Sequence record: PZ445420.1
From: a phage
Length of the DNA stretch: 58,073 bases
Reading direction: 5' to 3' (one strand)
Shown here: piece by piece, positions 1-58,073 of the stretch
How positions within the stretch are numbered: position 1 is the first letter of the stretch
Layout of the letters: each line of letters starts with the position of its first letter
Position numbers and translations under genes: made by a program
The notes under the pieces: generated by a model
The model's input: only the letters and a program-made list of their open reading frames with translations
The model's database searches: none
What the model was told of the DNA's origin: nothing

Positions 1-1599
1 ATGGACTCAATGATTCAGACACCGTCCACTAAGGTAGTATGGAAACCACATCCAGGATCTCAGGTACTGGCACTGAGTTGTCCAGCAGATGAGATTTTAT
101 ATCATGGTACTCGTGGCCCTGGAAAGACCGATGCTCAGTTGATGCGTTTTCGTCGTTATGTTGGTATGGGGTACGGTAAACACTGGCGCGGTATCATTTT
201 TGACCGAGAATACAAAAACTTAGATGACTTAGTTGCAAAGTCACAGCGTTGGTTTCCTGAATTTAATGATGGTTGTAAATTCTTATCTTCCAAGTCAGAT
301 TATAAATGGGTATGGCCTAGTGGCGAAGAACTAATGTTCCGTGTCGCTAAAAAACCTAAGGATTACTGGCTGTACCACGGTCAGGAATTTCCATTTATTG
401 GGTGGAACGAATTAACTAAATATCCTGATAGTGGGCTTTATGAAGCAATGAAGTCCTGTAACCGTACATCCTTTGTTGCAGAAGAAAACCCGATAATTAT
501 TGACGGTGATGTGTATCGGAGAACTGGACGTCTTGTGCTTGTTCAGCCAGACCATGAATACGCAATGCAGTTCATACTGCCACCTTTGCCGTTGCAGATC
601 TTTTCTACGACTAACCCATTTGGGGTTGGACATAACTGGGTCAAGAAATATTTTATTAACTCTTGCCCTCTTGGGTCCATGAAGAAGGAAGTGACAAACG
701 TCTTCAACCCGCGTACACAGAAACGGGAAGACGTAGTTCGAACTCGCTGCCATATATTTGGTTCGTATCGAGAGAACCGCAACTTAACACCTGAGTATGT
801 TGCACAGCTTGTGAACATTGACGATCCCAACCTCCGCATGGCGTGGCTCGGTGGTAGCTGGGATATTACGTCAGGTGGAATGTTCGACGACCTGTGGCGC
901 CAGAATATACATGTGGTCAAACCATTTCCAATACCTGACTCCTGGAGAATTGATAGATCATTTGACTGGGGCTCAAGTAAACCGTTTTCTGTTGGTTGGT
1001 GGGCAAGAAGTGATGGTAGCGATATCGTGTATCCAAATGGGCGTCGTGTACGAACAGTACGAGGTGACTTATTTAGGATCATGGAGTGGTATGGTACTAA
1101 CGGAAAACCGAACGAAGGTTTAAGATTATTGGATTCTGAAATTGCTCGTGGTATCATCGTCAGGGAAATTGAAGCTGGTTTATACGGTCGCGTAGTTCCA
1201 GGCCCTGCTGATAACAGCATTTGGGACGTTAAGGACGGTAACAGTACCGCAGCAACAATGTCTAAGCCAATAACTATCAATGGTCGGTCTTATCCTGGTG
1301 TACAGTGGATTCGAAGTGATAAATCCCCCGGATCTCGTAAAGCAGGTTGGAAACGAATGCGGGAATATTTAGCTGCTTCAATTCCGGATCCTAAGGTTGC
1401 CGCTTTACGTGAAAGACCTTCTATGTTTATTTTTGACAACTGTCATCATTTTATAGATCTTGTTCCAACTCTTGCTAGAGACGAAGATGATCTTGATGAT
1501 GTCGATACTGATTCTGAGGACCACATTGCGGACGAAGCTCGTTATCGCGTAGCCAACGAAGCACGTGGCGGTAGTATCGGTAAGACTGTTGGGACATAA
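1..1599 (+). CDS. terminase large subunit (ATPase-nuclease); ORF starts at window edge, may be 5'-incomplete
   Basis: 532-aa ORF with Walker A-like GTRGPGKT near N-terminus; acidic C-terminal region; directly upstream of portal-sized gene. Confidence 0.75.
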   Translation: MDSMIQTPSTKVVWKPHPGSQVLALSCPADEILYHGTRGPGKTDAQLMRFRRYVGMGYGKHWRGIIFDREYKNLDDLVAKSQRWFPEFNDGCKFLSSKSDYKWVWPSGEELMFRVAKKPKDYWLYHGQEFPFIGWNELTKYPDSGLYEAMKSCNRTSFVAEENPIIIDGDVYRRTGRLVLVQPDHEYAMQFILPPLPLQIFSTTNPFGVGHNWVKKYFINSCPLGSMKKEVTNVFNPRTQKREDVVRTRCHIFGSYRENRNLTPEYVAQLVNIDDPNLRMAWLGGSWDITSGGMFDDLWRQNIHVVKPFPIPDSWRIDRSFDWGSSKPFSVGWWARSDGSDIVYPNGRRVRTVRGDLFRIMEWYGTNGKPNEGLRLLDSEIARGIIVREIEAGLYGRVVPGPADNSIWDVKDGNSTAATMSKPITINGRSYPGVQWIRSDKSPGSRKAGWKRMREYLAASIPDPKVAALRERPSMFIFDNCHHFIDLVPTLARDEDDLDDVDTDSEDHIADEARYRVANEARGGSIGKTVGT

Positions 1600-1611
1600 G
1601 GAGTTTAACAG

Positions 1612-3138
1612 ATGGCCATTTCTTCGGTTCATCCTAAATATTTACAGTTTAGTGCATTATGGTTGAAGATGCGGGACTGTTTTCTTGGAGCTGACCACAT
1701 CAAAGCTCAAGGCACTTTGTATCTTCCACCGACACCTGCTATGCGTTATGACGGTATGAAACCAGGCGAAGATGGCTATATCCGTTACAACGATTATAAA
1801 GAACGTGCAGTGTTCCCGGAGTATGTCGCTGATGCGGTAGTTAATCACAGTGGTATGCTTCATAGTAAGTCAGCTATCATTCAGTTACCTGCTGCAATGG
1901 AACCCCTTCGTCAATCTGCTACCAGCAAGCGCGAAGGTTTAGATCAGCTACTACGCCGCATAAACGAGCTACAGCTACGCGATGGTCGTCTTGGCCTTCT
2001 GTTGGAGCTGCCAGCGGGAAGTACCCGTGATACGTTGCCGTACATCGCAGTATACGAGGCGTTAAGTATACGAAACTGGGACGACGGTGAAGATGATCTT
2101 GGTTCACTTAACCTTAATCTAGTTGTTCTGGATGAGTCCAAAGAAGTAATGGACAAGACTTCATTTGATTGGACTTATAAAGTTCAATATAGAGTTCTTG
2201 TTCTTGGAAGCGCCAATGTAGATGAACCATCAGATAGCGGTTACGTGTATGGGCAGTACATGACAGAAGTGCTTCCTGGTGAAGATGACGAACCAGAAGA
2301 GGTGAGCTCTGACGTTGTAGTCCCTCAGTATAAAGGTACTCCGCTTGAGCAGATACCTTTCGTATTTTGTAACGCTATGGACTTAGTCCCAGAACCAGAT
2401 AAACCACCACTACTTGCATTAGCAAACAGGTGCATTTCCATTTATCAGGGTGAAGCTGATTATCGACAGGCTTTGTTTATGCAGAGCCAGGATACGCTGG
2501 TTGTTCGCGGTGGTATTACGAACAGTGACGTAGTTGATGATAAAGCTCCTGTTCGTGTTGGTGCTGGTGCTCGTATTGATGTATCTCCGGACGGTGATGC
2601 CAAGTACATTGGTACTAATTCACAAGGTTTACCGGAGCAACGTAAAGCACTTGAAGCTGACCATAAAGACGCTCAGACTCGTTCCGGGCATTTAACCAGT
2701 GCAGAAAGTGCTGCTCAAGAGTCTGGTGACGCACTGGAAACACGTCTTATCACTAAAACTGCTTCATTAGTTGGTATTGCTAAGACTGGCGCTGCTGCGT
2801 TAGAAAAAATCCTTCGTATTTGTGCTATATGGATGGGATTAAATCCAGACGAAGTTAAAGTTACACCTAACCTTGACTTCAGCAAAGCTGATATTGAAGG
2901 CCAGGAATTGGTGCAGGTGCAGACTGCCAAGAATCTTGGTGCTCCGTTATGTGCTGAGTCTATGCACAATTGGTTGCAGGATAAGGGAATGACCTCTTTG
3001 ACGTTTGAAGAGGAGATGAAACGGCTTGAGGAGGAGCGCAAAGAATACCCGTTCCTTTTACCTCAAGTTAAAAACGATCAGAACCAAATCCAGCAAACAA
3101 CTGGAGAACAGACGGGGAATGCGAATGCCGCTAAGTAA
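1612..3138 (+). CDS. portal protein
   Basis: 508-aa ORF immediately after terminase, preceded by AAGGAG; size and position typical of portal. Confidence 0.6.
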   Translation: MAISSVHPKYLQFSALWLKMRDCFLGADHIKAQGTLYLPPTPAMRYDGMKPGEDGYIRYNDYKERAVFPEYVADAVVNHSGMLHSKSAIIQLPAAMEPLRQSATSKREGLDQLLRRINELQLRDGRLGLLLELPAGSTRDTLPYIAVYEALSIRNWDDGEDDLGSLNLNLVVLDESKEVMDKTSFDWTYKVQYRVLVLGSANVDEPSDSGYVYGQYMTEVLPGEDDEPEEVSSDVVVPQYKGTPLEQIPFVFCNAMDLVPEPDKPPLLALANRCISIYQGEADYRQALFMQSQDTLVVRGGITNSDVVDDKAPVRVGAGARIDVSPDGDAKYIGTNSQGLPEQRKALEADHKDAQTRSGHLTSAESAAQESGDALETRLITKTASLVGIAKTGAAALEKILRICAIWMGLNPDEVKVTPNLDFSKADIEGQELVQVQTAKNLGAPLCAESMHNWLQDKGMTSLTFEEEMKRLEEERKEYPFLLPQVKNDQNQIQQTTGEQTGNANAAK

Positions 3139-3213
3139 AGGCGTGCAGCGTAAAGCAAAAGCCAAGAGTAAAAAATAGTTGCTTCATTCTTAATGATGTA
3201 TTAGTTTTATAGC

Positions 3214-3240
3214 GCGGTAGAACGGTCTATCGCTCTTTTT
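3214..3240 (+). terminator. candidate rho-independent terminator after portal gene
   Basis: 7-bp stem GCGGTAG/CTATCGC (one G-U pair) with 6-nt loop followed by TCTTTTT. Confidence 0.35.
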
Positions 3241-3241
3241 A

Positions 3242-4147
3242 GTGGAACGGTCCACAATGGAGAATTTTATGAACAAATATCACATTCATCTAGCGGTAGC
3301 TTATTCCGCTGGCTTCTTCCAGTCCATGCCTCGTTTTGGTGCATTGGAACTTGAATATAATTCTGAAGACGAAATCCCGGAAAACGCGCGTGAATATTAT
3401 TCCCAAGAAGGCGATAAGTGGATCCTCACTGGCGTAAAAGGTGGCGGTAAGCAGAATATTGACAGGTTGCAATCCGCACTTGAAAAAGAACGTAACGATC
3501 ATAAAGCGGTCAAGAGTAAGCTAAGTAAGCTGAACGGACGTGATATTGACGAACTCTTGCAGCGCGACGCTGAATATGAAGAGCTTAAACTGCGTGCGGA
3601 TAAAGTTGATGATGAAAAGTTGGAGCAAATCATTAACGTACGAATCCGTAACAAGTTAACTCCGCTTGAGCGTGAACGTGACGAGCTGAAAAACAAACTT
3701 TCTACCTATGAGAAGCAAGTAGAAGAGCTGACCACAAAAGAGAAGAACCGCATCGTTAAGACCGCTCTTAGCAAGGCTGCAATGTCTGCTAAAGTGATCA
3801 CGGAAGCTATTGACGACGTGGAACTGATTGGTTCTCGTTTGTTTGAGCTCACCGAAGACGGTCAGGTTGTAACGCGCGACGGTGTGGGTGTAACTCCGGG
3901 CATTACTCCAGAAATGTGGTTACAGGACATTCAGGATAAGAAACCTCACTGGTTCCCTGGAAACGTCGGCGGTGGTGCTGGTGGCTCACGTACTCCTGGC
4001 GCTGCTGGTAAGAACCCGTGGAGTGCAGAAGGTTGGAACCTTACTGAGCAGGGTAAAATTCTTCGTGAAAATCCTGAAAAAGCAGGCCGTCTGGCAGCCA
4101 TGGTTGGCGTGGACTTGAAGCGTCCAGTACGTCCAGTTAAAAAATAA
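3242..4147 (+). CDS. head scaffolding protein (candidate); start may be 3257 or 3269 (GGAG 6 nt upstream of 3269)
   Basis: Highly charged, predicted helical/coiled-coil protein between portal and major capsid gene; Gly-rich C-terminus. Confidence 0.5.
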   Translation: MERSTMENFMNKYHIHLAVAYSAGFFQSMPRFGALELEYNSEDEIPENAREYYSQEGDKWILTGVKGGGKQNIDRLQSALEKERNDHKAVKSKLSKLNGRDIDELLQRDAEYEELKLRADKVDDEKLEQIINVRIRNKLTPLERERDELKNKLSTYEKQVEELTTKEKNRIVKTALSKAAMSAKVITEAIDDVELIGSRLFELTEDGQVVTRDGVGVTPGITPEMWLQDIQDKKPHWFPGNVGGGAGGSRTPGAAGKNPWSAEGWNLTEQGKILRENPEKAGRLAAMVGVDLKRPVRPVKK

Positions 4148-4156
4148 TAAAATTTG

Positions 4157-4199
4157 TTGACACTCCCTCCGGTTGGTGTTAGTTTTACATCAACCGGAG
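4157..4199 (+). promoter_or_regulatory. TTGACA hexamer plus perfect 9-bp inverted repeat upstream of capsid gene
   Basis: TTGACA at 4157-4162, TAGTTT 17 nt downstream; inverted repeat CTCCGGTTG (4167-4175) / CAACCGGAG (4191-4199). Confidence 0.3.
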
Positions 4200-4285
4200 C
4201 ACGGGCTCCGATCAATCAAGGATTATTGGAGCCTCCCACGGCGGTAGAGTTCCAAAGTAAATAGATTAACTTTGCGGAGACTACC

Positions 4286-5389
4286 ATGTCTAAAATTCTG
4301 TCAGCTCCGATGCTTAATTTGCGAGCTACCAATTCAATTCTTCTGTCTGCTGTTCGTCGTGGTGCGATCACTGAACTTGCAGATGTTATCGTTCCAGAGA
4401 TCTTCGTACCGTATGTGCAGAACCGCACGACTGAAAAGTCTCGACTGATCCAGTCTGGTGCTATTGAGATTTCTGAGCGTCTTAACGCTGCATTGATGGG
4501 TGAAGGTACTACCTTTAACCAGCGTTTCTTCAAAGACCTGGATCGTGACGAAGAAAACGTTTCAAGCGCAAGCGATGCAACCGATTCTACTCCTGGCGGT
4601 ATCAAATCCGGGCGTGAAATTCAGATCCGTCTGTCCCGTAACCATTCATGGGGTTCTGCGGACCTGCTGGACAGCTTGATCTCCCCGGACCCGCTGGATG
4701 CTATCATCAATCTGGTGGCAAGTTACCGTCAGAGCCGTCTGCAACGTGCATTCGTTGCAACTGTAGGCGGTGTGTTTGCTATGAACGCCGCTGCTCCGAC
4801 TGGTTCCGGTGATAAAAAGTCTACTCACGTTCAGAACGATATGACCCACGACATTTCTGGTTCATCCTTCGTTGATGGTGTGACTAACTTCAACCCGGCT
4901 GGTGTTATCCTGGCTGCTGGTACTATGGGTGACTCCCTGAACGAGCTGTCTATGATGATGGTACACAGTGTGGTTTACCAGCGTATGCAGCTTATGAACC
5001 TGATCGACTTCATCCCGGATGCTCGTGCTGAAGTAATGATCCCGACCTACATGGGCCGTGAAGTTATCGTTGATGATATGATGCCTCACGATGGCGGTAA
5101 GTACGAAACCTGGCTGGTTGGTCGTGGTGCATTCCAGTTAGGTGTTGGTTCACCGAAAGTTCCTGTTGAAACTGAACGTAAACCTGCGTCCTACAAAGGT
5201 GGCGGTTCTGAAATCCTGTTCCACCGCTGGGAAAACATCATTCACCCTGTCGGTCACGCATGGGTTGGTACTGCTGCTGAAGGTGGTCCAGATAACGCCG
5301 CTCTCAAGACTGCTACTAACTGGGCTCGTGTATTCCCTGAGCGTAAACAGATTAAGATTGCTCGCCTGATCACTCGCGAACACGCTTAA
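4286..5389 (+). CDS. major capsid protein
   Basis: 367-aa ORF following scaffold-like gene, followed by strong terminators; position and size typical of HK97-fold capsid protein. Confidence 0.7.
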   Translation: MSKILSAPMLNLRATNSILLSAVRRGAITELADVIVPEIFVPYVQNRTTEKSRLIQSGAIEISERLNAALMGEGTTFNQRFFKDLDRDEENVSSASDATDSTPGGIKSGREIQIRLSRNHSWGSADLLDSLISPDPLDAIINLVASYRQSRLQRAFVATVGGVFAMNAAAPTGSGDKKSTHVQNDMTHDISGSSFVDGVTNFNPAGVILAAGTMGDSLNELSMMMVHSVVYQRMQLMNLIDFIPDARAEVMIPTYMGREVIVDDMMPHDGGKYETWLVGRGAFQLGVGSPKVPVETERKPASYKGGGSEILFHRWENIIHPVGHAWVGTAAEGGPDNAALKTATNWARVFPERKQIKIARLITREHA

Positions 5390-5407
5390 TGCTTTAGCCA
5401 TGTAATT

Positions 5408-5436
5408 AAAGGGGCCTATATGGTCCCTTTTTTGTT
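5408..5436 (+). terminator. rho-independent terminator after major capsid gene
   Basis: AAAGGGGCC...GGTCCCTTT hairpin followed by TTTTTT. Confidence 0.55.
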
Positions 5437-5446
5437 AGGAGGAAAC

Positions 5447-5548
5447 ATGCGTTATCAACGTCATTCAAGACATCGTCGTTATGTACGTCATGAACGTCTC
5501 GGTTCAGATGCAACACCTAAAGAGAAGATTGAGACTGTTGAAGTATAA
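5447..5548 (+). CDS. small Arg/His-rich peptide (33 aa, MRYQRHSRHRRYVRHERLGSDATPKEKIETVEV)
   Basis: ATG 7 nt after AGGAGG; bracketed by two terminators; too short for the ORF track. Confidence 0.2.
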   Translation: MRYQRHSRHRRYVRHERLGSDATPKEKIETVEV

Positions 5549-5574
5549 ACGTTAAATTGCTAGATGTTTTAAAG

Positions 5575-5608
5575 GGTGTTACACTTCGCTTGTAACACCT
5601 TTTATTTT
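5575..5608 (+). terminator. rho-independent terminator
   Basis: Perfect 9-bp stem GGTGTTACA/TGTAACACC, 7-nt loop, followed by TTTTATTTT. Confidence 0.65.
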
Positions 5609-5617
5609 GAGGAATGA

Positions 5618-6289
5618 ATGATGAAAGACAAAATCATTGAAGGGCTTCGTAAACTCAACGTTGAGAATGACAATCATTGGACTGCCGATGGCCTGCCTAA
5701 AATTGAAGCATTGAAGTTTACAGTTGGCCCGTCCGTCACGCGAGAAGATGTCAATTCTGTTGCGCCTGGGTTCACTCGTTCAAATCCTGTAATTGAGGAC
5801 GTCGAACATGAAGAAAAGCATGACACTTCCTCATTGCAGGAAACCGAACAGACGGAAGTTGTTGCAGATACCGACAATGCACAATATGAGTCCTTATCTA
5901 AGGCTGAAGCAGATAAGGAAACTGTTAACGGTAAATCGATTGTCACTACGCGAATAGCTTTAGAAGTCAACGTGAGCGATGCAGTTAAAGCAATGCTCAA
6001 AGATATTCCAGATATTGATTTTGACACTGTTTCTGTGGAAGAGCTTAAAGAATATGAAAAAGTTCTTTCGGAACAAGTCAATGCAGACAACCAGATGTTA
6101 TCTGCAATGCACGAACTTGTTGAATCTCGTGCTAAACTGTACGCAAAAGTCAACACTGAAATTGAACGTCGTAAGCCTAAGACCGAGCTGGCTCACACGT
6201 TAGCATCTTTCCGCGATCAGATGGCACAAATCTCACATGTGGTCAATCAGCCACGTATGGTTGTTCGTAACGGTATTCGTACTCGTTAA
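5618..6289 (+). CDS. hypothetical protein (acidic; possible head decoration or accessory)
   Basis: 223-aa ORF in head module; no recognisable motif. Confidence 0.4.
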   Translation: MMKDKIIEGLRKLNVENDNHWTADGLPKIEALKFTVGPSVTREDVNSVAPGFTRSNPVIEDVEHEEKHDTSSLQETEQTEVVADTDNAQYESLSKAEADKETVNGKSIVTTRIALEVNVSDAVKAMLKDIPDIDFDTVSVEELKEYEKVLSEQVNADNQMLSAMHELVESRAKLYAKVNTEIERRKPKTELAHTLASFRDQMAQISHVVNQPRMVVRNGIRTR

Positions 6290-6297
6290 GGTGACAT

Positions 6298-6627
6298 ATG
6301 GTATTTCGAACAGACAAAAAGTTCCTGTTTCATATGATGCAACGTAACAGACGTCGTCGAGATGCCACGTTGAATCCTGTAAGCGGTGTCCTTGGGTGGG
6401 TAACACCGCCCCCGTCGACAGGTGTCATAGATACCGGTTACGCCATGACGTGGCAGAATGGCCAAACACCTTACGTTGTGCAGGTCTTTAAAGATAAAAA
6501 GTTGGTCTCACAGAATCAGTTTGATTTGCAGACCTTCACAATTAACAAATCGTCCGCTGCAAGATACGATATTAAAATTATAAGTGCAGACGGTCAGATT
6601 CTTAATGGCACAATAGATATTGCGTGA
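6298..6627 (+). CDS. hypothetical protein
   Basis: 109-aa ORF, co-oriented, overlaps next gene start. Confidence 0.4.
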   Translation: MVFRTDKKFLFHMMQRNRRRRDATLNPVSGVLGWVTPPPSTGVIDTGYAMTWQNGQTPYVVQVFKDKKLVSQNQFDLQTFTINKSSAARYDIKIISADGQILNGTIDIA

Positions 6628-7138
6628 GGCGCCTATGACTGTAACTATCATTGTCGAAGATGGGTCTTGTGTACCTAATGCAAATAGCTATATTGATGCC
6701 GAATATGCTACGCGGTATTTAGAAGACCGTGGGGTTACTGTCCCGGCGGAAGATAAGTTGAAACCAATGCTTATCAACGCGATGGATTTCATGGAGAGTC
6801 TTAACCGTTATAAGGGTAAGCGCACCAACCAGGATCAGGAGCTACAATTCCCGCGCAGCGGCTTATACAGCGACGGTGTAGAGATTCCAGGTAACACCAT
6901 ACCCGTAGCAATTAAGCGAGCACAGGCCCAACTGGTCGCGGATACGGTGCAGAGCGGTAAGCCGTTATTAAGTAACAGTACCAGTTATGCACTGAAAAAG
7001 CGTATTCTTGGACCGCTGACGCTTGAATATGCAGTTGGTCAGAGTGCTGTATTAGAAAGTGCAACACCACACCCGCGTTTCTGGGCTTTGATTAATGACT
7101 ACCTGCGAAGCTCCAGCTCACAAGGAGTAATGAGATGA
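6620..7138 (+). CDS. head-tail connector/adaptor (candidate)
   Basis: 172-aa ORF; N-terminal NANSYIDAEYATRYL segment resembles gp6-like head-tail adaptor N-termini; position after capsid genes. Confidence 0.4.
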   Translation: MREAPMTVTIIVEDGSCVPNANSYIDAEYATRYLEDRGVTVPAEDKLKPMLINAMDFMESLNRYKGKRTNQDQELQFPRSGLYSDGVEIPGNTIPVAIKRAQAQLVADTVQSGKPLLSNSTSYALKKRILGPLTLEYAVGQSAVLESATPHPRFWALINDYLRSSSSQGVMR

Positions 7139-7509
7139 CAATTGCTTCAGAATTTATTGCAATGGCACATGAGATGTTGAACGACCAAGAAATTGGTTTT
7201 GATGGAACACTCATTGTTAAAGTAAAAGAAGATGGAAGTGAATCAAAGCCTTGGGCTCCGACTTTTAAAGAACAAGAAGTACCACTGCGTTTGTTCTATG
7301 ACGAGCAGTCAAAGACTAATGTAAACGGTAGTATAGTTCTTAAAGGTGAAAAGGTCTTTATCACTTACGAACCAGACGGTATTAGTCTGGAAGATTGCAT
7401 TGGTTTTAAATTTATTGACCACAAAGGGCGCTCGTTCGTCGTTAATGCTGTTGAGCCTATCGGTGCGGGTGGAACTACAATCATTAGTTACGTTAAAGTT
7501 GGTTCCTAA
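7135..7509 (+). CDS. hypothetical head-tail joining protein
   Basis: 124-aa ORF with ATGA overlap to upstream gene, in head-tail joining block. Confidence 0.4.
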   Translation: MTIASEFIAMAHEMLNDQEIGFDGTLIVKVKEDGSESKPWAPTFKEQEVPLRLFYDEQSKTNVNGSIVLKGEKVFITYEPDGISLEDCIGFKFIDHKGRSFVVNAVEPIGAGGTTIISYVKVGS

Positions 7510-7928
7510 TGGCTAAGAAGAGCTTCCGTGATCAGTTTACCAGTGCTCAATTGAGAGCCATGCAAAAAGCCGCAGGTGAGGTAAAACAAAGACTTTATGG
7601 CTTCGTTAGTGCTGTTGTTGATGACACTCCTGTTAAGGACGGTGGATTACGCGGAAGTTGGCAGATACAGAAATCACCCGACCTTATTCAGGACAACCTG
7701 CCGGAAGACCCGTCCGGAGCTGCTACGAAACAAAGATTGTTTACTAAAATAAGATATCTCCCAATCCATCAAGATTGGGATATTTATTTTGGTAACGGTA
7801 AACCTTATGCTCAGAAGATTGAATATGAAGGTTACAGTAAGCAGGCGCCTAACGGGATGTTGCGTAAGAACATCGCAAGAGGTGGACAAGCATTCAGTGG
7901 ATTTAAACTTGGGAGCTTTGATAAATGA
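7509..7928 (+). CDS. hypothetical head-tail joining protein
   Basis: 139-aa ORF, translationally coupled (overlapping start/stop). Confidence 0.4.
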   Translation: MAKKSFRDQFTSAQLRAMQKAAGEVKQRLYGFVSAVVDDTPVKDGGLRGSWQIQKSPDLIQDNLPEDPSGAATKQRLFTKIRYLPIHQDWDIYFGNGKPYAQKIEYEGYSKQAPNGMLRKNIARGGQAFSGFKLGSFDK

Positions 7929-8392
7929 TCCCGTATCCGTTTCATTGGGTCGAAGATACCCTGAAATCACACTTAGTGAATAACTATGCTGAAATGTCAC
8001 ACGCTATGGCGTGGAAGAACTTGACATTTGATGCCAGCGGCTTTAAAGTGTGGTTAAAGATTATCAATACCCCATCCAGTGAAGACCCTGTAACGTTAGG
8101 CCCTTATGGCGATAATGAAATGCGTGGGTTTTTACAGATTGGTATATATTCACAGCTGAATATCGGTATTGAAGAATCTAACGCTGTTCTTGGACATGTG
8201 AGTAAAATCTTTAGTGTACCAAGACAGCTCCAGGCACCGGACGGCTGCATGTTAAGACTGACAAGAAAGACGTTTTCCCAGGGCGGGCAGACGTCAATTG
8301 CAGACTTCACTCGCGGTGGTGTTGAAGGTGTTTGGGATGCTCAATATGTAACAATCTACTGGCTCGCACGTGAGCCTAAACAGAGGATATAA
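7925..8392 (+). CDS. hypothetical tail completion/terminator protein
   Basis: 155-aa ORF immediately upstream of major tail gene. Confidence 0.4.
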   Translation: MIPYPFHWVEDTLKSHLVNNYAEMSHAMAWKNLTFDASGFKVWLKIINTPSSEDPVTLGPYGDNEMRGFLQIGIYSQLNIGIEESNAVLGHVSKIFSVPRQLQAPDGCMLRLTRKTFSQGGQTSIADFTRGGVEGVWDAQYVTIYWLAREPKQRI

Positions 8393-8394
8393 CG

Positions 8395-9573
8395 ATGGCT
8401 GAAGGTTCACGTTATAGTAGCTATTACATCAAAGAACAGACCTCCGGTGTCACTCCGTCTAGCGGAACTCTGAAGGTCTTTCGTGCTACTAAATCGGGTC
8501 TTGATATTAAAGTCGCTACTCTGCAATCTGAAGAAATTCGAGATGACGCGGAAGTGGCGGATTTCCGTCTTGGTGCTCGTCACGTAGAAGGTACAGCAAC
8601 GGGTGAACTGTCTTATGAGACATTTGATGACCTGTTGGGTGGTGCGTTACGTGGTACGTTTGCGGGTGAAGTGCTAACCGCAGGCATCGAGCGCCAATCC
8701 TTTACTTTTATCGACTATAACGCAGATATTACGGACTTCCCATATACCATCTATCGCGGTTGTGAAGTTAACAGTCTTGCAATTACTGTAAGTGCTGAAG
8801 CTATCACCGGCGTGGAATTCGGTATTGTTGGTCGCACAATGGAACAAGCTGCTACCCTGCCGTCTGGTCTAAGTAAAGGTACTCGTACGACTACACCACC
8901 TATGGATGGCTTCTCTGGTAAGCTGGCTATGGGCGATGTATCCGTTGATGTTATTACTGAGATGGCTATTAACCTTGAGAACGGCATCGAGCCTCGCTTT
9001 GTTGTTGGTTCCAAGTTCTCCATTAAGCCAAGCTCTAAACGCCGTCAGATTAGTGGTACACTGACCGCCTACTACGAAGATAACAAACTGCGTAGTAAGT
9101 TCCTGAACGAACAGGAAAGTGACCTGACTATTGACATCCTGGACGGAACTACTGGTGCCGGTTATCGCTTCAGTATGCCTCGTATCAAGATTACGGAAGC
9201 TCCGCGTCCGATCGATGGTGAAGGCGATATTATGCTGAACATGAGCTATACTGGTCTGTTGGATCAGGAAGAAGGTTACAGCATTCGCATTACTAAACTT
9301 CCTCCGATGTCTTTCACGACGGATCTTACCGCAAACAAGACTATCACTAAAGGGCAAACGCTGACCCTTTCTGTTGTGGTTAAAGGTGGTGCAGAACCTT
9401 ATACCTACGTGTGGAAGAAAGGTGGTGTCGTTATTGGAGGTGCTAATCAAGCGACATACACTAAATCTAACGCACAAGAGGTAGATGCTGGTCAGTATGT
9501 ATGTGAAGTAACAGATTCACATGGTCGTACTATACCGAGCACCGCCTGCTTGGTTGCTGTTAACGCTGAGTAA
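8395..9573 (+). CDS. major tail protein with C-terminal Ig-like domain
   Basis: 392-aa ORF upstream of chaperone/tape-measure genes; C-terminal segment (LTLSVVVKGGAEPYTYVWKKGG...GQYVCEVTD) looks like an Ig-like domain; followed by terminator. Confidence 0.6.
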   Translation: MAEGSRYSSYYIKEQTSGVTPSSGTLKVFRATKSGLDIKVATLQSEEIRDDAEVADFRLGARHVEGTATGELSYETFDDLLGGALRGTFAGEVLTAGIERQSFTFIDYNADITDFPYTIYRGCEVNSLAITVSAEAITGVEFGIVGRTMEQAATLPSGLSKGTRTTTPPMDGFSGKLAMGDVSVDVITEMAINLENGIEPRFVVGSKFSIKPSSKRRQISGTLTAYYEDNKLRSKFLNEQESDLTIDILDGTTGAGYRFSMPRIKITEAPRPIDGEGDIMLNMSYTGLLDQEEGYSIRITKLPPMSFTTDLTANKTITKGQTLTLSVVVKGGAEPYTYVWKKGGVVIGGANQATYTKSNAQEVDAGQYVCEVTDSHGRTIPSTACLVAVNAE

Positions 9574-9576
9574 TTA

Positions 9577-9600
9577 AAACGGGGTGTAAACCCCGTTTTA
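9577..9600 (+). terminator. rho-independent terminator after major tail gene
   Basis: AACGGGG/CCCCGTT stem, short loop, T-run. Confidence 0.55.
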
Positions 9601-9613
9601 TTAAGGAACGATT

Positions 9614-10042
9614 ATGTCTTCAGAAAACAAACAAGTATCCACTGAAGTTGCAAAGAAAGCTGTTAGTGCATCTTTCCGTGACTTTAACTTGAAAAAGAAA
9701 TTAGAGAATGCTCCGCTGCTGCATTACCCGCTTGTCTTTCCAGGACAGGGCGATACAGGTCATTGGTTGAAAATTCGCAACCGTCACAGTGAAGAATTTC
9801 GTGAAGCGGATTTAAAAGCGCAGCGTCAGATCAGTGCGCTTGTCGTTGCTAATGGATCTTTTGAAAAGATTGATAAGGACATGCTCGACGATATCAATAT
9901 GCGAGCGTTCTGTAAGTTAGTTGCTTCGTGGAGCTTCGAAGAAGAATGCAGTGAAGACAACCTCATTGAATTCTTTAATAATAACCCGTTTGCGTATGAC
10001 GACATCAATCGTCTGGCAGCGCAAGATTCCCTTTTTTTCTAA
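9614..10042 (+). CDS. tail assembly chaperone (lambda G-like)
   Basis: 142-aa ORF directly upstream of tape measure; ends at a T7 run slippery site. Confidence 0.55.
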   Translation: MSSENKQVSTEVAKKAVSASFRDFNLKKKLENAPLLHYPLVFPGQGDTGHWLKIRNRHSEEFREADLKAQRQISALVVANGSFEKIDKDMLDDINMRAFCKLVASWSFEEECSEDNLIEFFNNNPFAYDDINRLAAQDSLFF

Positions 10043-10425
10043 GATCCCGCGAAAAGCTAATTGATCACTTACTGCTCGAATGGCAATTGCACAGTTGCCC
10101 GCCGGGCAGTAAGACTCCAACGATTAAACATCTCCAGCACGTTAAAAAAGTCACTGGTAAGACTCCCTCCTTACTAGCAAAGTATGAATCCAGCTCCGTA
10201 CCGCACGAACTAAGATACATTTACAAGTTATTTCTTGACTTTTATAATGGTGATAAATTCAGTTACAGCGAATTTAATGCCTGGCAAGATTATATAGGTG
10301 TAGAACTTGATTTTAGAGAGCGTGAACTAATTCGGCAGATTTGTCTTGAACGGCAAGCATTTGATATTAGGCGTCAACGAGAACTTATGCAACACGCTCG
10401 GACCAATAATAAAGGAGGTAAATAA
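9614..10425 (+). CDS. tail assembly chaperone frameshift fusion (lambda GT-like), -1 shift at T_TTT_TTC 10033-10039
   Basis: Heptamer T TTT TTC just before stop of 9614..10042; the -1 frame is open from 10039 to stop at 10423-10425 and matches ORF 10087..10425. Confidence 0.5.
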
Positions 10426-13400
10426 TGGCTGATGCAGCTGACATCGTCATTAGAGTCCGTTCTGAAGGTATTCAGAATGCTGAAACAGCACTGCGACGCT
10501 TGCAAGCGGCAGGTGTAAGAGTTGAGACTGTCAGCTCGCGTATGGAGAATGGTTTTCAACGTGCAGCTACAAGTGCTGACGCATTCCATCAGGCCATTAG
10601 TGCAATCTATACGGTAATGACTGTAACCACACTGACATCCTACGTCGGTGGGCTTGCTAAGTTATCGGATGGGTGGCTGGACGTCACTAACAAACTGGCT
10701 AACGCCAACTCTGCAAACGAGCGGATGGTTGATATCCAAGAGCGTGTGTTTGGTATCGCTCAAAGAACTCGTACGAGCCTGGAAGCTACGTCAACTCTTT
10801 ATGCTCGTATGGAACGTTCACTGAACCAGTACGGTGTGACTGGTAAACAGGTCGCTCAGATCACTGAAACAATTAACAAGGCAATGATTGTTTCTGGTGC
10901 AACCACTGCGGAATCCACTGCTGCTATTATCCAGTTCTCACAGGGTCTGCAATCTGGTGTGCTACGTGGGGACGAATTCCGTTCTGTAATGGAACAGGCT
11001 CCTCGTCTTGGTAAAATGATTGCAGATGGTCTTGGTGTTGGTACTGCTGGTCTTCGCCAGATGGCTAACACTGGGCAGTTGACCGCTGACGTTGTTATTA
11101 ACTCAATTTCTAAAGCTGCATCAACTATTAACGATGAGTTTGCTCGTACGATACCAACGTTCTCGCAACGAATGGAGATCGCGAACAACAACTTAATCAA
11201 ATTCGCGGGAACGTCAACCTCAGTACAAACTGTGGTCAATTCCATGGGTTCTGTGATCGAAACTGCTACAGACCACCTCACCTTGCTGTCTAATACGGCA
11301 ATCGGTGTCGCTGCTATTGTTGGCGGTCGAATGATCACTGCCCTGGCCACACAAATTGCAGCATTCGTCCAGCTCAATGCAATACAGGCAAGTAGCTCGG
11401 CTATAAACATCAAGACTATTGATGGTATCACACGATCCGCAGTAGCTCGCTATAACGAAGCACAAGCAACGTTAGCACAAGTTGCAGCCGAGCGCACCAA
11501 GATTCAGGCAGCATTGCAAGCCAACCAAACATATTATAAAGGTATAGCGACACTCAACGCATACATGCAGAATACGCGGAAGGTACGCGAAGCTACGGAA
11601 GCGGTTGCTATTGCCCAGACTACCATGCAGGCGCGTATGGCTGCCGCGACTGTAGCGTCCCGTGTGCTTACTGTCACCATGACAGGCCTGCGGACGGTAA
11701 TGGGCTTGATGGGTGGACCTGTAGGTGTGGTCACATTGGCTGCTGCCGCATGGTTCATGTGGAGTCAAAACAGTAAACAAGCTGTCCAGGATGCACAGAA
11801 CCTTGCTTCCTCTCAAGAAGATTTAAAGAACAAGTTAAAAGAAACAACTCTTGAACAACAACGAGCTCTTAGTGTCCAGTTGCAACGTGCCGCTATTACG
11901 TTGGACGAACAGATTGCTGCTGAAAACAGAGAGCTGGATGAATTAAAGAACCGTCTTAGTACAGTAAAGCGCTATCAAGATGAAGCAACTGAAGGAACAA
12001 GCGAGTATAACCGACTCACTAAAGACCGTACGGAGTTAGAAGGTGACGTTGCTATTAAGATTGGTGAAATATCCACCCTTGAGCAAAAAGCACAACAGGT
12101 TAAATCTAATTTAACGACTGTACTGAACAATTTAACTGCTGCTGTAATGGGTCATACTGATGCACTCAAAGCGGAAAACGAGCAGTTGTCTATTAACATT
12201 AGTTCCGCTGCCGTTCGTTCACAGGAGGTAGTTAAGGCAATCCAAGCTCAGAATAATGAGTTAGATGTTGCTCAATTAAAGCTGTCTGGACACGCACGAC
12301 AAGCAGCTCAGTTGCAAGACGCTCAACAGAAGTTGGGTAAGGCTTACCAGGCAAACGAAAAATTCATTAAGGGCTATATCAACGGTACTTTAGGTATCGG
12401 TGAGGTATGGGATAATGAAAAACTGGGTCTCAAAGAGTTCCTGGATATGTCCGGTAAGGCCTACGACGCCCAGAAGGCGTTGCAGGACAAGATCAAGAAC
12501 GACCGTAATAGCATCCGTGAAGCTAAAGCCGCAGCCCGTTATGCTGAACAATGGGATAAAGCATATGAACGTGTGGAAGCGCGTGGTGCTACTGGTTTAC
12601 AGCGTCTTAACTTACAGCAACAAGCTGAAGTTCGTGCTATTCGTGATAAAGCTGAACGAGCTAAAGCATCTGAAGAAGAATTACAGAATGCGTTACTGGC
12701 TATCCAACGTAAGTACGATTTGAAACGTGCAGAACTGGCAGAGCAATACAAGCCCGGCGTTGCAATGGTGCGTGCGTACAAAGAAGCTCAACAAGAAATA
12801 AATCAGTTGCTTGAAGCTGGTTTATTGACAGAGCAACAGGCATATACAGCTAGATTAAATCTGCAAGCGGATTATTATACAAAACGTGCGCAGATGCAAT
12901 CCGAACTGAACCCGGCTGGACAAGCTGCCGATCAAGAAGCTGCTGAACTTGCAACACTTAAATCCCAGTATGAAACAGCGATTGAATTAGCTACTGGCAA
13001 AGAAGAGCAACTAACCGCTATCAAAGAGAACTATGAGCGCATACGACACGACATTCAGTTGAAGTACGCTCAGAAGCAGATGCTCGCACAGAACCAGACG
13101 GCAATGGCTTACATTGAAAGTCTGAGCTCTATGGCTGGGTCGATGACCACAATTATGGCGGCTGCTGGCGATGATGCTAGTGGTGCTTACAGGGTTATGT
13201 TTGCACTGTCTAAATCATTCAGTATTGCTCAGTCGATGTTAAGTATCACTACCGCACTGTCGCAGGTGTTAGCAGATCCGACAGCATTGACACCGATGCA
13301 AAAGATGGCCAACTACGCAACTATTGCAGCCGCTGGTGCTAACATTATTTCAACATTGTCCAGTGTCGCTCTTACTGGTATGGCTCACGATGGTATAGCT

Positions 13401-13685
13401 AACGTTCCAGAAGAGGGTACGTGGCTTCTGAATAAAGGTGAACGAGTTCTTAGCCCACAACAGAACGCAGACTTTACTAACTTTATGAAGGGTCAATCAA
13501 ATACTGGCAATAATTCGGGTGGTGGTGTTATCATTAACCAGAACTTTAATATCCAAGGTAACGGTGATGCAGCTTTGAAAAGTGCAGTTGAGCAGGCTGC
13601 AAGAGATGGCGCTCAACAAGGTTATAACATGGTACTCCAAGACTTTGCTAACCGTGGATCTATTAGAAGAATAGCTTTGGGGTAA
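10425..13685 (+). CDS. tail tape measure protein
   Basis: 1086-aa ORF, long helical/coiled-coil Ala/Gln-rich sequence with hydrophobic segments, downstream of chaperone pair. Confidence 0.85.
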   Translation: MADAADIVIRVRSEGIQNAETALRRLQAAGVRVETVSSRMENGFQRAATSADAFHQAISAIYTVMTVTTLTSYVGGLAKLSDGWLDVTNKLANANSANERMVDIQERVFGIAQRTRTSLEATSTLYARMERSLNQYGVTGKQVAQITETINKAMIVSGATTAESTAAIIQFSQGLQSGVLRGDEFRSVMEQAPRLGKMIADGLGVGTAGLRQMANTGQLTADVVINSISKAASTINDEFARTIPTFSQRMEIANNNLIKFAGTSTSVQTVVNSMGSVIETATDHLTLLSNTAIGVAAIVGGRMITALATQIAAFVQLNAIQASSSAINIKTIDGITRSAVARYNEAQATLAQVAAERTKIQAALQANQTYYKGIATLNAYMQNTRKVREATEAVAIAQTTMQARMAAATVASRVLTVTMTGLRTVMGLMGGPVGVVTLAAAAWFMWSQNSKQAVQDAQNLASSQEDLKNKLKETTLEQQRALSVQLQRAAITLDEQIAAENRELDELKNRLSTVKRYQDEATEGTSEYNRLTKDRTELEGDVAIKIGEISTLEQKAQQVKSNLTTVLNNLTAAVMGHTDALKAENEQLSINISSAAVRSQEVVKAIQAQNNELDVAQLKLSGHARQAAQLQDAQQKLGKAYQANEKFIKGYINGTLGIGEVWDNEKLGLKEFLDMSGKAYDAQKALQDKIKNDRNSIREAKAAARYAEQWDKAYERVEARGATGLQRLNLQQQAEVRAIRDKAERAKASEEELQNALLAIQRKYDLKRAELAEQYKPGVAMVRAYKEAQQEINQLLEAGLLTEQQAYTARLNLQADYYTKRAQMQSELNPAGQAADQEAAELATLKSQYETAIELATGKEEQLTAIKENYERIRHDIQLKYAQKQMLAQNQTAMAYIESLSSMAGSMTTIMAAAGDDASGAYRVMFALSKSFSIAQSMLSITTALSQVLADPTALTPMQKMANYATIAAAGANIISTLSSVALTGMAHDGIANVPEEGTWLLNKGERVLSPQQNADFTNFMKGQSNTGNNSGGGVIINQNFNIQGNGDAALKSAVEQAARDGAQQGYNMVLQDFANRGSIRRIALG

Positions 13686-13687
13686 AG

Positions 13688-14278
13688 ATGGCAATATTAA
13701 CCTGGCCCGATGAAATTAGACCTTCCGAGATGGAATGGCATCTAGTATCGAACTCTGTAGAATTTACAAGCCCCTTCAACGGGGCTTCTCAGACTGTGGC
13801 CTACCCAGGATCTAGGTGGGAGGCATCTTTAACTTTCAATAATCTGAATGACTGGGAATCAAGAAAACTGGAATCATTATTAGCTAAACTTGATGGTAAA
13901 TCCGGTCGTATTATGCTTCAAGATTTCGGACGTTGGGGAAGACCATCAATGGGAGCACCTGTGGTCAATGGTGCGAATAACAGTGGGACAACTTTATCTA
14001 CTAAAGGTTGGGATTATGATAAACTTGTTCTACGCGAAGGTGATTATATAACAGTCAATGATGAGTTGAAATTAATAACAGAGGACGCATGGAGCGATTC
14101 CTCTGGTAATGTGATTCTAAGTATTGCCCCAATGCTAAGAAGTATTCCTCCAAATGGCGCAAAGATTGAAACTCAAAATCCACAAGGGACTTTTCGGTTA
14201 TCTGAAAATACTAATGGTGTTAAACGTCAACCGGCTTTTAATAACTCATTTACTTTAAAATTCTCAGAGGCATTCTAA
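13688..14278 (+). CDS. minor tail protein (lambda M-like, candidate)
   Basis: 196-aa ORF right after tape measure; segment W.ASLTF...LESLL resembles lambda gpM as recalled. Confidence 0.45.
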   Translation: MAILTWPDEIRPSEMEWHLVSNSVEFTSPFNGASQTVAYPGSRWEASLTFNNLNDWESRKLESLLAKLDGKSGRIMLQDFGRWGRPSMGAPVVNGANNSGTTLSTKGWDYDKLVLREGDYITVNDELKLITEDAWSDSSGNVILSIAPMLRSIPPNGAKIETQNPQGTFRLSENTNGVKRQPAFNNSFTLKFSEAF

Positions 14279-14862
14279 TGTTATTCAGCCCATTTAGTGA
14301 CGATCTTCTTAGCGCAATGGAGCAGCCAAACGTTAGTTTAGTATTAGCTGCGGAAATACATTTTCCATCCGGCGTGACACGAGTTCATACAGGAACAGGT
14401 ATTGTTATTATCAATGGCCAGACGTTTCTTGGTGTTGGTACACTTGGGGATGTTGGATCTATTACAGAGGAAAACAGCACAAGTTCAAGTACGATGTCTA
14501 TGGCTCTTAGTGGGTTAGATATGAGTCTTGTAGGCGAGACTCTAAATGAAGAAGTTATCGGATCTAGTGTTATCTGTTACATTGCGGTAATGAATGAAGC
14601 CGGTACAATTTCCTCATCTAATGTCTTATTTGAAGGATTTATTACCGACACATCATTACAAGCAGGGCGACAGAACGCATTGAGTTATGTCGTTGCCAAC
14701 GTATTTGAACGTTGGCAACAAGGCTTACCAGATCGTTATACGGATGAAAGTCAACAAAGATTACATCCGGGGGATCGCTTCTTTAGATATGTTGCACAAA
14801 TGGCAGAGCGTTCAATCTATTGGGGAAGTAAAAAAGATGCGCCAGGATTCACATATGAGTAA
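14278..14862 (+). CDS. minor tail protein (lambda L-like, candidate)
   Basis: 194-aa ORF, ATG overlapping upstream stop; gene order M-L-K-J. Confidence 0.45.
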   Translation: MLFSPFSDDLLSAMEQPNVSLVLAAEIHFPSGVTRVHTGTGIVIINGQTFLGVGTLGDVGSITEENSTSSSTMSMALSGLDMSLVGETLNEEVIGSSVICYIAVMNEAGTISSSNVLFEGFITDTSLQAGRQNALSYVVANVFERWQQGLPDRYTDESQQRLHPGDRFFRYVAQMAERSIYWGSKKDAPGFTYE

Positions 14863-15271
14863 AACTCCGGGGTGGCAGACACGTTTATTGACCACGGTAA
14901 AGGAGCTGTCGTCTACTCCTTTTTCTTGGGGTAAAAATGATTGTTGCACGTTTGCCGCAAAGTGTGTCGATGCACAATACGGAACGAATATTTATAGTGA
15001 AATAGTTGGAAAATATAGCACGGAATTAGGAAGTAAGAAATTTACAATTCAGAAAGTTGGTACAACACACCTCCCAGCTTTATTAGATATCTACTTAGGT
15101 GAAAGAATAGAAAAGAATTTTGCACAAAGAGGAGATGTTGTTACATTTGAAGGTGAGCTAGGATTAACTGCCGGTATACTATGGACTGGATTCGTATGGG
15201 CTATGGGACCGAATGGTGTTGTGACATTCCCAATTAATAAGATTAAAATCACAGATGTTTGGAGGGTTTGA
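14855..15271 (+). CDS. tail assembly protein (lambda K-like, NlpC/P60-type Cys; candidate)
   Basis: Internal ATG at 14855 overlapping stop of upstream gene; WGKNDCCTFAAKC motif; ORF track extends it upstream to 14687, probably spurious. Confidence 0.4.
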   Translation: MSKTPGWQTRLLTTVKELSSTPFSWGKNDCCTFAAKCVDAQYGTNIYSEIVGKYSTELGSKKFTIQKVGTTHLPALLDIYLGERIEKNFAQRGDVVTFEGELGLTAGILWTGFVWAMGPNGVVTFPINKIKITDVWRV

Positions 15272-17910
15272 TGCCACCAGCAATAATTGGAGCAGCAATT
15301 ACAATTGGTGCATCTGCTGCGGCAGCGGCGGGATGGATTGCGACAGGTGTAGCTTTAGCTATCGGTATGACCGCAACCGTAGCCGGCGCACTATTAACTA
15401 AGACACCAAATACAAATTTCAATGCTTATAAAGGTCAACAGGAGCGTAAACAAGTATTACGTGCCGCGGCAGCAGCCAGAACTGTCGTATATGGTACAAC
15501 TGTAGCTTCTGGAGTCATGACTTTTGCAGAAGAACAGCCCGGTGACCAAGATGAAGATGAACTTCTCCATATGGCGTTAGTTGTTGCGTCACATCCATTG
15601 GAAGGAATTGGAGATATTTGGCTTGGGGATGACCTTATTCAAACTTTCGAACAATATGTCAGCTGGGAATTTCATAACGACCGTCAAACTGTAGACCCGT
15701 TTATGCGGGACAATTGTCCTTCCTGGAAGGATGATATGATTGGTAAAGGTATTGCTTGGCTTCGTATTAGTTTCAAATTTAACGCTGAAAAATTCCCTTC
15801 TGGTTTACCAAATATCAAACTTCTAAAACGAGGACGACGTGTATATGACCCTAGATCTGGCTATACTGTGTTCAGTGATAACGCGGCATTAGTTATACTG
15901 GATTATTTCCGAACATATTTGAAACGTAGCGACGAACATATTAACTGGGAGCAGTTCAAAGAAGCTGCGAATATATGTGACGAATATGTTTCTAACGCAG
16001 ATGGTTCCACGGAGCGACGCTATAGAATCAATGGAGAATTCGAAGTAGATGAAGCACCTGCTAAAATCCTTGATGCAATGTTGCAGGCTTGCGGCGGGGA
16101 ATTGACATATATAGCCGGTAAGCACGGATTATTGGTCGGTGCATACTATGGTCCAGCAACAATGACTTTGGACGAAAGTTGTATTTCCGGTGATATTAAA
16201 ATCATCCCGGAGACATCCTATAAGGAACGAACTAACACAATCACTGGTACATTCATAGATCCTAAACAGAACTATGTTGAAGCCGACTTCCCTCCTGTTG
16301 TGGTCAAAGAATGGGTGGAAAAAGATGGTACAGAAATAACCCAGGATATGGATTTCCGATTTGTAACAAGCGAATATCAAGCCCAACGTTTATCCAATAT
16401 TATTTTACGTCGCAAACGTGTTGGTCGCACAATTGAAATTCCTTGTAACATGAAAGGTTATAAGTTTCGACCAGGAATGTATGTAAAAGTTACTATTTCT
16501 CAGATTGGAATGAAAAATGTCGAGATGCGAGTAACTAAATGGTCTTTCAACCCTAAAGGTGGAGTAGACATTACTTTACGACAAGATTTCCTGGAAATGT
16601 GGGACGATGCTATCGGTAAACCGATGGACCGCCCAGATCTTGTAGATTTACCAAGTGGCGGTGTTGCTCAACCACAAAATCTACAGTACCAGATTTTGCA
16701 GATCAGCGATGTGGTACAGGGTGTGTTATCCTGGACTAATATGGGGCAAGTGGCGTACAACCGCGTAGCCGTGCGACAGGGCGGTGTAACTATTTGGACC
16801 GCACAAGTCCCAGGACAAAGTGTTAGAGTTACTGGTCTGTTACGTGGTGCGTATACAGCGCACGTCCAAGCTGTGTCACACGGTGGGGCAATATCCCCTG
16901 AGGCTTATCTTGAATTTAATATTCAAGCTCCACCACCACCTTCTTCTGTCGAAGTACAAAACGGTTATTTTTCTTTAACACTTATTCCAAAAATTTCTGA
17001 ACTTACTAGCGTCAGCACTCAGTTCGATTTCTGGACATCAGGTGAAACAAAATTATCATCCACCAATACGGATGTCGTTGAACGAGACGCTACTCGTGAA
17101 GGTATGGGCACTGTATGGCAAAAGAACAATTTGCTCAATGACCACGTTTATTACTGGTATGTTCGCACAATCAATGCCTTCGGATCGTCTTCGTTTGTTG
17201 AAGTGGAAGCCCTGGTATGGGCGGAAACTGGGCAAATCATTGAAATCATGGATAAGGAGTTCCAGGAGACTGAAACTTTCAAAAACCTCATGGAGACTGT
17301 ACAGAAAGTCGACGATGGTGTTACAGAATTGTCTAAAGTTGTAGAAGGTCAAGCCTCCAAGATAGATTCAGTGCAGACTAGCGTTGGCGACGTTGTAGTT
17401 ACAGTTCAACAACAATCGCAAGCATTAGCAGATCTTAATGGTAAACTTTCTGCTCAATGGGGGCAAAAAGTCCAGATTGATAGTAACGGCAACAAATATG
17501 TCGCCGGTATGCAGTTAGGTATAGAAGGTAGCGGAGGTCAATTCCAATCTTATTTCATGGTGAGTGCGGATAACTTTGCTGTTTACAACCCTGTAGCTGG
17601 AGCTGCTCAACTTGCGTTTGCTATTAAAAACGGTCAGGCGTTCTTGAGAGATGGTTTTATTGAAAATGGTTCAATTACAAATGCTAAGATAGGTAATGTG
17701 ATTCAGTCCAATAACTGGAATGGGAACGATCAAGGGTGGGCAATTACAAAAGACGGTTATTGCGTATTTAATAACGTTACCGTCAGAGGGACGGTCGTTG
17801 CTAACGCTGGTCAATTTGGTTTCAACGGAAATGGAGGTATTACAATTGATAGTAATGGTATCCGCGTTCCGTTATCCGGTGGGGGTGTTGTCATAGTAGG
17901 ACGCTGGTGA
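15259..17910 (+). CDS. tail tip / central tail fibre protein (lambda J-like)
   Basis: 883-aa ORF; middle region (YFSLTLIP...FDFWTSGE...YYWYVRTINAFGSSSFVE...KYVAGMQLG) parallels lambda gpJ; Gly/Ala-rich hydrophobic N-terminus. Confidence 0.65.
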   Translation: MEGLMPPAIIGAAITIGASAAAAAGWIATGVALAIGMTATVAGALLTKTPNTNFNAYKGQQERKQVLRAAAAARTVVYGTTVASGVMTFAEEQPGDQDEDELLHMALVVASHPLEGIGDIWLGDDLIQTFEQYVSWEFHNDRQTVDPFMRDNCPSWKDDMIGKGIAWLRISFKFNAEKFPSGLPNIKLLKRGRRVYDPRSGYTVFSDNAALVILDYFRTYLKRSDEHINWEQFKEAANICDEYVSNADGSTERRYRINGEFEVDEAPAKILDAMLQACGGELTYIAGKHGLLVGAYYGPATMTLDESCISGDIKIIPETSYKERTNTITGTFIDPKQNYVEADFPPVVVKEWVEKDGTEITQDMDFRFVTSEYQAQRLSNIILRRKRVGRTIEIPCNMKGYKFRPGMYVKVTISQIGMKNVEMRVTKWSFNPKGGVDITLRQDFLEMWDDAIGKPMDRPDLVDLPSGGVAQPQNLQYQILQISDVVQGVLSWTNMGQVAYNRVAVRQGGVTIWTAQVPGQSVRVTGLLRGAYTAHVQAVSHGGAISPEAYLEFNIQAPPPPSSVEVQNGYFSLTLIPKISELTSVSTQFDFWTSGETKLSSTNTDVVERDATREGMGTVWQKNNLLNDHVYYWYVRTINAFGSSSFVEVEALVWAETGQIIEIMDKEFQETETFKNLMETVQKVDDGVTELSKVVEGQASKIDSVQTSVGDVVVTVQQQSQALADLNGKLSAQWGQKVQIDSNGNKYVAGMQLGIEGSGGQFQSYFMVSADNFAVYNPVAGAAQLAFAIKNGQAFLRDGFIENGSITNAKIGNVIQSNNWNGNDQGWAITKDGYCVFNNVTVRGTVVANAGQFGFNGNGGITIDSNGIRVPLSGGGVVIVGRW

Positions 17911-17921
17911 TCAAATATTAA

Positions 17922-17946
17922 ACGGGGCCGTGATGGCCCCGTTTTT
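17922..17946. terminator. bidirectional rho-independent terminator between convergent genes
   Basis: 8-bp stem ACGGGGCC/GGCCCCGT, 5-nt loop, T-runs on both strands. Confidence 0.6.
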
Positions 17947-18917
17947 CAATACATATTGGGTATAGCTATGAGTGGTGTTGGTACTACAACGTTACGTCCT
18001 GGTATTATCACTTGTCGTCGTGAGTAATTTCCCACTACGCGGTTTCTCGCAGCTCCTACCACATTATCCGCCATTCGAATCCCGTTCATACGAACATGAT
18101 TGTAGCCTCCATTGTTCTCAATAAGCGTACCTGTGTATGCAAGCTGTATTAAGCTGTTACCAATATTTTGCCATCCCGCGCTAAGATCTACTGTTCCGTT
18201 GAATACAAAAGGCTTCTTGACCGTGGAGAATGTAACTTGCCCAGCTCTGTTCGTCATGGTAATACCATTACCGGGCTGTGGGGGAGTGTTGTTAAATATT
18301 ACTAATTCCATTCCAACAGAAGCCGCTACGTCATCGATTCCACCATATGCTGCGTTGCGAACGATAATATTCGAACCATCAAAACCTACTGACACGTTAG
18401 GATCGTTCCAGCGAGCAAACGGAACACCACCAACAGGTAATGGCATACTACCGTTAACCCATACGTACTGGGAATACTGACAAGTCATGAGAAAGGCTGC
18501 GTTGGATATTGCTGTGAAGTCCGTGGAGTTAGCCACAAATAAACCCTCGTTTCGCGTTCCTACAGGTAGCAGTTCCATAACCACACCTGACCATTGCGGC
18601 AATCCCCTATAAGCACCAAGTGCATCTGCTCCACGCAATGTAACTCCACTATCACCGTTTCTTGTCACGGAAGTTACATACATCGGATCAGGGAGTACTA
18701 GAGTCTGGTCAAATACTTCCAATACTTCAACAGGATTAGTCATAACGACAACAACTTGTGATCCTGGTGTCAGAGGTGTATTGATAGTTAAAGTTTTATC
18801 AGATTGACAGCGTTGATTGAAGTTAGCGCAAAAGGACGGGGCGCGTAGTCCTGCTGTTATTTGCATTGCAGGTCTGCCGTCATTGTAGTTTATATAAATA
18901 CCCTCTGGCATAATCAC
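17946..18917 (-). CDS. hypothetical protein encoded antisense within tail module (Gly/Asn/Val/Thr-rich; candidate fibre, receptor-binding or exclusion protein)
   Basis: 323-aa minus-strand ORF between J-like gene and tail fibre gene; composition typical of beta-rich fibre proteins. Confidence 0.5.
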   Translation of the reverse strand: MIMPEGIYINYNDGRPAMQITAGLRAPSFCANFNQRCQSDKTLTINTPLTPGSQVVVVMTNPVEVLEVFDQTLVLPDPMYVTSVTRNGDSGVTLRGADALGAYRGLPQWSGVVMELLPVGTRNEGLFVANSTDFTAISNAAFLMTCQYSQYVWVNGSMPLPVGGVPFARWNDPNVSVGFDGSNIIVRNAAYGGIDDVAASVGMELVIFNNTPPQPGNGITMTNRAGQVTFSTVKKPFVFNGTVDLSAGWQNIGNSLIQLAYTGTLIENNGGYNHVRMNGIRMADNVVGAARNRVVGNYSRRQVIIPGRNVVVPTPLIAIPNMY

Positions 18918-19027
18918 TCCAAATAATGTGGTTAAAGACGATAGATAATATTGTTTTATATTCTAATTTAATTTACCATATTTGTATGCCCTGAAATATC
19001 TATTAATTTTACAGATAAGAGGTAAAA

Positions 19028-20929
19028 ATGACAATTCGTCTATATGGTATCCTAACAGATGGTTTGAATAAACCTATTGTTAATGCAACCGTATCCTTGA
19101 TAGCAAGAAGTAATACACTCATAGTGTTAGGTAGTAGCGAAGCGATATTCCGTACAGATTCTCAAGGTGCATATAATATCACAGTGAACCCAGGGCACTA
19201 TGTAGTTATAGTGGGCCCTCAAGGAAGAGAACCATATAAGGCTGGAGAAATTGTCCTATATGTAGATAGTCCGGATGGGTCACTTAATGGTTATCTTGTT
19301 AATTGGGTGGAAGAAGAACTAACACCAGATGTTATCAAACAAGTTCAACAACTTGTGGCTGCTTCTGAAGAATACTCTTTGCAAGCTGGCCGCTCTGCTG
19401 CGGCAGCAAACGCAGATGCTACGGATGCTCGCAATAGTAAGGCTTCAGCTGCTCAATCCGCTTCGGATGCACTTGTGTATAAAAATGATGCTAAAGCTAG
19501 TGAAGACGCTGCTAGACAAGCACAGGCGGGCGCTTCCGGTTCTGCTAACACTGCATTACAAGCTGTGACCACAATTCAAGGTCTAAAATCTGACGTTGAG
19601 CAGTTAAAAGCAGACACACAGGGTATTAAGAATAGCGCAGTAAGCGAGACGCAAGCAATTAAAGACACTGCTGTGTCCGAAACTACCGCCATAAAAGACG
19701 CCGCTGTGTCCGAAACTACTGCGCTAAAAAATGCTGCTGCTGCTTCCGCTGCACAAGCAAGTAACAGCGCTACCGAAGCGGGACAACAAGCTAGCAATGC
19801 TGCTGGTAGCGCACAAAGCGCGTCTACCGACGCTGGGCGTGCAGAAGTGGCTGCTGGAAAAGCGGAGCAGGTTATTGGGAAAGCTCTATTAAAAGAAAAT
19901 AATTTATCAGATTTAGCAGATCGTGCAGCTGCATGGCTAAATGTTCGTCCTATTGGACCTACCCCTCTTGTGAGTGACCCCGTTAAAGATTATGATGCTG
20001 TAACTAAGCGTTGGGTGGAGAATAGGATTAACACTGATACATCAACACTAAAATCCGATGTGTCAACTCTAAAATCTGACGTTGGTAACTTGAAAACACG
20101 GCAGATTGTGAATACTGATTGGACAGCACAGCGACCGCAGAATCATCAGAACAATTCGACATTCAACTTCGGACTAGGCTATAAATTAATCTCTCAAGGT
20201 ATAGATATTGATGGAAAAACATATGCTGCGTCACTGGAAATGGTGCGGATTAGATCTCACGGAATCGTAAACGCGCGTATTAATGTTGTTAACGCTGCTG
20301 GTGACTCAATATTTTACGATTTTAATGATAAGGGCGAAATTGTAATTCCACCGAGTCAAAATATTAGCGCAAGACGTTTTCGTGTCGCTAACGAAGGAAC
20401 GTCAGCAAGTGATGGTAGATTAAATATGTGGGGGAATAATACTGATCGCTTGGATGTGTTCGAGTTTGGAGTGAGTAATGGTTATATCTTCTATGCTGAG
20501 CGTCGTGCTGATGACTCCCGCGAACTACACGTAAACGGCAACATTACAGGCAACAACATTTCAACAGGGTCTGACCGTGATCTGAAGGATAATATTGAAA
20601 TTATCCACGACGCAATGGGACGCTTGCGCAAGATGTATGGCTACACATATACCCTGAAGTCCGACGGTATGCCGTATGCTGGTGTTATTGCCCAAGAAGT
20701 TATGGAAGCAGTTCCCGAAGCGATTGGTGGAATGATGGTATATAAAGGTGATAGTCGGACAGAAGGCGAGCGATTCCTGACGGTTAACTACAATGCTGTC
20801 GTTGGTCTTCTTGTTCAGGTATGTCGTGAAGCTGACGATCGCATCACTAAACTTGAGACAGAAATTGAAGATCTTAAAAAACTAGTAGCAACGCTCATTA
20901 ACGAGCAACCGGAGCAACTTCTCCCATAA
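19028..20929 (+). CDS. tail fibre protein with C-terminal intramolecular-chaperone (peptidase S74-like) domain
   Basis: 633 aa; Ala/Ser-rich repeats; C-terminal GSDRDLKDNIEII...coiled coil resembles autoproteolytic chaperone domains of phage fibres. Confidence 0.65.
   Translation: MTIRLYGILTDGLNKPIVNATVSLIARSNTLIVLGSSEAIFRTDSQGAYNITVNPGHYVVIVGPQGREPYKAGEIVLYVDSPDGSLNGYLVNWVEEELTPDVIKQVQQLVAASEEYSLQAGRSAAAANADATDARNSKASAAQSASDALVYKNDAKASEDAARQAQAGASGSANTALQAVTTIQGLKSDVEQLKADTQGIKNSAVSETQAIKDTAVSETTAIKDAAVSETTALKNAAAASAAQASNSATEAGQQASNAAGSAQSASTDAGRAEVAAGKAEQVIGKALLKENNLSDLADRAAAWLNVRPIGPTPLVSDPVKDYDAVTKRWVENRINTDTSTLKSDVSTLKSDVGNLKTRQIVNTDWTAQRPQNHQNNSTFNFGLGYKLISQGIDIDGKTYAASLEMVRIRSHGIVNARINVVNAAGDSIFYDFNDKGEIVIPPSQNISARRFRVANEGTSASDGRLNMWGNNTDRLDVFEFGVSNGYIFYAERRADDSRELHVNGNITGNNISTGSDRDLKDNIEIIHDAMGRLRKMYGYTYTLKSDGMPYAGVIAQEVMEAVPEAIGGMMVYKGDSRTEGERFLTVNYNAVVGLLVQVCREADDRITKLETEIEDLKKLVATLINEQPEQLLP
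19637..19735 (+). repeat. 3 x 33-nt in-frame tandem repeat inside tail fibre gene
   Basis: AVSETQAIKDT / AVSETTAIKDA / AVSETTALKNA; units 2 and 3 share GCTGTGTCCGAAACTAC. Confidence 0.8.
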
Positions 20930-20946
20930 CCACATCTAACCTTCGC

Positions 20947-20970
20947 AGCGCGTCTTCGGGCGCGCTTTTT
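20947..20970 (+). terminator. rho-independent terminator after tail fibre gene
   Basis: AGCGCG/CGCGCT stem around TCTTCGGG loop followed by TTTTT. Confidence 0.55.
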
Positions 20971-21099
20971 ATTGGCTGTCAACCCTAATTTACAAAATCT
21001 TTACATATGGATCATTGTAAAGGCCATGTTAAGGGGTATGCTTTATTTCGTAACCAGTTGGTTACATCCGCTTAACAAATCCATATGGAGATTTTCCCT

Positions 21100-21219
21100 A
21101 TGTCTGACATGACTCTTATTCCGAGCGGTTTAGGTGGCGGTTTCGGTGGTGAAGCTGGTGCAGCGGACGTTGGCGGTGGTATCTGTGGCTTAATTGGATA
21201 TCCTGAAATCTGCTTTTAA
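21100..21219 (+). CDS. small Gly-rich Cys-containing peptide (39 aa)
   Basis: ATG with TGGAG upstream; MSDMTLIPSGLGGGFGGEAGAADVGGGICGLIGYPEICF. Confidence 0.25.
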   Translation: MSDMTLIPSGLGGGFGGEAGAADVGGGICGLIGYPEICF

Positions 21220-21379
21220 TGATTTTAAATCCATGGGCTCATTATCTTGTATCATGTCTGTAATGAGTTCAGGTAAACTAACTCAGCAACAAGTTGATAT
21301 TGCACAACGCATTGCTGTAAAGGTCTTAGCTGTGCTAGGCATCCAAGAATCAAATAAAAAACAAGAAAAAGAAGAATAA
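21194..21379 (+). CDS. small hypothetical protein (61 aa), overlaps the Gly-rich peptide ORF in another frame
   Basis: ORF track; hydrophobic centre and Lys/Glu-rich C-terminus; real start may be 21231. Confidence 0.25.
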   Translation: MDILKSAFNDFKSMGSLSCIMSVMSSGKLTQQQVDIAQRIAVKVLAVLGIQESNKKQEKEE

Positions 21380-21449
21380 GCAGAGGCAACGTACGGCATT
21401 TTGGGGCATTTTATTGTGGGCCAGTACAAATGTATTGGCCCACATTTTA

Positions 21450-23423
21450 TTAAGCGGCGTATGCGAGTTTTTCCAGCAATTTTTCCGCTTTAGCTATGTA
21501 CACTTCGTGGTTGAGATCTGGCGGTAACTGGTCAGTGAGTTCCATCATAGGTTTACCCCCTGCTGTCTTACCAACACGACCCCCACTCTTGACTATCAGT
21601 ATTTCAGGTACTTCTTCTTTTGTATAGTACCAGCGAACAACCTTACCTAATGGCTCACTATTCCATGCAGCGCCACCGTTAGCTGTCTTGATACAAACAA
21701 ACTTACGAATGTCCTGACACTCTATGATAGTTTTAGCAATTGGCGTACCGTCACGAAGCAGATTAACAACTGCATCCATAATGATCTCACCTTCTGCGTT
21801 TTTAGCAAGACCTGTCTCTGCGAACCAACCCTTACGTTTGGCTTTACCATCTGCTTTGATTGCGACGTAATTGTTAACGTTTGCAGAGTTAAGACGCAGG
21901 TACTGGTTCAGTTCCATTTCAAAGCCAGTTGTCTCTTCCCACCACTTGATGATATCAGTCATTAATTGCTTCTTAGCTTTGCAAGGTTTAATAACGATAC
22001 CATCCGTATTAGCACTAACGACCTGAATACCATTAAGCTCTAGTGTCTCAATGAGCATAAGTAGAGCTAACTGACCTGTGAGTGTAGTCTGAATAATAAG
22101 GTGCGGTGCATACAGAATAGAGAACGGTGAACCGAACTTACCATAGGAACCGTTGATAACGATCTTAAGAGTTTGTGCGGTCTTATCGTCATGAGCCATC
22201 TTAGCTGCAATACGTCGTTCTACGATCTTAACGAAGATATCTATAAATCGCGGGCCCAGGTGCTCAGGATACAGTTGCTGGTTAATGATACAGATCGGGT
22301 AGTATGACGTTACGTCAGCGTCCCACATCTCTTCATCTTCAGATGGTACAATCTCCATTAACTCTTCGCACGAGTGCAGACCACCGATACCCATGTTGTA
22401 GGTTGTCTGATTGATTGTAAACTTCAAAGAGTTCATTGTAGATGGTTGCTTAATTTTACCATCTTCTGCAACTCTGAAGTAACTGTCGAGCACCACCTGA
22501 AATACAGACTTCATTAGTGGCGTTTGGAAACCTAACCACACTGGAGGATTGTACCTAAAGGTTCTACCGACTTCCACCATCCCTTTCTGTGGTACGAAGC
22601 CCAGCATTTCCTTCATCTCATGACGGATTACAGCTTCTGCAATCTGTGCATCAGATTTAGAGCGAAGATCTACTTTATACTCTTCACTCATAATCTCACG
22701 TAGATGGATCTGTTCTTCCAGCGAGTTAAACAGTGCCATTGTTGTATCGAGGTCGTTAATACAGTAGAAACGCACAATAGCAATCTGTTCCATGGACAGC
22801 GCCCAATGCGGTGGGAACGGTAAGTCCTGGAGCTTCTTCATGTGCATACGGCCACCGTACAGCTTCAGTGAACCGAAGCCAGGAGCTACTTCCTGAACGT
22901 CAATGTGGTCAATCCAAAACTGTTTCACACCAAAACTGTTAAGAATGTCCCACGGAGCCCACTCTTCCTGGATCATCCTGTCACTTGCTTCTTTTAGCTT
23001 GTCGACAGTTAAACCAGCAATGGCAAGGAATGTCATCGTATTATCATAGTTTCTTGAGTTGAAACCAACGGTACGAAAGTTCTTCATTATCCATTCATAT
23101 TTTTCCGTGTCAAGTGTCTGACCGGCAGTCATTTCTAGATAATAAACCTTACCGAACTTAACCCCTTTAAACGCCACAAGAAAATAGTTCTTATAACATT
23201 CGATATCATATACGAATGTTTCTTGTGCAAAATACATCTCCACTAATTCACCGTCTGTCATACGCGGATCGTTAGCTGCAAAACGCATTGCTGCATCAAG
23301 ACCTGGAAGGTAGTCTGGGCGCTCCCATACCCTTTCAACTGGTTGACGTTTTACTTTCTGTTTCTTCTCTTTCTTAGCGGGAGGTAAATCCTCCCAAAAA
23401 AAACCAATAGCATCTTTTCTCAT
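21450..23423 (-). CDS. DNA polymerase, family-B-like with 3'-5' exonuclease motif
   Basis: 657 aa; Exo I-like YDIEC; motif A-like DADVTSYYP; motif B-like KIVINGSYGKFG; motif C variant SANTDG. Confidence 0.6.
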   Translation of the reverse strand: MRKDAIGFFWEDLPPAKKEKKQKVKRQPVERVWERPDYLPGLDAAMRFAANDPRMTDGELVEMYFAQETFVYDIECYKNYFLVAFKGVKFGKVYYLEMTAGQTLDTEKYEWIMKNFRTVGFNSRNYDNTMTFLAIAGLTVDKLKEASDRMIQEEWAPWDILNSFGVKQFWIDHIDVQEVAPGFGSLKLYGGRMHMKKLQDLPFPPHWALSMEQIAIVRFYCINDLDTTMALFNSLEEQIHLREIMSEEYKVDLRSKSDAQIAEAVIRHEMKEMLGFVPQKGMVEVGRTFRYNPPVWLGFQTPLMKSVFQVVLDSYFRVAEDGKIKQPSTMNSLKFTINQTTYNMGIGGLHSCEELMEIVPSEDEEMWDADVTSYYPICIINQQLYPEHLGPRFIDIFVKIVERRIAAKMAHDDKTAQTLKIVINGSYGKFGSPFSILYAPHLIIQTTLTGQLALLMLIETLELNGIQVVSANTDGIVIKPCKAKKQLMTDIIKWWEETTGFEMELNQYLRLNSANVNNYVAIKADGKAKRKGWFAETGLAKNAEGEIIMDAVVNLLRDGTPIAKTIIECQDIRKFVCIKTANGGAAWNSEPLGKVVRWYYTKEEVPEILIVKSGGRVGKTAGGKPMMELTDQLPPDLNHEVYIAKAEKLLEKLAYAA

Positions 23424-24412
23424 AGACGAAATCCTACAATTACCCCACGTAGATTTTCACCATAAAAAATAATAGGAGTTGAAAGACCCCTTTCGTCCTT
23501 TTCATTGAAACGAGAGGCATCCCAGTCCGTTGCAAGTCCTTTCAACTGCATAATAAGATCTATATTATACACGCCAATTGACTTGGATTCACGGAACATT
23601 GCACTAGCACCGTCCAGCTCGTTGTAATGGGTACGCACAACACCATTTTCCATATAAATACGCCCATCGCGTTCACAGAACGGTTTTATTTTCTCTAAGC
23701 AGTTAAAAAGCTCAGTATCAAGCGTATAGACGTTAGACCCCTTTTCTGTACGCTCAATTATCTTGTCAATGTTGGGCCACTTTAATTCCAGCAATTGGGT
23801 ACGCAACCAGCAACCGTCTTCGTAATGAAATGTCATACTGGTATCTGTACATTGAATTCTTACTGGTGGCTTTTTAATGCGCAATAGCTCCTTGATGGCC
23901 ATACGTGGCACAACACAATCTACAGGGAATACAGCGCCGAACCAATACTGTATAATACTAGCGTTGTTGGTCGCGTACATGCTGCCCTGTTTTACCAGCA
24001 CGCCGCAAGACCACGGGCGGGAAGCATCGTCGCTTATAAACGGCGTTACGCGGCTTAAACCGTTGAGAAAAAGCTGACCGTCTATTTCGTGAATTGTTCC
24101 TTCTGGCTCTACGTGTGCAGTTGGTTTCTGAAGAGTATCCACACTGACCTTAAAGCCACCAGACTTAATGCTCAACTTACCGTTCGCTAACATTGTCATC
24201 TGTACAGCTTCGTCACATGCTGCAATAGCCTTGAGCATCGGTTCAGCTTTCGGTGTACAGTCAATGTTCAGTGGTACTGGACTACATAATGAAATAGTTC
24301 CGTTGAACCCGCGCACAGTACCGTCGACAATACGGAAGTGAGTTAAACCTTCCTGGAGTTCTTTCTTAGCTACAGAACCCTGAACAAACTTTAAAGCATC
24401 AAGTAAATCCAT
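23420..24412 (-). CDS. hypothetical protein adjacent to DpdA-like gene
   Basis: 330-aa ORF translationally coupled to polymerase gene; contains SGGF segment; no confident assignment. Confidence 0.4.
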   Translation of the reverse strand: MDLLDALKFVQGSVAKKELQEGLTHFRIVDGTVRGFNGTISLCSPVPLNIDCTPKAEPMLKAIAACDEAVQMTMLANGKLSIKSGGFKVSVDTLQKPTAHVEPEGTIHEIDGQLFLNGLSRVTPFISDDASRPWSCGVLVKQGSMYATNNASIIQYWFGAVFPVDCVVPRMAIKELLRIKKPPVRIQCTDTSMTFHYEDGCWLRTQLLELKWPNIDKIIERTEKGSNVYTLDTELFNCLEKIKPFCERDGRIYMENGVVRTHYNELDGASAMFRESKSIGVYNIDLIMQLKGLATDWDASRFNEKDERGLSTPIIFYGENLRGVIVGFRL

Positions 24413-24420
24413 AAGTAACC

Positions 24421-25374
24421 TTACTCGTCAAATAAATCCTGGAGACGTTCGTTGAACTTCCCATTGTGGTTAGCAAGAATCATAGCGTTGACCACACCAT
24501 ACGCCCATAAATTGTATGCAGCGCGTGATTCGTATATCGTTGAAAGTCGCTCGTATGTGAAACCTGACTCCTCTAAGTAGCGTAGAACGTTATTCTGTTC
24601 TACTTCTGAAAGATTACAGATATGTTGCCCTTGATAGTGACGTGATGGAGACTTTTCGGACACCTGCATTGGACCCCACTTAGGCGTCTCAATAGCACCG
24701 AACGCCGCAGATTGAATCCAGGAGGATGAGTCACAGGAGTACCACGGGTAACGCTCCATAAGTGGGCGGGACGTAATACCAAAGCCATGGACTTTGATCT
24801 TAGCTCGACCACTACCGTCTACAAGGTGTTTATCCCATACCCTGTCTAGCCATACCTGAAGTTGTTGTGTACTCGCTCCAACAAGACCACCGAGAGTGAT
24901 ATATTCATAATTTCGTACATAATGGTCCAGGTATTCAAAAGGTTCACCCGCGTGGAAGCATGGTAAAGGTCTTACACCTCTGGCTTCCATCTCTTCCTGG
25001 TTACGCCATGTTTGAAGTGGATCACCGATACCATCGAGTACGGACGCCATAAGTGAACCATCCTCTACACGAATGATATCTATGTTTCGTTGGATGTAAT
25101 CACAGTATTCTTTAACTGATAACGTAACTCCCAAAGTGTAAGCTGAGAACGCTCCGGAGTCGAGGAATATCTTGGCCCCATCGGCACGCATGGCATCAAC
25201 ATATGATTGCTTTCCAACGTAATGGTAGGACTCAAGAATGTTTGGAATATTCTCGACAACACGTTTTTCTTGTTCGTTGAGTTTGACATAGCGGTTCATT
25301 CCTGGTTTATAGCTGTTCGTATATACGGCAGCCATATAAATCTGAAAGGTATAGTCGATATCTTGTCTGTGCAT
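24421..25374 (-). CDS. dpdA: DpdA-like 7-deazaguanine DNA transglycosylase (TGT-superfamily candidate)
   Basis: 317 aa; FLDSGAFS segment resembles TGT catalytic DSGGFQ region; immediately downstream of folE/queD/queC/queE genes. Confidence 0.45.
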   Translation of the reverse strand: MHRQDIDYTFQIYMAAVYTNSYKPGMNRYVKLNEQEKRVVENIPNILESYHYVGKQSYVDAMRADGAKIFLDSGAFSAYTLGVTLSVKEYCDYIQRNIDIIRVEDGSLMASVLDGIGDPLQTWRNQEEMEARGVRPLPCFHAGEPFEYLDHYVRNYEYITLGGLVGASTQQLQVWLDRVWDKHLVDGSGRAKIKVHGFGITSRPLMERYPWYSCDSSSWIQSAAFGAIETPKWGPMQVSEKSPSRHYQGQHICNLSEVEQNNVLRYLEESGFTYERLSTIYESRAAYNLWAYGVVNAMILANHNGKFNERLQDLFDE

Positions 25375-25443
25375 TGTTCACCTAACAAATAAGCGCCCGT
25401 AGGCGCTTATTATATTAAAGATAATGTATGATTCGCAAATCAG

Positions 25444-26079
25444 TTACTTTTTACACGCTTCAAGAAATTCCCGACGCCATGTGTCACCAGTTACATCAGG
25501 TAATACACAATCGCCCAATGCAGTACGCCCACGGAATGCTTTAGTAACGGTTGAGCTTCCACACACTTGTTTAACACCGCGCGACTCCATGCACATATGT
25601 TTTGCATCGATGTAAACACATACAGCTTTCGGGTCTAAGTGTTCTACGATAGCATCCGCAATCTGGTTAGTCAGACGCTCCTGAACTTGCAAACGACGGC
25701 TAAAAGCATCAACCACGCGAGACAGTTTACTAAGACCCACGATGCGACCGTTAGGAACATACCCCACGACAGCGTGACCGATAATAGGAGCCATATGATG
25801 CTCACAATGGCTATAAACTGGAATATCGCGAACGATAACCATTTCATCGCAGTTTTCCCCACCATCTTCAAATGTCTTGAACAGAGATGCAATATCAGTA
25901 TTGTAACCACCGAACCACGTCTCAAATGCTTTAGCAACACGTTCAGGTGTTTCTTCTAACCCTGGACGAAGAGGACCAAAATCATTTTCTTCAATCTGAC
26001 GAAGGATATTTTCAATGTGTTGCGCAATAACAAATTTATTCATGGTTTGCAGTTTCCTTGTGTGGTCAATTATTTGCAA
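25444..26079 (-). CDS. folE: GTP cyclohydrolase I
   Basis: 211 aa with VYSHCEHHMAP and GLSKLSRVVD motifs typical of FolE. Confidence 0.8.
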   Translation of the reverse strand: MQIIDHTRKLQTMNKFVIAQHIENILRQIEENDFGPLRPGLEETPERVAKAFETWFGGYNTDIASLFKTFEDGGENCDEMVIVRDIPVYSHCEHHMAPIIGHAVVGYVPNGRIVGLSKLSRVVDAFSRRLQVQERLTNQIADAIVEHLDPKAVCVYIDAKHMCMESRGVKQVCGSSTVTKAFRGRTALGDCVLPDVTGDTWRREFLEACKK

Positions 26080-26582
26080 TAGTTAACATGGCATTTGGAC
26101 GTTTCTTCAATGGTGCATTCTACAAGTTGAACACCATGTTCGTCAAGCAGTTGCGGACCAATTACGTTTACCATGTATGCAGCCAGGTTTTCCGCGGTTG
26201 GGTTGAATGGTAAAGCTACCAATGAGCCTAAGAAATGCTCATGGTCTTCATGTTCCAGAGGACAACTCGGGCGACTTGCTGCAATTTTCAAAGCGTCAAT
26301 CAAATTATCACGACTCCAATGCAGGAATTTATGATCCCAGTTATCTTCCAACCACTGGCAAAGCGTAGTTTTAACCACACTAAAGTCGATAACGCGACCT
26401 ACGTCGTCCAGTTGCTTAAGGGCCGCAAATTCAGCTTCGTCCATGACTTTATAAGGGACTTTTGGCGCAACCTTAAAGTGAAACTTATAGTTGTGCCCGT
26501 GCAGGTGGCGGCACTTACTCTCATGCCCAACTACACGGTGGCCAGCGCAAATTTCATGCGAACGGATTACTTCGTAGCTCAT
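26070..26582 (-). CDS. queD: 6-carboxy-5,6,7,8-tetrahydropterin synthase (QueD/PTPS family)
   Basis: 170 aa; CAGHRVVGHESKCRHLHGHNY zinc/catalytic motif typical of QueD. Confidence 0.75.
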   Translation of the reverse strand: MSYEVIRSHEICAGHRVVGHESKCRHLHGHNYKFHFKVAPKVPYKVMDEAEFAALKQLDDVGRVIDFSVVKTTLCQWLEDNWDHKFLHWSRDNLIDALKIAASRPSCPLEHEDHEHFLGSLVALPFNPTAENLAAYMVNVIGPQLLDEHGVQLVECTIEETSKCHVNYCK

Positions 26583-26827
26583 TCTGCCACCTCATAAGTC
26601 TGGGCAAAAATATCAGGTTTACACGGGTAATGCTCACCATTTACTCCTCGTATAATCCAGTCACCATTGGACGCTGTCATGACCCCTTCTAGAGTATTAA
26701 TTAATAAATTGTCGCCCATAACATGACAATCCCGCGACCCACTATTACAGAAATCGTATACTTCCTGCGTATTCAATCCAGTCCATTGAACAGCTTCAAT
26801 CACGACCGGCTTTTTACGGAATCTCAT
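26579..26827 (-). CDS. hypothetical protein
   Basis: 82-aa ORF coupled within deazaguanine cluster. Confidence 0.4.
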   Translation of the reverse strand: MRFRKKPVVIEAVQWTGLNTQEVYDFCNSGSRDCHVMGDNLLINTLEGVMTASNGDWIIRGVNGEHYPCKPDIFAQTYEVAE

Positions 26828-27228
26828 TGGGATTTCTCCACTTCAATAGCTGCTTTAATATCACGCAGTGCGCGAATTTCATGGTGCAGATAACCAGTAT
26901 CTTCTTCCACGTTTTCCGCAGCAACGCGCTCCAGGATAGTGATCAACGAATCAACGTGCGTTGACATCATATCCGCAAGGTTGGGATGACCTTTATAAAT
27001 GTCGTTCCCACTAATGCGATTATACAACGCAGCGGACGCTGATTGGTACTCCGGCCAGTCGTTAGCAATAAAAATCCCTTCGGTGACACCGCGCCCTTCA
27101 GCAACCCGCCCAAGGACAACGATGTCAGTCAGGTCTTCAATAGTCTCACGCTGGTCACGAGTGAGGTACTTTTTGACGTCATCGTTCTTAAGAACTAAGT
27201 AACGATGCTCGAAGCGTTTATCCTTCAT
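26824..27228 (-). CDS. hypothetical protein (134 aa from internal ATG of ORF 26824..27288)
   Basis: Start chosen to minimise overlap with upstream gene. Confidence 0.4.
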   Translation of the reverse strand: MKDKRFEHRYLVLKNDDVKKYLTRDQRETIEDLTDIVVLGRVAEGRGVTEGIFIANDWPEYQSASAALYNRISGNDIYKGHPNLADMMSTHVDSLITILERVAAENVEEDTGYLHHEIRALRDIKAAIEVEKSQ

Positions 27229-27487
27229 TTTCTTTCTCCATAAATTCACGGTATTTACGAACGCACTCGTCTTTACTACGGGACGCAAAACAGCGCCAAC
27301 CGTTGTCCAGCTTGTACGACCAGTAGAACGCGCCGAAACGTTTCTTCATCCGCTTAGTTACACAGACGCTCTGTTTCAGCATTGGGTTTTGAGACTTGAT
27401 AAAGGCAGCACGTTCAGCGGCAGGTAACATCTCATAGGCTTCCTTCTGCATACTGGCGTACACCGTTTCACGGAAATTCATCTTCAT
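27218..27487 (-). CDS. hypothetical protein
   Basis: 89-aa ORF inside deazaguanine cluster. Confidence 0.4.
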   Translation of the reverse strand: MKMNFRETVYASMQKEAYEMLPAAERAAFIKSQNPMLKQSVCVTKRMKKRFGAFYWSYKLDNGWRCFASRSKDECVRKYREFMEKENEG

Positions 27488-27521
27488 AAGAAGCTCCTGG
27501 ACGTCCTTGTCCGGTTGTTAG

Positions 27522-28937
27522 TTACTGTTCATCCAGATAGGTAATTACCTCTGGCGCACCATTAATACTAAATGCAGTCCGGCGCATCATGCAAGGGCCA
27601 CAAGTACCGCAATGCAAATCCCCGTTACGGTAACAGCTCCAGGTGTGCTCCAACGGGGCCCCTAAACGCAGACCTGTAGCGACAATTTCGTGCTTCATTA
27701 AGTTACCTACTGGCATAAGCACTTCAACGCGCTTACCGTCGCCTACAGCGAACGGTAACACTTGATTAAAGCGATTAATGAACTCAGGCTCATTGTCGGG
27801 GTAGGCTCCAGCTTCTTCTAGGTTGTTACCAAGAACAATATAGTCGAAACCGTTAGCTTCTGCGTATGCAGTAGCAACAGAAAGCATCACAAGGTTACGA
27901 GCTGGAACCCATTCATGCGCGAACTCAGCGCCTTCTTCACCGCCAGCAATTGTAGCATCTTGATCAAATAATGGGCTATCTTTCTTATCGTAGATCGGAA
28001 TTGGAAATTCAATTAATGGAACCCCCATCACCTCCGCAATCTTACGAATAGCGTACAGCTCATTAGTTTCTGCACGACAACCATATTGGAAGTTAATCAG
28101 AGTAACATCTAGACCATTGGACTTACATATCTGAGCTGCTACTGTGCTGTCCATACCACCACTGGCGACAACTAACGCACGTTGAGTCTGCTTATTTGGA
28201 ATAAGATCAACTTCATTGCATACATCAGTCGATGTGACCACATTACACGAATAAGGCTTCAGCATCTGCTTAATAGCACGGGTTGGTAGCATGTCTTCCT
28301 GGCTGGCGAAATACATACCAGTATCAGTCTTACCAATCCAGATTGGACGGTAATTACATGCTGCAAACACATACCCAGGAAGTGAATCGTGCGTTGCAAG
28401 GATTGCGTAACTTCCTTTCAACTTGCGAATAACTTCATGAAATACGTTATAAAGGTAATCTGAATCAGACAGACACGTTTCATCCGCTGAAAGTGTGCAT
28501 TCCGCTAACTGTTCAACAATCGCAGCACTATCAATTTTAGTCTGTAGTGCATAGGTACGAAGGTCTTTATCGTTCGCAATAGTACCGTTATGAACAATAG
28601 TCCAACCATCCATATGATACGGTTGCTGGTCCCACTCGTTCTTGTCAACGACCCACTCTGTAGTCGGTTCAGCACGAGCGTTACCAATCATTGTGAAGCT
28701 ACCAATAGCTCCAGCATGAGATACAATGCACCCAACTTTGACAGGACGTTCCAGTGATGTTTCCTTACCGACACTAACAATACGTTGCGGGTGCATACTG
28801 TGGTCACCATGCGTAAAGCGTACACCAAGACCATCACGACCACGCTTGATACTAGCTTTAATAAGATCACCAACATCGTTACGGATAATTTCACGTTCAG
28901 GTTGGCCATTAGTAATAACACCAAAGATGGAGCACAT
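27522..28937 (-). CDS. queC: glutamine amidotransferase (class II) fused to QueC-like 7-cyano-7-deazaguanine synthase (Gat-QueC)
   Basis: N-terminus MCSIFGV (Ntn class-II GATase, as in AsnB); C-terminal PP-loop SGGMDS and Cys cluster C...CGTCGPC typical of QueC. Confidence 0.75.
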   Translation of the reverse strand: MCSIFGVITNGQPEREIIRNDVGDLIKASIKRGRDGLGVRFTHGDHSMHPQRIVSVGKETSLERPVKVGCIVSHAGAIGSFTMIGNARAEPTTEWVVDKNEWDQQPYHMDGWTIVHNGTIANDKDLRTYALQTKIDSAAIVEQLAECTLSADETCLSDSDYLYNVFHEVIRKLKGSYAILATHDSLPGYVFAACNYRPIWIGKTDTGMYFASQEDMLPTRAIKQMLKPYSCNVVTSTDVCNEVDLIPNKQTQRALVVASGGMDSTVAAQICKSNGLDVTLINFQYGCRAETNELYAIRKIAEVMGVPLIEFPIPIYDKKDSPLFDQDATIAGGEEGAEFAHEWVPARNLVMLSVATAYAEANGFDYIVLGNNLEEAGAYPDNEPEFINRFNQVLPFAVGDGKRVEVLMPVGNLMKHEIVATGLRLGAPLEHTWSCYRNGDLHCGTCGPCMMRRTAFSINGAPEVITYLDEQ

Positions 28938-28938
28938 A

Positions 28939-29697
28939 TTATTTACCTTCTTTAACCATTTCAATTTCACGCTCAACGGATGCAATAATATCGTTGAGGT
29001 CTTCCAGTAAGTCTTTATGACCGCGCTCACCCGCACACAGCACTTTCTTCAGTGCATGTTGCATGGGCCCACTGGTTACATTGAATGCTTTAATTACGTC
29101 GTACACGTCAACCCACACATCAATTTCAATCGGGCTACCGTTAATGTCATGTGATTCAAAACTTTTGATTTTGCGCATATATTTATTCGGACGTGGAGCT
29201 TTAATATCCTGGATGCAATCCTTATTAACAAACGCTTCATTAACGAATAGTTCCGGCTCGCCTTCTTTGTCACGATCAACTTTAAAGACGCTCGCAAGTA
29301 CATCTTCCATGATACCAGCTAATTTTTCAGAAGAAGTTTTATGATTTTTAACCACCTCTTCCACTTCTTCCGCTTTCTGTGTCCCGCTAACAGAAGGACT
29401 AATGCGCCATTTGTAAAGCGCATTACGCGGAGGCGTTACATGCGTGTTGTAGACTGTCTTTAAGTTCATAAGATCATTTCCATCCATACCTTCAACAAAG
29501 ACAGTGAGTGCGGGACTGCTATCGTTCAGAACATCTACTAAATATCCTTCTCGAATTACAGATGCAAGAGCTGCATGGGACGCCGCTTGAGAAACTGTGG
29601 TCACATAATGTTTTACAAATCCGTCTTCATCAAACAGACACTGGTTTAACACATTTTCTGGAACAATTTGACCGAGTAATTGAATATGCTTATTCAT
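28939..29697 (-). CDS. hypothetical protein (252 aa) between queE and gat-queC
   Basis: ORF with stop adjacent to gat-queC start; no recognisable catalytic motif. Confidence 0.45.
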   Translation of the reverse strand: MNKHIQLLGQIVPENVLNQCLFDEDGFVKHYVTTVSQAASHAALASVIREGYLVDVLNDSSPALTVFVEGMDGNDLMNLKTVYNTHVTPPRNALYKWRISPSVSGTQKAEEVEEVVKNHKTSSEKLAGIMEDVLASVFKVDRDKEGEPELFVNEAFVNKDCIQDIKAPRPNKYMRKIKSFESHDINGSPIEIDVWVDVYDVIKAFNVTSGPMQHALKKVLCAGERGHKDLLEDLNDIIASVEREIEMVKEGK

Positions 29698-29814
29698 AAC
29701 GATTTACCTTATTAGTTGAACATACCGTGTCTTTTAGCGCGTTGACCGTCACCAGCATAATGATCATTAGCCGCAGCAATCATCCACGCGTTTTTGAATA
29801 TGTATAACTTCACT

Positions 29815-30069
29815 TTACACCTTAGTTAACGTCTGAGTCCAGTCTAGACCTTCAAGATCAACTTTTGCAATCTTCTCGTAATAACCAGCATCAATATCAG
29901 GAACCCAGCGACCATACTCCACATTACAACATATTGGATCGTCTTCGTAACCCATCACAGTTCCGTTTTTATCACAGGCAAGATAGGTGACCCAATTTGG
30001 AACTGTTAAGTTAATACCATGAAACTTAACAACTTTATTAGTTTTAAACAGAGCTTTTACACGCATCAC
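29815..30069 (-). CDS. hypothetical protein
   Basis: 84-aa ORF overlapping queE stop. Confidence 0.4.
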   Translation of the reverse strand: MMRVKALFKTNKVVKFHGINLTVPNWVTYLACDKNGTVMGYEDDPICCNVEYGRWVPDIDAGYYEKIAKVDLEGLDWTQTLTKV

Positions 30070-30854
30070 TCTACACCTAAATATTTGTGAATCTGCAACT
30101 GCACGATGTAATTATGCTTCATTGCGTATTTAACAACAGCTTGAGCGTTTGCTTTGTTAGCAACGTCATCTTGTTCATCCATAGGTTGAAGATAAATCTT
30201 ACCTTTAAAGTGTACAGGTGGACGTGCGATAAATGGTGTCGCACGGTGATCCAGTGCCTGCAACGGTAATCCATCTTCCTCGTTGACGTTTCCACTTTTC
30301 ATTACATATTTGAAAGCATTCGCTCGGGCGGAAACGCTAGGGTGAACCTTTGCTGCCTTAGGACTACATACTACCACACAGTTATAGTTGAGTTCACGCG
30401 GGATAGGCATAGTTCCGTTAGTTTCGACCTGTACGCGATAACCTTTCATATCAATAAGGTAATTGATAAAATTAGCAACTTCAGGTTGACGGAAAGGTTC
30501 GCCGCCAGTAATGACAACTAATTTAGTCTTAGCTTCACCAGTAACACGGACAATCTCTTGCCAAATATCCCTGTGGTTCATCCTCTTACGATTGGACGTG
30601 TAGTTTGTGTCACACCCTGGGCATTGCAGATTACAACCAGCTAATCGAACAAATACGGCAGGTTGACCACAAAATGGGCCTTCGCCTTGAATGGTATGAA
30701 AAATGGAATGCACGTCAAGAATACCACGTTCACGAACTAGCTTCTCAGGTTCCTGAGTATTAATAATTTTCATATGATTTCCAAATTTGACTTGAGCCCA
30801 GTGGTGGGCGATAATGGCTTGTGCAAACATTTGAACCTCGGGGTAAGATAACAA
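30066..30854 (-). CDS. queE: 7-carboxy-7-deazaguanine synthase (radical SAM)
   Basis: 262 aa; CNLQCPGC (CX3CX2C radical-SAM cluster motif); cluster context. Confidence 0.75.
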   Translation of the reverse strand: MLSYPEVQMFAQAIIAHHWAQVKFGNHMKIINTQEPEKLVRERGILDVHSIFHTIQGEGPFCGQPAVFVRLAGCNLQCPGCDTNYTSNRKRMNHRDIWQEIVRVTGEAKTKLVVITGGEPFRQPEVANFINYLIDMKGYRVQVETNGTMPIPRELNYNCVVVCSPKAAKVHPSVSARANAFKYVMKSGNVNEEDGLPLQALDHRATPFIARPPVHFKGKIYLQPMDEQDDVANKANAQAVVKYAMKHNYIVQLQIHKYLGVE

Positions 30855-30898
30855 AGGGGCAGTAAATGCCCCTTCTGAGTTTCCGAAGTATCTACAGA

Positions 30899-31723
30899 TT
30901 ACTCTGCAGTTTTCTGAGACGGAATTTCTACGTTAGCGGCCGCTTGTGCAATATTAGCAGGTACTGGAACGGATACGCGACCAGTAATGCCCATGTATTT
31001 TTTCCAGCGAGCATATTCCGCTTTAACGTTCGCTTCGTTCAGGCCTTTGTCCAGTGCAACAGGCAGAACGTAGCTGATCGGCGCAGTCTGACCCAGCTCC
31101 AGGGTGACAGCGTCAAAGATATCCCATGCAGCACGGCACAGAGTACCGACACCAGGCTTACGAATACCGTTCTGTTCAGGCTCTTTCTTAGCTTCGCGTT
31201 CTGCTGCTTTACGAGCGCGCTCTTCGTCCTGCAGACGTTTCTTCTCAGCGCGTTGTGCGTCACGTTGCGCTTTTTCAGCGGCCTTAGTGGCTTCGCGGGC
31301 AGCGGATACACGACCTTTAACATCTTTCAGAGTGGATTCAATGGAGGAAACCAGATCTTCAGATGCTGCAACGGCAGTTTTCAGCTGATCGTTGTCTTTA
31401 ACTTTACGTGCTGCCGCTTTAACAGCTTTCAGACCTTCTTTAGCGGTCTTCAGTTGAGCGGTAACTACGCCTTCAACTGCTTTAACTTCGTCCAGCAATG
31501 AACCTTCGTTCAGGGTCGCGAACTGTTCTTTAACAGCGGACACAGCACCTTCGATCACATTGTAACCGGCAGTGGCTTCGTTCAATGCGGCGTCAACTTT
31601 AGCCTGCAATTCACGTGCTGCTTTTTCTTCAGCTTCACGTTTTTTCTTTGCTTCAGCTTCTTTTGCTGCTTTCTTTGCAGCTTCTTCTGCTTCCAGTTGT
31701 TCTGGAGTTTTCTCTTTAGCCAT
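30899..31723 (-). CDS. hypothetical protein with Lys/Ala/Glu-rich low-complexity N-terminal two-thirds and globular C-terminal domain
   Basis: 274-aa ORF; strong compositional bias; opposite-strand ORFs here are artefacts of this bias. Confidence 0.5.
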   Translation of the reverse strand: MAKEKTPEQLEAEEAAKKAAKEAEAKKKREAEEKAARELQAKVDAALNEATAGYNVIEGAVSAVKEQFATLNEGSLLDEVKAVEGVVTAQLKTAKEGLKAVKAAARKVKDNDQLKTAVAASEDLVSSIESTLKDVKGRVSAAREATKAAEKAQRDAQRAEKKRLQDEERARKAAEREAKKEPEQNGIRKPGVGTLCRAAWDIFDAVTLELGQTAPISYVLPVALDKGLNEANVKAEYARWKKYMGITGRVSVPVPANIAQAAANVEIPSQKTAE

Positions 31724-31819
31724 GATTTAAATCCTCACAGTGTGGTTATTGGTTGTGAACTACGTTTTAAGTGGTTGCACTATAACCCCTCTAAAAGAAC
31801 TATGCAATATTTTAGTTAA

Positions 31820-32542
31820 TTAATTTAAGCCACGTTCCTTTACCCAGACCCCTAATGTATTACTTGATGTATTACGCTTCACACCTTGTGCCTCTAAACG
31901 ATCCATTATTTGTTTTCTGAGCTGTAGGATTTCCTTCTTGTCACGAGGTTCACCAGCTTCTTTCCACATTTCGTCAGCAACAGCGAAAATAATATCGCGA
32001 GTGCCGGCTGTACGCGACGTTGCGGCACGTTTTTCGCTTGCCAGTGTGCTAGTACCTTGCCGCTCTCTTGTCGGTGTCCATGCCCCTTGTATGCCCATAT
32101 TTGTTTGTACGGTTGGGCCGTCAATGATGGTGGATTCCAATGAACTATCATTCCGTACTTGAATATTAGGCTCCTCCCCCAAATCTGGAACAGAGCTACC
32201 TTCGCGGTACATGCACTCACCCTCTTTATTACTAGCAATTGCCCAGTCCGCTTGTTCAGCCACATCCGCATCTATTACTGTCTCCGGTATTTCATTTAAA
32301 AAGTAATGGATGATCTTACTGATCATTTTCTTTGGATATAAAGCACCTTGCTTATTACCCGTTAAGTTGATGTACAAAAGTTGCATTTGCACATCATCAA
32401 ACTCTTTATGCAGTTCTTCAACTTCTAACGGAAGAACTACAGAACTTTCGCTACAGCATAGAATTCCATACTCGTGAAGACGTTGGAAGTTTGGATGCTT
32501 AGCTAATATCTGCATCCGATCATAATCAATTAAGACGTACAT
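31820..32542 (-). CDS. hypothetical protein
   Basis: 240-aa ORF downstream of helicase gene. Confidence 0.45.
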   Translation of the reverse strand: MYVLIDYDRMQILAKHPNFQRLHEYGILCCSESSVVLPLEVEELHKEFDDVQMQLLYINLTGNKQGALYPKKMISKIIHYFLNEIPETVIDADVAEQADWAIASNKEGECMYREGSSVPDLGEEPNIQVRNDSSLESTIIDGPTVQTNMGIQGAWTPTRERQGTSTLASEKRAATSRTAGTRDIIFAVADEMWKEAGEPRDKKEILQLRKQIMDRLEAQGVKRNTSSNTLGVWVKERGLN

Positions 32543-32562
32543 GTTAGTCCTTCCAATTAAAA

Positions 32563-34566
32563 TTAAAACGGTATGTCGTCATCAAAATCTGGTGGTAGTT
32601 CTTTACCGTTACCAGTAAGAATAGGTTGATTAGACGTAGAATGCAATACCGTCGTACGGGAATCAGTCTGCTCATCTTCATCAAACTTATTCGTATAATT
32701 TCCACCAAACTGGGACAGACCATTCATTGCTGCAATTTGTACGACCGGACGTTCGTTTGTTGCTTCTTTCTTACCGAACTCACTACCGTCATAACAACTA
32801 TTCAACACTTCAGGAAACTTACCCTTCAAGTTGACATAAATGTGCGTCGGTACACGAAGCTGACTGACCACATTGAGGGCTTCGTCAATGTTAGCTGGGA
32901 TTGCCAGGCTACAATGTTCGCGCCACCAGTTACGCGCTTTCTTACCTGCAAAACCAGTGTGGAACAGGCAGATGTATTGTTGAATAGTTTGTGAGCCACA
33001 AAGATAATCAACACGAAGTGTTGGTGGTTTAGAACGGTCACCTCTGTTCTCGTGACGATAGTAACTCACCATATCAACTTTCAGCACTTCGGTAACTGGT
33101 AAATCATTCTTGATAATAGCTTTCGTACTTGCACTCGCCATTAGTTTCTTCTCAAAAGTAAACTCATGACCGCAATAACCAGCACGACACGCTTTATTAT
33201 TTGTGATGGTATAACCTAATCCTTGAAGATAGAGTATTTCTTCATGTGACATGCTGCTTGTGTCGAATGGTTTTAACCCACCACAGAAGCGAACTGACGC
33301 ATGGTTCCATGTTTTACATATTGGGCATTCCTTAACAGGTGCAGCGGATTTTCCTTTCTGCCCTGGACGCTTAGGAATGACAGGGTCATTAATAGGACCA
33401 AGACGTCTTGTGTTACCTGCATAATCCAATACAAGACAGTTCTGTTTATGCGAAGCAGAGATAGCTTGCAAACGACCCTCTGTTGTGGTCAAATCAAAAC
33501 CATCTGCATAATCAGGTCGTGTACCACGTCCAAGCATCTGAACCCACAAACGGGAAGATTGAGATGGTCGCATACCAATTATCAAGTCAAGGCCCGGATG
33601 GTCAAAACCTGTCGTCAATACGTTGTTGTTCGCTATTGCCTGCAAACGACCAGCTTTAAAGTCAATAAGATACTGGTCACGCAATGCTTTCGGTGTATCA
33701 CCAGTTACAACTTCGCAACTAATACCGCGATCATTAAGATAGTCTTTTACATCCTTTGCATGGTCCACACCAGCACAAAAGATAAGCCAACTCATCCTAT
33801 TCTCTTCTTCCGCAATACTAATCGCATCATCTAACAAATGACGTGTTACATCAGGGTCGTTTACAACTTTCTGAAGTTCACTTTCAATGAACTCACCGCC
33901 TCGAGTATGAACACCACTTACATCATACTCTTTCTTTGTTTTACGTGGTACTAACGGAACCAGATAACCTTCATCAATAAACCAGTTGAAGCACTCTACG
34001 GTACACGCGTTAAATACGATTTCATCAAATAAAGCGTTAGGCGCATAATCATCTTTGATAATAGAACCAAAACCAAGACGCCAACTTGTAGCAGTAAGAC
34101 CGATAATCTTTAGATATGGATTCTTTTCACGAATGTGCGCAAAGAATTTCTGATAACTTGTTTGTTGATTTGGACTAATAAGGTCACATTCGTCAACTAT
34201 AATAATATCAACGTCCTCAAAGTATTTAGCTTGTTTTGCAACAGACTGAATACCCGCGAACGTTATCATTGCGTTCTTATCTTTGCGGCCCATACCAGCA
34301 CTGTAAATACCAGTCGGTGCTTCAGGCCACAGCTTCTTAAATTTATCGTGGTTCTGGTCTATCAATTCTTTTACGTGAGTAATTACCATCATGCGGGTAC
34401 TACCCCAATTATCGTGAATTGTCTTTAATAGACCAGCAATTACAAGGGACTTACCAGTCCCCGTAGGCAACAAGATAACAGGATTTCCTGACTTTTCACC
34501 ATGCTTGATGAAATAGCGCAATGTACTATTTACAGCTTCTTGCTGATAATCACGTAGTTTGAACAT
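32563..34566 (-). CDS. SF2 DNA helicase (DEAD/DExD-box-like) with C-terminal DFDDDIPF tail
   Basis: 667 aa; Walker A LPTGTGKS, DECD box, LTAT motif III; Cys-rich segment CPICKTWNHASVRFC; last 8 residues DFDDDIPF. Confidence 0.8.
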   Translation of the reverse strand: MFKLRDYQQEAVNSTLRYFIKHGEKSGNPVILLPTGTGKSLVIAGLLKTIHDNWGSTRMMVITHVKELIDQNHDKFKKLWPEAPTGIYSAGMGRKDKNAMITFAGIQSVAKQAKYFEDVDIIIVDECDLISPNQQTSYQKFFAHIREKNPYLKIIGLTATSWRLGFGSIIKDDYAPNALFDEIVFNACTVECFNWFIDEGYLVPLVPRKTKKEYDVSGVHTRGGEFIESELQKVVNDPDVTRHLLDDAISIAEEENRMSWLIFCAGVDHAKDVKDYLNDRGISCEVVTGDTPKALRDQYLIDFKAGRLQAIANNNVLTTGFDHPGLDLIIGMRPSQSSRLWVQMLGRGTRPDYADGFDLTTTEGRLQAISASHKQNCLVLDYAGNTRRLGPINDPVIPKRPGQKGKSAAPVKECPICKTWNHASVRFCGGLKPFDTSSMSHEEILYLQGLGYTITNNKACRAGYCGHEFTFEKKLMASASTKAIIKNDLPVTEVLKVDMVSYYRHENRGDRSKPPTLRVDYLCGSQTIQQYICLFHTGFAGKKARNWWREHCSLAIPANIDEALNVVSQLRVPTHIYVNLKGKFPEVLNSCYDGSEFGKKEATNERPVVQIAAMNGLSQFGGNYTNKFDEDEQTDSRTTVLHSTSNQPILTGNGKELPPDFDDDIPF

Positions 34567-35517
34567 TTACTCACCGTAATAATCTGCTGCTTCGTATTGA
34601 CCACATGCTGCCATCTGGTCTTCCTTCGTTAATACACCTTCAGTTCCATCCGTGATGTATGCAGTAGCAGAAGCTACTTTGATTGCGCATCTCCAGGTTC
34701 CATCTTCAAGCGGATAAGAATGCTTACAGGTGCGGCAGTTAACTTCAGGCATTTTGTTGTTATGGCACACTGCTTTGTGGTCACACCATTTGCATTTATA
34801 GTAAGATTTACTTTCATTGATCTTAGGTGGTGGGCATTCTGCCAGTGCAATTACAAACCCACGGTCTTTGTAGCGTTCTGCGGTTTCTTTATCAAACGGT
34901 ACAAGCTCTGCCCAAATCTCGTCCGTGTTCTTATTAACTGCAATATAAAGAGCGGCTGGGAGTCCATAATACAACATGTATTCCTGCATCTGAACATAGT
35001 GCTCCCATTTGGATTCCATCACACCATTAACGACAAGTTTCTTGAACGAATCGTTATTGTGCGTTTTCATCTCCGTCAAGATTGGTGTAGAAGGTTGTGG
35101 CATGTCGGGGCAACCAATGACAATACCATCTATCGCGGAGCCAAAGTGCCCGTTGAGATAGCTAACTCGATACTGGCTGCCATTTTCGTCTTGTTGGATG
35201 ACTTGCATACCGGCAGTAAGTAATAAGGCCACGAAGCGACCTTCTTCAAGATGCCCGCGATTGAATAGACGTAAGGTTTTACCGTTAAAGTGTGGTTTTG
35301 TTGCCCATCGCCATCCGTAGAAGATTGCTCTGCTACACTCTTGCCCGATAAGACTAATCCCAAGATGCGAACGGAATCCGCCATCTCCCTCTCGGTATGC
35401 GTCTTCAATATGCGGTAATACTTTTCCGAGCCATACTCTGTAAGCGGATCCTTGATCTCGTTCAATACAGTCATTGAATAACTCCATTGTCTTAGTAGCA
35501 GGATAAAAATGTGGCAT
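34567..35517 (-). CDS. PD-(D/E)XK-type nuclease with C-terminal 4-Cys cluster (Cas4/DUF2800-like exonuclease, candidate)
   Basis: 316 aa; C-terminal CKWCDHKAVC...CRTCKHSYP...C cluster; sits in helicase-nuclease-SSB-Sak4 module. Confidence 0.45.
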   Translation of the reverse strand: MPHFYPATKTMELFNDCIERDQGSAYRVWLGKVLPHIEDAYREGDGGFRSHLGISLIGQECSRAIFYGWRWATKPHFNGKTLRLFNRGHLEEGRFVALLLTAGMQVIQQDENGSQYRVSYLNGHFGSAIDGIVIGCPDMPQPSTPILTEMKTHNNDSFKKLVVNGVMESKWEHYVQMQEYMLYYGLPAALYIAVNKNTDEIWAELVPFDKETAERYKDRGFVIALAECPPPKINESKSYYKCKWCDHKAVCHNNKMPEVNCRTCKHSYPLEDGTWRCAIKVASATAYITDGTEGVLTKEDQMAACGQYEAADYYGE

Positions 35518-35579
35518 ATCATAATCCTATATAGAAAAATAAAGCTCCCGGAGGAGCTTTATTATAACATGATTTTTAA

Positions 35580-36500
35580 TTACTGTGCAGCGTCATCGCC
35601 TTCAGTGGAACGTTTCCACGGTGGAGTCTTGGTCTGAGCTGCTTTAGCGATATCGTCCTGGACTTCAGGTTCTGCATGGTTAGCAGTACCAGTGTTCTGA
35701 GCTTGAGTTTGCGGTTGCTCTGCTCCAGGCTGTACCTGCTGAGTTGCCCAGTTAGGCTGCTGTGTGGTTTGTTGCTGCGGCTGCTGCGCACCAGTAGCCC
35801 ACGGTTGAGATTGCGCCGCACTGTTAAAATCAACTGTTCCAGACTGCTGCTGTTGCTGTACCGGCTGCTGCGGCTGTTGTTGCTGCTGCGGTTGCTGGAA
35901 CCCCTGAGTCTGAGGTTGTTGCTGCTGTTGCTGCGGCTGCTGCCCAAATGCGCCCGGGAAACCCTGCTGCTGCGGCTGCTGTTGTTGCTGAGCACCACCG
36001 AACGCACCGCCACCAAATGCCGGGGATTGTGCTGCCGCTGCCGGAGTTGATTTAGGCAGGTTAGCCATATCCGCCTTAGTTGCGTATACAACACCTTCCA
36101 TGTTATCAATTGCTTGATAAATCTGAGGTTCGTTGTTTGGCTCATAGCCAGGTTGCTGACGAACTTTCACTTTCAGGTTAAACGGAATACCGTGCAGTTG
36201 TTCAGTATCGTTCCAAACTGGAACTTTAACAGCACGGGACAGCTCTGCCAGTTCTTCCATTGCAATCTGTACAGCAACAGGGTTCGCGTTCTTGACGTTG
36301 TAACCGCCAAACATCACACGACCAGCAAAATCACCCTGCATAATCTTAAACTGAAGATTCAGACGCGCACCGCCTGGAGTTTTAGTCGGTTTGATTTCAG
36401 AGTTTACGATCTGAACAACATACCAACCAGCGGGCATCAAGCTGTTGTGTTGACGCTCTGCGTGCTGTCCAGCGTTAAATTGTATTCCTAAACCGGCCAT
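35580..36500 (-). CDS. SSB-like protein (DUF2815-type candidate) with Gln/Pro-rich low-complexity C-terminal region
   Basis: 306 aa, adjacent to Sak4-like ATPase gene; long QQQ/QQP tract. Confidence 0.4.
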   Translation of the reverse strand: MAGLGIQFNAGQHAERQHNSLMPAGWYVVQIVNSEIKPTKTPGGARLNLQFKIMQGDFAGRVMFGGYNVKNANPVAVQIAMEELAELSRAVKVPVWNDTEQLHGIPFNLKVKVRQQPGYEPNNEPQIYQAIDNMEGVVYATKADMANLPKSTPAAAAQSPAFGGGAFGGAQQQQQPQQQGFPGAFGQQPQQQQQQPQTQGFQQPQQQQQPQQPVQQQQQSGTVDFNSAAQSQPWATGAQQPQQQTTQQPNWATQQVQPGAEQPQTQAQNTGTANHAEPEVQDDIAKAAQTKTPPWKRSTEGDDAAQ

Positions 36501-37246
36501 TATTGTACCCCTTTGATTTTGTTAATGATTGCACCGAGATGTGGATATTCCATCTGTTCTAACGAACCAGAACGATCTTTACATACATTTGACAGATCTG
36601 GTCTTGTCAGCAGATAACGAAAATCTACTTGAGTATTTTGGTCTTTACCAACACTAATCTTGAACACTTCGTCAAAAAAGTATGGTAATTCTGGACCTAA
36701 TTTTGCACCAGGCATAGAAGGACCATAAGACGTAATACCTGTCAGCTCATCCTTGTTACGGGACATTTTAGCTGCCATATACACGTTAAGTCCAGGAATA
36801 TCTCGAAAAGCACGAACCAAAGTTTGCATCTTCTCAATGAGATCCCCATAAGCCTGACGCGGATCCTTCACAGTACGCTTCGCATTGTTAAGGCACTTTT
36901 CAGCAATCTCAGTAAGTGAATCCAGCGCAAGAGACTGAAAGCGCGGTAAACCATCTTCACATACAGGGTTGTTTGCAGGGTTAGTCGCCCAAACATAAGC
37001 CTGCTCCACATCCTGGATATTTTCAACCGTGATGGTTGGAATATCGTAACAGATATCTGGTCTGTTTTCACCAAACACACGAGCAATGTTATTCGGTGTT
37101 AAAGACAAAAGCCCAGACTCTGCAGAAATCAGCAACGGTCTTGGAAGAGTTGCTGTAAGCATGGTCTTACCCATACCGGATTCACCATACACAAGCATCT
37201 TGACACCAGTGTCCAAAACTGCCTGCGCGGTAGTTGTAAATTGCAT
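36500..37246 (-). CDS. Sak4-like RecA-core ATPase (recombination/annealing)
   Basis: 248 aa; Walker A GESGMGKT near N-terminus; size and neighbourhood typical of Sak4. Confidence 0.55.
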   Translation of the reverse strand: MQFTTTAQAVLDTGVKMLVYGESGMGKTMLTATLPRPLLISAESGLLSLTPNNIARVFGENRPDICYDIPTITVENIQDVEQAYVWATNPANNPVCEDGLPRFQSLALDSLTEIAEKCLNNAKRTVKDPRQAYGDLIEKMQTLVRAFRDIPGLNVYMAAKMSRNKDELTGITSYGPSMPGAKLGPELPYFFDEVFKISVGKDQNTQVDFRYLLTRPDLSNVCKDRSGSLEQMEYPHLGAIINKIKGVQ

Positions 37247-37310
37247 AAGTTGTTCCTTGTGTGGTTACGGTTGCAATACTAGGACCTAATTAACTTGAAT
37301 GCAAACGTGA

Positions 37311-38255
37311 TTATTCACTAATATCTGTTGGATCACGGAAACTTTGATGCGTAGGAATACGCAATTTGTCTTTCATACCGTGAGCAAAGAATTTCCATTT
37401 AGAAATCTTCCCAATGAATTCATCAGGATGCTCAAAATAATATTTACGTTCTTCGTGCGTAAGACGACCAGCACCTACACGCATCTCTTGCCCGACTTCA
37501 ATAAGATCTTCAAGACCTTCTGGTACTGTGAGCACACGTACATCAAATGAGCCGACCATACCATTTGGAACCATATTAGCTTGATGGCTTGAACGATAAG
37601 TCTGCCCTAACTCATTAATCTGGGCTTCATTCTCATTGGTGCAACCTTCGATAATACGAATGATCTCACCTTCACCATCAGTGAAACGTTTAATGCGGAG
37701 ATAACCGCCTTCACGCTGCGTACTACGGCCCCATTTATATTTCGCTTCAAGGTCACGAATAATAACACCTTCGTATCCCATATCGAGCCAAATATTTTCC
37801 CACTCCAGGAGTTCTTGTTCGTTGTTCACCACATACAACGGCACAAGTTTCACGTCCATCAACTCGCCGTTAGCGTGGCATTCGTCCACGTACTTCTTGA
37901 GCATATTATAACGCTCTTTGTACGGTAGATGTGCAACATTCGGTTCGCACAAATCGAACACATGCCACGTCCAAACGTATTCACCTTCGATTTTAGATGT
38001 TGCACTACTTGTCTTACGACATAAGTCAAAGTCCGTCTCATCCCCAACGGCAAGCTCACCGTCCATACCATCATAAATGGGAGATGCAAATACCTTTGCG
38101 ACCTGCTTATTTGCAAAAGATTTAAGACTTCGTCCAACAAGCTCCCCAAACGGTTTCATCCCACGAACGCCGTCAATTTTAGGCATAATACCTACGGGAT
38201 ATTTCTGTTTAGCTGAATCCCAATCTGTTGCTAGATAAGGTTTAAATCGAGCCAT
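37311..38255 (-). CDS. ATP-dependent DNA ligase
   Basis: 314 aa; adenylation motif I KIDGVRG (KxDGxR). Confidence 0.7.
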   Translation of the reverse strand: MARFKPYLATDWDSAKQKYPVGIMPKIDGVRGMKPFGELVGRSLKSFANKQVAKVFASPIYDGMDGELAVGDETDFDLCRKTSSATSKIEGEYVWTWHVFDLCEPNVAHLPYKERYNMLKKYVDECHANGELMDVKLVPLYVVNNEQELLEWENIWLDMGYEGVIIRDLEAKYKWGRSTQREGGYLRIKRFTDGEGEIIRIIEGCTNENEAQINELGQTYRSSHQANMVPNGMVGSFDVRVLTVPEGLEDLIEVGQEMRVGAGRLTHEERKYYFEHPDEFIGKISKWKFFAHGMKDKLRIPTHQSFRDPTDISE

Positions 38256-38832
38256 TGAAATTTACCTTTGTGTGTTCCCGAACAAGAAGTTTTAACTTCC
38301 TAACCCAAGATTGCTGTTTCTCAATGTTAGCTTTCTTCGGTTTAGGAATAATGGATTTTGCTGTAGCTACTTTTAATTTATCGTAGTCCATGCGACGTCT
38401 ACCTGTTCGCATGTGCATACCCGCAATTTCATCACACTTGTCTTGTGCAAGACTACGGGAATCCATCCTACCTGAATGACCTTTAACATGACGGAACTGG
38501 AAACTAAGTCTATTCTCAACGATAGTATCCATGAACCATTTATATACTTGCTGCTCTTCTCCTCTCGGTGGACGTTTACCTTCGAACATATGGATAGCTG
38601 CTTTGCAATCCGTCTGGAACAATATAACGTCGTTTGTGTAGATAAGTCCAGCCTCTATACCGTGATATAAACCGTTAGCTACTGCAATACATTCAACTAC
38701 GGTATTATCTGTGTGACCATGTGCAGGGCCACCAAAAGCCTTCTTACCCCGTTTGGAGGCTACCCAAATCCCATAGCCTCCACATTTAGTACGGTGACAA
38801 AACGACGCATCCGATATTATTGTGATGAGCAT
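38242..38832 (-). CDS. ribonuclease H-like protein
   Basis: 196 aa; IISDASF...VECIAVANGL...LFQTDCKAAI...KGHSGRMDSRSLAQDKCDEIA pattern resembles RNase HI D-E-D-H/D arrangement. Confidence 0.5.
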   Translation of the reverse strand: MLITIISDASFCHRTKCGGYGIWVASKRGKKAFGGPAHGHTDNTVVECIAVANGLYHGIEAGLIYTNDVILFQTDCKAAIHMFEGKRPPRGEEQQVYKWFMDTIVENRLSFQFRHVKGHSGRMDSRSLAQDKCDEIAGMHMRTGRRRMDYDKLKVATAKSIIPKPKKANIEKQQSWVRKLKLLVREHTKVNFNGSI

Positions 38833-39324
38833 TTAACCCTTCTTAACAGCGATCTTAACCTGTGGAGAACCTGGAGTTGTGGTCACACATTCGTCAAAGA
38901 TCGCCAACTGTTCAGCTGTGAGCTTACGATATGCAGCCACACGGAGTTCTACTTTAGTTTCAGTAACTTCGTTGACATCCACACCAGCTTCAACAAGGTC
39001 TGGCAGAATCTGACTAAAGATTGCCTTATCGACTTTACGCGTATAAGGTTGAGTAACAACAAGATCATCACCTGTATCAAGTTTAATCTTGTTAGTATTT
39101 TCGTTAAGACCATCAGGAAAGAAGACGCTGACCACACTTTGGCGCAGTGCGCGTTCTTGCGCTTGTACTTTGGCCAATTCTTCTTTCTTAGAATACCACT
39201 TGTAAAGGAGCTCGTACTTCTGCTCTTCAGTTAAGTTCATTTCTGGTAGCTGGACCATGTTATTGCCCTCGTTGTTTGCTAACAGTGGTATAATACTTAG
39301 AATTAAATTCCTTGTAAATACCAC
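38833..39324 (-). CDS. hypothetical protein
   Basis: 163-aa ORF; real start may be internal (MVQLPEMN). Confidence 0.4.
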   Translation of the reverse strand: MVFTRNLILSIIPLLANNEGNNMVQLPEMNLTEEQKYELLYKWYSKKEELAKVQAQERALRQSVVSVFFPDGLNENTNKIKLDTGDDLVVTQPYTRKVDKAIFSQILPDLVEAGVDVNEVTETKVELRVAAYRKLTAEQLAIFDECVTTTPGSPQVKIAVKKG

Positions 39325-39333
39325 TAAATATGA

Positions 39334-39852
39334 TTACAACTTACCAGTAGAACCAAAACCTCCGCGGCCTGTTTCTTCTACAATACCAGAAACAATGCGC
39401 GTACGAACCAACTCCACAAGACGTGCCTGTGCAATACGTTCGCCAACCTGGACTGTATAAGGTTCACAAGAGTCGTTATGTAAACGTATCTTCAACTCAT
39501 CACGGTAATCATGATCAATGATACCAGTACAGTTACCTAAACGAATCCCGTGTTTAAATCCGTGACCGCTACGTGAATAAACTTCCAGGCCGTAACCATG
39601 AGGGATCTGTAGCTTAATACCCGTGCTGAACGTATACGCACGACCTGCATAGATAGTTACTGGCTTTGGTTCATCCGCATAGATATCAAAGCACATAGAA
39701 CCTGGAGTGGCAAATCGCGGCATTTGAGCAGTGTCCGTAAGGAGCTCCACGATTAGCTGTTGCACAGCGCCATCTTGAACCGCAATAGTACCTTTGACAG
39801 TTACATCTTTGATAATATTAGACATATCGTCTTTGTTAGTCATGTTTTTCAC
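39334..39852 (-). CDS. dut: dUTP diphosphatase
   Basis: 172 aa; C-terminal motif GRGGFGSTG plus RSG motif typical of trimeric dUTPases. Confidence 0.8.
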   Translation of the reverse strand: MKNMTNKDDMSNIIKDVTVKGTIAVQDGAVQQLIVELLTDTAQMPRFATPGSMCFDIYADEPKPVTIYAGRAYTFSTGIKLQIPHGYGLEVYSRSGHGFKHGIRLGNCTGIIDHDYRDELKIRLHNDSCEPYTVQVGERIAQARLVELVRTRIVSGIVEETGRGGFGSTGKL

Positions 39853-39991
39853 TCTCTTTATCAGACAGACGTTGTTCCCACTGTTGCTTTAACTGATAAT
39901 AACGATAAGCGTCCTCACCAGTTTCAGCTTCCCGTTGCATACGTTCACACCATTGAACAGGACTTTCCTCACAGCTCACTTCTTACACCTC

Positions 39992-40468
39992 CTAAGCGTG
40001 GCCGTTTCTCTTGATATATTCATAAGCATGTGATTTAAAGATCATGCGAAAATCCTCCAGGGATATTTCACATCTTGGAGGATCTTCTTTGTGATGTTTC
40101 GCTTCATCAGCGAAAAGCATGATAGGGTTCATATACAGGACTACGCGCCAGGGCTTTTTATTCTGACGGTACATAAGAACTGGAAACTTGTCTGCTTCCA
40201 ATGCACTCTTAACACACTGTGTCCACCATGTGTTAATTGATAACTGTTCCTGTCGTTTGACTTCCACCGCATAGAAACAGGTATTTGTAATGTCACAACC
40301 ACCTACAGCACTCTGATTTTGGTTACGTTGTGCTATGGGCTTTTCTGGATAAGTCATTCCAAGAGCGGCGTAAACTTCTTCGTAGATATCATTAAAGAAT
40401 TTGCAGATCTCACGCTCACCTGTTTGACCTTTAGTACGAGGATTAGCTCCCATGTTATAAATCTCCAT
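39992..40468 (-). CDS. PD-(D/E)XK-like nuclease (possible Holliday junction resolvase)
   Basis: 158 aa; GGCDI ... YAVEVKR arrangement resembles D...E-x-K nuclease core. Confidence 0.35.
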   Translation of the reverse strand: MEIYNMGANPRTKGQTGEREICKFFNDIYEEVYAALGMTYPEKPIAQRNQNQSAVGGCDITNTCFYAVEVKRQEQLSINTWWTQCVKSALEADKFPVLMYRQNKKPWRVVLYMNPIMLFADEAKHHKEDPPRCEISLEDFRMIFKSHAYEYIKRNGHA

Positions 40469-40478
40469 TCAAAAAATA

Positions 40479-40498
40479 GGGGGTACACAAGTACCCCC
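40479..40498 (-). terminator. hairpin/terminator immediately upstream of gene 39992..40468
   Basis: 8-bp stem GGGGGTAC/GTACCCCC with ACAA loop; on minus strand followed by TATTTTTTG. Confidence 0.45.
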
Positions 40499-40639
40499 GA
40501 AAGCGAAGCATATAATAGATAATAACATGTCAGCGAGAGGCAGCCTTCGAAAAGGGGTAATCTACCAACCACTCTCGCAAATAATGTTAACCTGTTTACG
40601 TGTTTGATTACAATACACGAATTCGTCAGAATTCACAGG

Positions 40640-40915
40640 TCATACCGTACATTTTTGCCAATGGCCCATAGAAAATGACAGCGAAGTACAGACAACTTCC
40701 AGCCCGTTATCGTCACGTACCACTGGCAAAGCTAGGCCGCTGCGGGCGTTATGTACAGTGCGGTGTACTCTATACACAGAGTTATGCGTAAAGCGCCGCG
40801 TGTTCGCGTTTGTGCAGCGTAATAACGCTCCGATATGTACAAGTGGAGCAGGCATAGTGAAGCCTATCATTAAATCCTTCTCTTTCTTATTAGGCTGGCG
40901 TACAGTTACATTCAT
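40640..40915 (-). CDS. hypothetical protein
   Basis: 91-aa ORF; ATGA start/stop overlap with upstream HTH ORF. Confidence 0.35.
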   Translation of the reverse strand: MNVTVRQPNKKEKDLMIGFTMPAPLVHIGALLRCTNANTRRFTHNSVYRVHRTVHNARSGLALPVVRDDNGLEVVCTSLSFSMGHWQKCTV

Positions 40916-41091
40916 TGTGTCGTCCCCTCATTTAAAGATTCCAGGCGCTCACCTAACAAAATGAGCGATTTAATTTGATGCGGTTTCTTACCAAGATGTT
41001 CAGCAATGTGGTTATAAGTAAAACCTTTCTCCCGCATACGATAAGCAGTAATAGCGGCATTGCGATTGCGGATATCGGTTTTCTTAGACAT
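40912..41091 (-). CDS. small helix-turn-helix DNA-binding protein (59 aa, MSKKTDIRNRNAAITAYRMREKGFTYNHIAEHLGKKPHQIKSLILLGERLESLNEGTTQ)
   Basis: Hand-translated; below ORF-track length cut-off; HTH-like segment FTYNHIAEHLGKKPHQIKSL. Confidence 0.35.
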   Translation of the reverse strand: MSKKTDIRNRNAAITAYRMREKGFTYNHIAEHLGKKPHQIKSLILLGERLESLNEGTTQ

Positions 41092-41156
41092 AATTAATTC
41101 CCTTGTTTACCTGCAAATAATATAACATGTGAAAAGAGTTGAATACTATGACCACA

Positions 41157-41357
41157 TTATTTATCTTTTACCTCCAGCTCCAGCTCTATGACATTCAAGA
41201 TTACAAGACCAGTCCAACAGTTCTGTTCACGAATCAGTTGTTCAACTTCACGGATGGTCTCAATGCGTATATCTGGCATAGTAACTTCTACATTACCGAA
41301 TCCCTGCTGGGATTGGTCTTTCACGAAGTGGTAGCTGACCATAAATTTTCTAGCCAT
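41157..41357 (-). CDS. hypothetical protein, paralogous to C-terminal domain of 42851..43414
   Basis: 66 aa; shares RKFMVSY...GFGNV...MPD...EVE...ILNVIELE pattern. Confidence 0.4.
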   Translation of the reverse strand: MARKFMVSYHFVKDQSQQGFGNVEVTMPDIRIETIREVEQLIREQNCWTGLVILNVIELELEVKDK

Positions 41358-41686
41358 TATTTTATTGCCTTAGTGAAATCTAAATTATTCAACTTATGGG
41401 CGAGCTTGGAAATAGCTTCATCATAGCCATCGTAATTACATTTAAGGTTCGCCATTTCAATGATAAGCTGAGCCATTTCACCTGCACATGCAAACGCACG
41501 AACGTTAGCAGCAAGTTCGTTCTGTTTCCGCGCATACGCATCCGCGTTGAAGTCATTTACATGGTCTTCCATACTGAACACAACCTGAGCGATAGCGCCA
41601 TGTTGAGGGGCGCTGATGCTGACATGGTTGTCCGCCCAACCTTCTTCAACTGTCCATTCTCCTGTACTACCATGAAATCTAGCCAT
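41357..41686 (-). CDS. hypothetical protein
   Basis: 109-aa co-oriented ORF. Confidence 0.4.
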   Translation of the reverse strand: MARFHGSTGEWTVEEGWADNHVSISAPQHGAIAQVVFSMEDHVNDFNADAYARKQNELAANVRAFACAGEMAQLIIEMANLKCNYDGYDEAISKLAHKLNNLDFTKAIK

Positions 41687-41771
41687 TCTTAGTCTCCTTA
41701 AAGGCTTTTAATACTTGCAATAAATATAACAGGCCCTGGTTAGGATTGTAAACAACAGGGCCACTTTATAT

Positions 41772-42263
41772 TCATTCTAATCTTTGTAAACCTTTATAAT
41801 TAATTTTTAATTCACACCACCAATCTGGTGCTAAATACTGACCAAGTGTATTCTTTTCCCAACCTCGATCAATTAATAAATTTAAAACTTCAGGTTTTAA
41901 CTTAGACGCAATTCTTTTCGGTACAAGTACGGTATATACATAATAGCAACCTTTATCTGTTTCGTTCCATCTTAGCAAACCAAGACGACAAAGTCGTCCA
42001 AGAATTCCGTTTGAGGGCCTGTTAAACGCTACACACAAATCAGTCATCACTAATTCTGAAGAAATAAGGTTGATAAGCTGAAGATCTTCCTCTAATCTCC
42101 ACTTTAAACCGGCATTACAACCATTACAATTTTCAGGTAAGTTACCGGCGTGCTTTACATAACGTTTAGCTTGATGTTGCTGGAATTTATTCCAGTTCTT
42201 CTCTTCTTTATCCATTTGTAGCACCCCTATTGGCCGACTATCAAGATGTGATTTAAAGCTCAT
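41772..42263 (-). CDS. hypothetical protein (Cys-containing)
   Basis: 163-aa ORF. Confidence 0.4.
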   Translation of the reverse strand: MSFKSHLDSRPIGVLQMDKEEKNWNKFQQHQAKRYVKHAGNLPENCNGCNAGLKWRLEEDLQLINLISSELVMTDLCVAFNRPSNGILGRLCRLGLLRWNETDKGCYYVYTVLVPKRIASKLKPEVLNLLIDRGWEKNTLGQYLAPDWWCELKINYKGLQRLE

Positions 42264-42407
42264 TACAACCCTTAACGAAATCTTTCGTCTAATTGAGATT
42301 CAGGAACGATACGAACTTTGGGCATCGTATGCACTTCATTTCCTTGTCGTAGTTTGAGCGGAAAGTATAAGGCTTCCATCCTAACACCTTGTATATTTTG
42401 CTGGGCA

Positions 42408-42644
42408 TTAGTGTAGATTCTCTTTAGGTTGTTCTTCGCTCGTCATAAGGTGAGCTAATACGCTACATGTGTTTGATTTCTGCCAGGCTTTCTCAATTTC
42501 ATCTAACGAGGATTCTGGTTTACATATGCGGTAGGCTTCTATAAAGGAATTCTGGGCTGCTTCAATGATTGCCAGAGACGCTAACACTCTTTCGTCTAGC
42601 ATCATCATTTCTTCACGTTTATTACACATATTATTTCTCCTCAA
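42408..42644 (-). CDS. hypothetical protein
   Basis: 78-aa ORF coupled to next gene. Confidence 0.35.
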   Translation of the reverse strand: MRRNNMCNKREEMMMLDERVLASLAIIEAAQNSFIEAYRICKPESSLDEIEKAWQKSNTCSVLAHLMTSEEQPKENLH

Positions 42645-42850
42645 TGTTTATCAGAAATTATACCTAGTTTATCTTCAATTATTTCAATTCGTGTGAATAA
42701 TCTATCAATATACTCGGACTTAGTATCTTCATCTATACGATGTGATTGATTAGAACCGCAATTCGGACAGATGTACTGGTTAGTCAACACTTCCCTCTGA
42801 GAAGGTCGATCCATACCAGCTTCGCATTCATCGCAGTATATAAAGGCCAT
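42641..42850 (-). CDS. small zinc-ribbon protein (CxxC...CxxC)
   Basis: 69 aa; CDEC...CPNCG. Confidence 0.4.
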   Translation of the reverse strand: MAFIYCDECEAGMDRPSQREVLTNQYICPNCGSNQSHRIDEDTKSEYIDRLFTRIEIIEDKLGIISDKH

Positions 42851-43414
42851 TTATTTCTCCAATTCAATAATGTTTAGAATAATCACCTTATCAACTTCAA
42901 TCTGTCCCTTGATTATTTTTTCAACTTCTTGAATTGACTCCATACTAACATCTGGCATAATCATACTTACATTTCCAAAACCTGGAGTAAGTAAACCAGC
43001 TTTACTAAAGCTATAAGACACCATGAATTTTCTACGGTTTTCGGTGACTTGCTCAGTCTGTTCACACTGGTTACATTGATCTCCCATAAATACAGGATCC
43101 TTTTCTGTTTCGTTAATACATTGGATAAGTTGATGTATAGTTACATCAACATAAATGTCACTACCCTGAAGCTCTTCTACGAATTGATCTTCGCAACGAA
43201 TCGGATTGTGCATAGTGCCAATTTCATAAACTTGAACATGAGGGATAAGTGGTAATAAATATATTCTTACCAGTTTTATCAGAATTTGGTGTGGATCCCT
43301 TTCATCTAAACCGATATTGTTATCCTCGCAAAAATAATCAACAATATCACCATCACCGAAACCAAACTTACTTGCTAAACTTGCAGCAAGAAGCCTTATA
43401 ACATTACCCTTCAT
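42851..43414 (-). CDS. hypothetical protein with C-terminal domain paralogous to 41157..41357
   Basis: 187 aa. Confidence 0.4.
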   Translation of the reverse strand: MKGNVIRLLAASLASKFGFGDGDIVDYFCEDNNIGLDERDPHQILIKLVRIYLLPLIPHVQVYEIGTMHNPIRCEDQFVEELQGSDIYVDVTIHQLIQCINETEKDPVFMGDQCNQCEQTEQVTENRRKFMVSYSFSKAGLLTPGFGNVSMIMPDVSMESIQEVEKIIKGQIEVDKVIILNIIELEK

Positions 43415-43428
43415 TTAAGCACCCCGAG

Positions 43429-43626
43429 TCAAAAGAACGTACCAGTAAGCACATACAACACAGCGTCGCGCAGTGTTGGTAACAAAGGTGAGCAGTTAGG
43501 AACGCTGTAGAATTTACGTGATCCCACTTTAACACTCACTATTGTAATAGAACGTTTATTGCGCTCTACTGCGTAGAGACCACCACCGAGACGACGGACT
43601 TTATATAGAGATTGATGCTTTTGCAT
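43429..43626 (-). CDS. hypothetical protein
   Basis: 65-aa ORF. Confidence 0.3.
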   Translation of the reverse strand: MQKHQSLYKVRRLGGGLYAVERNKRSITIVSVKVGSRKFYSVPNCSPLLPTLRDAVLYVLTGTFF

Positions 43627-43643
43627 GTTTTAACTCCTTTCTT

Positions 43644-43922
43644 TCATTTGCTGACACGTATGGCTCTACCTGTTAAGAAGGTGTATCCACAGTGCCGCAT
43701 TAAGTCACGTTCTTCTATTACACTTCGTAACTGGCGTGACAGCGTTTCATAGTAAGGACGGGCCTCGTTCTTACTAATAGCTAAAGCATAGGCGAACAGT
43801 TGCTCCGAGTCAATACGATTAGACTTGATTCTTTTGATTGCCTGCTCAATTCCTGGGAACTCTTCATCCTGGTATAGAGCACCGTACACAATTTTGATAG
43901 CTGCTAGATTGTAACTGGACAT
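43644..43922 (-). CDS. hypothetical protein
   Basis: 92-aa ORF. Confidence 0.35.
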   Translation of the reverse strand: MSSYNLAAIKIVYGALYQDEEFPGIEQAIKRIKSNRIDSEQLFAYALAISKNEARPYYETLSRQLRSVIEERDLMRHCGYTFLTGRAIRVSK

Positions 43923-44020
43923 TTAACCCTCGGACGTAAAATAATTCTTGATACCTATTGCATTCCTAAGGAAATGCTCTATAGTATGTATTATACAGTT
44001 TGTAAGCGGAGGAACACAAA

Positions 44021-44251
44021 ATGACTCACCAAGATCTTATAAAAAGAAACATCAGAACTGCAATGAACAAATCAGAGGAATTCTCACACAACTGTACTGA
44101 TGGCACTCATAAAATTAAATATGAATATATGGGATCCTCAACTGTGGTTACATTTGAGAAAGATGAGTATCACGTTGGAGATTTTTCAACACCAGATTAT
44201 GACGAGATGTTTGAATATGTTGCATGTGGGTTCTTAAAGTTACACGAATAA
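44021..44251 (+). CDS. hypothetical protein, lone plus-strand gene inside minus-strand block
   Basis: 76-aa ORF with GGAGG RBS, followed by bidirectional terminator. Confidence 0.4.
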   Translation: MTHQDLIKRNIRTAMNKSEEFSHNCTDGTHKIKYEYMGSSTVVTFEKDEYHVGDFSTPDYDEMFEYVACGFLKLHE

Positions 44252-44254
44252 TAT

Positions 44255-44281
44255 AATGGGCGCATATAGCGCCCATTTTTA
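44255..44281. terminator. bidirectional rho-independent terminator
   Basis: Perfect 9-bp stem AATGGGCGC/GCGCCCATT with ATATA loop, T-run on + strand and A/T run upstream. Confidence 0.6.
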
Positions 44282-46828
44282 TAACTTAATGACTTCGTTC
44301 ATTCTCTCAATGTCTACCAAATAACATTTCATTCTTGGTGGTACAAAATCAGGACCGAATAAACTTGAGAAGTCCATGGGTCTCATTTCGGCAAGAACTT
44401 CCATAGACATCAGACCATAAATTGTATTGTCTATGACCTGCAATATGTTGTCGTTTCTTGTCTGCTTGAATGCTTTAAATTGCCTACAATAAGTGCATAA
44501 ATCACTCCGTGTGACTATAAATGAGTCCTTAAACATTGGGAACCGTTTATACACGTAAGCCTTTACCTCCCCATCCAAGAACTTCTTGATAGAGTTGAGC
44601 ATTATTTTCTCACGACTTGTACTGTCCGTAGAACCGATTTGCCCACTGTTACGCTTCTCTAAGAAACGCTCGTTACCCTGATCGATAAATGACTCAGCCC
44701 AACGATAATGTTCCATAGTAACAACTGGTCGTTCACTGTTATCCGCAACAGCAAGAAGAGAAGCTATACGCAATACCTTCAACGCTTTCCTTGTGTACAT
44801 CTGACGAATTACTTCGTCTTGCACCTGCTCACCATCATTGCCGCTGTTCAGGAACTTCGCAACAACATTATCAAGATTATCAAAAGCTTCGTGTACCTCT
44901 GCTTCCATTTCAACATAGCATGGAGCAGTCCCTGACATAATACGCACAGCTTGTTTATAGATAGCTCCAATAGTGCGTAGAATTGCTTCTGGATATTCCA
45001 GGAGCATACTTTTATTCATCAACGGTCTGTCAGCTGTACATTCCCATGCGATAATACGGGACATGAAGCCACTCGACATCATGCGGTCATCAACGTTCCC
45101 GTAAAATTCATCCGGTGTCGTTTCACCTGCAAAACTATACGCCTTGACCTTACCGCCAGCAGTCGTATTATCTTTACTAGAGTGCTTTGAACCACCAGAG
45201 AAAGCATAGAAATGCCCCTTGTCATAAAGGGAAAGCATTTCATCCATAATGTCTTTAGCTTTACCGACTTCCATCTTACCGTTACGGAAAAACGCACCGA
45301 CTTCAGTCTTATAGTTAATGGATGAGCCACAAGACATAATGGACGTATCCATTATAACGTCCTTGCGCAATGCAGCATCAGACGCATAGGTACTTGTATC
45401 CAGGACACGTTCAATACCAAATATCTGCTGTCCATCTTGACCGCCATAATTGGATACTTGAGAAAGAATAGTTTCAATGTTAGAGCGAAACGCTTCTTTA
45501 CCAATACCAGAACGTGCAATTAATACAAAGTAGTTATTCAGACCGCTTCGTGTGACTGTGTTCCACGCTTTACCGCACATACCACTAAATAAAGCAAGAG
45601 CAGACAAAATACTAATGTCTTTAATAGGCAACAGGCTCGCTTTATACATATTACGTGCAACCTCGCCCATAAAGCCCGGAGGCCAAGCGAGACCGTCCGC
45701 CTGCTCTTCAGTGTAATTACCATCTGTGGTCAACACTTCTTCAGGTGGGCGTTCTGGTGTAGTTGCTTGACGTAGTTTTTCAGTGCGCTCTATAGCTGCA
45801 TTAACGTTATTCTGAACTATCTGCATAAGTCCCATAGATTTAACATGGGCATCATAGCGATAGTTGCGAATCATTCTATCCAGGTGATACGGACGTTTAA
45901 TTTTTTCACCAGGCAGACGACGGGAATCATCGTAACGACTACTCATTGGTGAATACATGAACAGACGTCTTACCTGGAAATTGTACTTACTCTTAAAGCA
46001 AAGAAAGTCAATTAATGCAAACTCTGCTTCAGACTGAGAAGGGAAACAACGTTCGCCAATAGAAGTATCAACTTCTTCAGCTCTCCAACGACCTTCCCAT
46101 AGCTGCTTAAACAATGTTCCGTTTTCTTGTTCGCACAACTGAATGTAGACATCCTGGTCTTCCATTGCATATGGGTCGTTACTAAAATCTTCTTCAGTAA
46201 GTTCCAGCATTTGGAAGCCATCAGACTCATTAATCTCACTCATCTCAGACATAAGTTGATGAATGAGATTAGCAATATACCCTTCGCTTTCACTGCCTGG
46301 AGCACCAGACACAGTGCGCGGAGTAATATCCCAGTGATCACCTGTACAAATAATGAAGCGATATTGTGAATACACTTCCACACCATCACGGCGCTTACCA
46401 GCCTGAGGGATGGAATAAATCCATGTATGCAGCCCATCTCCACTTCTGGAAATTTCCGTATAACTATGGAACGATTCAACAATTTTCTTATATCGCTCAC
46501 CAGCGACTTTCTTTTCCATTTCAGACATGGTGTCTTTAATATCCATGTCTATACAACAGAACGGGTCACTTGGAAGTAAATAGAAACCTAAACGCAGGTT
46601 ATGACCGATTTCATTATAGTAACGAACACAACGTTCAGCATCTTCAAAAGACATTAATAAATGCAGGTTAGACGGTTTCTTATCATTACCATCTTTACGA
46701 AGTGGGACCATATCCCCTAAATCATCGTCCCATACATAAGGTTGTTTTTCTGATGATGTACCTGGATGGAAACCGCAGACAGCCCACTGTTCGTATTGTT
46801 TAATTTCTTGAGGAAAAAGTTCCAGCAT
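44279..46828 (-). CDS. DNA primase-polymerase (AEP/PrimPol-type N-terminal domain) with large C-terminal domain
   Basis: 849 aa; CCIDMDIKD (DxD) and SGDGLHTWIY (sGxGxH) motifs typical of PrimPol domains. Confidence 0.55.
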   Translation of the reverse strand: MLELFPQEIKQYEQWAVCGFHPGTSSEKQPYVWDDDLGDMVPLRKDGNDKKPSNLHLLMSFEDAERCVRYYNEIGHNLRLGFYLLPSDPFCCIDMDIKDTMSEMEKKVAGERYKKIVESFHSYTEISRSGDGLHTWIYSIPQAGKRRDGVEVYSQYRFIICTGDHWDITPRTVSGAPGSESEGYIANLIHQLMSEMSEINESDGFQMLELTEEDFSNDPYAMEDQDVYIQLCEQENGTLFKQLWEGRWRAEEVDTSIGERCFPSQSEAEFALIDFLCFKSKYNFQVRRLFMYSPMSSRYDDSRRLPGEKIKRPYHLDRMIRNYRYDAHVKSMGLMQIVQNNVNAAIERTEKLRQATTPERPPEEVLTTDGNYTEEQADGLAWPPGFMGEVARNMYKASLLPIKDISILSALALFSGMCGKAWNTVTRSGLNNYFVLIARSGIGKEAFRSNIETILSQVSNYGGQDGQQIFGIERVLDTSTYASDAALRKDVIMDTSIMSCGSSINYKTEVGAFFRNGKMEVGKAKDIMDEMLSLYDKGHFYAFSGGSKHSSKDNTTAGGKVKAYSFAGETTPDEFYGNVDDRMMSSGFMSRIIAWECTADRPLMNKSMLLEYPEAILRTIGAIYKQAVRIMSGTAPCYVEMEAEVHEAFDNLDNVVAKFLNSGNDGEQVQDEVIRQMYTRKALKVLRIASLLAVADNSERPVVTMEHYRWAESFIDQGNERFLEKRNSGQIGSTDSTSREKIMLNSIKKFLDGEVKAYVYKRFPMFKDSFIVTRSDLCTYCRQFKAFKQTRNDNILQVIDNTIYGLMSMEVLAEMRPMDFSSLFGPDFVPPRMKCYLVDIERMNEVIKL

Positions 46829-46837
46829 GTTATTACC

Positions 46838-47074
46838 TTAAAACGTAGCGGGATTAATTTCAAATAACGAACGTGATGGTACAACATCAAAGTTGACATC
46901 TACCAGCTTAAAAGAATTCGTGTAAACACACCATGTACCGACTTTTTCATTAAAGACGGGCTTGTCATTATTAAATGCGTACACGCAACCATCAGAATCT
47001 GTTGCAATATATCTTGTGTCTTTTGGTACTTCTACATCTGAACCATAATAGTGAACGGTAATTAAATCTGACAT
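46838..47074 (-). CDS. hypothetical protein
   Basis: 78-aa ORF with GGAG RBS. Confidence 0.35.
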   Translation of the reverse strand: MSDLITVHYYGSDVEVPKDTRYIATDSDGCVYAFNNDKPVFNEKVGTWCVYTNSFKLVDVNFDVVPSRSLFEINPATF

Positions 47075-47106
47075 GTTATTCTCCTACGATCCATTAGGAC
47101 ACACAT

Positions 47107-47144
47107 AGTATATACTGATGGATCGCAGGGGGCTAACCCCCTGC
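47107..47144. promoter_or_regulatory. intergenic 10-bp perfect palindrome AGTATATACT plus GC hairpin GCAGGGGG-CTAA-CCCCCTGC
   Basis: Direct reading; lies between two minus-strand genes. Confidence 0.35.
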
Positions 47145-47147
47145 AAA

Positions 47148-47546
47148 TTATGGTACTAAGACCCAACGACAGGTGATAGGTTTACACGTTACTTGTTCTT
47201 TAGAGATAGTAATTCTATCCTTGAACATTATTCTCGGATAAAAATACTTCATGTAATTATCCGAATCTGTTTTACATTGTGCATTCAATATGCGAGAGCT
47301 GACAACAAATTTTAAATCCGCCCAATCCTCCATAGAATCAGAAAAAGATAAAATACGCCCATTTCCACGGACTTTAGCCGTTGACTCAACTGGTAGCCTG
47401 TGGTTAATATCACACGGTAAGTCTAAACCAACTAATCGCCCTTTGATTAATTTATCTACATTAAAAGAACCAATTTCCAAAGTATGGATATTCTGACCTT
47501 TAATTGGTTCTTCAAATTTAACATCAACAACGAGTTTGACTAACAT
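47148..47546 (-). CDS. hypothetical protein
   Basis: 132-aa ORF. Confidence 0.35.
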   Translation of the reverse strand: MLVKLVVDVKFEEPIKGQNIHTLEIGSFNVDKLIKGRLVGLDLPCDINHRLPVESTAKVRGNGRILSFSDSMEDWADLKFVVSSRILNAQCKTDSDNYMKYFYPRIMFKDRITISKEQVTCKPITCRWVLVP

Positions 47547-47561
47547 ATATTACCTTCACAA

Positions 47562-47831
47562 TCACCAGAAAATTTCTACACTTTCAGTATCCATCTGACT
47601 CAATGGTTGCTTATATGAGATTGTATATCCAAATGATACCAGTTGTTCAGTCACCTTTCTCATTACAGGTCGTGCATTAGGGCTACCAATTTCACTATAT
47701 GGCTTTTCAAATAATTTAATATGATCCCTGCCATCTAGAGACGCTTTAGTAATCCATTTATCCAAATCATCAAGGTATGCACTGGTATCCAAGTTTTCAC
47801 TATTTGTACGAGCTTCTTGTGCTGTGATCAT
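47562..47831 (-). CDS. hypothetical protein
   Basis: 89-aa ORF. Confidence 0.35.
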   Translation of the reverse strand: MITAQEARTNSENLDTSAYLDDLDKWITKASLDGRDHIKLFEKPYSEIGSPNARPVMRKVTEQLVSFGYTISYKQPLSQMDTESVEIFW

Positions 47832-47833
47832 AA

Positions 47834-48049
47834 TTATTGCTCCATAGCTTGTTTGATCAATGCGTCATGGATAAGTTTCGCAGTAGACGCGTTCCACAGT
47901 TGTTCATCTGTCTGAACTTCCTGGTTCCATTGCTTATCAAATAATCCTTCTTCATACGCGTCTTTAATACGCTTGCATAAAGTAAGGATGTCGGTCTGAA
48001 GAATATCAATTTCTTCTTGAGTTAACGGAGTCTGGCGTTCTTTACTCAT
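47834..48049 (-). CDS. hypothetical protein (internal start of ORF 47834..48157)
   Basis: 72 aa from MSKERQ start avoids overlap with upstream gene. Confidence 0.3.
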   Translation of the reverse strand: MSKERQTPLTQEEIDILQTDILTLCKRIKDAYEEGLFDKQWNQEVQTDEQLWNASTAKLIHDALIKQAMEQ

Positions 48050-48428
48050 CCTTATCACCTTCTTTATTCTGTTGACCACATTGAGGCTTCCATTCTCCGA
48101 GGAATTCGCGCTTATAGTCGCCTTTGCGCATACGCTCGAACCATTCAGTGTGGTCATGAGGATTGTCGCTTACTTTATAGTCTATATTAACACACGTTTC
48201 TTTGAAGTCCATGCCTTCAAGATCTACGTTATAGCAGATGTCGATTTCAATACCTGGCTCGGTCAATACCCAAAAACCATCGCCGTCGATACATTCACAC
48301 CACTGAGGTTCATTCTCGAACGCAGTTAAAGTACCGCCCTCGTCGACCGCAAGGTACTTCGCCCACACTGGAACAAAGAACACTTCACCGAAGTATCGCA
48401 CAGCCTTCTGAGTAAGATTAATTTGCAT
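48042..48428 (-). CDS. hypothetical protein (internal start of ORF 48042..48461)
   Basis: 128 aa. Confidence 0.35.
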   Translation of the reverse strand: MQINLTQKAVRYFGEVFFVPVWAKYLAVDEGGTLTAFENEPQWCECIDGDGFWVLTEPGIEIDICYNVDLEGMDFKETCVNIDYKVSDNPHDHTEWFERMRKGDYKREFLGEWKPQCGQQNKEGDKDE

Positions 48429-48771
48429 CTTCACCTCCCGATACCAGTTCCAAAGTCTCACGAAGTAGACGCTCGAGCTTCGATTTATTTTTGATAAGCT
48501 GATATTGCCGATCCACTACAAGCGCCTTCTGACGGTTACGCATAAGGTATTCGAACGCACTTTGAATATCTTCGACTTTACCTTCGTAGCCTAAAGCCTT
48601 CGCAACGTGCGACATACGATGCAGCAAGAAGTTCGTCGAGTCCATAACGTCCATCGCATTGACAATAGCGTCAAGTAAATCCGGATTTGTATTCGGGTCC
48701 AGCTGTTTAGCCTGTTCAAGAAGACGCACCTTTGCTTTATATAAAGACGAATTGCTTATTGTTTGCATCAC
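48418..48771 (-). CDS. hypothetical protein
   Basis: 117-aa ORF. Confidence 0.35.
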   Translation of the reverse strand: MMQTISNSSLYKAKVRLLEQAKQLDPNTNPDLLDAIVNAMDVMDSTNFLLHRMSHVAKALGYEGKVEDIQSAFEYLMRNRQKALVVDRQYQLIKNKSKLERLLRETLELVSGGEDAN

Positions 48772-49037
48772 TTCCTCCAGATATCACGCGATTCTTTAAT
48801 ACGGATATTGTACCGTATAAGTTGTTGCGTAATTTTATGCAGGTCATCGAGATGCTTCCTTAAACGAAGCCGTTTCTTGATAGCCCACAAGTTCTTCATA
48901 TTCGTTTCTTTGAGCTCCTCCCTTAAATACAATGAAAAGTCAGTCTGGTGATCCAAGATAAATTGAATACGCATCAAAGTATCCGACTCACGATAATCTG
49001 GATACCACTTAGGAAGCAGATCTTGTTTGTCAATCAT
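48768..49037 (-). CDS. hypothetical protein (internal start of ORF 48768..49262)
   Basis: 89 aa from MIDKQ start. Confidence 0.3.
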   Translation of the reverse strand: MIDKQDLLPKWYPDYRESDTLMRIQFILDHQTDFSLYLREELKETNMKNLWAIKKRLRLRKHLDDLHKITQQLIRYNIRIKESRDIWRK

Positions 49038-49038
49038 C

Positions 49039-49659
49039 TCACGCTCCGAACTGATCAATGTATTCAATGAGTTCTTGCAATTCTTGCTGTAATTGCACAT
49101 TACCACTATTATTCGTCTGAAGTCTAACGAGGCGTTCCTTGATATGTGTAATGTGGTTAGCACCCACTCGACGCTTCTGTACATCACACCAGTGAACAAC
49201 ACCATCTTCAATATATGCACGACGCGCTTTACCACGCGGGTATCGCAACGGCCGAACTTCACACTTATCGTCCACCCACTTAAAGCCCAGGATCATAACA
49301 GCGTTACCTTCCGTATCAGGACACACGTCAAAACAACTGTTGAACCCTTTACTGCGCATGTACTTGTCGAGCGGAATCACACAATCCACCTCTAACAACC
49401 AGTACCCGAAGTAAATGTCAACAGTGAACATCATCCCCAGCATCGGAGCCGACCAGCACATATACATCCGCCCGTCATCCAACTTCTTGACCGCATTCGG
49501 CCGCAACACGAGGCCAGCCGCCTTCCACGCTTTGACCACATTACTTAGGCTGTCGTTATGCTGTTCTAATATGGCTACCGCTTTGGCGTACATTTCTTCG
49601 TCATAATCGAACATTTCCTGTACGTGTGCGTGCGTTATTTCAATATTACGATTCCGCAT
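49039..49659 (-). CDS. hypothetical protein, first gene of leftward block after non-coding region
   Basis: 206-aa ORF. Confidence 0.4.
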   Translation of the reverse strand: MRNRNIEITHAHVQEMFDYDEEMYAKAVAILEQHNDSLSNVVKAWKAAGLVLRPNAVKKLDDGRMYMCWSAPMLGMMFTVDIYFGYWLLEVDCVIPLDKYMRSKGFNSCFDVCPDTEGNAVMILGFKWVDDKCEVRPLRYPRGKARRAYIEDGVVHWCDVQKRRVGANHITHIKERLVRLQTNNSGNVQLQQELQELIEYIDQFGA

Positions 49660-49827
49660 AACCTCACCCTCGATAATAATAAATCGACTGATTTTGAAAT
49701 TCAGTTGCCAAGTTTTAATTTATGCGAAGTTTTTGCTATTTGCAATTGTGACATTTTGCGGTGTTTGTATGTGCAATGTTTTTGCTTTTGCAAAAATTAC
49801 AGCAGTCTGAAGGTGAGAAATTGTACA

Positions 49828-49966
49828 TTTATAAAGATCGGTGAAAAAATGCACAATTTATAAAGGCCCCGTAATACATAAAACGGCGAAGCGAAGTGTA
49901 TGAAAAATAAGGGAAAATTTTGAGGGTTTGGGGGAACGTGTGAATTTATAAATTTTATAAAGGGGT
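49828..49966. repeat. four copies of TTTATAAA(G) in AT-rich non-coding region
   Basis: TTTATAAAG at 49828, 49857 and 49955 plus TTTATAAA at 49945; adjacent GGGGTC x2 and CA-rich tract. Confidence 0.6.
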
Positions 49967-50611
49967 CTCGTAGGGGTCGTCAGTAGACAACTCAAAAACA
50001 AAAAATCTTTATACAATTTATATAAATACACACATACACACATTTTTTACCTTATTTTTCATGCACTTACCTCCTTTCATTTCGTATATTAAGCGTTAAT
50101 ACATGAGCAATATAACATATATTTGTTGCGCAACGACTGTGTGTTTTCTAACCAATCGAAAGATTGCTTTATATACGTCCGCGCGTCTAACACAAAAGAA
50201 AAGTAGATTGCAAGCGATTTTTGCTGAGGTAACTCTCGAAGTGAAAGCGATTTGCGAGTTTGAAATTTTGTAGCCCGAAAACGATTCTATTTTATGGTAT
50301 AAATGTCGGATTTTTCGGTGAAAGGTGGCTTTTCGGTGAGGTTGGGTGGCTGGGATCGGGGTAACGGGTAGCCCATAAAGCGAAAATAGCCGCGAAAACG
50401 GGGCACGCAGCGCGATTAAACGGTTGGATCGGTGCAAGGGTGGCGGTGAGGGGCGAAAATGCCGCAAAATCGCGTACAGGGAAGCAGGGAGCGGATCGCT
50501 GTAAGGGCGTATAAGGCGACTGAATTGGAGTCAATGGTAATGTACGGAAGAGGGATTCAGGTTCTTAGAGCGCGAATGGTGGAGTTACGGGTGAGGAATA
50601 TGTGGTCAGCA

Positions 50612-50635
50612 GGGTGGGGCGGGAGGTGGTGCGGG
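50612..50635 (+). other. G-quadruplex-capable motif (GGG-T-GGGG-C-GGG-N9-GGG) in purine-rich non-coding tract
   Basis: Direct reading; the + strand between about 50280 and 50640 is strongly G/A-rich. Confidence 0.3.
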
Positions 50636-50648
50636 TACAAAAACGAAA

Positions 50649-50675
50649 GCGCCCCGTTGGACTTCAACAGGGCGC
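50649..50675 (-). terminator. rho-independent terminator downstream of gene 50699..50956
   Basis: GCGCCC/GGGCGC stem with 15-nt loop; on minus strand followed by TTTCGTTTTTG. Confidence 0.45.
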
Positions 50676-50698
50676 GGATTGTAAAATGGTTTTAGAAG

Positions 50699-50956
50699 TT
50701 ATTTACAAGTTAATAATACCGCCCAGGTATTATCTGGAAGCGTACCAATTCCGCGGATTTTCAACTGGAGCGACTGGTGCTGCATGTTGTAGTTGTCTAG
50801 TAACTCCTGGGCCGCGGCAGCGGCGTTTGCTTCACTGTTGAGAGCGTAGTCGTTACTCGTTACCGCGCACATACCGAGGCCAACTGCTTTGAAGCGCAAA
50901 CCTTTGGATTGAGTCGGTGCGAGTGCTTTGACATGGATAGCTTGCATATTATTCAT
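50699..50956 (-). CDS. hypothetical protein
   Basis: 85-aa ORF. Confidence 0.35.
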   Translation of the reverse strand: MNNMQAIHVKALAPTQSKGLRFKAVGLGMCAVTSNDYALNSEANAAAAAQELLDNYNMQHQSLQLKIRGIGTLPDNTWAVLLTCK

Positions 50957-50976
50957 CTCCGTTACAATTTGAAAGG

Positions 50977-51234
50977 TTAGCAGTTTTTTAACAGGTTGAT
51001 GAAGCCCACCAGCGTGGACGCTGTTGCAACAAGGCGGCCCATAGTGTGTAGTTCCGCGTGAACTTTACCGTCGTCAAATACAGTTAAATAAACGTTAAGA
51101 CCATTGCAACGGACGCGATATTTGCGCGAGTTATTATTGAAAGTTTCTAATTCCGCAGTGATAGTCGCAAGGTTGGCTATACGTTTTCCAATAATGCGGC
51201 GAGTGATAGTGGACTGGTTTAATACTGTAGACAT
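50977..51234 (-). CDS. hypothetical protein, RIIGKR-motif family (paralog of 52137..52442)
   Basis: 85 aa; shares S-x-S-x-IT-[RK]-RIIGKR segment. Confidence 0.4.
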   Translation of the reverse strand: MSTVLNQSTITRRIIGKRIANLATITAELETFNNNSRKYRVRCNGLNVYLTVFDDGKVHAELHTMGRLVATASTLVGFINLLKNC

Positions 51235-51256
51235 AATAATTTCCTCAGTTAACTAT

Positions 51257-51295
51257 GCGGATTGCATATTATTGCCCACTGTTACTATGGGCAAT
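51257..51295. promoter_or_regulatory. conserved motif GCGGATTGC plus palindrome ATTGCCCA-N9-TGGGCAAT upstream of minus-strand gene
   Basis: Same architecture recurs at 52086-52120. Confidence 0.4.
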
Positions 51296-51316
51296 GTATA
51301 TGTCACTCAGCGATAA

Positions 51317-51535
51317 TTACTCCGGTAAAATTACAGTGACGTTAATATTTGCAATGCGAGCGCACTCGCGGAAACCTTTTACATAAGCATCCATTTCGTC
51401 ATAGGATGCGAATGTCACGTCCGGGACTGGTCCGTTGTTAATATTCACGCAATATTCGTGTTCATCCAGGTCAACCCAGCAATTCAGAACGATAGTTTCC
51501 ATATTATTTGCCCTCCGTATAATACAGACCCGCAA
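51317..51535 (-). CDS. hypothetical protein
   Basis: 72-aa ORF. Confidence 0.35.
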   Translation of the reverse strand: MRVCIIRRANNMETIVLNCWVDLDEHEYCVNINNGPVPDVTFASYDEMDAYVKGFRECARIANINVTVILPE

Positions 51536-51580
51536 CTATTGGAGCTCCGAACACCAAGAAAGCTAATAAATAGAACATAA

Positions 51581-52060
51581 TTAGTTACCACCTTTATTGT
51601 TGAGCCCGTTGAATTTACGCCATGCGTAGAATTCAATCGTTGCATTATTAATATTCCAACCATTAGCTTTCGCAAGGTCACGGACGTTACCAATAGTTGG
51701 CACACTATTAGGCAACATATTATCCAGGGCATTCCAAACGTCTGCGCATTTACCTTTAATTGGGCGGCGGACCCCGTTGCGCGTTTCGCTGCGCGTTTTA
51801 CCTTTGACGGGAGCGACCGGAGCTGGTTGTGTGGTCACTTCCACGACAGTCGCTTTATCAGCTTCAACCAGATCGTTAGCTGCCTTATTAACTGCGCTTT
51901 CGCTGAACCAGTAGCGGCCACCGTCTTCCAGCGGCTCCTGGTGAATAAAGCTATTTGCTGTCGCTGTGTCTACATCCAGAACCTTTTTCAAGGCACGGCG
52001 AGCGTTAGACATATTGGTGAAAAAGCGAGCATCTTTTGCTACGCGAGTGATAGTAACCAT
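51581..52060 (-). CDS. hypothetical protein (start at second ATG; GGAGA 7 nt upstream)
   Basis: about 159 aa; ORF track gives 51581..52075. Confidence 0.4.
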   Translation of the reverse strand: MVTITRVAKDARFFTNMSNARRALKKVLDVDTATANSFIHQEPLEDGGRYWFSESAVNKAANDLVEADKATVVEVTTQPAPVAPVKGKTRSETRNGVRRPIKGKCADVWNALDNMLPNSVPTIGNVRDLAKANGWNINNATIEFYAWRKFNGLNNKGGN

Positions 52061-52085
52061 TGTGAATATCTCCATGTTGTTCTAG

Positions 52086-52120
52086 CGGATTGCTAGTGGG
52101 AGCCCACTGTGACAATGGGC
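52086..52120. promoter_or_regulatory. second copy of GCGGATTGC plus GCCCA-N9-TGGGC palindrome
   Basis: GCGGATTGC 52086-52094; GCCCACTGTGACAATGGGC 52102-52120; overlapping AGTGGG/CCCACT hairpin. Confidence 0.4.
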
Positions 52121-52136
52121 AACCATTAGCACGCTA

Positions 52137-52442
52137 TTATTGTTGAATAGCTTTAGCTATCATTGTAATGAAGCAGAACACAGACCAAAGGCTATTCGCT
52201 TGGCATACTGGGCGACCATACATTACGCTATAAGAGCTGACATTGCCGTCCTCGTTAATGCGAATATATAACGCGGTGCTGGAATATTTTTCGTTGCCCG
52301 GGAGCATTACCAGATACTCGTCGAAATCCCAATCCCCGTCAACTTTTTCCGCAGTAAGGCCCAGTTGGTGCAGGCGCTTGCCAATAATGCGCTTAGTAAT
52401 TTGAGATTGGGACATGGAACGCGGTAAGTAGATAATGGACAT
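52137..52442 (-). CDS. hypothetical protein, RIIGKR-motif family (paralog of 50977..51234)
   Basis: 101 aa from internal ATG (MSIIYLP) with GGAGA RBS; ORF track extends to 52559. Confidence 0.4.
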   Translation of the reverse strand: MSIIYLPRSMSQSQITKRIIGKRLHQLGLTAEKVDGDWDFDEYLVMLPGNEKYSSTALYIRINEDGNVSSYSVMYGRPVCQANSLWSVFCFITMIAKAIQQ

Positions 52443-52630
52443 AATGCAATCTCCCTTCGGGTGAGGCGGGCGCGGAACCCGTGTCCCGCTTAAAAACCCC
52501 CTTAACCCTACGCAGTTATAGTATGACAACAGGGTATCAGATGCAACTATTATCTGCATTATTTTAGAACTTTTTTAGTTGTGTTTCATAATAATAACAT
52601 CCGGGACTATACGGTAGATGGTGTGCCGGA

Positions 52631-52696
52631 AATACCAGGTAGCGCGAGCGTGCTGAAAATACCAGGTAACAGCACGCGCCGAACATACCAGGTAGC
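52631..52696. repeat. three direct repeats ATACCAGGTA(A/G)C spaced 26-28 bp
   Basis: Copies at about 52631, 52659, 52685 in non-coding region. Confidence 0.6.
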
Positions 52697-52825
52697 ACAT
52701 ACATAGACAGCACATAGTGGGCAGGTGGATAGTAACAGATGCAATTATACTGGACAGTACAGTATAGTCATGTAATAGATAGCACACTAATCAAATAAAA
52801 AATAATAACGCGTGTAACAATAAAC

Positions 52826-52900
52826 AACGTTATAGTAGAGCGCGCAACAGTCACATGACGTAACAATCACCTCACTGACGATCACGGGACGTTATAGTAA
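52826..52900. repeat. two direct repeats ACGTTATAGTA about 61 bp apart
   Basis: Direct reading of non-coding region. Confidence 0.45.
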
Positions 52901-53047
52901 CGCCGCGGGGCGGCTCTTAGATCTCTGCCAAGGATTCATCGTTTGTAGATTATCTCGTCACTAGACACTTTATATCCTCACCTCACCTGTCCTATATTGT
53001 TCGTATAAAGTTAATTCCGTATGTAAATACTCGAGAGGAGATCTGTT

Positions 53048-53335
53048 ATGTTCGTTCTGGCTTTCAGTAGTGCAATATGGCTAGGTATCAACTGGATCCT
53101 TGCAATTATATTAGGTCTTGTGATCTGGTATGTACCGTTCATGCGTTACGCTGTTATCATTTCGCTTGTATATTTAGTTGTTAAACATTTCTTCGTATGG
53201 TGTGTATGCAATCCACAAGCTGCAAACATCAAACGTAACAAAGCAAACTTCTTTAGTGTACTTATTTTAGGTTCACTAATTGTGTACGCATGGCTGCTCG
53301 GTGCGGAGAACTTAGGCTGGTTCACGTTGCCTTAA
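53048..53335 (+). CDS. small integral membrane protein (three predicted TM segments)
   Basis: 95 aa, very hydrophobic; GAGGAG RBS; first gene of rightward block. Confidence 0.45.
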   Translation: MFVLAFSSAIWLGINWILAIILGLVIWYVPFMRYAVIISLVYLVVKHFFVWCVCNPQAANIKRNKANFFSVLILGSLIVYAWLLGAENLGWFTLP

Positions 53336-53420
53336 TGTGGTCACTATTTGTTGCGGCCGGCTATGTTAATCAACTTGCGTATCCTGTTATAGTTATTCCG
53401 TTAACGTTAAAGGGGTCTAT

Positions 53421-53786
53421 ATGAACGAGAATATAGTTAAAGCCTGGTCTATGCTGAGGCCACAGTTGAAAGACGATCGCATCGCTTTTACTTTGTGCCC
53501 GAATAATGATTATCGCCGACAGCTCGAAGAAGTGTTGCGCGAAGATCCTGAATTCGTTCGCTGTGTGCAACTGTCGCGCGAGTCATCTGTGGTGCAGTTT
53601 GATCGTTTCCATCTTCGTTTGGTTGCTCATCGCAGAGACTCGTATGAAGACACTGTTATTCGTACGAGCGGCTTTCATTGTGATATTGCCATTCTTGACT
53701 GCGAATTAAGTATTGAGCAGAAACAGGACTTATATAATCTCGCTCGTGAACGTCATGGTGAACTATTAATTGTGGAAGTGCAATAA
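53421..53786 (+). CDS. hypothetical protein
   Basis: 121-aa ORF. Confidence 0.4.
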   Translation: MNENIVKAWSMLRPQLKDDRIAFTLCPNNDYRRQLEEVLREDPEFVRCVQLSRESSVVQFDRFHLRLVAHRRDSYEDTVIRTSGFHCDIAILDCELSIEQKQDLYNLARERHGELLIVEVQ

Positions 53787-54124
53787 TGGCTAAAGATATC
53801 GTTATTCCGAAAATGTATTGCCAGCTTCGTGATACTTTATTACAAAGCGGTTGGATTATTAGTCATAGTGACGTGAATGACACATATCTTGTTCTTATAC
53901 CACCTGACGGGACGATATCCTGCATCCTGCATTATATGCCCGAAGCGACGACGGTTTATCCGAACGGGTCGTTCTTACTTCGTTTACGCTCCGATACATG
54001 GAAGATCCAGACGGATACCTGTGCAATTGACGAGAATACCAGTAAAGAATTTATTCGCAAGCTGACTCAGCTGAATAAAATCTATGAGCATGTTAAATTT
54101 GATTTGTTTAAGGAAGTCTTCTAA
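53786..54124 (+). CDS. hypothetical protein
   Basis: 112-aa ORF, ATG overlapping upstream stop. Confidence 0.4.
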   Translation: MAKDIVIPKMYCQLRDTLLQSGWIISHSDVNDTYLVLIPPDGTISCILHYMPEATTVYPNGSFLLRLRSDTWKIQTDTCAIDENTSKEFIRKLTQLNKIYEHVKFDLFKEVF

Positions 54125-54564
54125 TGCTTACTATGAAAGATCCAATTAACCACATCACTCAACCAAATATCATGGCTTGTATTCCGACATGTCTGGCTAT
54201 GTTGACAAGTAAAGATCCTGTTGACGTAGATAGAGAGTTTACTCCTCTTTACAATGAATGTTTACTGGATGTCGCCAGTTATCTATACCGTTACAATATC
54301 TTTGCTCAACCTCACCTGACTGCTGGTATTCATCAAATCCGACCTGGGCGCTTGTATCTTGCGACTGTACCCTCTTTGCAGTTACCTGGACTTTTCCATC
54401 AGATCATTATTGACGCTCGCTTCGGTGATGTTAAGGTATACGACCCATGTAAAGGTCTGCAAGGGAAACAATACTATTCCTATGACCACGTTGCAGAGGG
54501 TAACGATCTGGCGTATCCTCTGCGGTCTTTCCTGATTGATTACGAAATTATATTGCCGGGGTGA
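54124..54564 (+). CDS. hypothetical protein with conserved-looking Cys/His/Asp (possible cysteine peptidase-like)
   Basis: 146 aa; NIMACIPTCLAML ... FHQIIIDARF; assignment speculative. Confidence 0.3.
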   Translation: MLTMKDPINHITQPNIMACIPTCLAMLTSKDPVDVDREFTPLYNECLLDVASYLYRYNIFAQPHLTAGIHQIRPGRLYLATVPSLQLPGLFHQIIIDARFGDVKVYDPCKGLQGKQYYSYDHVAEGNDLAYPLRSFLIDYEIILPG

Positions 54565-54567
54565 TTT

Positions 54568-54921
54568 ATGGGCTTGCAACGTTTTGACAATGCAGAACTC
54601 GCGTGTGAATTTGCAAAGCGCAAGTTTGCTAAAACAGGTACGCCGCGATGCGTACACGCGGCTATTGGGCAAAATGGGGCAAAGTATTGGTACGTTGGTA
54701 CAGTAGCTCAGATCAAGCGAAGATTCGCGACTACGCCCGAAATGCGCCGGCTTGGGTCCCCTACACTTGTGCGAAACAGGCAATTGGATAAAGAGGAAAT
54801 TTATCAATTTCTTAGGAATTACACTGGTAAAGAGAATAGATTTCAGGTTGCAGCGAAAGAGTTTAATATCGGTCTTTCCACTGCTTATAAAATTTATCAC
54901 ATATATGGGCGTTTAATATGA
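54568..54921 (+). CDS. hypothetical protein
   Basis: 117-aa ORF; overlaps next gene. Confidence 0.4.
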   Translation: MGLQRFDNAELACEFAKRKFAKTGTPRCVHAAIGQNGAKYWYVGTVAQIKRRFATTPEMRRLGSPTLVRNRQLDKEEIYQFLRNYTGKENRFQVAAKEFNIGLSTAYKIYHIYGRLI

Positions 54922-55412
54922 CCGCAATTGCTTATCGTAATGGTATATTGGCAGTAGATCGTCAGGTTACATGGGGTAATATTGCAACAACTACGAATAA
55001 AGTTCATACTGTTGATATCCCAGGAATTGGACTGTGCCTTGTTGCAATGTCTGGTAAACTACGTCCTGTAGATGATATTGTAGAACATCTAAAAACTACC
55101 TCGCGAGGACGTAAAGAGCCTTTCTCTGATTTAATTCCGGATTCACGTTATGGTATTGCGGTGACGCAGGAACGTGTCGTGTATCCCATCTACGGCGATG
55201 GTAAATTGGGTCTACCAGACACTAATGAATTTATTGCGGAAGGTAGCGCGTTTGAGTTCTTGATGGGTACAATGGCGGCAGGTTGCGGAGCAGAAGAGGC
55301 TGTAAGATTGGCCTGTCATTACTGCGATAGCTGTGGTCAGGGTGTTGACTTCTATGACGTAGCTTATACTCTTAAGATGGCTCAGTGTACAGACGAGGAG
55401 GAACCATTTTGA
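54918..55412 (+). CDS. HslV-like / proteasome beta-type Ntn-hydrolase peptidase homolog
   Basis: 164 aa; N-terminus MTAIAYRNGILAVDRQVTWGN...NK parallels E. coli HslV [25 protein letters not shown]...KK (Thr after Met, D-x-Q-x-T-x-GN, Lys about 30); later IAEGSA parallels IAIGSG. Confidence 0.55.
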   Translation: MTAIAYRNGILAVDRQVTWGNIATTTNKVHTVDIPGIGLCLVAMSGKLRPVDDIVEHLKTTSRGRKEPFSDLIPDSRYGIAVTQERVVYPIYGDGKLGLPDTNEFIAEGSAFEFLMGTMAAGCGAEEAVRLACHYCDSCGQGVDFYDVAYTLKMAQCTDEEEPF

Positions 55413-55600
55413 AGAAGCCTAAGACTGGTCTGTTCCTTTGTATTGGTGGACCTTTTGACGGTAAGCGTATACGCTTAACAACATCGGATCTATATCCAAG
55501 TTCCTCCGTTTTCTCTGTTCCATCCTATAAAAATGGTGAGAAGGGGAAATACGTTTGGAATGATGAAATTCGAAATAGTGTAATCTGGAGAACATCATGA
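55409..55600 (+). CDS. hypothetical protein (TTG start 7 nt after GAGGAGG; ORF track gives 55385..55600)
   Basis: about 63 aa; start overlaps stop of HslV-like gene. Confidence 0.3.
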   Translation: MKKPKTGLFLCIGGPFDGKRIRLTTSDLYPSSSVFSVPSYKNGEKGKYVWNDEIRNSVIWRTS

Positions 55601-55824
55601 GTGATCCTTCTGACGCACAATTAGCGGCTGCAAGAGTGTATATGCGCGGAGCTGCCGCTGAGATTGAGGCCTTGCCACAATTCGAGAAGCACGTACAGCA
55701 ACTTGAAGATAAATTCAAGGCTCTTAAAGACTTAGGGGATAACAAGGACGCCATAGCATTTCTTTTTGCTCTTCAATACTTTGTCATGGGGTCTGATGAG
55801 AAACTATGTTCCTTAGAAGAATAA
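55597..55824 (+). CDS. hypothetical protein
   Basis: 75-aa ORF. Confidence 0.35.
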   Translation: MSDPSDAQLAAARVYMRGAAAEIEALPQFEKHVQQLEDKFKALKDLGDNKDAIAFLFALQYFVMGSDEKLCSLEE

Positions 55825-56306
55825 TTGGTATTGTTGCACCTTGGATACCACTTGTCATAATTGTTATTCTAGCCAACTGGGCTTATGACAATGCCATAGA
55901 ATCAGCTAGAAAGGAGGGTTTCGATGCCGGTGTGTCGTACCAAAAAGAAACTCAGAAAGCGGTTGATTTCGAGGAGGAGAAACGAAGAGCGTATGAGAAA
56001 GATACTATCGAACGTCAGTACAGATCTCGTATTGAATCTTTGGTTGCCGATCTTAATAATTATCGCGCTACTAATGACAGGTTGCACAACGAAATCGCAA
56101 CCGTCCGTAAGTACCTCGGTGACGCTACCGGCCCTCAGCCCGACAGCAAGACAACCGCCCAGATCGCCCGTGTGCTCACCGAGCTGTATTCAGAAAGCGT
56201 CACAGAATACAGACAAGTGGCAGAAGAGGCTGAAAAGTATCGTATTGCCGGCGAGCAGTGCGAACTACAATATGATGCAATGCGAAATCCGCGTAAAGCA
56301 AATTGA
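55806..56306 (+). CDS. i-spanin (Rz-like)
   Basis: 166 aa; N-terminal TM segment IIGIVAPWIPLVIIVILANWAY then charged coiled-coil; o-spanin-like ORF in +1 frame. Confidence 0.6.
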   Translation: MFLRRIIGIVAPWIPLVIIVILANWAYDNAIESARKEGFDAGVSYQKETQKAVDFEEEKRRAYEKDTIERQYRSRIESLVADLNNYRATNDRLHNEIATVRKYLGDATGPQPDSKTTAQIARVLTELYSESVTEYRQVAEEAEKYRIAGEQCELQYDAMRNPRKAN

Positions 56307-56337
56307 TAAACTGCAAAGTCCTTGTCGGGTTGCGTAA
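55993..56337 (+). CDS. o-spanin (Rz1-like lipoprotein) overlapping i-spanin gene
   Basis: Alternate frame; signal-like MRKIL...LPILIIIALLMTGC with lipobox Cys (codon 56083-56085) followed by Pro/Ser-rich segment. Confidence 0.55.
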   Translation: MRKILSNVSTDLVLNLWLPILIIIALLMTGCTTKSQPSVSTSVTLPALSPTARQPPRSPVCSPSCIQKASQNTDKWQKRLKSIVLPASSANYNMMQCEIRVKQIDKLQSPCRVA

Positions 56338-56428
56338 CTAAACGTTCAATCTTAATTGCACATAATTGATTGTGTACATCTGATAATTCAACTATGCTCT
56401 ATTCGGTTTAACTGAATGGAGCTTTTTT

Positions 56429-56863
56429 ATGACTGTGCAACCACGAGGCATTCGGAATAACAATCCAGGAAATATTCGTTGGGGTGATAATTGGAAAGGT
56501 CTTGTTCCTGAAGACAAACGGACTGATCGTTCTTTCTGTCAATTTATCGATGTAAAATACGGTATTCGCGCTATTGCGCGTATTCTACTAAACTACCGCA
56601 ACCGCGAAGGAATGAAAGGTGTCGGAAATAAAGGGATTGACACTGTACGGGAGATTATTTCGCGCTGGGCTCCGCCGAATGAAAATAACACTGAAGCCTA
56701 TATTCAATCTGTGTCTAAGGCTTGTGGTGTTGGTGCAGAACAGCCGATTTCATTGACCGATGATAAAATCATGCTTGCAATCGTGAAAGCGATTATCAAA
56801 CATGAGAACGGTGTGCAACCTTATTCTGATGAAGTTTTGCTCGCGGGTATTCACATGGCATAG
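56429..56863 (+). CDS. hypothetical protein in lysis cluster (possible endolysin; no catalytic motif recognised)
   Basis: 144 aa; N-terminal RNNNPGNIR motif; between spanins and holin-like gene. Confidence 0.3.
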   Translation: MTVQPRGIRNNNPGNIRWGDNWKGLVPEDKRTDRSFCQFIDVKYGIRAIARILLNYRNREGMKGVGNKGIDTVREIISRWAPPNENNTEAYIQSVSKACGVGAEQPISLTDDKIMLAIVKAIIKHENGVQPYSDEVLLAGIHMA

Positions 56864-56876
56864 TAAGAGGTTATAA

Positions 56877-57185
56877 GTGTCGCCGAACTGGGATTGGAAT
56901 ATAGTTTTTATTCTCACTGCCATTGCGATGGTAGGGGGTTCCCTTGGCTACGCTGCAAGAACCCATGATGCTAAAGAAAGGTTCAGACTGAGCTCCTTCA
57001 TTCAAGAGGGTGCTTTTTCTGCATTCTTTGGTTTCTTGATAGGTGTAATTAACGTGGAACATGGTGTCTCACTGGGGCTCAGTGGGGCGTTCATAGGCGT
57101 GTTATCTTGGTCAGGATCAAGAACAATGCTGAAGTTTCTACGGAGAAAAACGGAAGCATGTGACCGAGAAAAGGAAAGAGGCTGA
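56877..57185 (+). CDS. holin candidate (three TM segments, basic C-terminus)
   Basis: 102 aa; non-ATG start; hydrophobic segments then RRKTEACDREKERG tail. Confidence 0.4.
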   Translation: MSPNWDWNIVFILTAIAMVGGSLGYAARTHDAKERFRLSSFIQEGAFSAFFGFLIGVINVEHGVSLGLSGAFIGVLSWSGSRTMLKFLRRKTEACDREKERG

Positions 57186-57187
57186 TT

Positions 57188-57424
57188 ATGCGTCACTTCA
57201 TCAAAGATCTTCTTATATTGTGTAAGAAACCGCGATTGCTTTTCATCTATATGATGATTGGACTTGCACAAATTGGAGTCAGTGCTATCGCCATTGATCA
57301 GATGCACAAGAGACACAGGGTAAATGTGCAACCTTTGACGCCACCTGCTTATGTGGTCAACAAGGTCGAACAAATGAGACAAGACATCCAGGAGATAATG
57401 TACATTCCTAAAACAGAAATGTAG
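57188..57424 (+). CDS. small membrane protein (antiholin or lysis accessory candidate)
   Basis: 78 aa; one TM segment LLFIYMMIGLAQIGVSAIAI. Confidence 0.3.
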   Translation: MRHFIKDLLILCKKPRLLFIYMMIGLAQIGVSAIAIDQMHKRHRVNVQPLTPPAYVVNKVEQMRQDIQEIMYIPKTEM

Positions 57425-57439
57425 ATTGGTTTATAAGTA

Positions 57440-57478
57440 AAGCCCGCTCCTTGAATTTATATCGAGCGGGCTTTTTAT
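57440..57478 (+). terminator. rho-independent terminator after lysis cluster
   Basis: Perfect stem AAGCCCGCTC/GAGCGGGCTT with 14-nt loop followed by TTTTATT. Confidence 0.6.
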
Positions 57479-57506
57479 TGACATTTACTATAACCCTTGC
57501 AATTAA
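57478..57506 (+). promoter_or_regulatory. candidate sigma70-like promoter (TTGACA -35; weak -10)
   Basis: TTGACA at 57478-57483; AATTAA/ATTAAT 17-18 nt downstream; upstream of final ORF. Confidence 0.25.
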
Positions 57507-57553
57507 TTAATCCACCGCTTATATTCGTGTCAAGAATCGACAGGAGTAACGTT

Positions 57554-58073
57554 ATGGTAAAGCCTATCCTACCTTGGACACGTAGCATTGAATACGAAGC
57601 CGATCTCACTAAAGAAGAGATGGCTATACGTGACTCTGTCGTTGAAGAATATCTGTTCGATTATGATTGGGTTAATGCGTGTAAACGTGTAGGCATGAGC
57701 TCCGCAATGGCGTTTGATTATGCTAAACGTTTTCAGGATGATAGCTATTGCCAAAGACGAATTAAAGAACTTCAACAGCAGAAAGCAAGAAGTGCTGAAC
57801 GTGACCGTAAATACGAAATAGAACAAGAGCGCCAGCGCATCATTGAAGGTCTTAGATTTGAATCCACTTATCGTGGCCCTGGATCTTCTCAAGCTGCTCG
57901 TGTTGCTGCATATAAACAATTATGTAGTATCTTTGGATTTGAAGCTCCTAAGCAACAGAAGATGGATGTTGGTGTATCTACTGGTGTTATGCTGGTTCCT
58001 ATGGTTGGTTCTATGGACGATTGGGAAAAAGTTGCTGGGGAGTCTCAGACTAAGCTGCAAGAGGATACTTTAA
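57554..58073 (+). CDS. 3'-truncated ORF running off window end; candidate terminase small subunit by position
   Basis: ATG at 57554 with AGGAG RBS; open to last base (not in ORF track for lack of stop); assumes genome wraps to terL at position 1. Confidence 0.3.
   Translation, partial: MVKPILPWTRSIEYEADLTKEEMAIRDSVVEEYLFDYDWVNACKRVGMSSAMAFDYAKRFQDDSYCQRRIKELQQQKARSAERDRKYEIEQERQRIIEGLRFESTYRGPGSSQAARVAAYKQLCSIFGFEAPKQQKMDVGVSTGVMLVPMVGSMDDWEKVAGESQTKLQEDTL

Follow-up and report, generated by a model that had tools for sequence, protein, structure and literature searches.

What does a phage keep in a kilobase of its genome that carries no gene? This question is raised by positions 49660–50698 of sequence record PZ445420.1, whose full length of 58,073 nucleotides is referred to here as the window. 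A sequence-only reading had proposed a replication origin, an early promoter cluster or a structured non-coding RNA at this locus. It missed what we regard as the dominant identity of the interval, a physical genome end. The interval very probably holds the left boundary of an exact direct terminal repeat (DTR) of about 3 kb in the genus Nonagvirus, with packaged DNA starting at 49954 (TTTATAAAGGGGTC...). Such a feature is of an ordinary kind that is expected for phages and is not a new system, and it is undescribed for this genus.

A gene-free interval in a Nonagvirus genome

PZ445420.1 is the genome of a coliphage of the genus Nonagvirus (phage 9g-like), collapsed and opened at the large terminase gene (TerL). 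The interval was recovered at 88–97% identity in 17 Nonagvirus records, across which its annotation is absent or inconsistent. It forms a gene-free, non-coding stretch of about 1 kb. Each open reading frame of at least 55 amino acids is intact in at most 9 of the 17 relatives, and scattered single-nucleotide indels occur throughout. A coding region was rejected on these grounds, and the statement that no convincing reading frame spans the interval holds. A mini-ORF at 50063 with a strong Shine-Dalgarno sequence ranges from 14 to 86 amino acids among relatives through a one-nucleotide indel in a T-run, and is thus not a conserved protein.

Neither a tRNA nor an Rfam family above threshold was found in the interval, and its tandem repeats are trivial short arrays. 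Low-stringency blastn returned no homologues of the interval beyond Nonagvirus. Scans of viral and metagenome contigs with a 17-mer added five close relatives and otherwise gave chance matches. A flanking 206-amino-acid protein is genus-restricted.

A probable physical genome end inside the interval

The predicted ends of this phage were transferred by homology from three relatives. Two of these, HdSG1 and HdK1, are PacBio assemblies whose record ends were set from abrupt read ends. Position 1 of HdSG1 corresponds to window position 49954 and that of HdK1 to 49957, and both repeats finish ...GGCGGCTC, at window position 52916. The terminal copies measure 3363 bp (HdSG1) and 3367 bp (HdK1) and are 100% identical within each record. 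Transfer to the window delimits a DTR of 2963 bp at 49954–52916 (no strand), present as a single collapsed copy. It places the left physical end of packaged DNA at 49953/49954 (no strand), directly 5' of the palindromic octamer TTTATAAA.

The third relative is 9g itself. Run-off sequencing mapped its terminase cut to nt 28243 (Tsai et al. 2017, Sci Rep, PMC5567051), which coincides with the right DTR end at 52916 to the nucleotide. The homologue of the left end lies at 9g nt 25160, 3084 bp from the mapped cut. An end at this position predicts DraI fragments of 8363 and 8238 bp, in agreement both with the published "~8.4 kb doublet" and with the absence of a 5.2-kb band. The run-off signal in 33–50% of templates and the redundancy estimate of 3.0–3.2 kb (PMC5567051) both fit an exact 3084-bp repeat. 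PacBio assemblies may carry artefactual end overlaps. An artefact would hardly account, however, for the agreement of two phages with an independent Sanger and restriction study. No published description of the left boundary was found in the literature on the genus.

Tsai et al. read 9g as a pac and headful phage with a permuted redundancy of about 3 kb, having observed both cleaved and intact pac sequences (PMC5567051). Under their interpretation specificity is confined to the cut at 52916, and the left end would come from inexact headful cleavage that happens to fall some 3 kb beyond pac. However, a 50% ratio of cut to uncut sequence is expected if each molecule carries two repeat copies, and DraI digestion of 9g gives a discrete doublet consistent with nt 25160. 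In HdSG1 and HdK1 the left ends lie at most 3 nt apart at the same motif even though the genome lengths differ. Repeats of 3084, 3363 and 3367 bp (9g, HdSG1 and HdK1) would accompany packaged lengths of 59.8, 63.6 and 64.1 kb, and the redundancy follows indels within the repeat rather than genome length. A packaged length spanning 59.8–64.1 kb, with a repeat of only 3.1–3.4 kb, argues for fixed sites over a headful measure. We therefore regard headful packaging as highly improbable, and the second fixed end within the interval is favoured over it.

With a fixed end at 49953/49954, the interval would run from the promoter and leader of a leftward operon, through the genome end, into the first 745 bp of virion DNA (49954–50698). 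The segment 49660–49953 would be the last unique sequence ahead of the right-hand repeat copy.

Conserved elements at the left end

The octamer TTTATAAA marks this boundary. It occurs at 49828, 49857, 49945 and 49954. This cluster (49828–49962, no strand) accounts for four of the five copies in the 58-kb genome, where 0.02 copies would be expected for the region. The following base is G in three copies and T at 49945, where most relatives read TTTATATTA. The copy at 49954 supplies the initial 8 nt of virion DNA.

Conservation within the repeat is highest at its two extremities, the first 130 bp (π = 0.035) and the last 57 bp (52860–52916, π = 0.010). The left terminal block (49954–50083, no strand) compares with π of 0.10 and 0.17 in flanking genes, and the left boundary is flanked on its outer side by variable sequence. 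This block is 31% GC and contains a genome-unique GGGGTC direct repeat (49962–49983), A-tracts, a CA-rich tract (50026–50043, a ATACACAC array of 2.2 copies) and the right arm of a palindrome. A hypervariable spacer follows at 50100–50180 (no strand), with π of 0.25–0.44 and three unrelated alleles among relatives, and appears unconstrained.

The palindrome is imperfect, about 200 bp long (49882–50083, no strand), and crosses the DTR boundary with its centre near 49981–49985. Its 24-nt outer arms (49894–49917 and 50045–50068) are 92% complementary, and AT-rich inner arms lie at about 49938–49962 and 50007–50031. Folding was far more stable than that of shuffled sequences (z = −7.4 as minus-strand RNA, −5.5 as plus-strand RNA and −4.7 as DNA), and hairpin potential is retained in the 17 relatives (alifold z = −4.8 and −6.6). 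Because it folds alike on both strands, it behaves as a DNA-level palindrome. Compensatory changes were seen at 0 of 59 pairs, where variation is too low to be informative either way. Selection may accordingly act on pairing or on two protein-binding sites.

The sequence-only reading had already picked out the four octamers, the GGGGTC repeat, the CA-rich tract and AT-rich palindromic repeats, all of which are present. We consider the octamer cluster, the GGGGTC repeat, the 130-bp block and the 24-bp inverted arms likely to be left-end recognition or processing signals.

The right boundary

The other edge of the repeat lies outside the interval and is the published 9g "pac" site (52880–52916, plus strand), cut at 52916/52917. 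Just ahead of the cut, the core SRYCRCGGGRCG is repeated at 52880 and 52901 and is matched nowhere else in the genome. The two boundaries show no similarity beyond chance: the best local alignment scores 21, and the null gives 19 ± 2.6. A recognition element common to both is thus not demonstrated. The genome contains exactly two copies of TCGTCASTAGACA, which lie 24 and 39 bp rightward of the cuts. It is a lead at this stage, since a match of this kind is not unusual under the local-alignment null. A resemblance of GGATCG... repeats to the pac core was not supported.

Candidate promoters, terminator and the G-rich tract

The unique side of the boundary (49660–49953, minus strand) reads as a spacer with a candidate promoter and the 5' leader of the next leftward operon, whose first gene (49659–49039) opens a set of replication genes. 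The putative sigma-70 promoter has a −35 element TTGTGC (49856–49851) and a −10 element TATAAA (49833–49828) separated by 17 nt on the minus strand. A promoter scan recovered an overlapping candidate, and π is 0.01 at 49840–49859. Within the repeat, a candidate extended −10 element, TGGTATAAA (50295–50303, plus strand), would point rightward into the repeat from about 345 bp inside the left end. It belongs to an invariant block (50280–50299, π = 0.0). Both elements are conserved among the relatives as candidate promoters. Promoter-like elements of the kind proposed in the sequence-only reading are present in these two cases, but the nine promoter-like sites in the interval are no significant enrichment over the 5.0 ± 2.2 expected.

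At the far side, an intrinsic terminator of the leftward early operon (50675–50649, minus strand) lies 24 nt past the stop of the gene at 50956–50699. An 11-bp stem with eight GC pairs is followed by TTTCGTTTTT, the hairpin and U-run at an operon end that define such terminators. It is annotated in the HdSG1, HdK1 and SP8 records and kept in 17 of 18 genomes, JenP1 being the exception.

Next to this terminator lies a G- and purine-rich tract (50281–50640, plus strand) with 142 G against 52 C. Its GC skew (+0.464) and purine fraction (0.644) are the genome maxima for 360-nt windows, in which skew has a mean of −0.01 and a standard deviation of 0.13. The strand asymmetry noticed in the sequence-only reading is borne out by these windows, as are its recurring motifs: there are 12 copies of GGTG where 1.5 would be expected, and three of the six genomic copies of GGTGAGG fall within the tract. 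Further repeats are GGATCGNNGYAA at 50353, 50426 and 50493, with GGTG, CGGTGA and GCGAAAA motifs. Plus-strand G skew is retained in all 17 relatives (+0.33 to +0.56). The Chi site GCTGGTGG and its complement are absent from the tract. In JenP1 an HNH gene replaces the right half of the tract (about 50470–50690), and the phage is viable.

Transcribed leftward, the tract would yield RNA of a kind used by Rho. The minus-strand RNA (50640–50281) has 142 C (39%) and 52 G (14%), no conserved reading frame and no significant fold, corresponding to an untranslated, C-rich, G-poor and weakly structured rut zone of at least 80 nt. Since it begins just past the intrinsic terminator of the early operon, it could plausibly serve as a Rho-loading back-up terminator, the tract being an untranslated zone between converging transcription units and downstream of the rightward extended −10.

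The whole interval might then be a transcriptional insulator only, with the tract as Rho-dependent terminator, the left part as promoter and the terminus incidental. The C-rich RNA, the strand bias kept in 17 relatives and in Seuratvirus and the conserved minus-strand promoter (49856–49828) all speak for this explanation, to which we give an appreciable though clearly minor chance. It leaves unexplained, however, the extreme conservation of 49954–50083, the palindrome, the TTTATAAA cluster and the invariance of the plus-strand promoter block. Homing-endonuclease genes inserted in the interval (in JenP1 and probably STP-SP5) are also encoded on the plus strand, an orientation that suggests transcription of this strand.

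A structured non-coding RNA or a G-quadruplex element, formed from the tract or from the long hairpin, is extremely improbable. The stability of the 49882–50083 hairpin speaks for such an RNA, and a miRNA-precursor model in Rfam matches weakly (E = 0.04), its 26 bits falling below the gathering score of 119; this match reflects the long-hairpin shape only. All Rfam families nevertheless fell below threshold, no compensatory pairs were seen and the palindrome folds alike on both strands. The tract folds no better than shuffled sequence on the plus strand (z = 0.08); the minus-strand value (z = −1.8) is due mostly to the terminator hairpin, and alignment z-scores are −1.3 and −0.2. The structured RNA of the sequence-only reading consequently finds no support. 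Its quadruplex-capable run at 50612–50635 exists, but only under a relaxed definition with one 9-nt loop and in 1 of 18 genomes. A canonical motif at 50344–50368 occurs in 4 of 18, and a conserved quadruplex was rejected.

The replication origin first suggested for the locus would take the following form. The AT-rich palindrome would unwind or form hairpins, and rightward transcription with a G-rich non-template strand would produce an R-loop that primes leading-strand synthesis from the left end. Such ColE1- or T4-type transcription priming may coexist with a terminus function. The invariant extended −10 directly precedes the 360-nt stretch with the strongest G skew in the genome, the 49954–50083 block is AT-rich and GGATCGNNGYAA recurs three times as a repeat unique to the tract. 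Cumulative GC skew has its minimum at about 50,000, and Seuratvirus has the identical promoter-then-skew layout without sequence similarity. Against this, the interval contains no DnaA boxes, IHF sites or classical iteron array, and gene orientation together with the tract itself accounts for the skew minimum. Loss of half the tract to the HNH gene in viable JenP1 is a further difficulty, and experimental origin data for this phage group were not found in the literature. We judge an origin to be unlikely.

Proposed formation and significance of the repeat

A fixed DTR would have to be duplicated during cutting. In concatemers, each junction would contain a single copy of the repeat. The terminase, with or without a helper, would cut at two fixed sites, one per repeat boundary, and DNA between both cuts would be duplicated by strand-displacement synthesis, as in the Watson/T7-type model. 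Each genome would then have a repeat copy at both ends.

The palindrome, the rightward promoter and an R-loop-prone transcript could conceivably act together, as a combined end-processing and replication module that duplicates the 3-kb repeat. A boundary hairpin or cruciform would be coupled to transcription-primed synthesis from the left end. We think such a module rather improbable; if real, it would provide a mechanism for long exact repeats of a kind so far worked out in no siphovirus. The layout of this candidate module, not its sequence, is conserved between Nonagvirus and Seuratvirus.

The assignment of a fixed left end has practical consequences. Most Nonagvirus and Seuratvirus records are collapsed, arbitrarily opened genomes. 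Virion DNA that runs from 49954 to the end of a second copy at 52916 would fix the true chromosome, about 61.0 kb here, and would correct the headful model published for 9g. The small unknown genes of the 2.9-kb block would be recognised as a terminally duplicated early module. Rebooting or assembly of the genomes of these restriction-resistant, deazaguanine-modified phages should keep the ends and their cis signals. A set of candidate cis elements for long-repeat formation is also provided: the TTTATAAA terminus, the GGGGTC repeat, the 24-bp inverted arms and the pac repeats.

Comparison with known systems

The closest known counterpart is the 9g "pac" site (PMC5567051), which belongs to the same system. 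The nt 28243 cut mapped there is the right boundary of the present repeat, 2963 bp away from the left boundary.

Phages T7 and T3 likewise have fixed ends and an identical repeat at both ends that is duplicated during cutting. T7 carries rightward promoters a few hundred bp from its left end. Models for the duplication of the repeat invoke staggered nicks and strand displacement, and in T7 a hairpin intermediate has been observed (PMC4281155). A T7-type duplication mechanism is what we infer for Nonagvirus by analogy, and several differences apply. The Nonagvirus repeat is about 3 kb and contains a whole early operon, whereas that of T7 is 160 bp and non-coding. The present phage is a siphovirus without a phage RNA polymerase, unlike T7, and T7 sequence signals are absent.

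T5 has a long terminal repeat of small early genes with repeat- and palindrome-rich non-coding edges. In T5, and in SPO1, the exact repeat is likewise of kilobase scale and holds pre-early or host-takeover genes, and the Nonagvirus repeat resembles both in being bounded by repeat- and palindrome-rich non-coding DNA. The T5 repeat is, however, about 10 kb and tied to two-step DNA transfer, and no homology to the Nonagvirus repeat was found. By analogy, the interval might act as an injection-stop or first-step-transfer signal, at which DNA entry would pause until the early genes of the repeat are expressed. The shared layout, a long repeat of small early genes with a palindrome-rich non-coding edge, points in this direction. 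For the interval to be the inner repeat boundary, however, the right end would have to enter first, and the resemblance to T5 is one of architecture. We hold this to be very unlikely.

Terminal repeats recur among nearer relatives. In the sister genus Seuratvirus, phage ECP2304 has a 3695-bp repeat (ends as in the record), with its left end in the syntenic gene-free gap. Inverted repeats again straddle this end, the plus strand is G-skewed, and an extended −10 that faces rightward is invariant, the TGGTATTAT of Seuratvirus lying at a position analogous to TGGTATAAA. The right junction of ECP2304 is similar to the pac repeats of Nonagvirus. The two intervals have no nucleotide similarity, and the Seuratvirus repeat reaches further right, into three rightward genes. 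Pseudomonas phage iggy, another member of the Queuovirinae, has a 1091-bp DTR, determined with Nanopore reads.

Results and Discussion

The interval at 49660-50698 and its flanks match 17 records at 88-97% identity, all from Nonagvirus, the phage 9g-like genus of subfamily Queuovirinae; FritzHoffmann is closest (97%). The large terminase gene lies at the window start, indicating that the window is a complete, arbitrarily opened genome. Genes neighbouring the interval are all on the minus strand. To the right, small genes with no known function form a block (52559-50699); to the left, the series runs from 49659-49039 onward to the primase-helicase. The interval itself is non-coding, as the sequence-only reading had proposed: most relatives have broken ORFs there, and single-base indels are dispersed across it. 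Relatives' annotations disagree, leaving it empty or calling differing small ORFs. In HdK1 (locus L018, 2108-2884), homologues of 49039-49659 and its neighbour carry a different annotation, either fused or split, and tblastn aligned the flanking 206-aa protein in four pieces. This may reflect a frameshift or sequencing error.

Comparison with the ends of relatives makes it very likely that an exact direct terminal repeat has its left boundary within the interval. The HdSG1 and HdK1 records, whose ends had been assigned where reads stopped abruptly, carry terminal duplications of 3363 and 3367 bp, respectively, each with identical copies. Their left starts correspond to window 49954 (HdSG1) and 49957 (HdK1), and both end at 52916. 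By homology to these ends, the predicted repeat in the window genome is 49954-52916 (2963 bp). In 9g, independent run-off sequencing and restriction digests placed a terminase cut at nt 28243, preceded by two repeats with the core SRYCRCGGGRCG (Tsai et al., PMC5567051). This position is exactly the ...GGCGGCTC end common to HdSG1 and HdK1, and the SRYCRCGGGRCG repeat pattern has only two matches, 52880 and 52901, anywhere in the window. The left-end homologue in 9g is nt 25160; its 3084-bp spacing from nt 28243 agrees with the published redundancy estimate of 3.0-3.2 kb (PMC5567051). With these two ends, predicted DraI fragments of 8363 and 8238 bp reproduce the reported "~8.4 kb doublet" and missing 5.2-kb band, and the uncut fragment of 13,517 bp is likewise in agreement (PMC5567051). 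The run-off signal of 33-50% at the 9g cut (PMC5567051) is that expected for two repeat copies per molecule. The repeat is ~3.1-3.4 kb throughout while packaged length would span 59.8 to 64.1 kb, which argues for site-specific rather than headful ends. The features listed in the sequence-only reading are real, and their main meaning was missed. As a phage genome end, the feature is a known kind of element; our literature search found no description of the Nonagvirus left end, which is implicit in two GenBank records.

Nucleotide diversity (pi) was derived from an alignment of 18 genomes. Within the repeat, pi is 0.035 for the first 130 bp (49954-50083) and 0.010 for the last 57 bp (52860-52916), against 0.10 and 0.17 for flanking genes. 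Sequence directly outside the left boundary (49920-49953) is variable. The TTTATAAA cluster holds four of the five genome copies (49828, 49857, 49945 and 49954), that at 49945 not being conserved. Also confirmed were the GGGGTC repeat (49962-49983), found nowhere else in the genome, and the CA repeat (50026-50043). The 18 close relatives carry three unrelated alleles of the spacer at 50100-50180 (pi 0.25-0.44), with highly conserved DNA on either side, suggesting recombinational replacement rather than point divergence.

An imperfect palindrome of ~200 bp (49882-50083; 24-nt outer arms, 92% complementary) straddles the left cut. Its stability is far above that of shuffles on either strand, and it is kept in all relatives. 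No compensatory changes were found among 59 pairs, so pairing and paired protein sites are indistinguishable. The right arm includes AAAGGAGGTAAGTGCATG, a strong minus-strand Shine-Dalgarno (50074-50070) with an ATG at 50063, which almost every relative retains. A 1-nt T-run indel makes the downstream ORF differ in length, with 14 aa in this genome against 35-86 aa in relatives. In many of these it crosses the repeat boundary, which would leave the left-end copy with no stop codon. The left and right boundaries share no significant common sequence. The 13-mer TCGTCASTAGACA has exactly two genome copies on the same strand (49977-49989 and 52955-52967), conserved in relatives and starting 24 bp right of the left and 39 bp right of the right boundary. 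An inverted TCGTCAGT at 52874-52881 puts the right cut near the midpoint of two copies. The TCGTCASTAGACA match is not unusual under a local-alignment null, and is a lead, not evidence.

Two further observations concern the repeat interior. Both 50977-51234 and 52137-52559 belong to phrog_13865 (a PHROG family of unknown function) and are paralogous early genes of a duplicated module. In a divergent non-coding region of the right part, 52632-52696 holds three direct ATACCAGGTARC copies 26-27 bp apart, unique in the genome (0.32 expected), the middle one flanked by a GCGTGCTG/CAGCACGC inverted repeat. The arrangement resembles an operator or iteron array, part of which is missing in IMG11.

The tract at 50281-50640 is G-rich, with 142 G and 52 C; GC skew (+0.464) and purine fraction (0.644) both reach their genome-wide maxima there. 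All relatives share this strand bias, and the tract contains no Chi sites. The G-run earlier proposed as quadruplex-capable is present, but only under a relaxed definition and in this genome only; no motif is conserved, and a canonical one (50344-50368) occurs in 4 of 18 genomes. The suggested structured RNA found no support, the tract having no stable or conserved fold and no Rfam match. A replication origin in the interval is possible but unsupported. Of the proposed early promoter cluster, promoter-like elements exist and significant clustering does not. A predicted rightward extended -10 element, TGGTATAAA (50295-50303, plus strand), lies inside an invariant block; rightward from the spacer follow this block, the G-rich tract and the leftward early operon's intrinsic terminator (50675-50649, minus strand). 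On the unique side of the boundary, a conserved TTGTGC-17-TATAAA element (49856-49828, minus strand) probably serves as promoter for the next operon.

The rightward promoter may have the tract as its G-rich transcript or non-template strand. Alternatively, the tract may act through the other strand, as a C-rich, G-poor untranslated RNA just past the terminator and a plausible Rho-loading zone; both readings fit, and computation cannot separate them. In JenP1 (locus L004, 2587-3141), a 184-aa HNH homing-endonuclease gene replaces ~50470-50690, terminator included, so that half of the tract is dispensable. The gene is on the plus strand, opposite to all its neighbours, making plus-strand transcription plausible. 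Three plus-strand copies of GGATCGNNGYAA (50353, 50426 and 50493; 73 and 67 bp apart) occur only here in the genome, each containing a GATC (Dam) site; copies 2 and 3 read GGATCRNTGTAAGGG in most relatives.

Ends would form by a T7-type model. A hairpin intermediate has been described for that model (summarised in PMC4281155). Concatemer junctions would each hold a single repeat copy; cleavage at two fixed boundaries and strand-displacement synthesis across the DNA between would give two copies per genome. The terminal copy of TTTATAAA and the GGGGTC repeat are candidate left-end signals, as are the inverted arms and the conserved 130-bp block.

The interval has no nucleotide similarity to Seuratvirus, and the layout there is the same, with a gene-free gap of 575-829 bp at the syntenic position, positive GC skew on the plus strand and an invariant rightward TGGTATTAT element. 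In the Seuratvirus STP-SP5 of Salmonella (locus L067, 1173-1649), a 158-aa opposite-strand ORF occupies a place analogous to the JenP1 HNH gene. Seuratvirus ECP2304 (OR880647.1) has a 3695-bp exact terminal repeat, reaching into three rightward genes, whose left end falls within the gap, begins with a small palindrome, GAATAATTTATTC, and is straddled by inverted repeats. Its right junction, GATCATCAGGGTAC...CCCGAGGGCCCTT|, is similar to the Nonagvirus pac repeats. A repeat of 1091 bp has been measured in phage iggy, which represents a third Queuovirinae lineage.

Follow-up and report, generated by a model that had tools for sequence, protein, structure and literature searches.

A conserved intercistronic hairpin, present twice in the early operon of Nonagvirus phages, as a candidate mRNA processing signal

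Introduction

Two small minus-strand genes of an Escherichia phage are each preceded by a near-identical palindrome and a nine-nucleotide block. Are these two sites copies of one element, does the element act as DNA or as RNA, and what might it do for the genes next to it? A preliminary description of the locus read it as a shared operator or promoter. The DNA analysed here (58,073 nt, referred to as the window over its whole length) comes from Escherichia phage ChristophMerian (Bas19, Nonagvirus). The 159-aa product of gene 51581-52060 is identical to ChristophMerian bas19_0076, and the region is 91-96% identical to the Nonagvirus phages 9g, JenP1/P2/K1, HdSG1, FritzHoffmann and SE1. Nonagvirus and Seuratvirus of the BASEL collection belong to the Queuovirinae, a group of deazaguanine-modified siphophages. 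To our knowledge, nothing is known about the control of gene expression in the Queuovirinae; a search of the literature found neither a description of the element nor a Nonagvirus transcriptome.

Results

Both sites lie within a leftward operon of small genes

The leftward operon is a run of small minus-strand genes (52137-52442, 51581-52060, a 24-codon ORF, 51317-51502, 50977-51234 and 50699-50947). The features of the operon that matter for the element are the following:

52560..53047, no strand assigned: divergent non-coding region, presumed origin of transcription of the leftward operon (BPROM annotations, promoter scan, 9g paper)
52137..52442, minus strand: RIIGKR paralogue 1 (101 aa, phrog_13865), the gene upstream of copy 1
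51581..52060, minus strand: bas19_0076 (9g gp37 family, 159 aa), the conserved early gene 3' of the hairpin in every hairpin-carrying lineage
51317..51502, minus strand: the gene upstream of copy 2 in ChristophMerian (61 aa, phrog_5461)
50977..51234, minus strand: RIIGKR paralogue 2 (85 aa, phrog_13865), the gene downstream of copy 2, a cassette that is present or absent among relatives
50649..50675, minus strand: intrinsic terminator-like hairpin of 11 pairs followed by a T-run, at the end of the leftward small-gene operon (terminator scan)

The authors of the 9g genome predicted two promoters in the equivalent of 52560-53047 (PMC4276943), and this promoter region upstream of the operon has its own 23-nt repeats. 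At the other end, the hairpin at 50649-50675 is strongly terminator-like and carries a terminator annotation in HdSG1 and SP8; about 1 kb of non-coding DNA follows it, and then late genes on the same strand. Because there is a single divergent promoter region and a single terminator, we infer one polycistronic early transcript that would run from about 52560-53047 to 50649-50675 and span both copies. The paralogy of the RIIGKR genes that had been proposed for this locus holds, as the products of 52137-52442 and 50977-51234 both fall into phrog_13865. The gp37/bas19_0076 family is present in more than 100 phage genomes. A model of gp37 gave weak HTH-like matches only, with a fold match below significance.

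The window contains exactly two copies of the element

The sequence TTGCCCATnGTnACAGTGGGC-N8-GCAATCCGC occurs exactly twice in the 58 kb, on the minus (coding) strand at 52085-52122 and 51257-51294. Copy 1 consists of TTGCCCATTGTCACAGTGGGC (52102-52122), 8 nt and GCAATCCGC (52085-52093), copy 2 of TTGCCCATAGTAACAGTGGGC (51274-51294), 8 nt and GCAATCCGC (51257-51265). Each copy sits between an upstream stop codon and the next Shine-Dalgarno sequence. The placement given in the preliminary description, a two-part element upstream of the gene starts at 52060 and 51234, is thus correct for both copies, which lie 22-42 nt from these starts on the minus strand. The gap between palindrome and 9-mer had been given as about 16 bp; it is actually 8 bp, and the distance from start to start is 17.

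A search with the 21-nt palindrome pattern at up to 3 mismatches returned these two sites only in the 58 kb, with 0.03 expected and 0 of 100 shuffles reaching 3. An unfiltered search of the whole 58-kb window with a covariance model of the element likewise found no further copies. The 9-mer GCAATCCGC by itself is not significant (15 matches at up to 1 mismatch against 10.1 expected). The motif search in the genome and in related phages that had been proposed as a check of the earlier claim thus yielded two copies in the window, and the element is present at homologous positions in relatives.

When folded as RNA, the parts of the two copies are as follows:

52083..52136, minus strand: copy 1 (type B), full extended hairpin, UAGCG-UGCUA-a-UGG-uu-(GCCCAUUG uca CAGUGGGC)-uc-CCA-c-UAGCA-auc-CGCUA
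52102..52120, minus strand: copy 1 apical stem-loop (the palindrome of the preliminary description), GCCCAUUG-UCA-CAGUGGGC, with the conserved U·G wobble
52085..52093, minus strand: copy 1 GCAATCCGC 'box', contributing to the 3' side of the lower stem (UAGCA-auc-CGCUA)
51250..51319, minus strand: copy 2 (type A), extended hairpin as folded in ChristophMerian, with a conserved core at 51260-51308
51274..51292, minus strand: copy 2 apical stem-loop, GCCCAU-AGUAACA-GUGGGC, the stem extending to AUUGCCCAU/GUGGGCAAU (51271-51295)
51257..51265, minus strand: copy 2 GCAATCCGC 'box', of which CAAUC pairs with GAGUG (51304-51308) with one G×A mismatch

The extended hairpin of copy 1 begins 1 nt past the stop codon of 52137-52442 and stops 23 nt short of the ATG of 51581-52060. 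Its helix comprises 21 bp (5+5+3+8), with a folding energy of -30 kcal/mol (z = -3.4) and a covariance model score of 87 bits. Copy 2 begins at the stop codon of 51317-51502 and has its 3' end 15 nt short of the ATG of 50977-51234; its helix of 19-27 bp folds with -26.4 kcal/mol (z = -3.15). Its core (51260-51308) reads GAGUG-a-CAUAU-ac-(AUUGCCCAU aguaaca GUGGGCAAU)-a-AUAUG-CAAUC. In most relatives the box region of copy 2 is CACUU, which pairs fully with the upstream strand.

Sequence variation among relatives follows the pairing of a folded strand

Among 46 distinct copies, the third position of the stem is C-G in 37, G-C in 5, A-U in 3 and U-A in 1. The U·G wobble beside it is invariant, apart from Seurat, in which it is shifted: the 3' arm is unchanged there, and two changes in the 5' arm (C to U and U to C) move the wobble with pairing kept. 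The loop of the 46 copies ranges from 3 to 7 nt and its sequence is free to vary; within Nonagvirus, all variation of the palindrome falls on loop positions. Below the 2×2 pyrimidine internal loop of type B, UGG/CCA is replaced by CAG/CUG in L123 and in the mosaic L125, and the closing pair of copy 2 is A-U, G-C or U-A among relatives.

The lower stems change in the same paired manner. Their partner strands among relatives are AUAGU/ACUAU, AGUUUGUUA/UAGCAAAUU, GAGUG/CACUU, GAUUG/CAAUC and GGGUG/CAUCC, and where the copy 1 box has become ACUAUC or AAAUUC, the upstream strand shows the complementary changes AUAGU and AGUUUG. The lower stems of PSTCR4/7, Seurat and Vid5 share no sequence with that of ChristophMerian and retain pairing. 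In the alignment of type B (16 sequences) 97.9% of the cells are paired and 3 pairs have changed on both sides; for type A (14 sequences) the values are 93.2% and 6 pairs. As a control, the 3' partners were slid by 1-3 columns; 30-51% of the cells then paired, and double changes all but disappeared. Over 50 relatives, the helix around the apical loop has a median length of 25 bp, against 13 bp with shuffled flanks; it is an irregular helix of about 20-27 bp that includes flanks which are not conserved but complementary.

We rate the support from covariation as good, not overwhelming, because few independent events or lineages stand behind each double change. Folding of the sense and the antisense strand is nearly equal (mean difference -0.95 kcal/mol). 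Because the folding energy is strand-symmetric, the strand was assigned only from the orientation of the genes and the G·U pairs. Taken together, covariation, a varying loop and complementary flanks are the signatures expected of a folded single strand, which would most simply be the mRNA.

A model of two separate hairpins, the apical one and a small one (CUAGC-loop-GCUAG or UAUGC-loop-GCAUA), was rejected. In ChristophMerian the copy 1 box can alternatively be drawn as the apex of such a hairpin (CUAGC-AAUCC-GCUAG), which competes for the 3' strand of the lower stem. The small hairpin has a stem without variation inside either type, is disrupted in the chimeric copy of FritzHoffmann and does not occur in L077, PSTCR or Seurat, and its 'loop' covaries with upstream sequence. 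For these reasons the extended helix is preferred.

Sequence comparison does not support a promoter, terminator or DNA operator as the conserved function

A sigma-70 scan listed no sense-strand promoter at either copy. A sigma-70 promoter as the conserved function was rejected, since the copy 1 sequence TTGCCC-17-CCACTA has 0 of 6 matches in the -10 hexamer and the type B homologues likewise have no -10. In copy 2, TTGCCC-17-TAATAT matches TTGACA/TATAAT at 8 of 12 positions, below the threshold of the scan; copy 2 and its relatives do resemble a mediocre sigma-70 promoter, and copy 2 may carry a weak one. The first base of this '-10' is T, C or A in step with its stem partner (pair 15:39), and in L126 and L127 other bases, which preserve pairing, stand in place of the '-35' TTG. 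The spacing of the promoter-like hexamers varies from 16 to 19 across genera and tracks the size of the hairpin, with 19 in Seurat, Vid5 and one PSTCR copy.

Such a weak promoter could belong to a DNA cassette resembling the promoter-early stem-loop (PeSL) of T4-type phages, in which a weak sigma-70 early promoter would give each downstream gene its own start and the stem-loop would attenuate transcription from upstream. PeSL stem-loops overlap the -35 or -10, hold G-T pairs, lie between stop codon and Shine-Dalgarno sequence and mark indel junctions (PMC2839356), and the edges of the present element are cassette junctions as well, with a chimeric copy in FritzHoffmann; the copy 2 hexamers also have the optimal spacing. 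We nevertheless consider this reading improbable. It is at odds with copy 1 and all type B homologues, which have no -10, and with the bases of '-10' and '-35' that change together with their pairing partners. The spacer of 19 nt in three lineages, a promoter match that stays below the scan threshold, a stem that makes a poor terminator with no T-run behind it, and two copies per genome against about 50 PeSLs argue in the same direction.

A palindromic DNA operator for a dimeric repressor, for example the TetR-like product of 9g_00036, would account for a near-perfect palindrome core of 19-23 bp occurring twice in one operon, and symmetric double changes would also be expected after a change in repressor specificity. 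A dimeric operator has a fixed distance between its half-sites; here the spacing of the arms follows the 3-7 nt loop (18-20 nt in type B, 19-25 nt across genera), a variation that only a hairpin would tolerate. The conserved T/C asymmetry between the arms would be a wobble in RNA but an asymmetric site in DNA, and the complementarity reaches into flanks without sequence conservation. ChristophMerian has neither 9g_00035 nor 9g_00036 and yet keeps both elements, which moreover lie inside the operon and far from the promoter region with its 23-nt repeats. An operator function is therefore very improbable. Of the shared cis element that the preliminary description had proposed, one part stands: the two sites are copies of one element, kept at homologous positions. 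The part that made it a DNA operator or promoter does not agree with the covariation of the stem and the missing -10 of copy 1. We conclude that the two sites are copies of one cis-acting element that very probably affects the expression of the downstream genes.

Three further candidates were set aside. A promoter-like match on the plus strand (51288-51317, TGGGCA-18-GATAAT), antisense to copy 2, was treated as a chance match, because its -10 lies in a ChristophMerian-specific junction that is absent from relatives. Inspection by eye for a sigma-54 promoter (TGG-N10-GCA over the 3' arm and the box) found that only the GG/GC core fits, that the other -24/-12 positions do not, and that the 5' arm would be unexplained. 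Neither copy was found by the terminator scan as an intrinsic terminator, and the tails behind the stems, UCCCACUA and AAUAAUAU, contain no T-run.

The hairpin is conserved across genera together with the gp37 family gene

Every Nonagvirus examined carries the same two copies. Type B (copy 1, continued by YYCCACUAGCA…CGCUAGAAC) always precedes a gene of the gp37 family, and type A (copy 2, with GAGUGACAUAUAC before and AAUAAUAUGCA after it) precedes whichever gene is next. The hairpin is found upstream of the bas19_0076-family gene in Nonagvirus, Klebsiella Queuovirinae, Seuratvirus, Craquatrovirus and Vid5. In distant phages whose gp37 homologue is 35-68% identical, it lies 25-45 nt upstream of that homologue (L115, L123, L124, L137-L142, Klebsiella Kpn2-P2 and K9PH25C2, Providencia PSTCR4/7 of Craquatrovirus, Seurat/VogelGryff of Seuratvirus and Pantoea Vid5). 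A pattern scan of viral contigs yielded, for the most part, isolated chance hits in unrelated contigs, and from it only loci related to the window were kept. Phages with a clear promoter directly before the gp37 homologue (Alteromonas R7M, Vibrio, Pseudomonas, L116/L117/L141) have another 5'-UTR hairpin instead, in some cases with a GCAAU(A)C(C)GC apex.

Between lineages the element is 71-89% identical, compared with 62-70% for the gp37 coding sequence and 47-54% for the upstream gene. For the apical stem and the blocks CUAAUGG, CCACUAGCA and CGCUAGAAC, conservation extends to the sequence and is not confined to structure. The box shared by the two copies is another matter. Both ChristophMerian copies do contain the 9-mer that had been called conserved. 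In copy 2, GCAATCCGC occurs only in ChristophMerian, SP8, SE1 and the metagenomic relatives L118 and L121, and most relatives have GCACTTCGC at this place, others GCACTCCGC, GCATCCCGC or further variants. Because it is confined to these few relatives, the 'shared box' is lineage-specific.

The sequence conservation of the stem and the three blocks could point to an RNA binding site of a phage protein. The hairpin might be an autoregulatory translational operator for bas19_0076, or a nut- or put-like antitermination site at which leftward transcription would become able to read past the operon terminator and on towards the co-oriented late genes beyond it. The co-occurrence with a gp37-family gene across at least five genera, the apical stem and the three blocks kept in sequence, and the weakly HTH-like model of gp37 are in line with such a site, although the fold match of gp37 stays below significance. 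Antitermination would also suit the layout at the end of the operon, with a strong terminator, a non-coding stretch of roughly 1 kb and late genes of the same strand, and the authors of the 9g genome describe the switch from early to late expression as unexplained (PMC4276943). The loop of the element varies freely, unlike those of boxB-N or coat-protein operators, and L124 has different stems (GCGC and GCCC) in the two copies of one genome. Two copies stand in one operon, copy 2 precedes unrelated genes, and the Shine-Dalgarno sequence lies outside the structure. A nut-like site is further contradicted by CGCUAGAAC, which matches lambda boxA (CGCUCUUA) at 5 of 9 positions and lies in the reverse order to lambda. 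A protein-binding site of either kind is unlikely in our view. Its wider form is more doubtful still, namely a previously undescribed cis-regulatory RNA family that works with the gp37/bas19_0076 protein, possibly by nut/put-like or autoregulatory control of read-through at the terminator, as part of the early-to-late switch of the Queuovirinae.

Gene cassettes are exchanged at the edges of the element

In most relatives 9g_00036 and 9g_00035 lie between the homologue of 51317-51502 and copy 2; both are missing in ChristophMerian, and the end of this indel coincides exactly with the left edge of copy 2. Behind copy 2, the RIIGKR gene is present or absent, with its ATG as the junction. Copy 1 of FritzHoffmann joins a left part of type A to a right part of type B, the crossover falling within the shared GCAATCCGC, and L077 and L115 contain remnant 5' ends of a MQAIHVK gene beside an inserted gene. 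A location at cassette junctions and recombination between copies, as known from PeSLs, are thus also found for this element. The shared sequence secondarily is, to judge from these comparisons, a recombination junction for gene cassettes.

Would this suffice to explain the element without any dedicated function in expression, as a selfish or passive junction (single-stranded DNA or a cruciform) that is maintained by cassette exchange? The indels of 9g_00035/36, the RIIGKR gene and other cassettes that end at the element, the FritzHoffmann crossover in the 9-mer, the remnant ORF starts that come after the element in L077 and L115, and the strand-symmetric folding energy would all be compatible with it. 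Conservation above that of neighbouring coding sequence across genera and a fixed position relative to the gp37 start are not what it predicts, and compensatory changes with a conserved G·U indicate selection on a folded strand and not mere homology. We regard this explanation as very unlikely.

Discussion

The feature is real and non-random. It is a conserved structured element that had gone without annotation, most simply an RNA of a generally familiar kind, its strand assigned from gene orientation and wobble pairs. A scan of 49500-53200 against Rfam 15 up to E = 10 gave no match on the element and three chance-level matches elsewhere.

We propose, with moderate confidence, that it is a cis-acting signal for mRNA processing and stability of the type of the T7 early RNase III sites. 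This proposal draws on the resemblance to T7 in helix size, in the internal loop, in an apical stem conserved between copies above a variable lower stem, in a loop free to vary, in the location between cistrons of a host-transcribed early operon and in the distance to the following start codon. A helix of about two turns (at least 20 bp, with an internal loop), as in RNase III sites, is present, and a loop that is free in sequence and length suits an enzyme that measures a helix better than a protein that reads a loop.

In the proposed mechanism, each copy would fold into a stem-loop within the polycistronic early transcript of the leftward operon, in the interval that follows one gene's stop codon and at 15-25 nt from the next Shine-Dalgarno sequence. 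Its GC-rich apical stem of 7-10 bp (GCNCAU…GUGNGC with the fixed U·G) would be carried by a small internal loop, below which comes the variable lower stem. The polycistronic RNA would be cut here by host RNase III or, next to the hairpin, by RNase E. The variable upstream message would keep a protective hairpin at its 3' end after the cut, and a defined 5' end would arise on the message downstream, chiefly on that of bas19_0076. As a speculation, the 3' strand might refold after cleavage into the CUAGC-loop-GCUAG hairpin at the new 5' end. Cleavage and stabilisation at the hairpins are deduced here from the structure and its surroundings. The conservation of the apical stem in sequence exceeds the known requirements of RNase III and hints at a sequence-specific partner; together with the linkage to gp37, it may leave room for a specific protein.

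The element is the best-conserved non-coding feature of the first-expressed operon of the Queuovirinae and evolves more slowly than the adjacent genes. It shows compensatory changes across at least five genera and is tied to a widespread early gene. It offers an easily mutated handle on early RNA processing, on the expression of bas19_0076 and on the exchange of small cassettes between phages, and it is a candidate for a new Rfam family. If it is a plain RNase III site, it would extend the T7 paradigm to an unrelated group of siphophages, a result that would be useful and unsurprising.

Comparison with known systems

The PeSL of T4-type phages combines a sigma-70 promoter of consensus strength with an effective terminator and occurs about 50 times per genome (Arbiol et al. 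2010, PMC2839356). Like the present element it is a repeated intergenic motif between a stop codon and the next Shine-Dalgarno sequence, with a G·T-containing stem-loop that overlaps hexamers like -35 and -10. PeSLs also lie at the borders of inserted, deleted or replaced small genes without assigned function, and chimeric copies indicate recombination (PMC2839356). The present element differs in that type B has no -10, type A is weak with covarying key bases, no T-run follows and there are two copies. It was not assigned to the T4-type PeSL class, which is marked by a strong promoter, a terminator and many copies in hyperplastic regions.

Intercistronic stabiliser hairpins, such as the REP in malE-malF and those of the puf operon, are similarly stable; the present hairpin could likewise block 3' exonucleases and set the levels of neighbouring genes differently. 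Unlike it, such hairpins generally lack sequence conservation between genera and have no link to one particular gene downstream.

In phage lambda, boxA with the consensus CGCUCUUA precedes boxB, whose 5-bp stem bears a conserved GNRA-like pentaloop read by N. The likeness to nutL/nutR and the RNase III site of the N leader consists in a GC-closed hairpin (GCCC…GGGC or GCGC…GCGC) with a conserved single-stranded block nearby. As with nutL and nutR, its place is near the beginning of a leftward early operon, and a small, conserved, regulator-like early gene comes after it. In contrast to the nut sites, the stem measures 7-10 bp instead of 5 bp, the loop is variable, the hairpin precedes the box, the match to boxA is poor and both copies belong to one operon. 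On account of stem length, variable loop, reversed order and the 5/9 match of CGCUAGAAC, a lambda-type nut site was rejected.

The RNase III sites of the T7 early (class I) mRNA are R0.3, R0.5, R1, R1.1 and R1.3. The early intergenic regions containing them were folded in the same way as the present element, with cleavage coordinates that are reportedly those of Dunn and Studier 1983. They gave helices of 20-25 bp, located 27-35 nt before the next start, which contain a conserved upper stem of 9-10 bp and an internal loop. The two groups have no similarity in sequence, and the T7 sites are cleaved, whereas cleavage of the present element is proposed. T7 has five sites in its early region, or ten in its genome, in contrast to two copies here, and its internal loop is larger and asymmetric, compared with the small symmetric one here (2×2 pyrimidines in type B). 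A further difference is the conservation of the present element across genera together with a particular downstream gene. The two have in common several copies in one early operon that is transcribed by the host RNA polymerase, and an intergenic position 25-45 nt ahead of the next start codon. In each, a GC-rich upper stem of 8-10 bp that is conserved between copies is followed by an internal loop and then by a lower stem that varies, for a total of 20-25 bp, and the sequence of the loop is apparently unimportant.

The gp37-family protein and the adjoining mini-protein

Homologues of bas19_0076 (51581-52060, minus strand), the gp37-family protein encoded behind copy 1 of the hairpin element, were found in 117 phage records. 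Their range covers Queuovirinae, Craquatrovirus and Vidquintavirus as well as Vibrio, Pseudomonas, Alteromonas and Sphingomonas phages. The protein matched no Pfam domain. In its AlphaFold model a disordered linker (residues 71-87) connects two domains, of which the C-terminal one, a three-helix domain, is weakly HTH-like. One record labels the protein 'transcriptional activator', a name given without evidence. Directly 3' of the gene lies a conserved short ORF:

51504-51578, minus strand, 24 codons (MFYLLAFLVFGAPIVAGLYYTEGK)

Its product is a hydrophobic mini-protein. The ORF is also present in the related loci L115 and L117 and in the Klebsiella phages, and its sole annotation is in FritzHoffmann, as bas20_0075.

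Variation in the leader and the hairpin element

Where gp37 homologues are promoter-proximal, the hairpin in their 5' UTR differs from the hairpin element:

L131 (Alteromonas phage R7M), 1925-1975, alternative 5' UTR hairpin
L116, L117 and L141, approximately 40-60 nt upstream of the gp37 homologue, alternative 5' UTR hairpin

The apex of this hairpin reads GCAAUACCGC or GCAAUCGC and is near the GCAAUCCGC box in sequence, a resemblance that could be coincidental or stem from a shared origin of the gp37 leader.

Only this phage, SP8, SE1 and the related loci L118 and L121 have GCAATCCGC as the copy 2 box (51257-51265), which makes it identical to the box of copy 1. In copy 2 this sequence leaves the lower stem with a G×A mismatch (-20.8 vs -25.2 kcal/mol), and it may have arisen by micro-conversion from copy 1. 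Short remnant ORFs (MQDIHVKALALL…, MQAIHVKAL*) were detected in two related loci:

L077, 11737-11790, remnant ORF
L115, 3062-3105, remnant ORF

Each is a partial duplicate of the MQAIHVK gene, covering its 5' end, and adjoins an inserted gene of 83 aa. In L115, L077 and JenP1 an HNH endonuclease gene lies just outside the operon. The remnant ORFs and the neighbouring endonuclease gene are traces of cassette insertion.

Operon borders and genome ends

The divergent promoter region contains three direct repeats:

52622-52697, three 23-nt repeats, family D2, consensus CGTGCYGAAAATACCAGGTARCA, spacing 26-27 bp

They resemble operator or iteron sites and have no relation to the hairpin element. At the opposite border, an Rfam match to CRISPR-DR9 on the operon terminator (50646-50685, plus strand; 16 bits, E = 8.6) scored no better than chance; the terminator is not a CRISPR repeat. 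Between this terminator and the first late gene, approximately 1 kb holds no convincing ORF and contains nested inverted repeats:

49039-49659, first late gene
49660-50650, stretch with no convincing ORF
49894-49917/50045-50068, inverted repeat, 92% complementarity
49938-49962/50007-50031, inverted repeat

The stretch is a candidate site for a packaging signal, a late promoter or the boundary of a terminal repeat.

The records of HdSG1 and HdK1 carry the entire leftward small-gene operon, terminator included, at both genome ends, which places it within a direct terminal repeat of approximately 3.4 kb. The operon coordinates are:

Window, ~50650-53050
L002, 745-2888
L143, 2178-4321 (HdSG1 record 60977-63120)

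The 9g paper, in contrast, placed a physical end of the genome within the divergent region (PMC4276943). The location of the HdSG1 and HdK1 operon in a direct terminal repeat resembles that of the pre-early genes of T5, which are likewise carried in the terminal repeat.

Follow-up and report, generated by a model that had tools for sequence, protein, structure and literature searches.

The non-coding interval at positions 52443-53047 of the DNA analysed here (record PZ445420.1, whose whole stretch of 58,073 nt we call the window) separates early from late genes as the switch region of a virulent E. coli siphovirus of the 9g type (genus Nonagvirus). It carries a triple direct repeat that is real, unique in the window, and conserved genus-wide, and comparison with related phages places a physical end of the virion DNA in the same interval. 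These three repeats are most likely optional binding sites for a putative regulator rather than an origin or a packaging signal. For the account as a whole, in which the switch region of a 9g-like phage coincides with an end of the direct terminal repeat (DTR), bears an accessory array of putative binding sites, and uses its right-hand third for packaging, we judge the chances to be about even.

The switch region and the mapped DNA end

The window belongs to the phage 9g group, with 94-97% identity to Nonagvirus genomes. The initial annotation correctly described a gap of about 600 bp between leftward and rightward gene blocks: the interval is 605 nt long and has no convincing ORF, the leftward gene ends at 52442, and the rightward gene begins at 53048. 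The leftward block consists of early genes and the rightward block of lysis and morphogenesis genes. Across Nonagvirus records the interval is 92-98% identical, a conservation equal to or greater than that of the flanking coding DNA. With phage 9g the identity is 96% over 605 nt and the flanking genes are alike, making the interval the orthologue of the 9g "603-bp intergenic region", for which two predicted promoters and a hot spot of read starts at record position 28,243 have been reported (Kulikov 2014, Viruses 6:5077; PMC4276943). The authors of that paper remarked on the temperate-like layout of the region, and an integrase was not detected in 9g (PMC4276943). Publication of this region for 9g, with the predicted promoters and the DNA end, thus precedes the present analysis (PMC4276943). 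The word "repeats" does not occur in the 9g paper, and the terminal repeat could not be sized there (PMC4276943); the repeat families, the extent of the DTR (from the HdSG1 and HdK1 records), and the losses seen among relatives are added here.

The records of HdSG1 and HdK1 were linearised where reads stopped abruptly. Their terminal duplications are exact, 3363 bp and 3367 bp long, and both end at one base, which corresponds to window position 52916. For 9g, position 28,243 is where 91 reads begin (PMC4276943), and it also maps to window 52916. Three independent data sets (9g, HdSG1, and HdK1) thus show, by homology, a DNA end between 52916 and 52917, with ...GGCGGCTC to its left and TTAGATCT... 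to its right; for the window itself, the ends are those predicted by homology with these records. When the duplications are mapped onto the window, the predicted DTR spans 49954-52916, with its left cut between 49953 and 49954. This stretch of ~3 kb, which appears once only in the collapsed window assembly, takes in the greater part of the control region and, of the leftward early genes, the first five. Since the deposited DTR of the Seuratvirus ECP2304 ends ~900 bp further right, the link between control region and DNA end is not general. The Iggy record begins in its own divergent region and has no duplicated end.

A block that lies over the DNA end (52845-52937) is nearly invariant in a 13-genome alignment that includes JenP1 and HdK1, and it is a candidate region for both recognition and cutting by terminase. 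Its sub-blocks GGTCACA...ATCACCTCACyGAyGATCA and TAACGCCGC...CTC are retained in the sister genus. Within the block, at 52867-52875 (+), 41-49 nt left of the DNA end, is the first copy of TCACCTCAC; the second, at 52978-52986 (+), is 62-70 nt to the right of the end. These are the only two exact copies in the window, and the pair, one on either side of the end, is retained in the sister genus. A further motif, TCGTCA(G/C)TAGACA / TCGTCASTAGACA, has two copies only in the window: TCGTCAGTAGACA at 49977-49989 (+), 24 nt right of the left DTR cut, and TCGTCACTAGACA at 52955-52967 (+), 39 nt right of the right cut. Relatives conserve TCGTCASTAGACA, and for the copy at 52955 the conservation extends to the sister genus. 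In a gapless 13-mer test, the two 200-nt stretches at the DTR boundaries would share a 12/13 match by chance with a probability of ~0.03, and gapped local alignment of the DTR edges found no shared motif scoring above shuffles. The presence of the 13-mer to the right of both cuts suggests that each cut has, directly to its right, a motif that positions terminase.

The invariant block, the two copies of TCACCTCAC, and TCGTCASTAGACA had not been flagged before, and they are the better packaging candidates; the block and TCGTCASTAGACA both adjoin the mapped cut and are conserved among phages with a shared terminase. We propose that the right-hand third of the interval would serve packaging through this block, including TCACCTCAC and the second copy of ACGTTATAGTA, together with TCGTCACTAGACA at +39. 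The earlier suggestion that the interval holds packaging-related sequence is borne out to the extent that the physical end lies within it; of the repeats then singled out, those of ATACCAGGTA are unlikely to be terminase sites.

The other repeat singled out was ACGTTATAGTA, described as a pair about 61 bp apart. Exact copies are indeed present at 52827-52837 and 52889-52899 (both +), 62 nt apart, but the pair is statistically weak. Among 2000 dinucleotide-preserving shuffles of the 605-nt region, 95 contained an exact direct repeat 11 nt or more in length (p ~0.05), so that the pair by itself is only marginal. A third exact copy in the window lies inside coding sequence at 8409. In 6 of 13 genomes the first copy is replaced by ACGTTACAGTA or ACGTTACAATA. 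The second is invariant in the 13 genomes, contributes to a 13-bp palindrome (CGTTATAGTAACG), and stops 17 nt short of the DNA end. Neither copy is retained in the sister genus. The region has three copies of the 9-mer GTTATAGTA (at 52515, 52829, and 52891), and only 2/2000 shuffles had any 9-mer three times; the leftmost copy (52515-52523, +) reads GTTATAATA in five relatives. Besides TCACCTCAC and TCGTCA(G/C)TAGACA, the initial annotation had missed AGATGCAAYTAT, which occurs twice (52539 and 52737), on either side of the triple repeat. The best-conserved element of the left half is GTATCAGATGCAACTATTATCT (52534-52555, +), which is 20/22 identical in the sister genus and has a second, partial copy at 52732-52748.

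It is possible, though rather unlikely, that the GTTATAGTA/ACGTTATAGTA family represents neither operator nor packaging sites, but rightward promoters without a -35 element, in which TATAGT, with a G at position -14, would be the -10 hexamer. Such promoters might depend on a phage factor, for example the sigma-like 121-aa protein or the HTH 117-aa protein encoded just downstream. Consistent with this, all three copies are on the + strand, and the natural variants TATAAT, TACAGT, and TACAAT alter only hexamer positions 3 and 5, keeping T1, A2, and T6. Furthermore, the 121-aa protein faintly resembles sigma factors (E=0.018), and the 117-aa protein has a weak HTH_7 match and a K9PH25C2 homologue annotated as 'late transcriptional activator'. 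However, no acceptable -35 is found at 15-19 nt for any copy, the other copies of GTTAYARTA in the genome are mostly intragenic, and the motif is not retained in the sister genus. In addition, the second ACGTTATAGTA copy is in the invariant end block, where a packaging role fits equally well. GTTAYARTA was also considered as a general promoter motif and rejected: 10 copies are observed versus 2.6 expected, the excess being the three local copies, with the others mostly within genes.

The triple repeat and its flanking promoter candidates

The three ATACCAGGTA(A/G)C repeats noted initially at a spacing of 26-28 bp are present as exact + strand copies whose first positions, 52632, 52659, and 52685, are 27 and 26 nt apart. 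This 12-mer has its three exact copies in the array and 0 elsewhere in the 58-kb window, and no shuffle (0/2000) contained any 10-mer three times. The repeat units extend to 23 nt, and we consider the true unit to be ~18-23 nt; the three units at 52622-52644, 52649-52671, and 52675-52697 make up an array at 52622-52697 (+). Common to all of them is the bipartite consensus GYGCYGRA-N3-ACCAGG, which has no other occurrence in the genome. In 14 closely related sequences, 2/30 columns vary in the cores versus 13/48 in the spacers (Fisher p=0.037), a modest contrast which suggests that the cores are more constrained. The spacing of 27/26 bp corresponds to ~2.5 helical turns and places successive sites on opposite faces of the helix. 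Such a placement is unusual for cooperative operators.

Several other explanations of the array were considered and rejected. A 41-aa ORF (52581-52706, annotated in SP8) is open in 14 sequences, yet most of its changes are nonsynonymous, it begins at a GTG that has no ribosome-binding site, and the third repeat falls out of frame. Because the unit spacings are mostly not multiples of 3 and the ORF changes mostly nonsynonymous, we conclude that the repeats are not coding. A connection with Dcm/EcoRII is not seen, as the genome shows no depletion of CCWGG (113 sites observed versus 73 expected). Chi-like protection of the DNA end fares no better: the cores match Chi at only 5/8 positions, and of the three true Chi sites in the window none is in the array or the end block.

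The three units are flanked by four promoter-like sites, all of them consensus matches only. To the left of the array is a leftward sigma-70-like candidate, ATGAAA-17-TAAAAT (52561-52589, -); its 10-mer TATTTTAGAA recurs unchanged at the corresponding position in CAjan. A rightward candidate, TAGACA-18-GATAGT (52704-52733, +), adjoins the array on the right; in Seuratviruses, TAGACA-17-TACTAT lies right of the array or of the deletion point, and a TAGACA-type promoter candidate thus follows the array in both genera. A second leftward candidate, ATGACT-16-TATAAT (52744-52771, -), matches 10/12 consensus positions and, if used, would transcribe through the array. The '-' promoter that BPROM gives in the 9g record maps to ~52760-52794, in the ~50-bp neighbourhood of this site with different hexamers. 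The '+' promoter of the same record matches a second rightward candidate, TTTAGA-18-CATAAT (52563-52592, +). The promoters were called divergent in the 9g paper (PMC4276943), yet by their annotated coordinates they face each other. Because they face each other, the array could lie between back-to-back promoters or inside overlapping transcripts.

We propose that the three GYGCYGRA-N3-ACCAGG units, 26-27 bp apart, are tandem sites for a single phage- or host-encoded protein that binds DNA sequence-specifically. The array would be situated between the leftward early promoter candidate ATGAAA-17-TAAAAT and the rightward candidate TAGACA-18-GATAGT, and it may also sit in the leader of the second leftward promoter. 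Its occupancy would tune or switch transcription of both gene blocks. As such, the array would be an accessory, exchangeable cassette and not a core element of replication or packaging. Among the functions initially offered for the repeats (iterons, an operator array, or packaging-recognition sites), the operator array is the best: it accords with the flanking candidate promoters and the constrained cores, but a cognate protein was not found in searches. Sequence searches of all neighbouring genes against Pfam, NCBIfam, PHROGs, and PDB gave nothing usable for an array-binding protein, no neighbouring protein matched a replication initiator family, and no CI/Cro-like gene adjoins the array. In a presence/absence matrix of local genes in 13 genomes, no gene was present in all array-bearing genomes yet absent from JenP1, and two additional candidates did not fit this profile either. 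Genes absent from JenP1 were rejected as the regulator (they have no DNA-binding signature and the wrong distribution), as was the phrog_3199 protein, whose distribution is also wrong. A host operator was likewise discarded, the array being unmatched in 5,426 E. coli genomes.

Loss and exchange of the array among relatives

The array is dispensable, having been naturally lost or replaced in viable relatives. In JenP1, the cassette that bears it (52579-52717) is replaced by ~650 nt with a 102-aa ORF, and ATACCAGGTA is absent from the whole genome. In Skure, a clean deletion of ~135 nt removes the array. A homologous array is absent from Skure, Seurat, and most Seuratviruses, and is present at the equivalent site, with four units, in the Seuratviruses CAjan and Dru_SM1; its presence therefore varies within the genus. 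The homology is seen at the level of the unit (GCGTGTGCCGGAAATACCAGGTGCGCGCGAGC in CAjan/Dru_SM1 versus GGTGTGCCGGAAATACCAGGTAGCGCGAGC in the window). Like those of the window, the CAjan/Dru_SM1 units have the form GTGCCGGA-N3-ACCAGG, are oriented alike, and lie between leftward early genes and a TAGACA-type rightward promoter candidate; they differ in their number, in their spacing (27, 36-37, and 35 bp), and in the end of the core, ACCAGG(T/G)G. For the remainder of the interval, BLAST found no Seuratvirus match at E <= 0.001, CAjan and Dru_SM1 included. In the sister genus (K9PH25C2 and Ec1-ASingh), a different triple repeat occupies the equivalent relative position. Pattern scans of IMG/VR returned only Nonagvirus contigs and coincidental coding repeats in unrelated large viruses. 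The comparison with related phages that the initial annotation had put forward as a check thus has a mixed outcome: the array is kept genus-wide and in some Seuratviruses, but is lost in JenP1, Skure, and most Seuratviruses.

Dispensability in nature would also be expected if the array were functionless, whether left behind by slippage or recombination or maintained as a selfish non-coding cassette because the genomes are so closely related. Neither the family searches nor the presence/absence matrix yielded a cognate protein, and nonagviruses are only 2-8% diverged in the interval, so that conservation is weak evidence. Nevertheless, homologous units are kept across two genera while the remainder of the interval has no detectable match between them, cores vary less than spacers, and the bipartite consensus is in all units and nowhere else in the genome. 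We therefore regard a functionless array as improbable. We are just as hesitant about a joint proposal in which the array is a horizontally exchangeable, non-coding protein-binding cassette of two genera, bound by a host or a conserved early phage protein and serving as an optional early/late throttle or a host-factor decoy, while TCGTCA(G/C)TAGACA sets both DTR cut sites.

The array could instead act as RNA, in the leader of an early leftward transcript from ATGACT-16-TATAAT, by providing protein-binding or processing/antitermination signals. The 10/12 sigma-70 match at 52771-52744 would put the array at ~+40 to +115 of that transcript, and the middle unit lies between the arms of an 8-bp inverted repeat (GCGTGCTG/CAGCACGC). 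However, the stem is broken and uncompensated in at least 6 relatives (GCGTGTCG versus an unchanged partner), and there is no Rfam match in 49500-53400. Moreover, the leftward promoter candidate of Seuratviruses is located between the gene and the array, which puts the array outside that transcript. We consider a role as RNA quite unlikely.

The relatives that lack the array also bear on replication and packaging. The JenP1 and window terminases are closely similar (TerL 99% and TerS ~95% identical), and the list of genes missing or diverged in JenP1 contains neither its primase-helicase nor its polymerase. That JenP1 and Skure do without the array, yet have terminase or replication genes in common with the window, argues against both origin iterons and terminase sites.

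Thus, it is very unlikely that the array consists of replication-origin iterons for a phage initiator with the AT-rich stretches beside it as unwinding element, which was another of the initial suggestions. Three direct repeats flanked by AT-rich DNA (52563-52598 and 52787-52808) do resemble such an origin, they lie at a switch between opposed gene blocks, and the cumulative GC skew is lowest ~2.5 kb to the left, near 50000. Yet the skew tracks gene orientation, and its sign change is near 50000 rather than at the array. The spacing of 26-27 bp is out of helical phase (the criterion being ~11 or 22 bp), as are the 27, 36-37, and 35 bp of Seuratviruses; no initiator gene adjoins the array among the neighbours searched; and relatives with shared replication genes, namely JenP1, Skure, and most Seuratviruses, do without it. 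Finally, we see hardly any likelihood that the ATACCAGGTA array is a TerS recognition site like lambda cosB or SPP1 pac, directing cutting at 52916: the three repeats do lie 220-285 bp from the mapped DNA end and inside the terminal repeat, but JenP1, with its near-identical TerL and TerS, keeps the end-proximal block and has the repeat nowhere in its genome, most Seuratviruses lack the array, Skure has cleanly deleted it, and the sister genus retains the end block without the repeats.

Comparison with known phage systems

Queuovirinae (9g, CAjan, and relatives) have been studied mainly for their deazaguanine DNA modifications, and the literature searched yielded no experiments on how these phages programme transcription or package DNA. 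The present comparison maps the physical DNA end to one base within the early/late control region, gives the terminal repeat a length of ~3 kb, with the first early genes thus in two copies, and tells an optional regulatory cassette apart from conserved end-proximal motifs. Skure, with its deletion, and JenP1, with its replacement, are ready-made natural controls. To our knowledge, how the terminase of a long-DTR siphovirus picks its two cut sites is essentially unknown; if the role proposed for TCGTCA(G/C)TAGACA is true, this motif would define that choice. Current ideas are not overturned by any of these results.

In the lambda operator region, OR1-OR3 lie between the back-to-back promoters PR and PRM, and P2 and 186 have face-to-face promoter switches. 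Like OR, the region described here has three similar sites, ~25 bp apart, between opposed transcription units of two gene programmes. Unlike OR, its units are direct repeats of an asymmetric 18-23-nt motif, of which only the 9-bp core TACCnGGTA is palindromic. Furthermore, no adjoining CI/Cro-like gene was found, the array is dispensable, and both binding and promoters are predicted only.

The R1-R3 sites of lambda cosB and the SPP1 pac boxes are repeats near the cut site that are bound by the small terminase. What they share with the region described here is the closeness of short, recurring sites to a terminase cut, at no more than a few hundred bp. The ATACCAGGTA array, however, is not conserved among phages with near-identical terminase, unlike the block 52845-52937, the two copies of TCACCTCAC, and TCGTCASTAGACA, and the phage here uses long direct terminal repeats, neither cos nor headful pac.

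A further parallel is T5, whose long DTR (10 kb) has early genes inside and constitutes the first-step-transfer region. Both phages have a multi-kb DTR with small early genes, repeat-rich non-coding DNA, and first-firing promoters, which here are candidates. The DTR of the window is ~3 kb rather than 10 kb, and no homology to the T5 pre-early genes was seen. It differs from that of T5 also in that its edge lies inside the early/late control region.

Repeats of the early/late control region

No convincing ORF is present in 52443-53047, between a leftward gene ending at 52442 and a rightward gene starting at 53048, in agreement with the initial annotation of a non-coding interval separating the leftward and rightward gene blocks. 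The phage is a member of Nonagvirus, the phage 9g group of Queuovirinae; 52300-53200 is 94-97% identical to HdSG1, JenP2, JenK1, SE1, and 9g, and the 605-nt gap by itself is 92-98% identical, a conservation equal to or above that of the coding flanks. Previous work on 9g described a 603-bp intergenic region separating early and late gene blocks, with two promoters predicted by BPROM, and position 28,243 as a hot spot of read starts (91 reads in a single orientation), where the virion DNA was taken to have a physical end; the authors inferred a direct terminal repeat (DTR) without giving its size (Kulikov et al. 2014, PMC4276943). The control region and the DNA end were thus already known from phage 9g. 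The term "repeats" does not appear in that paper, and a full-text literature search for ATACCAGGTA gave no relevant match.

Exact copies of ATACCAGGTA(A/G)C start at 52632, 52659, and 52685 (+), confirming three repeats at the proposed 26-28 bp spacing (27 and 26 nt). Their similarity reaches 23-nt units, there are no further exact copies in the 58-kb window, and no 10-mer reached three copies in any of 2000 dinucleotide-preserving shuffles of the region. The second proposed repeat, a ACGTTATAGTA pair ~61 bp apart, is exact at 52827 and 52889 (62 nt), with a third, intragenic copy at 8409, but the pair alone is statistically marginal because 95/2000 shuffles produced a direct repeat 11 nt or longer. 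The 9-mer GTTATAGTA has three copies (52515, 52829, and 52891); any 9-mer in triplicate was seen in only 2/2000 shuffles.

Distribution and unit of the triple repeat

In a 13-isolate alignment, the cores are kept in 12 isolates while the spacers change; for these isolates plus three metagenome contigs, 2 of 30 core columns are variable versus 13 of 48 spacer columns (p=0.037). The exception is JenP1, in which 52579-52717 is replaced by ~650 unrelated nt with a 102-aa leftward ORF, and whose genome has no copy of ATACCAGGTA though its TerL is 99% and its TerS ~95% identical. The insert ends (L014, the JenP1 record, 4093-4134) with TGTTGGATGC...GCATCCAACA, a perfect hairpin of 10 bp, and then, on the + strand, a T-run; this arrangement resembles an intrinsic terminator acting on rightward transcription and separates the insert from the first leftward gene. 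In the sister genus (Klebsiella phage K9PH25C2 and Ec1-ASingh), several blocks of the interval are retained without the ATACCAGGTA repeats; at the equivalent relative place there is another triple repeat, CCT(T)ACAGCG x3.

Unexpectedly, the Seuratviruses Dru_SM1 and CAjan carry a homologous array of four units, GTGCCGGA-N3-ACCAGG(T/G)G, one of which, GCGTGTGCCGGAAATACCAGGTGCGCGCGAGC, is near-identical to unit 1 of the window. These units point to a bipartite motif of ~18-23 nt, GYGCYGRA-N3-ACCAGG, as the true repeat unit; it is found nowhere else in the window. In Skure, the array is cleanly deleted (~135 nt) with the flanks conserved, ECP2304 retains a single degenerate unit, and Seurat and most other Seuratviruses lack it. 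The array is a discrete non-coding cassette whose presence or absence varies within two genera. Conservation of the repeats in related phages, then, holds for the cores of 12/13 isolates and for the Dru_SM1/CAjan homologues, but not for JenP1, Skure, most Seuratviruses, or the sister genus.

Origin iterons or a packaging-recognition site, as proposed, are unlikely readings of the triple repeat, and it is not an essential terminase site or origin, since viable related phages that share the terminase or replication genes do without the array. A coding array was rejected as well: the distances between units are for the most part not divisible by three, and an overlapping 41-aa ORF has mostly nonsynonymous changes and no ribosome-binding site. 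An RNA stem around the middle unit is broken in relatives with no compensation, the array has no match to a known RNA family, and it was not found in E. coli genomes.

The DNA end, the terminal repeat, and candidate packaging signals

The HdSG1 and HdK1 records were linearised at an abrupt end of most reads (Korf et al. 2019) and have exact terminal duplications of 3363 bp and 3367 bp, respectively. The right ends of both, ...ACGTTATAGTAACGCCGCGGGGCGGCTC|TTAGATCT, map to 52916|52917, and 9g position 28,243 corresponds to the same base (52916). For the left end of the DTR, HdSG1 gives 49953|49954 and HdK1 a position 3 nt to the right of it; the two fall within a ~1-kb non-coding stretch. From these duplications and mapped ends, we infer that the window is a collapsed assembly with a DTR at 49954-52916, which would contain most of the control region together with the five small early genes that point leftward, while the rightward genes start outside. 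In 9g, the early half of the genome has ~1.5-fold higher read coverage, which changes sharply at position 28,243, the DNA end (Kulikov et al., PMC4276943); a 3-kb DTR does not account for this difference.

The Seuratvirus ECP2304 (OR880647; L045/L046) has an exact terminal duplication of 3695 bp, and matching places also occur twice in Hafnia phage yong3; long DTRs thus seem to be a general trait of the subfamily. Because the right edge of the deposited ECP2304 DTR lies ~900 bp beyond the control region, a DNA end within this region is a Nonagvirus feature rather than a subfamily rule. The Iggy record begins in its divergent region and contains no duplicated end, which excludes it from this comparison.

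The stretch containing the left boundary 49953|49954 spans 49660-50700 and has no convincing ORF. The left part is rich in AT and contains ATTTATAAAG near 49828 and near 49859 as well as TTTATAAAG, which begins at the cut (49954). In the right part, 50300-50640, the + strand is strongly G-rich (GC skew +0.22) and the leftward transcript hence C-rich. A strong intrinsic terminator (50675-50649, -) sits just upstream of this part, which could be a Rho-utilisation tract or another control element separating the DTR genes from the rest of the early genes. Seurat has a comparable 630-nt non-coding gap (L043, 4501-5131).

At the other boundary, the first rightward gene (53048-53335, +) encodes a 95-aa protein, hydrophobic by eye, and is absent from HdK1, ESCO3, BRET, PD328, and JenP1 (L004, L010, L012, L013, and L014 cover the equivalents); HdK1 has an HNH endonuclease gene instead. 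Homology breaks at ~52937 in HdK1 and at ~53037 in the other four, which marks the DNA just outside the DTR edge as a gene-exchange hot spot.

Credible candidates for packaging signals are found near the cuts, not in the flagged repeats. The block 52845-52937, around the cut, is nearly invariant in 13/13 genomes, including JenP1 and HdK1, and its sub-blocks persist in the sister genus. The window contains only two copies of TCACCTCAC, one at -49 and one at +62 relative to the cut, and this pair is also present in the sister genus. Likewise, TCGTCA(G/C)TAGACA has only two copies in the window, both on the same strand: the left DTR cut has one 24 nt to its right, and the right cut has the other 39 nt to its right. 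Nearly all nonagviruses conserve it at both DTR edges, and the sister genus has it too. Between the two boundary windows of 200 nt each, a 12/13 match has a chance probability of ~0.03.

The GTTATAGTA family is not uniform among genomes: five have GTTATAATA as copy 0 (52515), six have ACGTTACAGTA or ACGTTACAATA as copy 1 (52827), and copy 2 (52889) is invariant and, 17 nt away from the cut, forms the palindrome CGTTATAGTAACG. The copies would suit -10 elements, given that the variants preserve T1, A2, and T6 of a TATAGT hexamer; however, a usable -35 is absent at every copy, and the sister genus has different sequences at these places.

Promoter candidates and the array as proposed binding sites

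By consensus match, candidate leftward promoters are ATGAAA-17-TAAAAT (52589-52561) and ATGACT-16-TATAAT (52771-52744), the latter of which would transcribe across the array; rightward candidates are TAGACA-18-GATAGT (52704-52733) and TTTAGA-18-CATAAT (52563-52592). Promoter-like hexamers flank the array on both sides, and Seuratviruses have a promoter-like TAGACA-17-TACTAT between the array, or its deletion point, and the first rightward gene. The 9g BPROM promoters, termed divergent in the paper (Kulikov et al. 2014, PMC4276943), have coordinates in record KJ419279 (L001) that face each other, 3264-3295 (+) and 3461-3495 (-), with the triple repeat between them.

The most economical reading of the array is a set of candidate binding sites for one sequence-specific protein, which would modulate the early-left and rightward promoters, divergent or overlapping. 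Among the initial suggestions, an operator array remains the best, but because no binding protein emerged, we can only infer it. Neighboring proteins had no informative family or solved-structure relatives, none of the local genes co-varies with array presence, and genes missing from JenP1 have the wrong distribution or lack a DNA-binding signature.

The only hints toward such a protein are two products encoded just downstream of the control region. A 117-aa protein (54568-54921, +) has a C-terminal helix-turn-helix with a weak HTH_7 match (E=0.086), and its K9PH25C2 homologue is annotated 'late transcriptional activator'. A 121-aa protein (53421-53786, +) has faint sigma-factor similarity (E=0.018), agreeing with the 9g record, where it is noted as a 'potential sigma factor'.

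Within the DTR, early genes 52137-52442 (-) and 50977-51234 (-) are paralogues (both phrog_13865) with a common N-terminal motif, QSxITxRIIGKR. The 85-aa copy is absent from 9g, SE1, SP8, and JenP1 and the 101-aa copy from FritzHoffmann; at least one copy is retained in all genomes examined. A DTR-encoded 164-aa protein (51581-52075, -) has no Pfam or PDB relatives and is named transcriptional activator in one record. Its C-terminal ~70 aa are conserved in Queuovirinae and beyond (116 records, among them phages of Pseudomonas, Vibrio, and Sphingomonas), and the six relatives whose gene context was examined (K9PH25C2, PSTCR4, Seurat, Dru_SM1, CAjan, and Skure) have its gene a few genes away from the early/late divergent region. 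In Pantoea phage Vid5 (NC_042120, L042), the tblastn match to the 164-aa protein at 3429-3998 is opposite in strand to CDS Vid5_ORF80, and the surrounding gene block is also annotated on that opposite strand; the strand of this record may be mis-annotated at this locus.

The repeat array goes unmentioned in the 9g paper. Its notable property is that of an optional cassette common to two genera, and it is best filed as an operator-like site array of a familiar kind, in a phage early/late switch region.

Follow-up and report, generated by a model that had tools for sequence, protein, structure and literature searches.

Predicted C39-Type and Proteasome-Like Peptidases in a Coupled Gene String of a 9g-Like Escherichia coli Phage

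Introduction

The stretch of phage DNA analyzed here (sequence record PZ445420.1; 58,073 nucleotides, hereafter the window) carries six tightly spaced ORFs, termed ORF1 to ORF6, at positions 53421–55600. A sequence-only reading of the window had singled out one of them as HslV-like and another as a possible papain-like cysteine peptidase, and had suggested that two peptidase-like genes amid other genes represented a proteolysis module for host takeover or anti-defence. The locus therefore raises the question of whether the six ORFs are genuine genes, whether two of them specify peptidases and, if so, whether the two peptidases belong to one dedicated machine or act separately in a block of mixed function. 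The phage is a Nonagvirus, i.e., a 9g-like E. coli phage that shares 90–93% nucleotide identity with its relatives of the 9g/JenK1/FritzHoffmann kind.

Extent and Conservation of the Gene Block

All six ORFs are found on the + strand at the coordinates given below, and the junctions from ORF1 to ORF6 have spacings of -1, -1, +3, -4, and -4 nt. The rightward coupling proposed earlier is thus retained, but the operon is not limited to six genes: the coupled string extends over 53048–56337 and comprises 11 genes with no gap larger than 3 nt, which are those for a 95-aa membrane protein, a 29-aa ORF, ORF1 to ORF6, ORF7, and the i- and o-spanins at its end. The first gene of the string (53048..53335, + strand) encodes a 95-aa predicted membrane protein (phrog_21392) and is found in 4 of the 8 Nonagvirus copies compared (dN/dS 0.07). 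The 29-aa small ORF (53335..53424, + strand), which is annotated in FritzHoffmann and SE1, bridges this gene to ORF1 with overlaps of 1 nt and 4 nt. On the other side, ORF7 (55597..55824, + strand; 75 aa) joins the block to the i-spanin gene by a 19-nt overlap. The spanin genes (55806..56337, + strand) consist of that for the i-spanin (55806–56306) and, embedded in it, that for the o-spanin (55993–56337, with the lipobox LLMTGC), as judged from matches to DUF2514 and phrog_312 and from the annotation of FritzHoffmann. Immediately 5' of the endolysin ATG, a 12-bp hairpin is followed by T6 (56396..56422, + strand); it has the same bases in 8 Nonagvirus loci, and its stem is retained with altered bases in L005. 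This terminator-like and/or RBS-occluding element bounds the unit. We suggest that the region would be the promoter-proximal part of a rightward Nonagvirus transcription unit with presumed middle-to-late timing.

The six ORFs are more than chance reading frames, because they are intact in most genomes, have low dN/dS values and recur in the same order, in line with the earlier reading of the block as six genes. Each of them is uninterrupted in most of the 8 Nonagvirus genomes compared, and all six are under purifying selection in these genomes, with dN/dS values from 0.04 to 0.20 (0.12 for ORF1, 0.04 for ORF2, 0.20 for ORF3, 0.09 for ORF4, 0.12 for ORF5, and 0.08 for ORF6). The complete order from ORF1 to ORF6 is found again in a more distant clade of ~60-kb phages at roughly 25–55% identity. 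In the 9g record, a 1-nt indel breaks the reading frame of the ORF5 homologue, and the same holds for ORF2 in SE1. Judging from these frameshifts, ORF5 and ORF2 are possibly dispensable; the frameshifts may also be sequencing errors. Single-sequence searches of all six proteins against Pfam, NCBIfam, PADLOC, and the PDB returned nothing significant.

ORF3, a Predicted C39-Type Cysteine Peptidase

ORF3 (54124..54564, + strand; 146 aa) is predicted to be a stand-alone papain-fold cysteine peptidase of the C39 type. Its predicted structure is confident and shows a compact papain-like fold, to which the C39 peptidase domains, and among them the bacteriocin-processing peptidase domains, are closest. 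A fold search of BFVD with ORF3 returned uncharacterised phage proteins and one phage protein labeled "Peptidase C39 domain." Among 67 relatives of ORF3 (35% mean identity), the only invariant residues in addition to Met1 are Q13, C19, H92, and D107-P108, and the catalytic residues align in register with those of LahT150. The predicted catalytic set consists of Gln13 (oxyanion), Cys19, His92, and Asp107(-Pro108), in the arrangement of C39 peptidases, with the Cys on the N-terminal helix behind the Gln and with the His and Asp-Pro on beta strands. The papain-like triad proposed from the sequence is therefore correct in its first two members and not in its third. In the segment NIMACIPTCLAML, Cys19 is invariant throughout the wide family and Cys23 in the close family only; in FHQIIIDARF, His92 is invariant, while Asp97 is conserved among close relatives only. 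The invariant acid of the family is Asp107, found in the motif YDP.

Pfam Peptidase_C39 matches 17 of the 67 relatives (best E 2.4e-6); ORF3 itself is below the Pfam threshold and has no Pfam match even at E ≤ 1. The family (phrog_4049) has members in Queuovirinae, Ackermannviridae, Samunavirus, Vibrio phages, and other groups, with a total of 695 representatives at 50% identity. Among the relatives listed, nearly all are 135–160 aa long, and the fused domains of the longer ones provide no functional pointer. ORF3 has neither a signal peptide nor a membrane segment. Neither the unit nor the sister genome as annotated has an ABC transporter gene, and no canonical GG leader is found among the phage ORFs. 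Of the genes in the block, ORF3 evolves the fastest (dN/dS 0.15–0.20), although these values do not support positive selection. Its N-terminal lobe is mosaic: the N-terminal 66 codons are divergent with saturated dS, which points to recombination.

We propose that ORF3 would be a C39-type cysteine endopeptidase that is soluble in the cytoplasm and, judging from its residues and model, apparently active. Cys19 of the N-terminal helix would attack the scissile bond, His92 and Asp107 would activate it, and Gln13 would form the oxyanion hole. By analogy, the cut would most likely be site-specific, after small residues (Gly-Gly-like) and in one or a few targets, rather than bulk degradation.

The spanin/endolysin/holin cassette next to the block suggests another role, in which virion proteins are processed or ORF3 serves as a cell-wall endopeptidase together with that cassette. 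We consider such a role in morphogenesis or lysis very unlikely. The head module consists of a portal, a scaffolding protein (phrog_206), and an SPP1 gp13-like capsid protein, and the SPP1/P22-type head design works protease-free, so that we reject a role in capsid maturation from the content of the head module. The missing signal peptide and membrane segment and the C39-type Q/C/H/D set argue against a lytic function of ORF3, as does the presence of a separate endolysin in the phage. Homologues of ORF3 elsewhere are also found in other surroundings: that of Kuttervirus lies between the genes for topoisomerase II subunits, and that of Samunavirus lies near one end of the genome record amid small hypothetical genes. 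The frameshifted ORF5 homologue of the 9g record is a further argument against either process. Homology searches, which could have placed the ORFs among ordinary structural or lysis genes with no peptidase fold, did not do so.

ORF5, a Predicted Proteasome Homologue of the PPH Kind

ORF5 (54918..55412, + strand; 164 aa) is the gene that was first recognized as HslV-like, and this recognition was right: it encodes an N-terminal-threonine hydrolase of the proteasome/HslV type and of the PPH kind, with the proteasome-like Ntn fold of the HslV/BPH group and with the catalytic Thr, Asp, and Lys and the oxyanion Gly conserved. The key residues are Thr2 (exposed once Met is removed), Asp14, Lys28, Gly46, and Gly109-Ser110, and the N-terminus, M-T-A-I-A, has no propeptide. 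In both structure and sequence, its best matches are HslV, BPH, and beta subunits. The sole family match is PHROG 1040 ("peptidase HslV family"), and neither Pfam nor NCBIfam gave a match at E ≤ 1. In the model of ORF5, a single helix (48–58) is followed by coil (59–76) up to the next strand and the second flanking helix (H2) is absent; the profile alignments have a gap of about 13 residues opposite the second helix of HslV. The model also shows an extra C-terminal helix and an acidic tail. Longer relatives of ORF5 possess a C-terminal extension resembling RPC. Neither ORF6 nor ORF7 is such a domain that has been split off, as they have no similarity to it.

A published survey of proteasome homologues reported no co-occurring AAA+ partner and no informative gene neighbourhoods. 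Likewise, neither the unit nor the annotation of the sister genome revealed an AAA+ unfoldase or an hslU-like gene. We suggest that host methionine aminopeptidase would expose Thr2 as the N-terminal nucleophile, which Asp14 and Lys28 would assist. With HslV and BPH as models, ORF5 probably forms rings and cuts peptides or unfolded polypeptides with no need for a phage ATPase. Both its residues and its model indicate that ORF5 is apparently an active protease.

For ORF3 and ORF5 alike, the term peptidase is one that we infer from residues and nearest folds, because the same folds host other chemistries. Papain-fold enzymes with the same residues may be deamidases, acyltransferases, or isopeptidases (e.g., papain-fold toxins, BtrH, and phytochelatin synthase), and proteasome homologues may be ligases (e.g., connectase). 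ORF3 might accordingly be a deamidase, acyltransferase, or isopeptidase, and/or ORF5 a transpeptidase or ligase like connectase. Such non-proteolytic functions are, in our judgment, highly improbable, given that both proteins have true peptidases as their top matches (C39 domains in the case of ORF3, and HslV, BPH, and beta subunits in that of ORF5) and retain the full, conserved proteolytic residue sets.

The Other Genes of the Block

In sequence comparisons, ORF1, ORF2, and ORF6 are conserved clade-restricted ORFans. ORF1 (53421..53786, + strand; 121 aa; phrog_17838) has orthologues with 19–26% identity. It is called a "potential sigma factor" in the 9g record, a label that we reject: its NCBIfam match has 14.6 bits against a cut-off of 307 (E 0.018), and searches for sigma-70 regions 2 and 4 found no Pfam sigma domain and, with the ORF1 profile against the PDB, no sigma factor, the only match there being a weak one to a CpaE receiver-like domain (E 0.11). 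ORF2 (53786..54124, + strand; 112 aa) is the most strongly constrained of the ORFans, with 34 residues invariant in the alignment of 8 orthologues. Its homologues form 28 clusters, all of 112–118 aa and clade-restricted, and they occur on contigs of up to about 60 kb. No match to ORF2 was found in the PDB or Pfam. A PADLOC match to RmrT (E 0.0065) is at chance level after multiple testing, and the ORF2 profile gave clade-restricted homologues only.

ORF6 (55409..55600, + strand; 63 aa; phrog_12090) has a TTG start in the phage of PZ445420.1. The TTG at 55409 sits six nt past a GAGGAGG ribosome-binding site and is the start annotated in sister phages; the mechanical listing of ORFs had begun at a GTG at 55385. 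The motif C-x-GGPF-x-G is invariant in the alignment of ORF6. Its GGPF was considered as a double-glycine-leader site and rejected, as Pro follows GG and the motif looks structural.

ORF4 (54568..54921, + strand; 117 aa) is predicted to consist of an N-terminal domain and a C-terminal helix-turn-helix (HTH). ORF4 itself matches only HTH_7 (E 0.086), below the curated threshold, and the HTH domain of gamma-delta resolvase aligns with it over the full length of that domain (E 0.037). Its orthologues match HTH_28 (3.6e-5) and Mor (7e-4), in both cases under the curated thresholds and with only the HTH covered. The Klebsiella orthologue is annotated as a "late transcriptional activator" and matches phrog_532 at 2e-4. 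In Hafnia phage yong3, the slot of ORF4 is occupied by a different, 124-aa HTH gene. These similarities suggest that ORF4 is probably a Mor/C-like HTH transcription activator, which would probably switch on the late genes downstream. With a probable activator among its genes, the block is functionally mixed.

Distribution and Role of the Two Peptidases

The genes for ORF3 and ORF5 are found within about 1.1 kb of each other in all enterobacterial Queuovirinae sampled, i.e., in Nonagvirus, the Klebsiella/L003 clade, and Seuratvirus, including Hafnia phage yong3. They are near-adjacent in both Nonagvirus and Seuratvirus despite an identity of about 32%. ORF1, ORF2, ORF4, and ORF6 are replaced or missing in Seuratvirus, in which hhalign detected no homologues of ORF1, ORF2, or ORF4. 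Further analyses revealed the C39-like gene without a PPH-like partner in Kuttervirus, Samunavirus, and Vibrio Queuovirinae, and the PPH-like gene without a C39-like partner in Aeromonas, Erwinia jumbo, Erythrobacter, and three metagenomic phages. As other phage lineages carry one gene or the other singly, the pairing is not obligate, and we propose that the two peptidases would be accessory functions acting independently. Of the proteolysis module first suggested, the two peptidases are thus retained, and a joint module is not supported. It should be noted that the lasting adjacency of the two genes amid gene replacement could, contrary to independence, reflect functional coupling.

Such coupling might take the form of a two-step pathway, in which C39-like clipping or tag removal exposes a target to the PPH ring within a single module for host takeover or counter-defence, where ORF2 or ORF6 might serve as an adaptor or a substrate. 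The proximity of the pair across the enterobacterial Queuovirinae sampled, despite sequence divergence and neighbour turnover, is consistent with this pathway, and so are the translational coupling of the peptidase genes with their neighbours and the rapid evolution and mosaic N-terminal lobe of ORF3. A precedent is reportedly found in Anbu operons, which are said to place a proteasome homologue beside a transglutaminase-like peptidase. We nevertheless regard a coupled pathway as unlikely. Many lineages carry one gene without the other, and vertical descent alone predicts adjacency inside one syntenic subfamily. The phage, moreover, lacks ATP-grasp and other tagging enzymes, ubiquitin-like genes, and double-glycine-leader proteins, and the absence of informative neighbourhoods from the published survey also speaks against coupling.

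A more specific reading, which we rate as quite improbable, holds that the stand-alone C39-type enzyme is a Gly-Gly "clippase" or deconjugase that phages direct against host conjugation (e.g., the tagging of virion proteins by ubiquitin-like Bil-type systems, or Cap2-type conjugation) or against protease-activated immunity, or else the cutter of one key host factor, and that in enterobacterial Queuovirinae it is teamed with the PPH ring, which destroys the released or exposed products. If so, the N-terminal lobe of ORF3, with its mosaic make-up and fast evolution, would record an arms race over target recognition. Neither PADLOC, with one weak match at chance level, nor the literature linked either enzyme to host takeover or anti-defence; the literature searched offered no experiments on phage members of either family, and the JSS1, HIDEN-SEQ, and Bil papers had no bearing on them.

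The best explanation as a whole, to which we give roughly even chances, is that the ORF1–ORF6 block is functionally mixed and houses no dedicated proteolysis machine. This explanation builds on the reality of the genes, the folds, the conserved catalytic residues, and the distribution of the two enzymes; the activity, oligomeric state, substrate class, timing, and host-directed role are what we infer from them. Most plausibly, the two peptidases would be aimed at host proteins, in proteostasis, takeover, or counter-defence.

Both peptidase families are widespread in phages. BASEL phages of E. coli K-12 carry the two genes side by side, which, together with the strict conservation of the catalytic residues, makes them a tractable system for phage intracellular proteases. 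Their roles may turn out to lie in the shut-off of the host, in the control of proteostasis, or in counter-defence. If the roles are ordinary, i.e., those of dispensable accessory functions, the gain is in annotation: phrog_4049 becomes a family of C39-like cysteine peptidases, ORF4 a probable late activator, and ORF1 no sigma factor.

Comparison with Known Systems

Similar to Mor/C of phage Mu (PF08765), ORF4 has a predicted C-terminal HTH after a distinct N-terminal domain, is of similar size (117 aa vs. ~120–140 aa), and is encoded upstream of late genes; it differs in that its matches are sub-threshold and confined to the HTH. Anbu operons comprise the Anbu proteasome homologue, a transglutaminase-like cysteine peptidase, an ATP-grasp ligase, and an alpha-E protein. 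By comparison, ORF1–ORF7 and the annotated sister genome contain neither ATP-grasp nor alpha-E domains, the cysteine enzyme of the block belongs to the C39 rather than the transglutaminase type, and the Ntn protein is of the HslV/PPH type.

The two kinds of enzyme, C39-type peptidase and PPH, have already been described, and ORF3 and ORF5 are further members of them. The closest known C39 domains are those of PCAT/AMS ABC transporters (PCAT1, LahT150, and ComA; MEROPS C39, PF03412). In contrast, ORF3 is stand-alone, cytoplasmic, and phage-borne, without a fused or adjacent ABC transporter and without a double-glycine-leader substrate in the phage. Its family, with about 700 representatives that PHROGs labels "unknown function," is distinct from the transporter domains.

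Compared with HslV (ClpQ; T1B) of the HslUV protease, ORF5 lacks one of the two apical helices, and its Thr-Asp and Thr-Lys spacings are shorter (T2, D14, and K28 vs. T1, D17, and K33). PPH (reference sequence WP_042125023.1) has been described as the first proteasome homologue that is truly viral. ORF5 is a predicted member, assigned from the features described for PPH: like PPH, ORF5 is small, phage-encoded, of the HslV/BPH group, with Thr right after Met, the catalytic Asp, Lys, and Gly conserved, and H2 missing, and it is encoded by a tailed phage of Proteobacteria, here an E. coli Nonagvirus. ORF5 differs from PPH in its length (164 aa vs. about 140) and in its extra C-terminal helix and acidic tail. 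Furthermore, whereas the PPH paper reported no gene neighbourhood, ORF5 has a C39-like gene as a conserved near neighbour.

Extent of the Gene String and Its Place on the Map

The six + strand genes that had been proposed as one unit (ORF1-ORF6, at 53421-53786, 53786-54124, 54124-54564, 54568-54921, 54918-55412 and 55409-55600) were all present exactly as claimed, with junctions of -1, -1, +3, -4 and -4 nt, and are real genes. ORF6 starts here with TTG at 55409, preceded by a GAGGAGG ribosome-binding site, and the equivalent position is its annotated start in sister phages. Against eight sister genomes, dN/dS was 0.12 for ORF1, 0.04 for ORF2, 0.20 for ORF3, 0.09 for ORF4, 0.12 for ORF5 and 0.08 for ORF6. 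Phages of ~60 kb from a more remote clade share the full gene order, with identities of roughly 25-55%.

The coupling of a single rightward unit was confirmed, but its limits at ORF1 and ORF6 were not, as the unit extends on both sides. Upstream, on the + strand, are a gene for a 95-aa membrane protein, from 53048, and a 29-aa ORF between that gene and ORF1; downstream, on the same strand, are ORF7 (55597-55824) and the i-spanin and o-spanin genes. From the membrane protein gene to the spanins, no gap exceeds 3 nt. The first true break is a hairpin at 56396-56422 directly before the endolysin gene, which consists of a 12-bp stem (GCTCTATTCGGTT/TAA/CTGAATGGAGC) and T6 and ends 6 nt 5' of the endolysin ATG. 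The hairpin is unchanged across 8 Nonagvirus genomes, and in a divergent relative (L005:7411) its stem is preserved with altered bases. The sole GGAG 5' of the endolysin start sits within the 3' arm, and this hairpin could be both the terminator of the upstream unit and an occluder of the endolysin ribosome-binding site.

The 4-kb stretch around ORF1-ORF6 was 90-93% identical to 17 phage records, which include several phages present under two accessions. All 17 are Nonagvirus-type siphoviruses of the subfamily Queuovirinae with 7-deazaguanine-modified DNA, among them 9g, JenK1, JenP1/2, FritzHoffmann, SE1, BRET and ESCO3. The window opens at the large terminase gene, which puts ORF1-ORF6 at the opposite end of the map, directly past a divergent control region that has the leftward replication/early arm on one side and the rightward arm on the other. 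The control region carries three direct repeats of ~23 nt each (52622-52697), spaced 26-27 nt apart with an exact ATACCAGGTA core that has no further copy elsewhere in the window; the array looks like a set of candidate regulator-binding sites. In the leftward arm, a 92-aa ORF (43644-43922, - strand) matched phrog_17339, "protease," and is annotated in FritzHoffmann as a putative cysteine protease. This label looks unfounded, because Pfam support was absent (best E 0.025, to unrelated families).

The C39-Like Peptidase and Its Neighbors

The ORF3 family numbered 695 representatives in an exhaustive profile search; nearly all are stand-alone proteins of 135-160 aa. Among 67 diverse relatives (35% mean identity), only Met1, Gln13, Cys19, His92, Asp107 and Pro108 were invariant, and Gln13, Cys19, His92 and Asp107 are in register with LahT150. 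They match a C39-type enzyme, with Gln13 as the predicted oxyanion residue and Cys19, His92 and Asp107 as the predicted triad. Pfam Peptidase_C39 was matched individually by 17 of the 67 relatives (best E 2.4e-6). The sequence-only reading, which had suggested a papain-like triad, was thus correct in its Cys-containing segment and His; the acidic residue comes from YDP instead of FHQIIIDARF, whose Asp is conserved in close relatives alone. The GenBank record of ESCO3 already labels its homologue a papain-like cysteine protease; PHROGs lists the family (phrog_4049) as of unknown function.

Within the block, ORF3 also diverges most. Over its C-terminal 80 codons it is nearly identical to the JenK1, BRET, FritzHoffmann and 9g copies, and dS in codons 1-66 (54124-54321, the N-terminal helical lobe) is saturated against all eight sister phages. 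Since dN/dS against the sister genomes stays at 0.15-0.20, the pattern points to a putative mosaic allele produced by recombination; positive selection was not demonstrable. A 1-kb metagenomic contig carried the closest full-length match (96%).

The C-terminal 43 residues of ORF4 aligned end to end with the gamma-delta resolvase HTH domain (E 0.037), in agreement with a weak HTH_7 match. Its orthologues matched HTH_28 (3.6e-5), the Mor activator family (7e-4) and phrog_532, "late transcriptional activator" (2e-4), an annotation that one orthologue carries. These matches agree but are sub-threshold, and ORF4 is probably a Mor/C-like activator. In Hafnia phage yong3 (Seuratvirus), a 124-aa protein with a C-terminal HTH (L031:3402-3776) is encoded between the C39-like and PPH-like genes, the slot and architecture of ORF4, with no sequence similarity detected to the ORF4 profile; KurtStettler has no counterpart. 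ORF2, the most constrained gene of the block, had no detectable relatives outside its own phage clade, and in the small protein ORF6 the motif C-x-GGPF-x-G is invariant. A sigma-factor assignment for ORF1 was not supported. Seuratvirus KurtStettler encodes a YspA/cpYpsA-related SLOG-domain protein (L006:1927-2319; Pfam YAcAr E 1e-17) a few genes 5' of its C39-like gene, roughly ORF1's place in Nonagvirus; no relationship to ORF1 was detectable.

One Module or Two Enzymes

The reading of two genes of the block as proteases is backed by their fold, by profile matches and by residue conservation. Each is of a kind already known, C39-type peptidases for ORF3 and the PPH proteasome homologue for ORF5, and some records already label them accordingly. 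In every enterobacterial Queuovirinae phage examined, the two genes are at most about 1.1 kb apart. Seuratvirus keeps this proximity at only about 32% identity to the window copies, with ORF1, ORF2, ORF4 and ORF6 missing or replaced. A coupled pathway of the two enzymes could be read from this adjacency; it is, however, proximity inside one syntenic subfamily that descent can explain, and we therefore regard such a pathway as unlikely. Neither the phage ORFs nor the sister-genome annotation included a partner ATPase, a tagging enzyme, a ubiquitin-like protein or a substrate with a double-glycine leader. Beyond the enterobacterial Queuovirinae the genes part company. In Kuttervirus, the topoisomerase II subunit genes flank the C39-like gene; in Samunavirus it sits amid small hypothetical genes close to an end of the genome record; and in Vibrio Queuovirinae it adjoins an endonuclease gene. 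The PPH-like gene has no C39-like companion in Aeromonas, Erwinia jumbo, Erythrobacter and three metagenomic phages. By tblastn, 171 phage records had the C39-like gene and 80 had the PPH-like gene.

In public records, the 9g homologue of ORF5 (L015 2319-2812) and the SE1 homologue of ORF2 (L014 1187-1526) are each split by a 1-nt indel; these are either sequencing errors or natural knock-outs of viable phages, which would point to dispensable genes. The head module contains a scaffolding protein and a capsid protein of the SPP1 type, which makes a capsid-maturation role for the peptidases unlikely. The proteolysis-based host-takeover or anti-defense module proposed earlier is hypothetical. 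A Gly-Gly-directed clippase acting with a PPH ring against host conjugation- or protease-based defense appears improbable. The likeliest picture, with about an even chance, is a mixed middle/late operon whose products are two accessory peptidases acting independently, a late activator and three proteins specific to the lineage.

Comparison with Known Proteasome Homologues

Fuchs, Alva and Lupas (2021) described PPH as a proteasome homologue of ~140 residues from tailed phages and their hosts, within the HslV/BPH group, and RPC as PPH plus a C-terminal extension; neither an AAA+ partner nor an informative neighborhood was found for these homologues. ORF5 (164 aa, phrog_1040) fits PPH as they described it, and the RPC description suits its relatives of 275-308 aa in Aeromonas and metagenomic phages. 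Aeromonas phage 4L372XY has two adjoining proteasome-like genes (L010:2932-4328; 183 and 275 aa), both with Thr as the second residue (TCIIAL and TTIAYK after the start codon), which suggests a possible two-subunit phage proteasome homologue. The N-terminus of ORF5, M-T-[AT]-I-A, is invariant, and its Thr is thus the predicted N-terminal nucleophile once Met is removed, as in HslV. Among the homologues, PPH and RPC are the ones distinguished by the lack of H2 (Fuchs, Alva and Lupas, 2021), and the predicted model of ORF5 likewise has a single helix where H1 and H2 lie.
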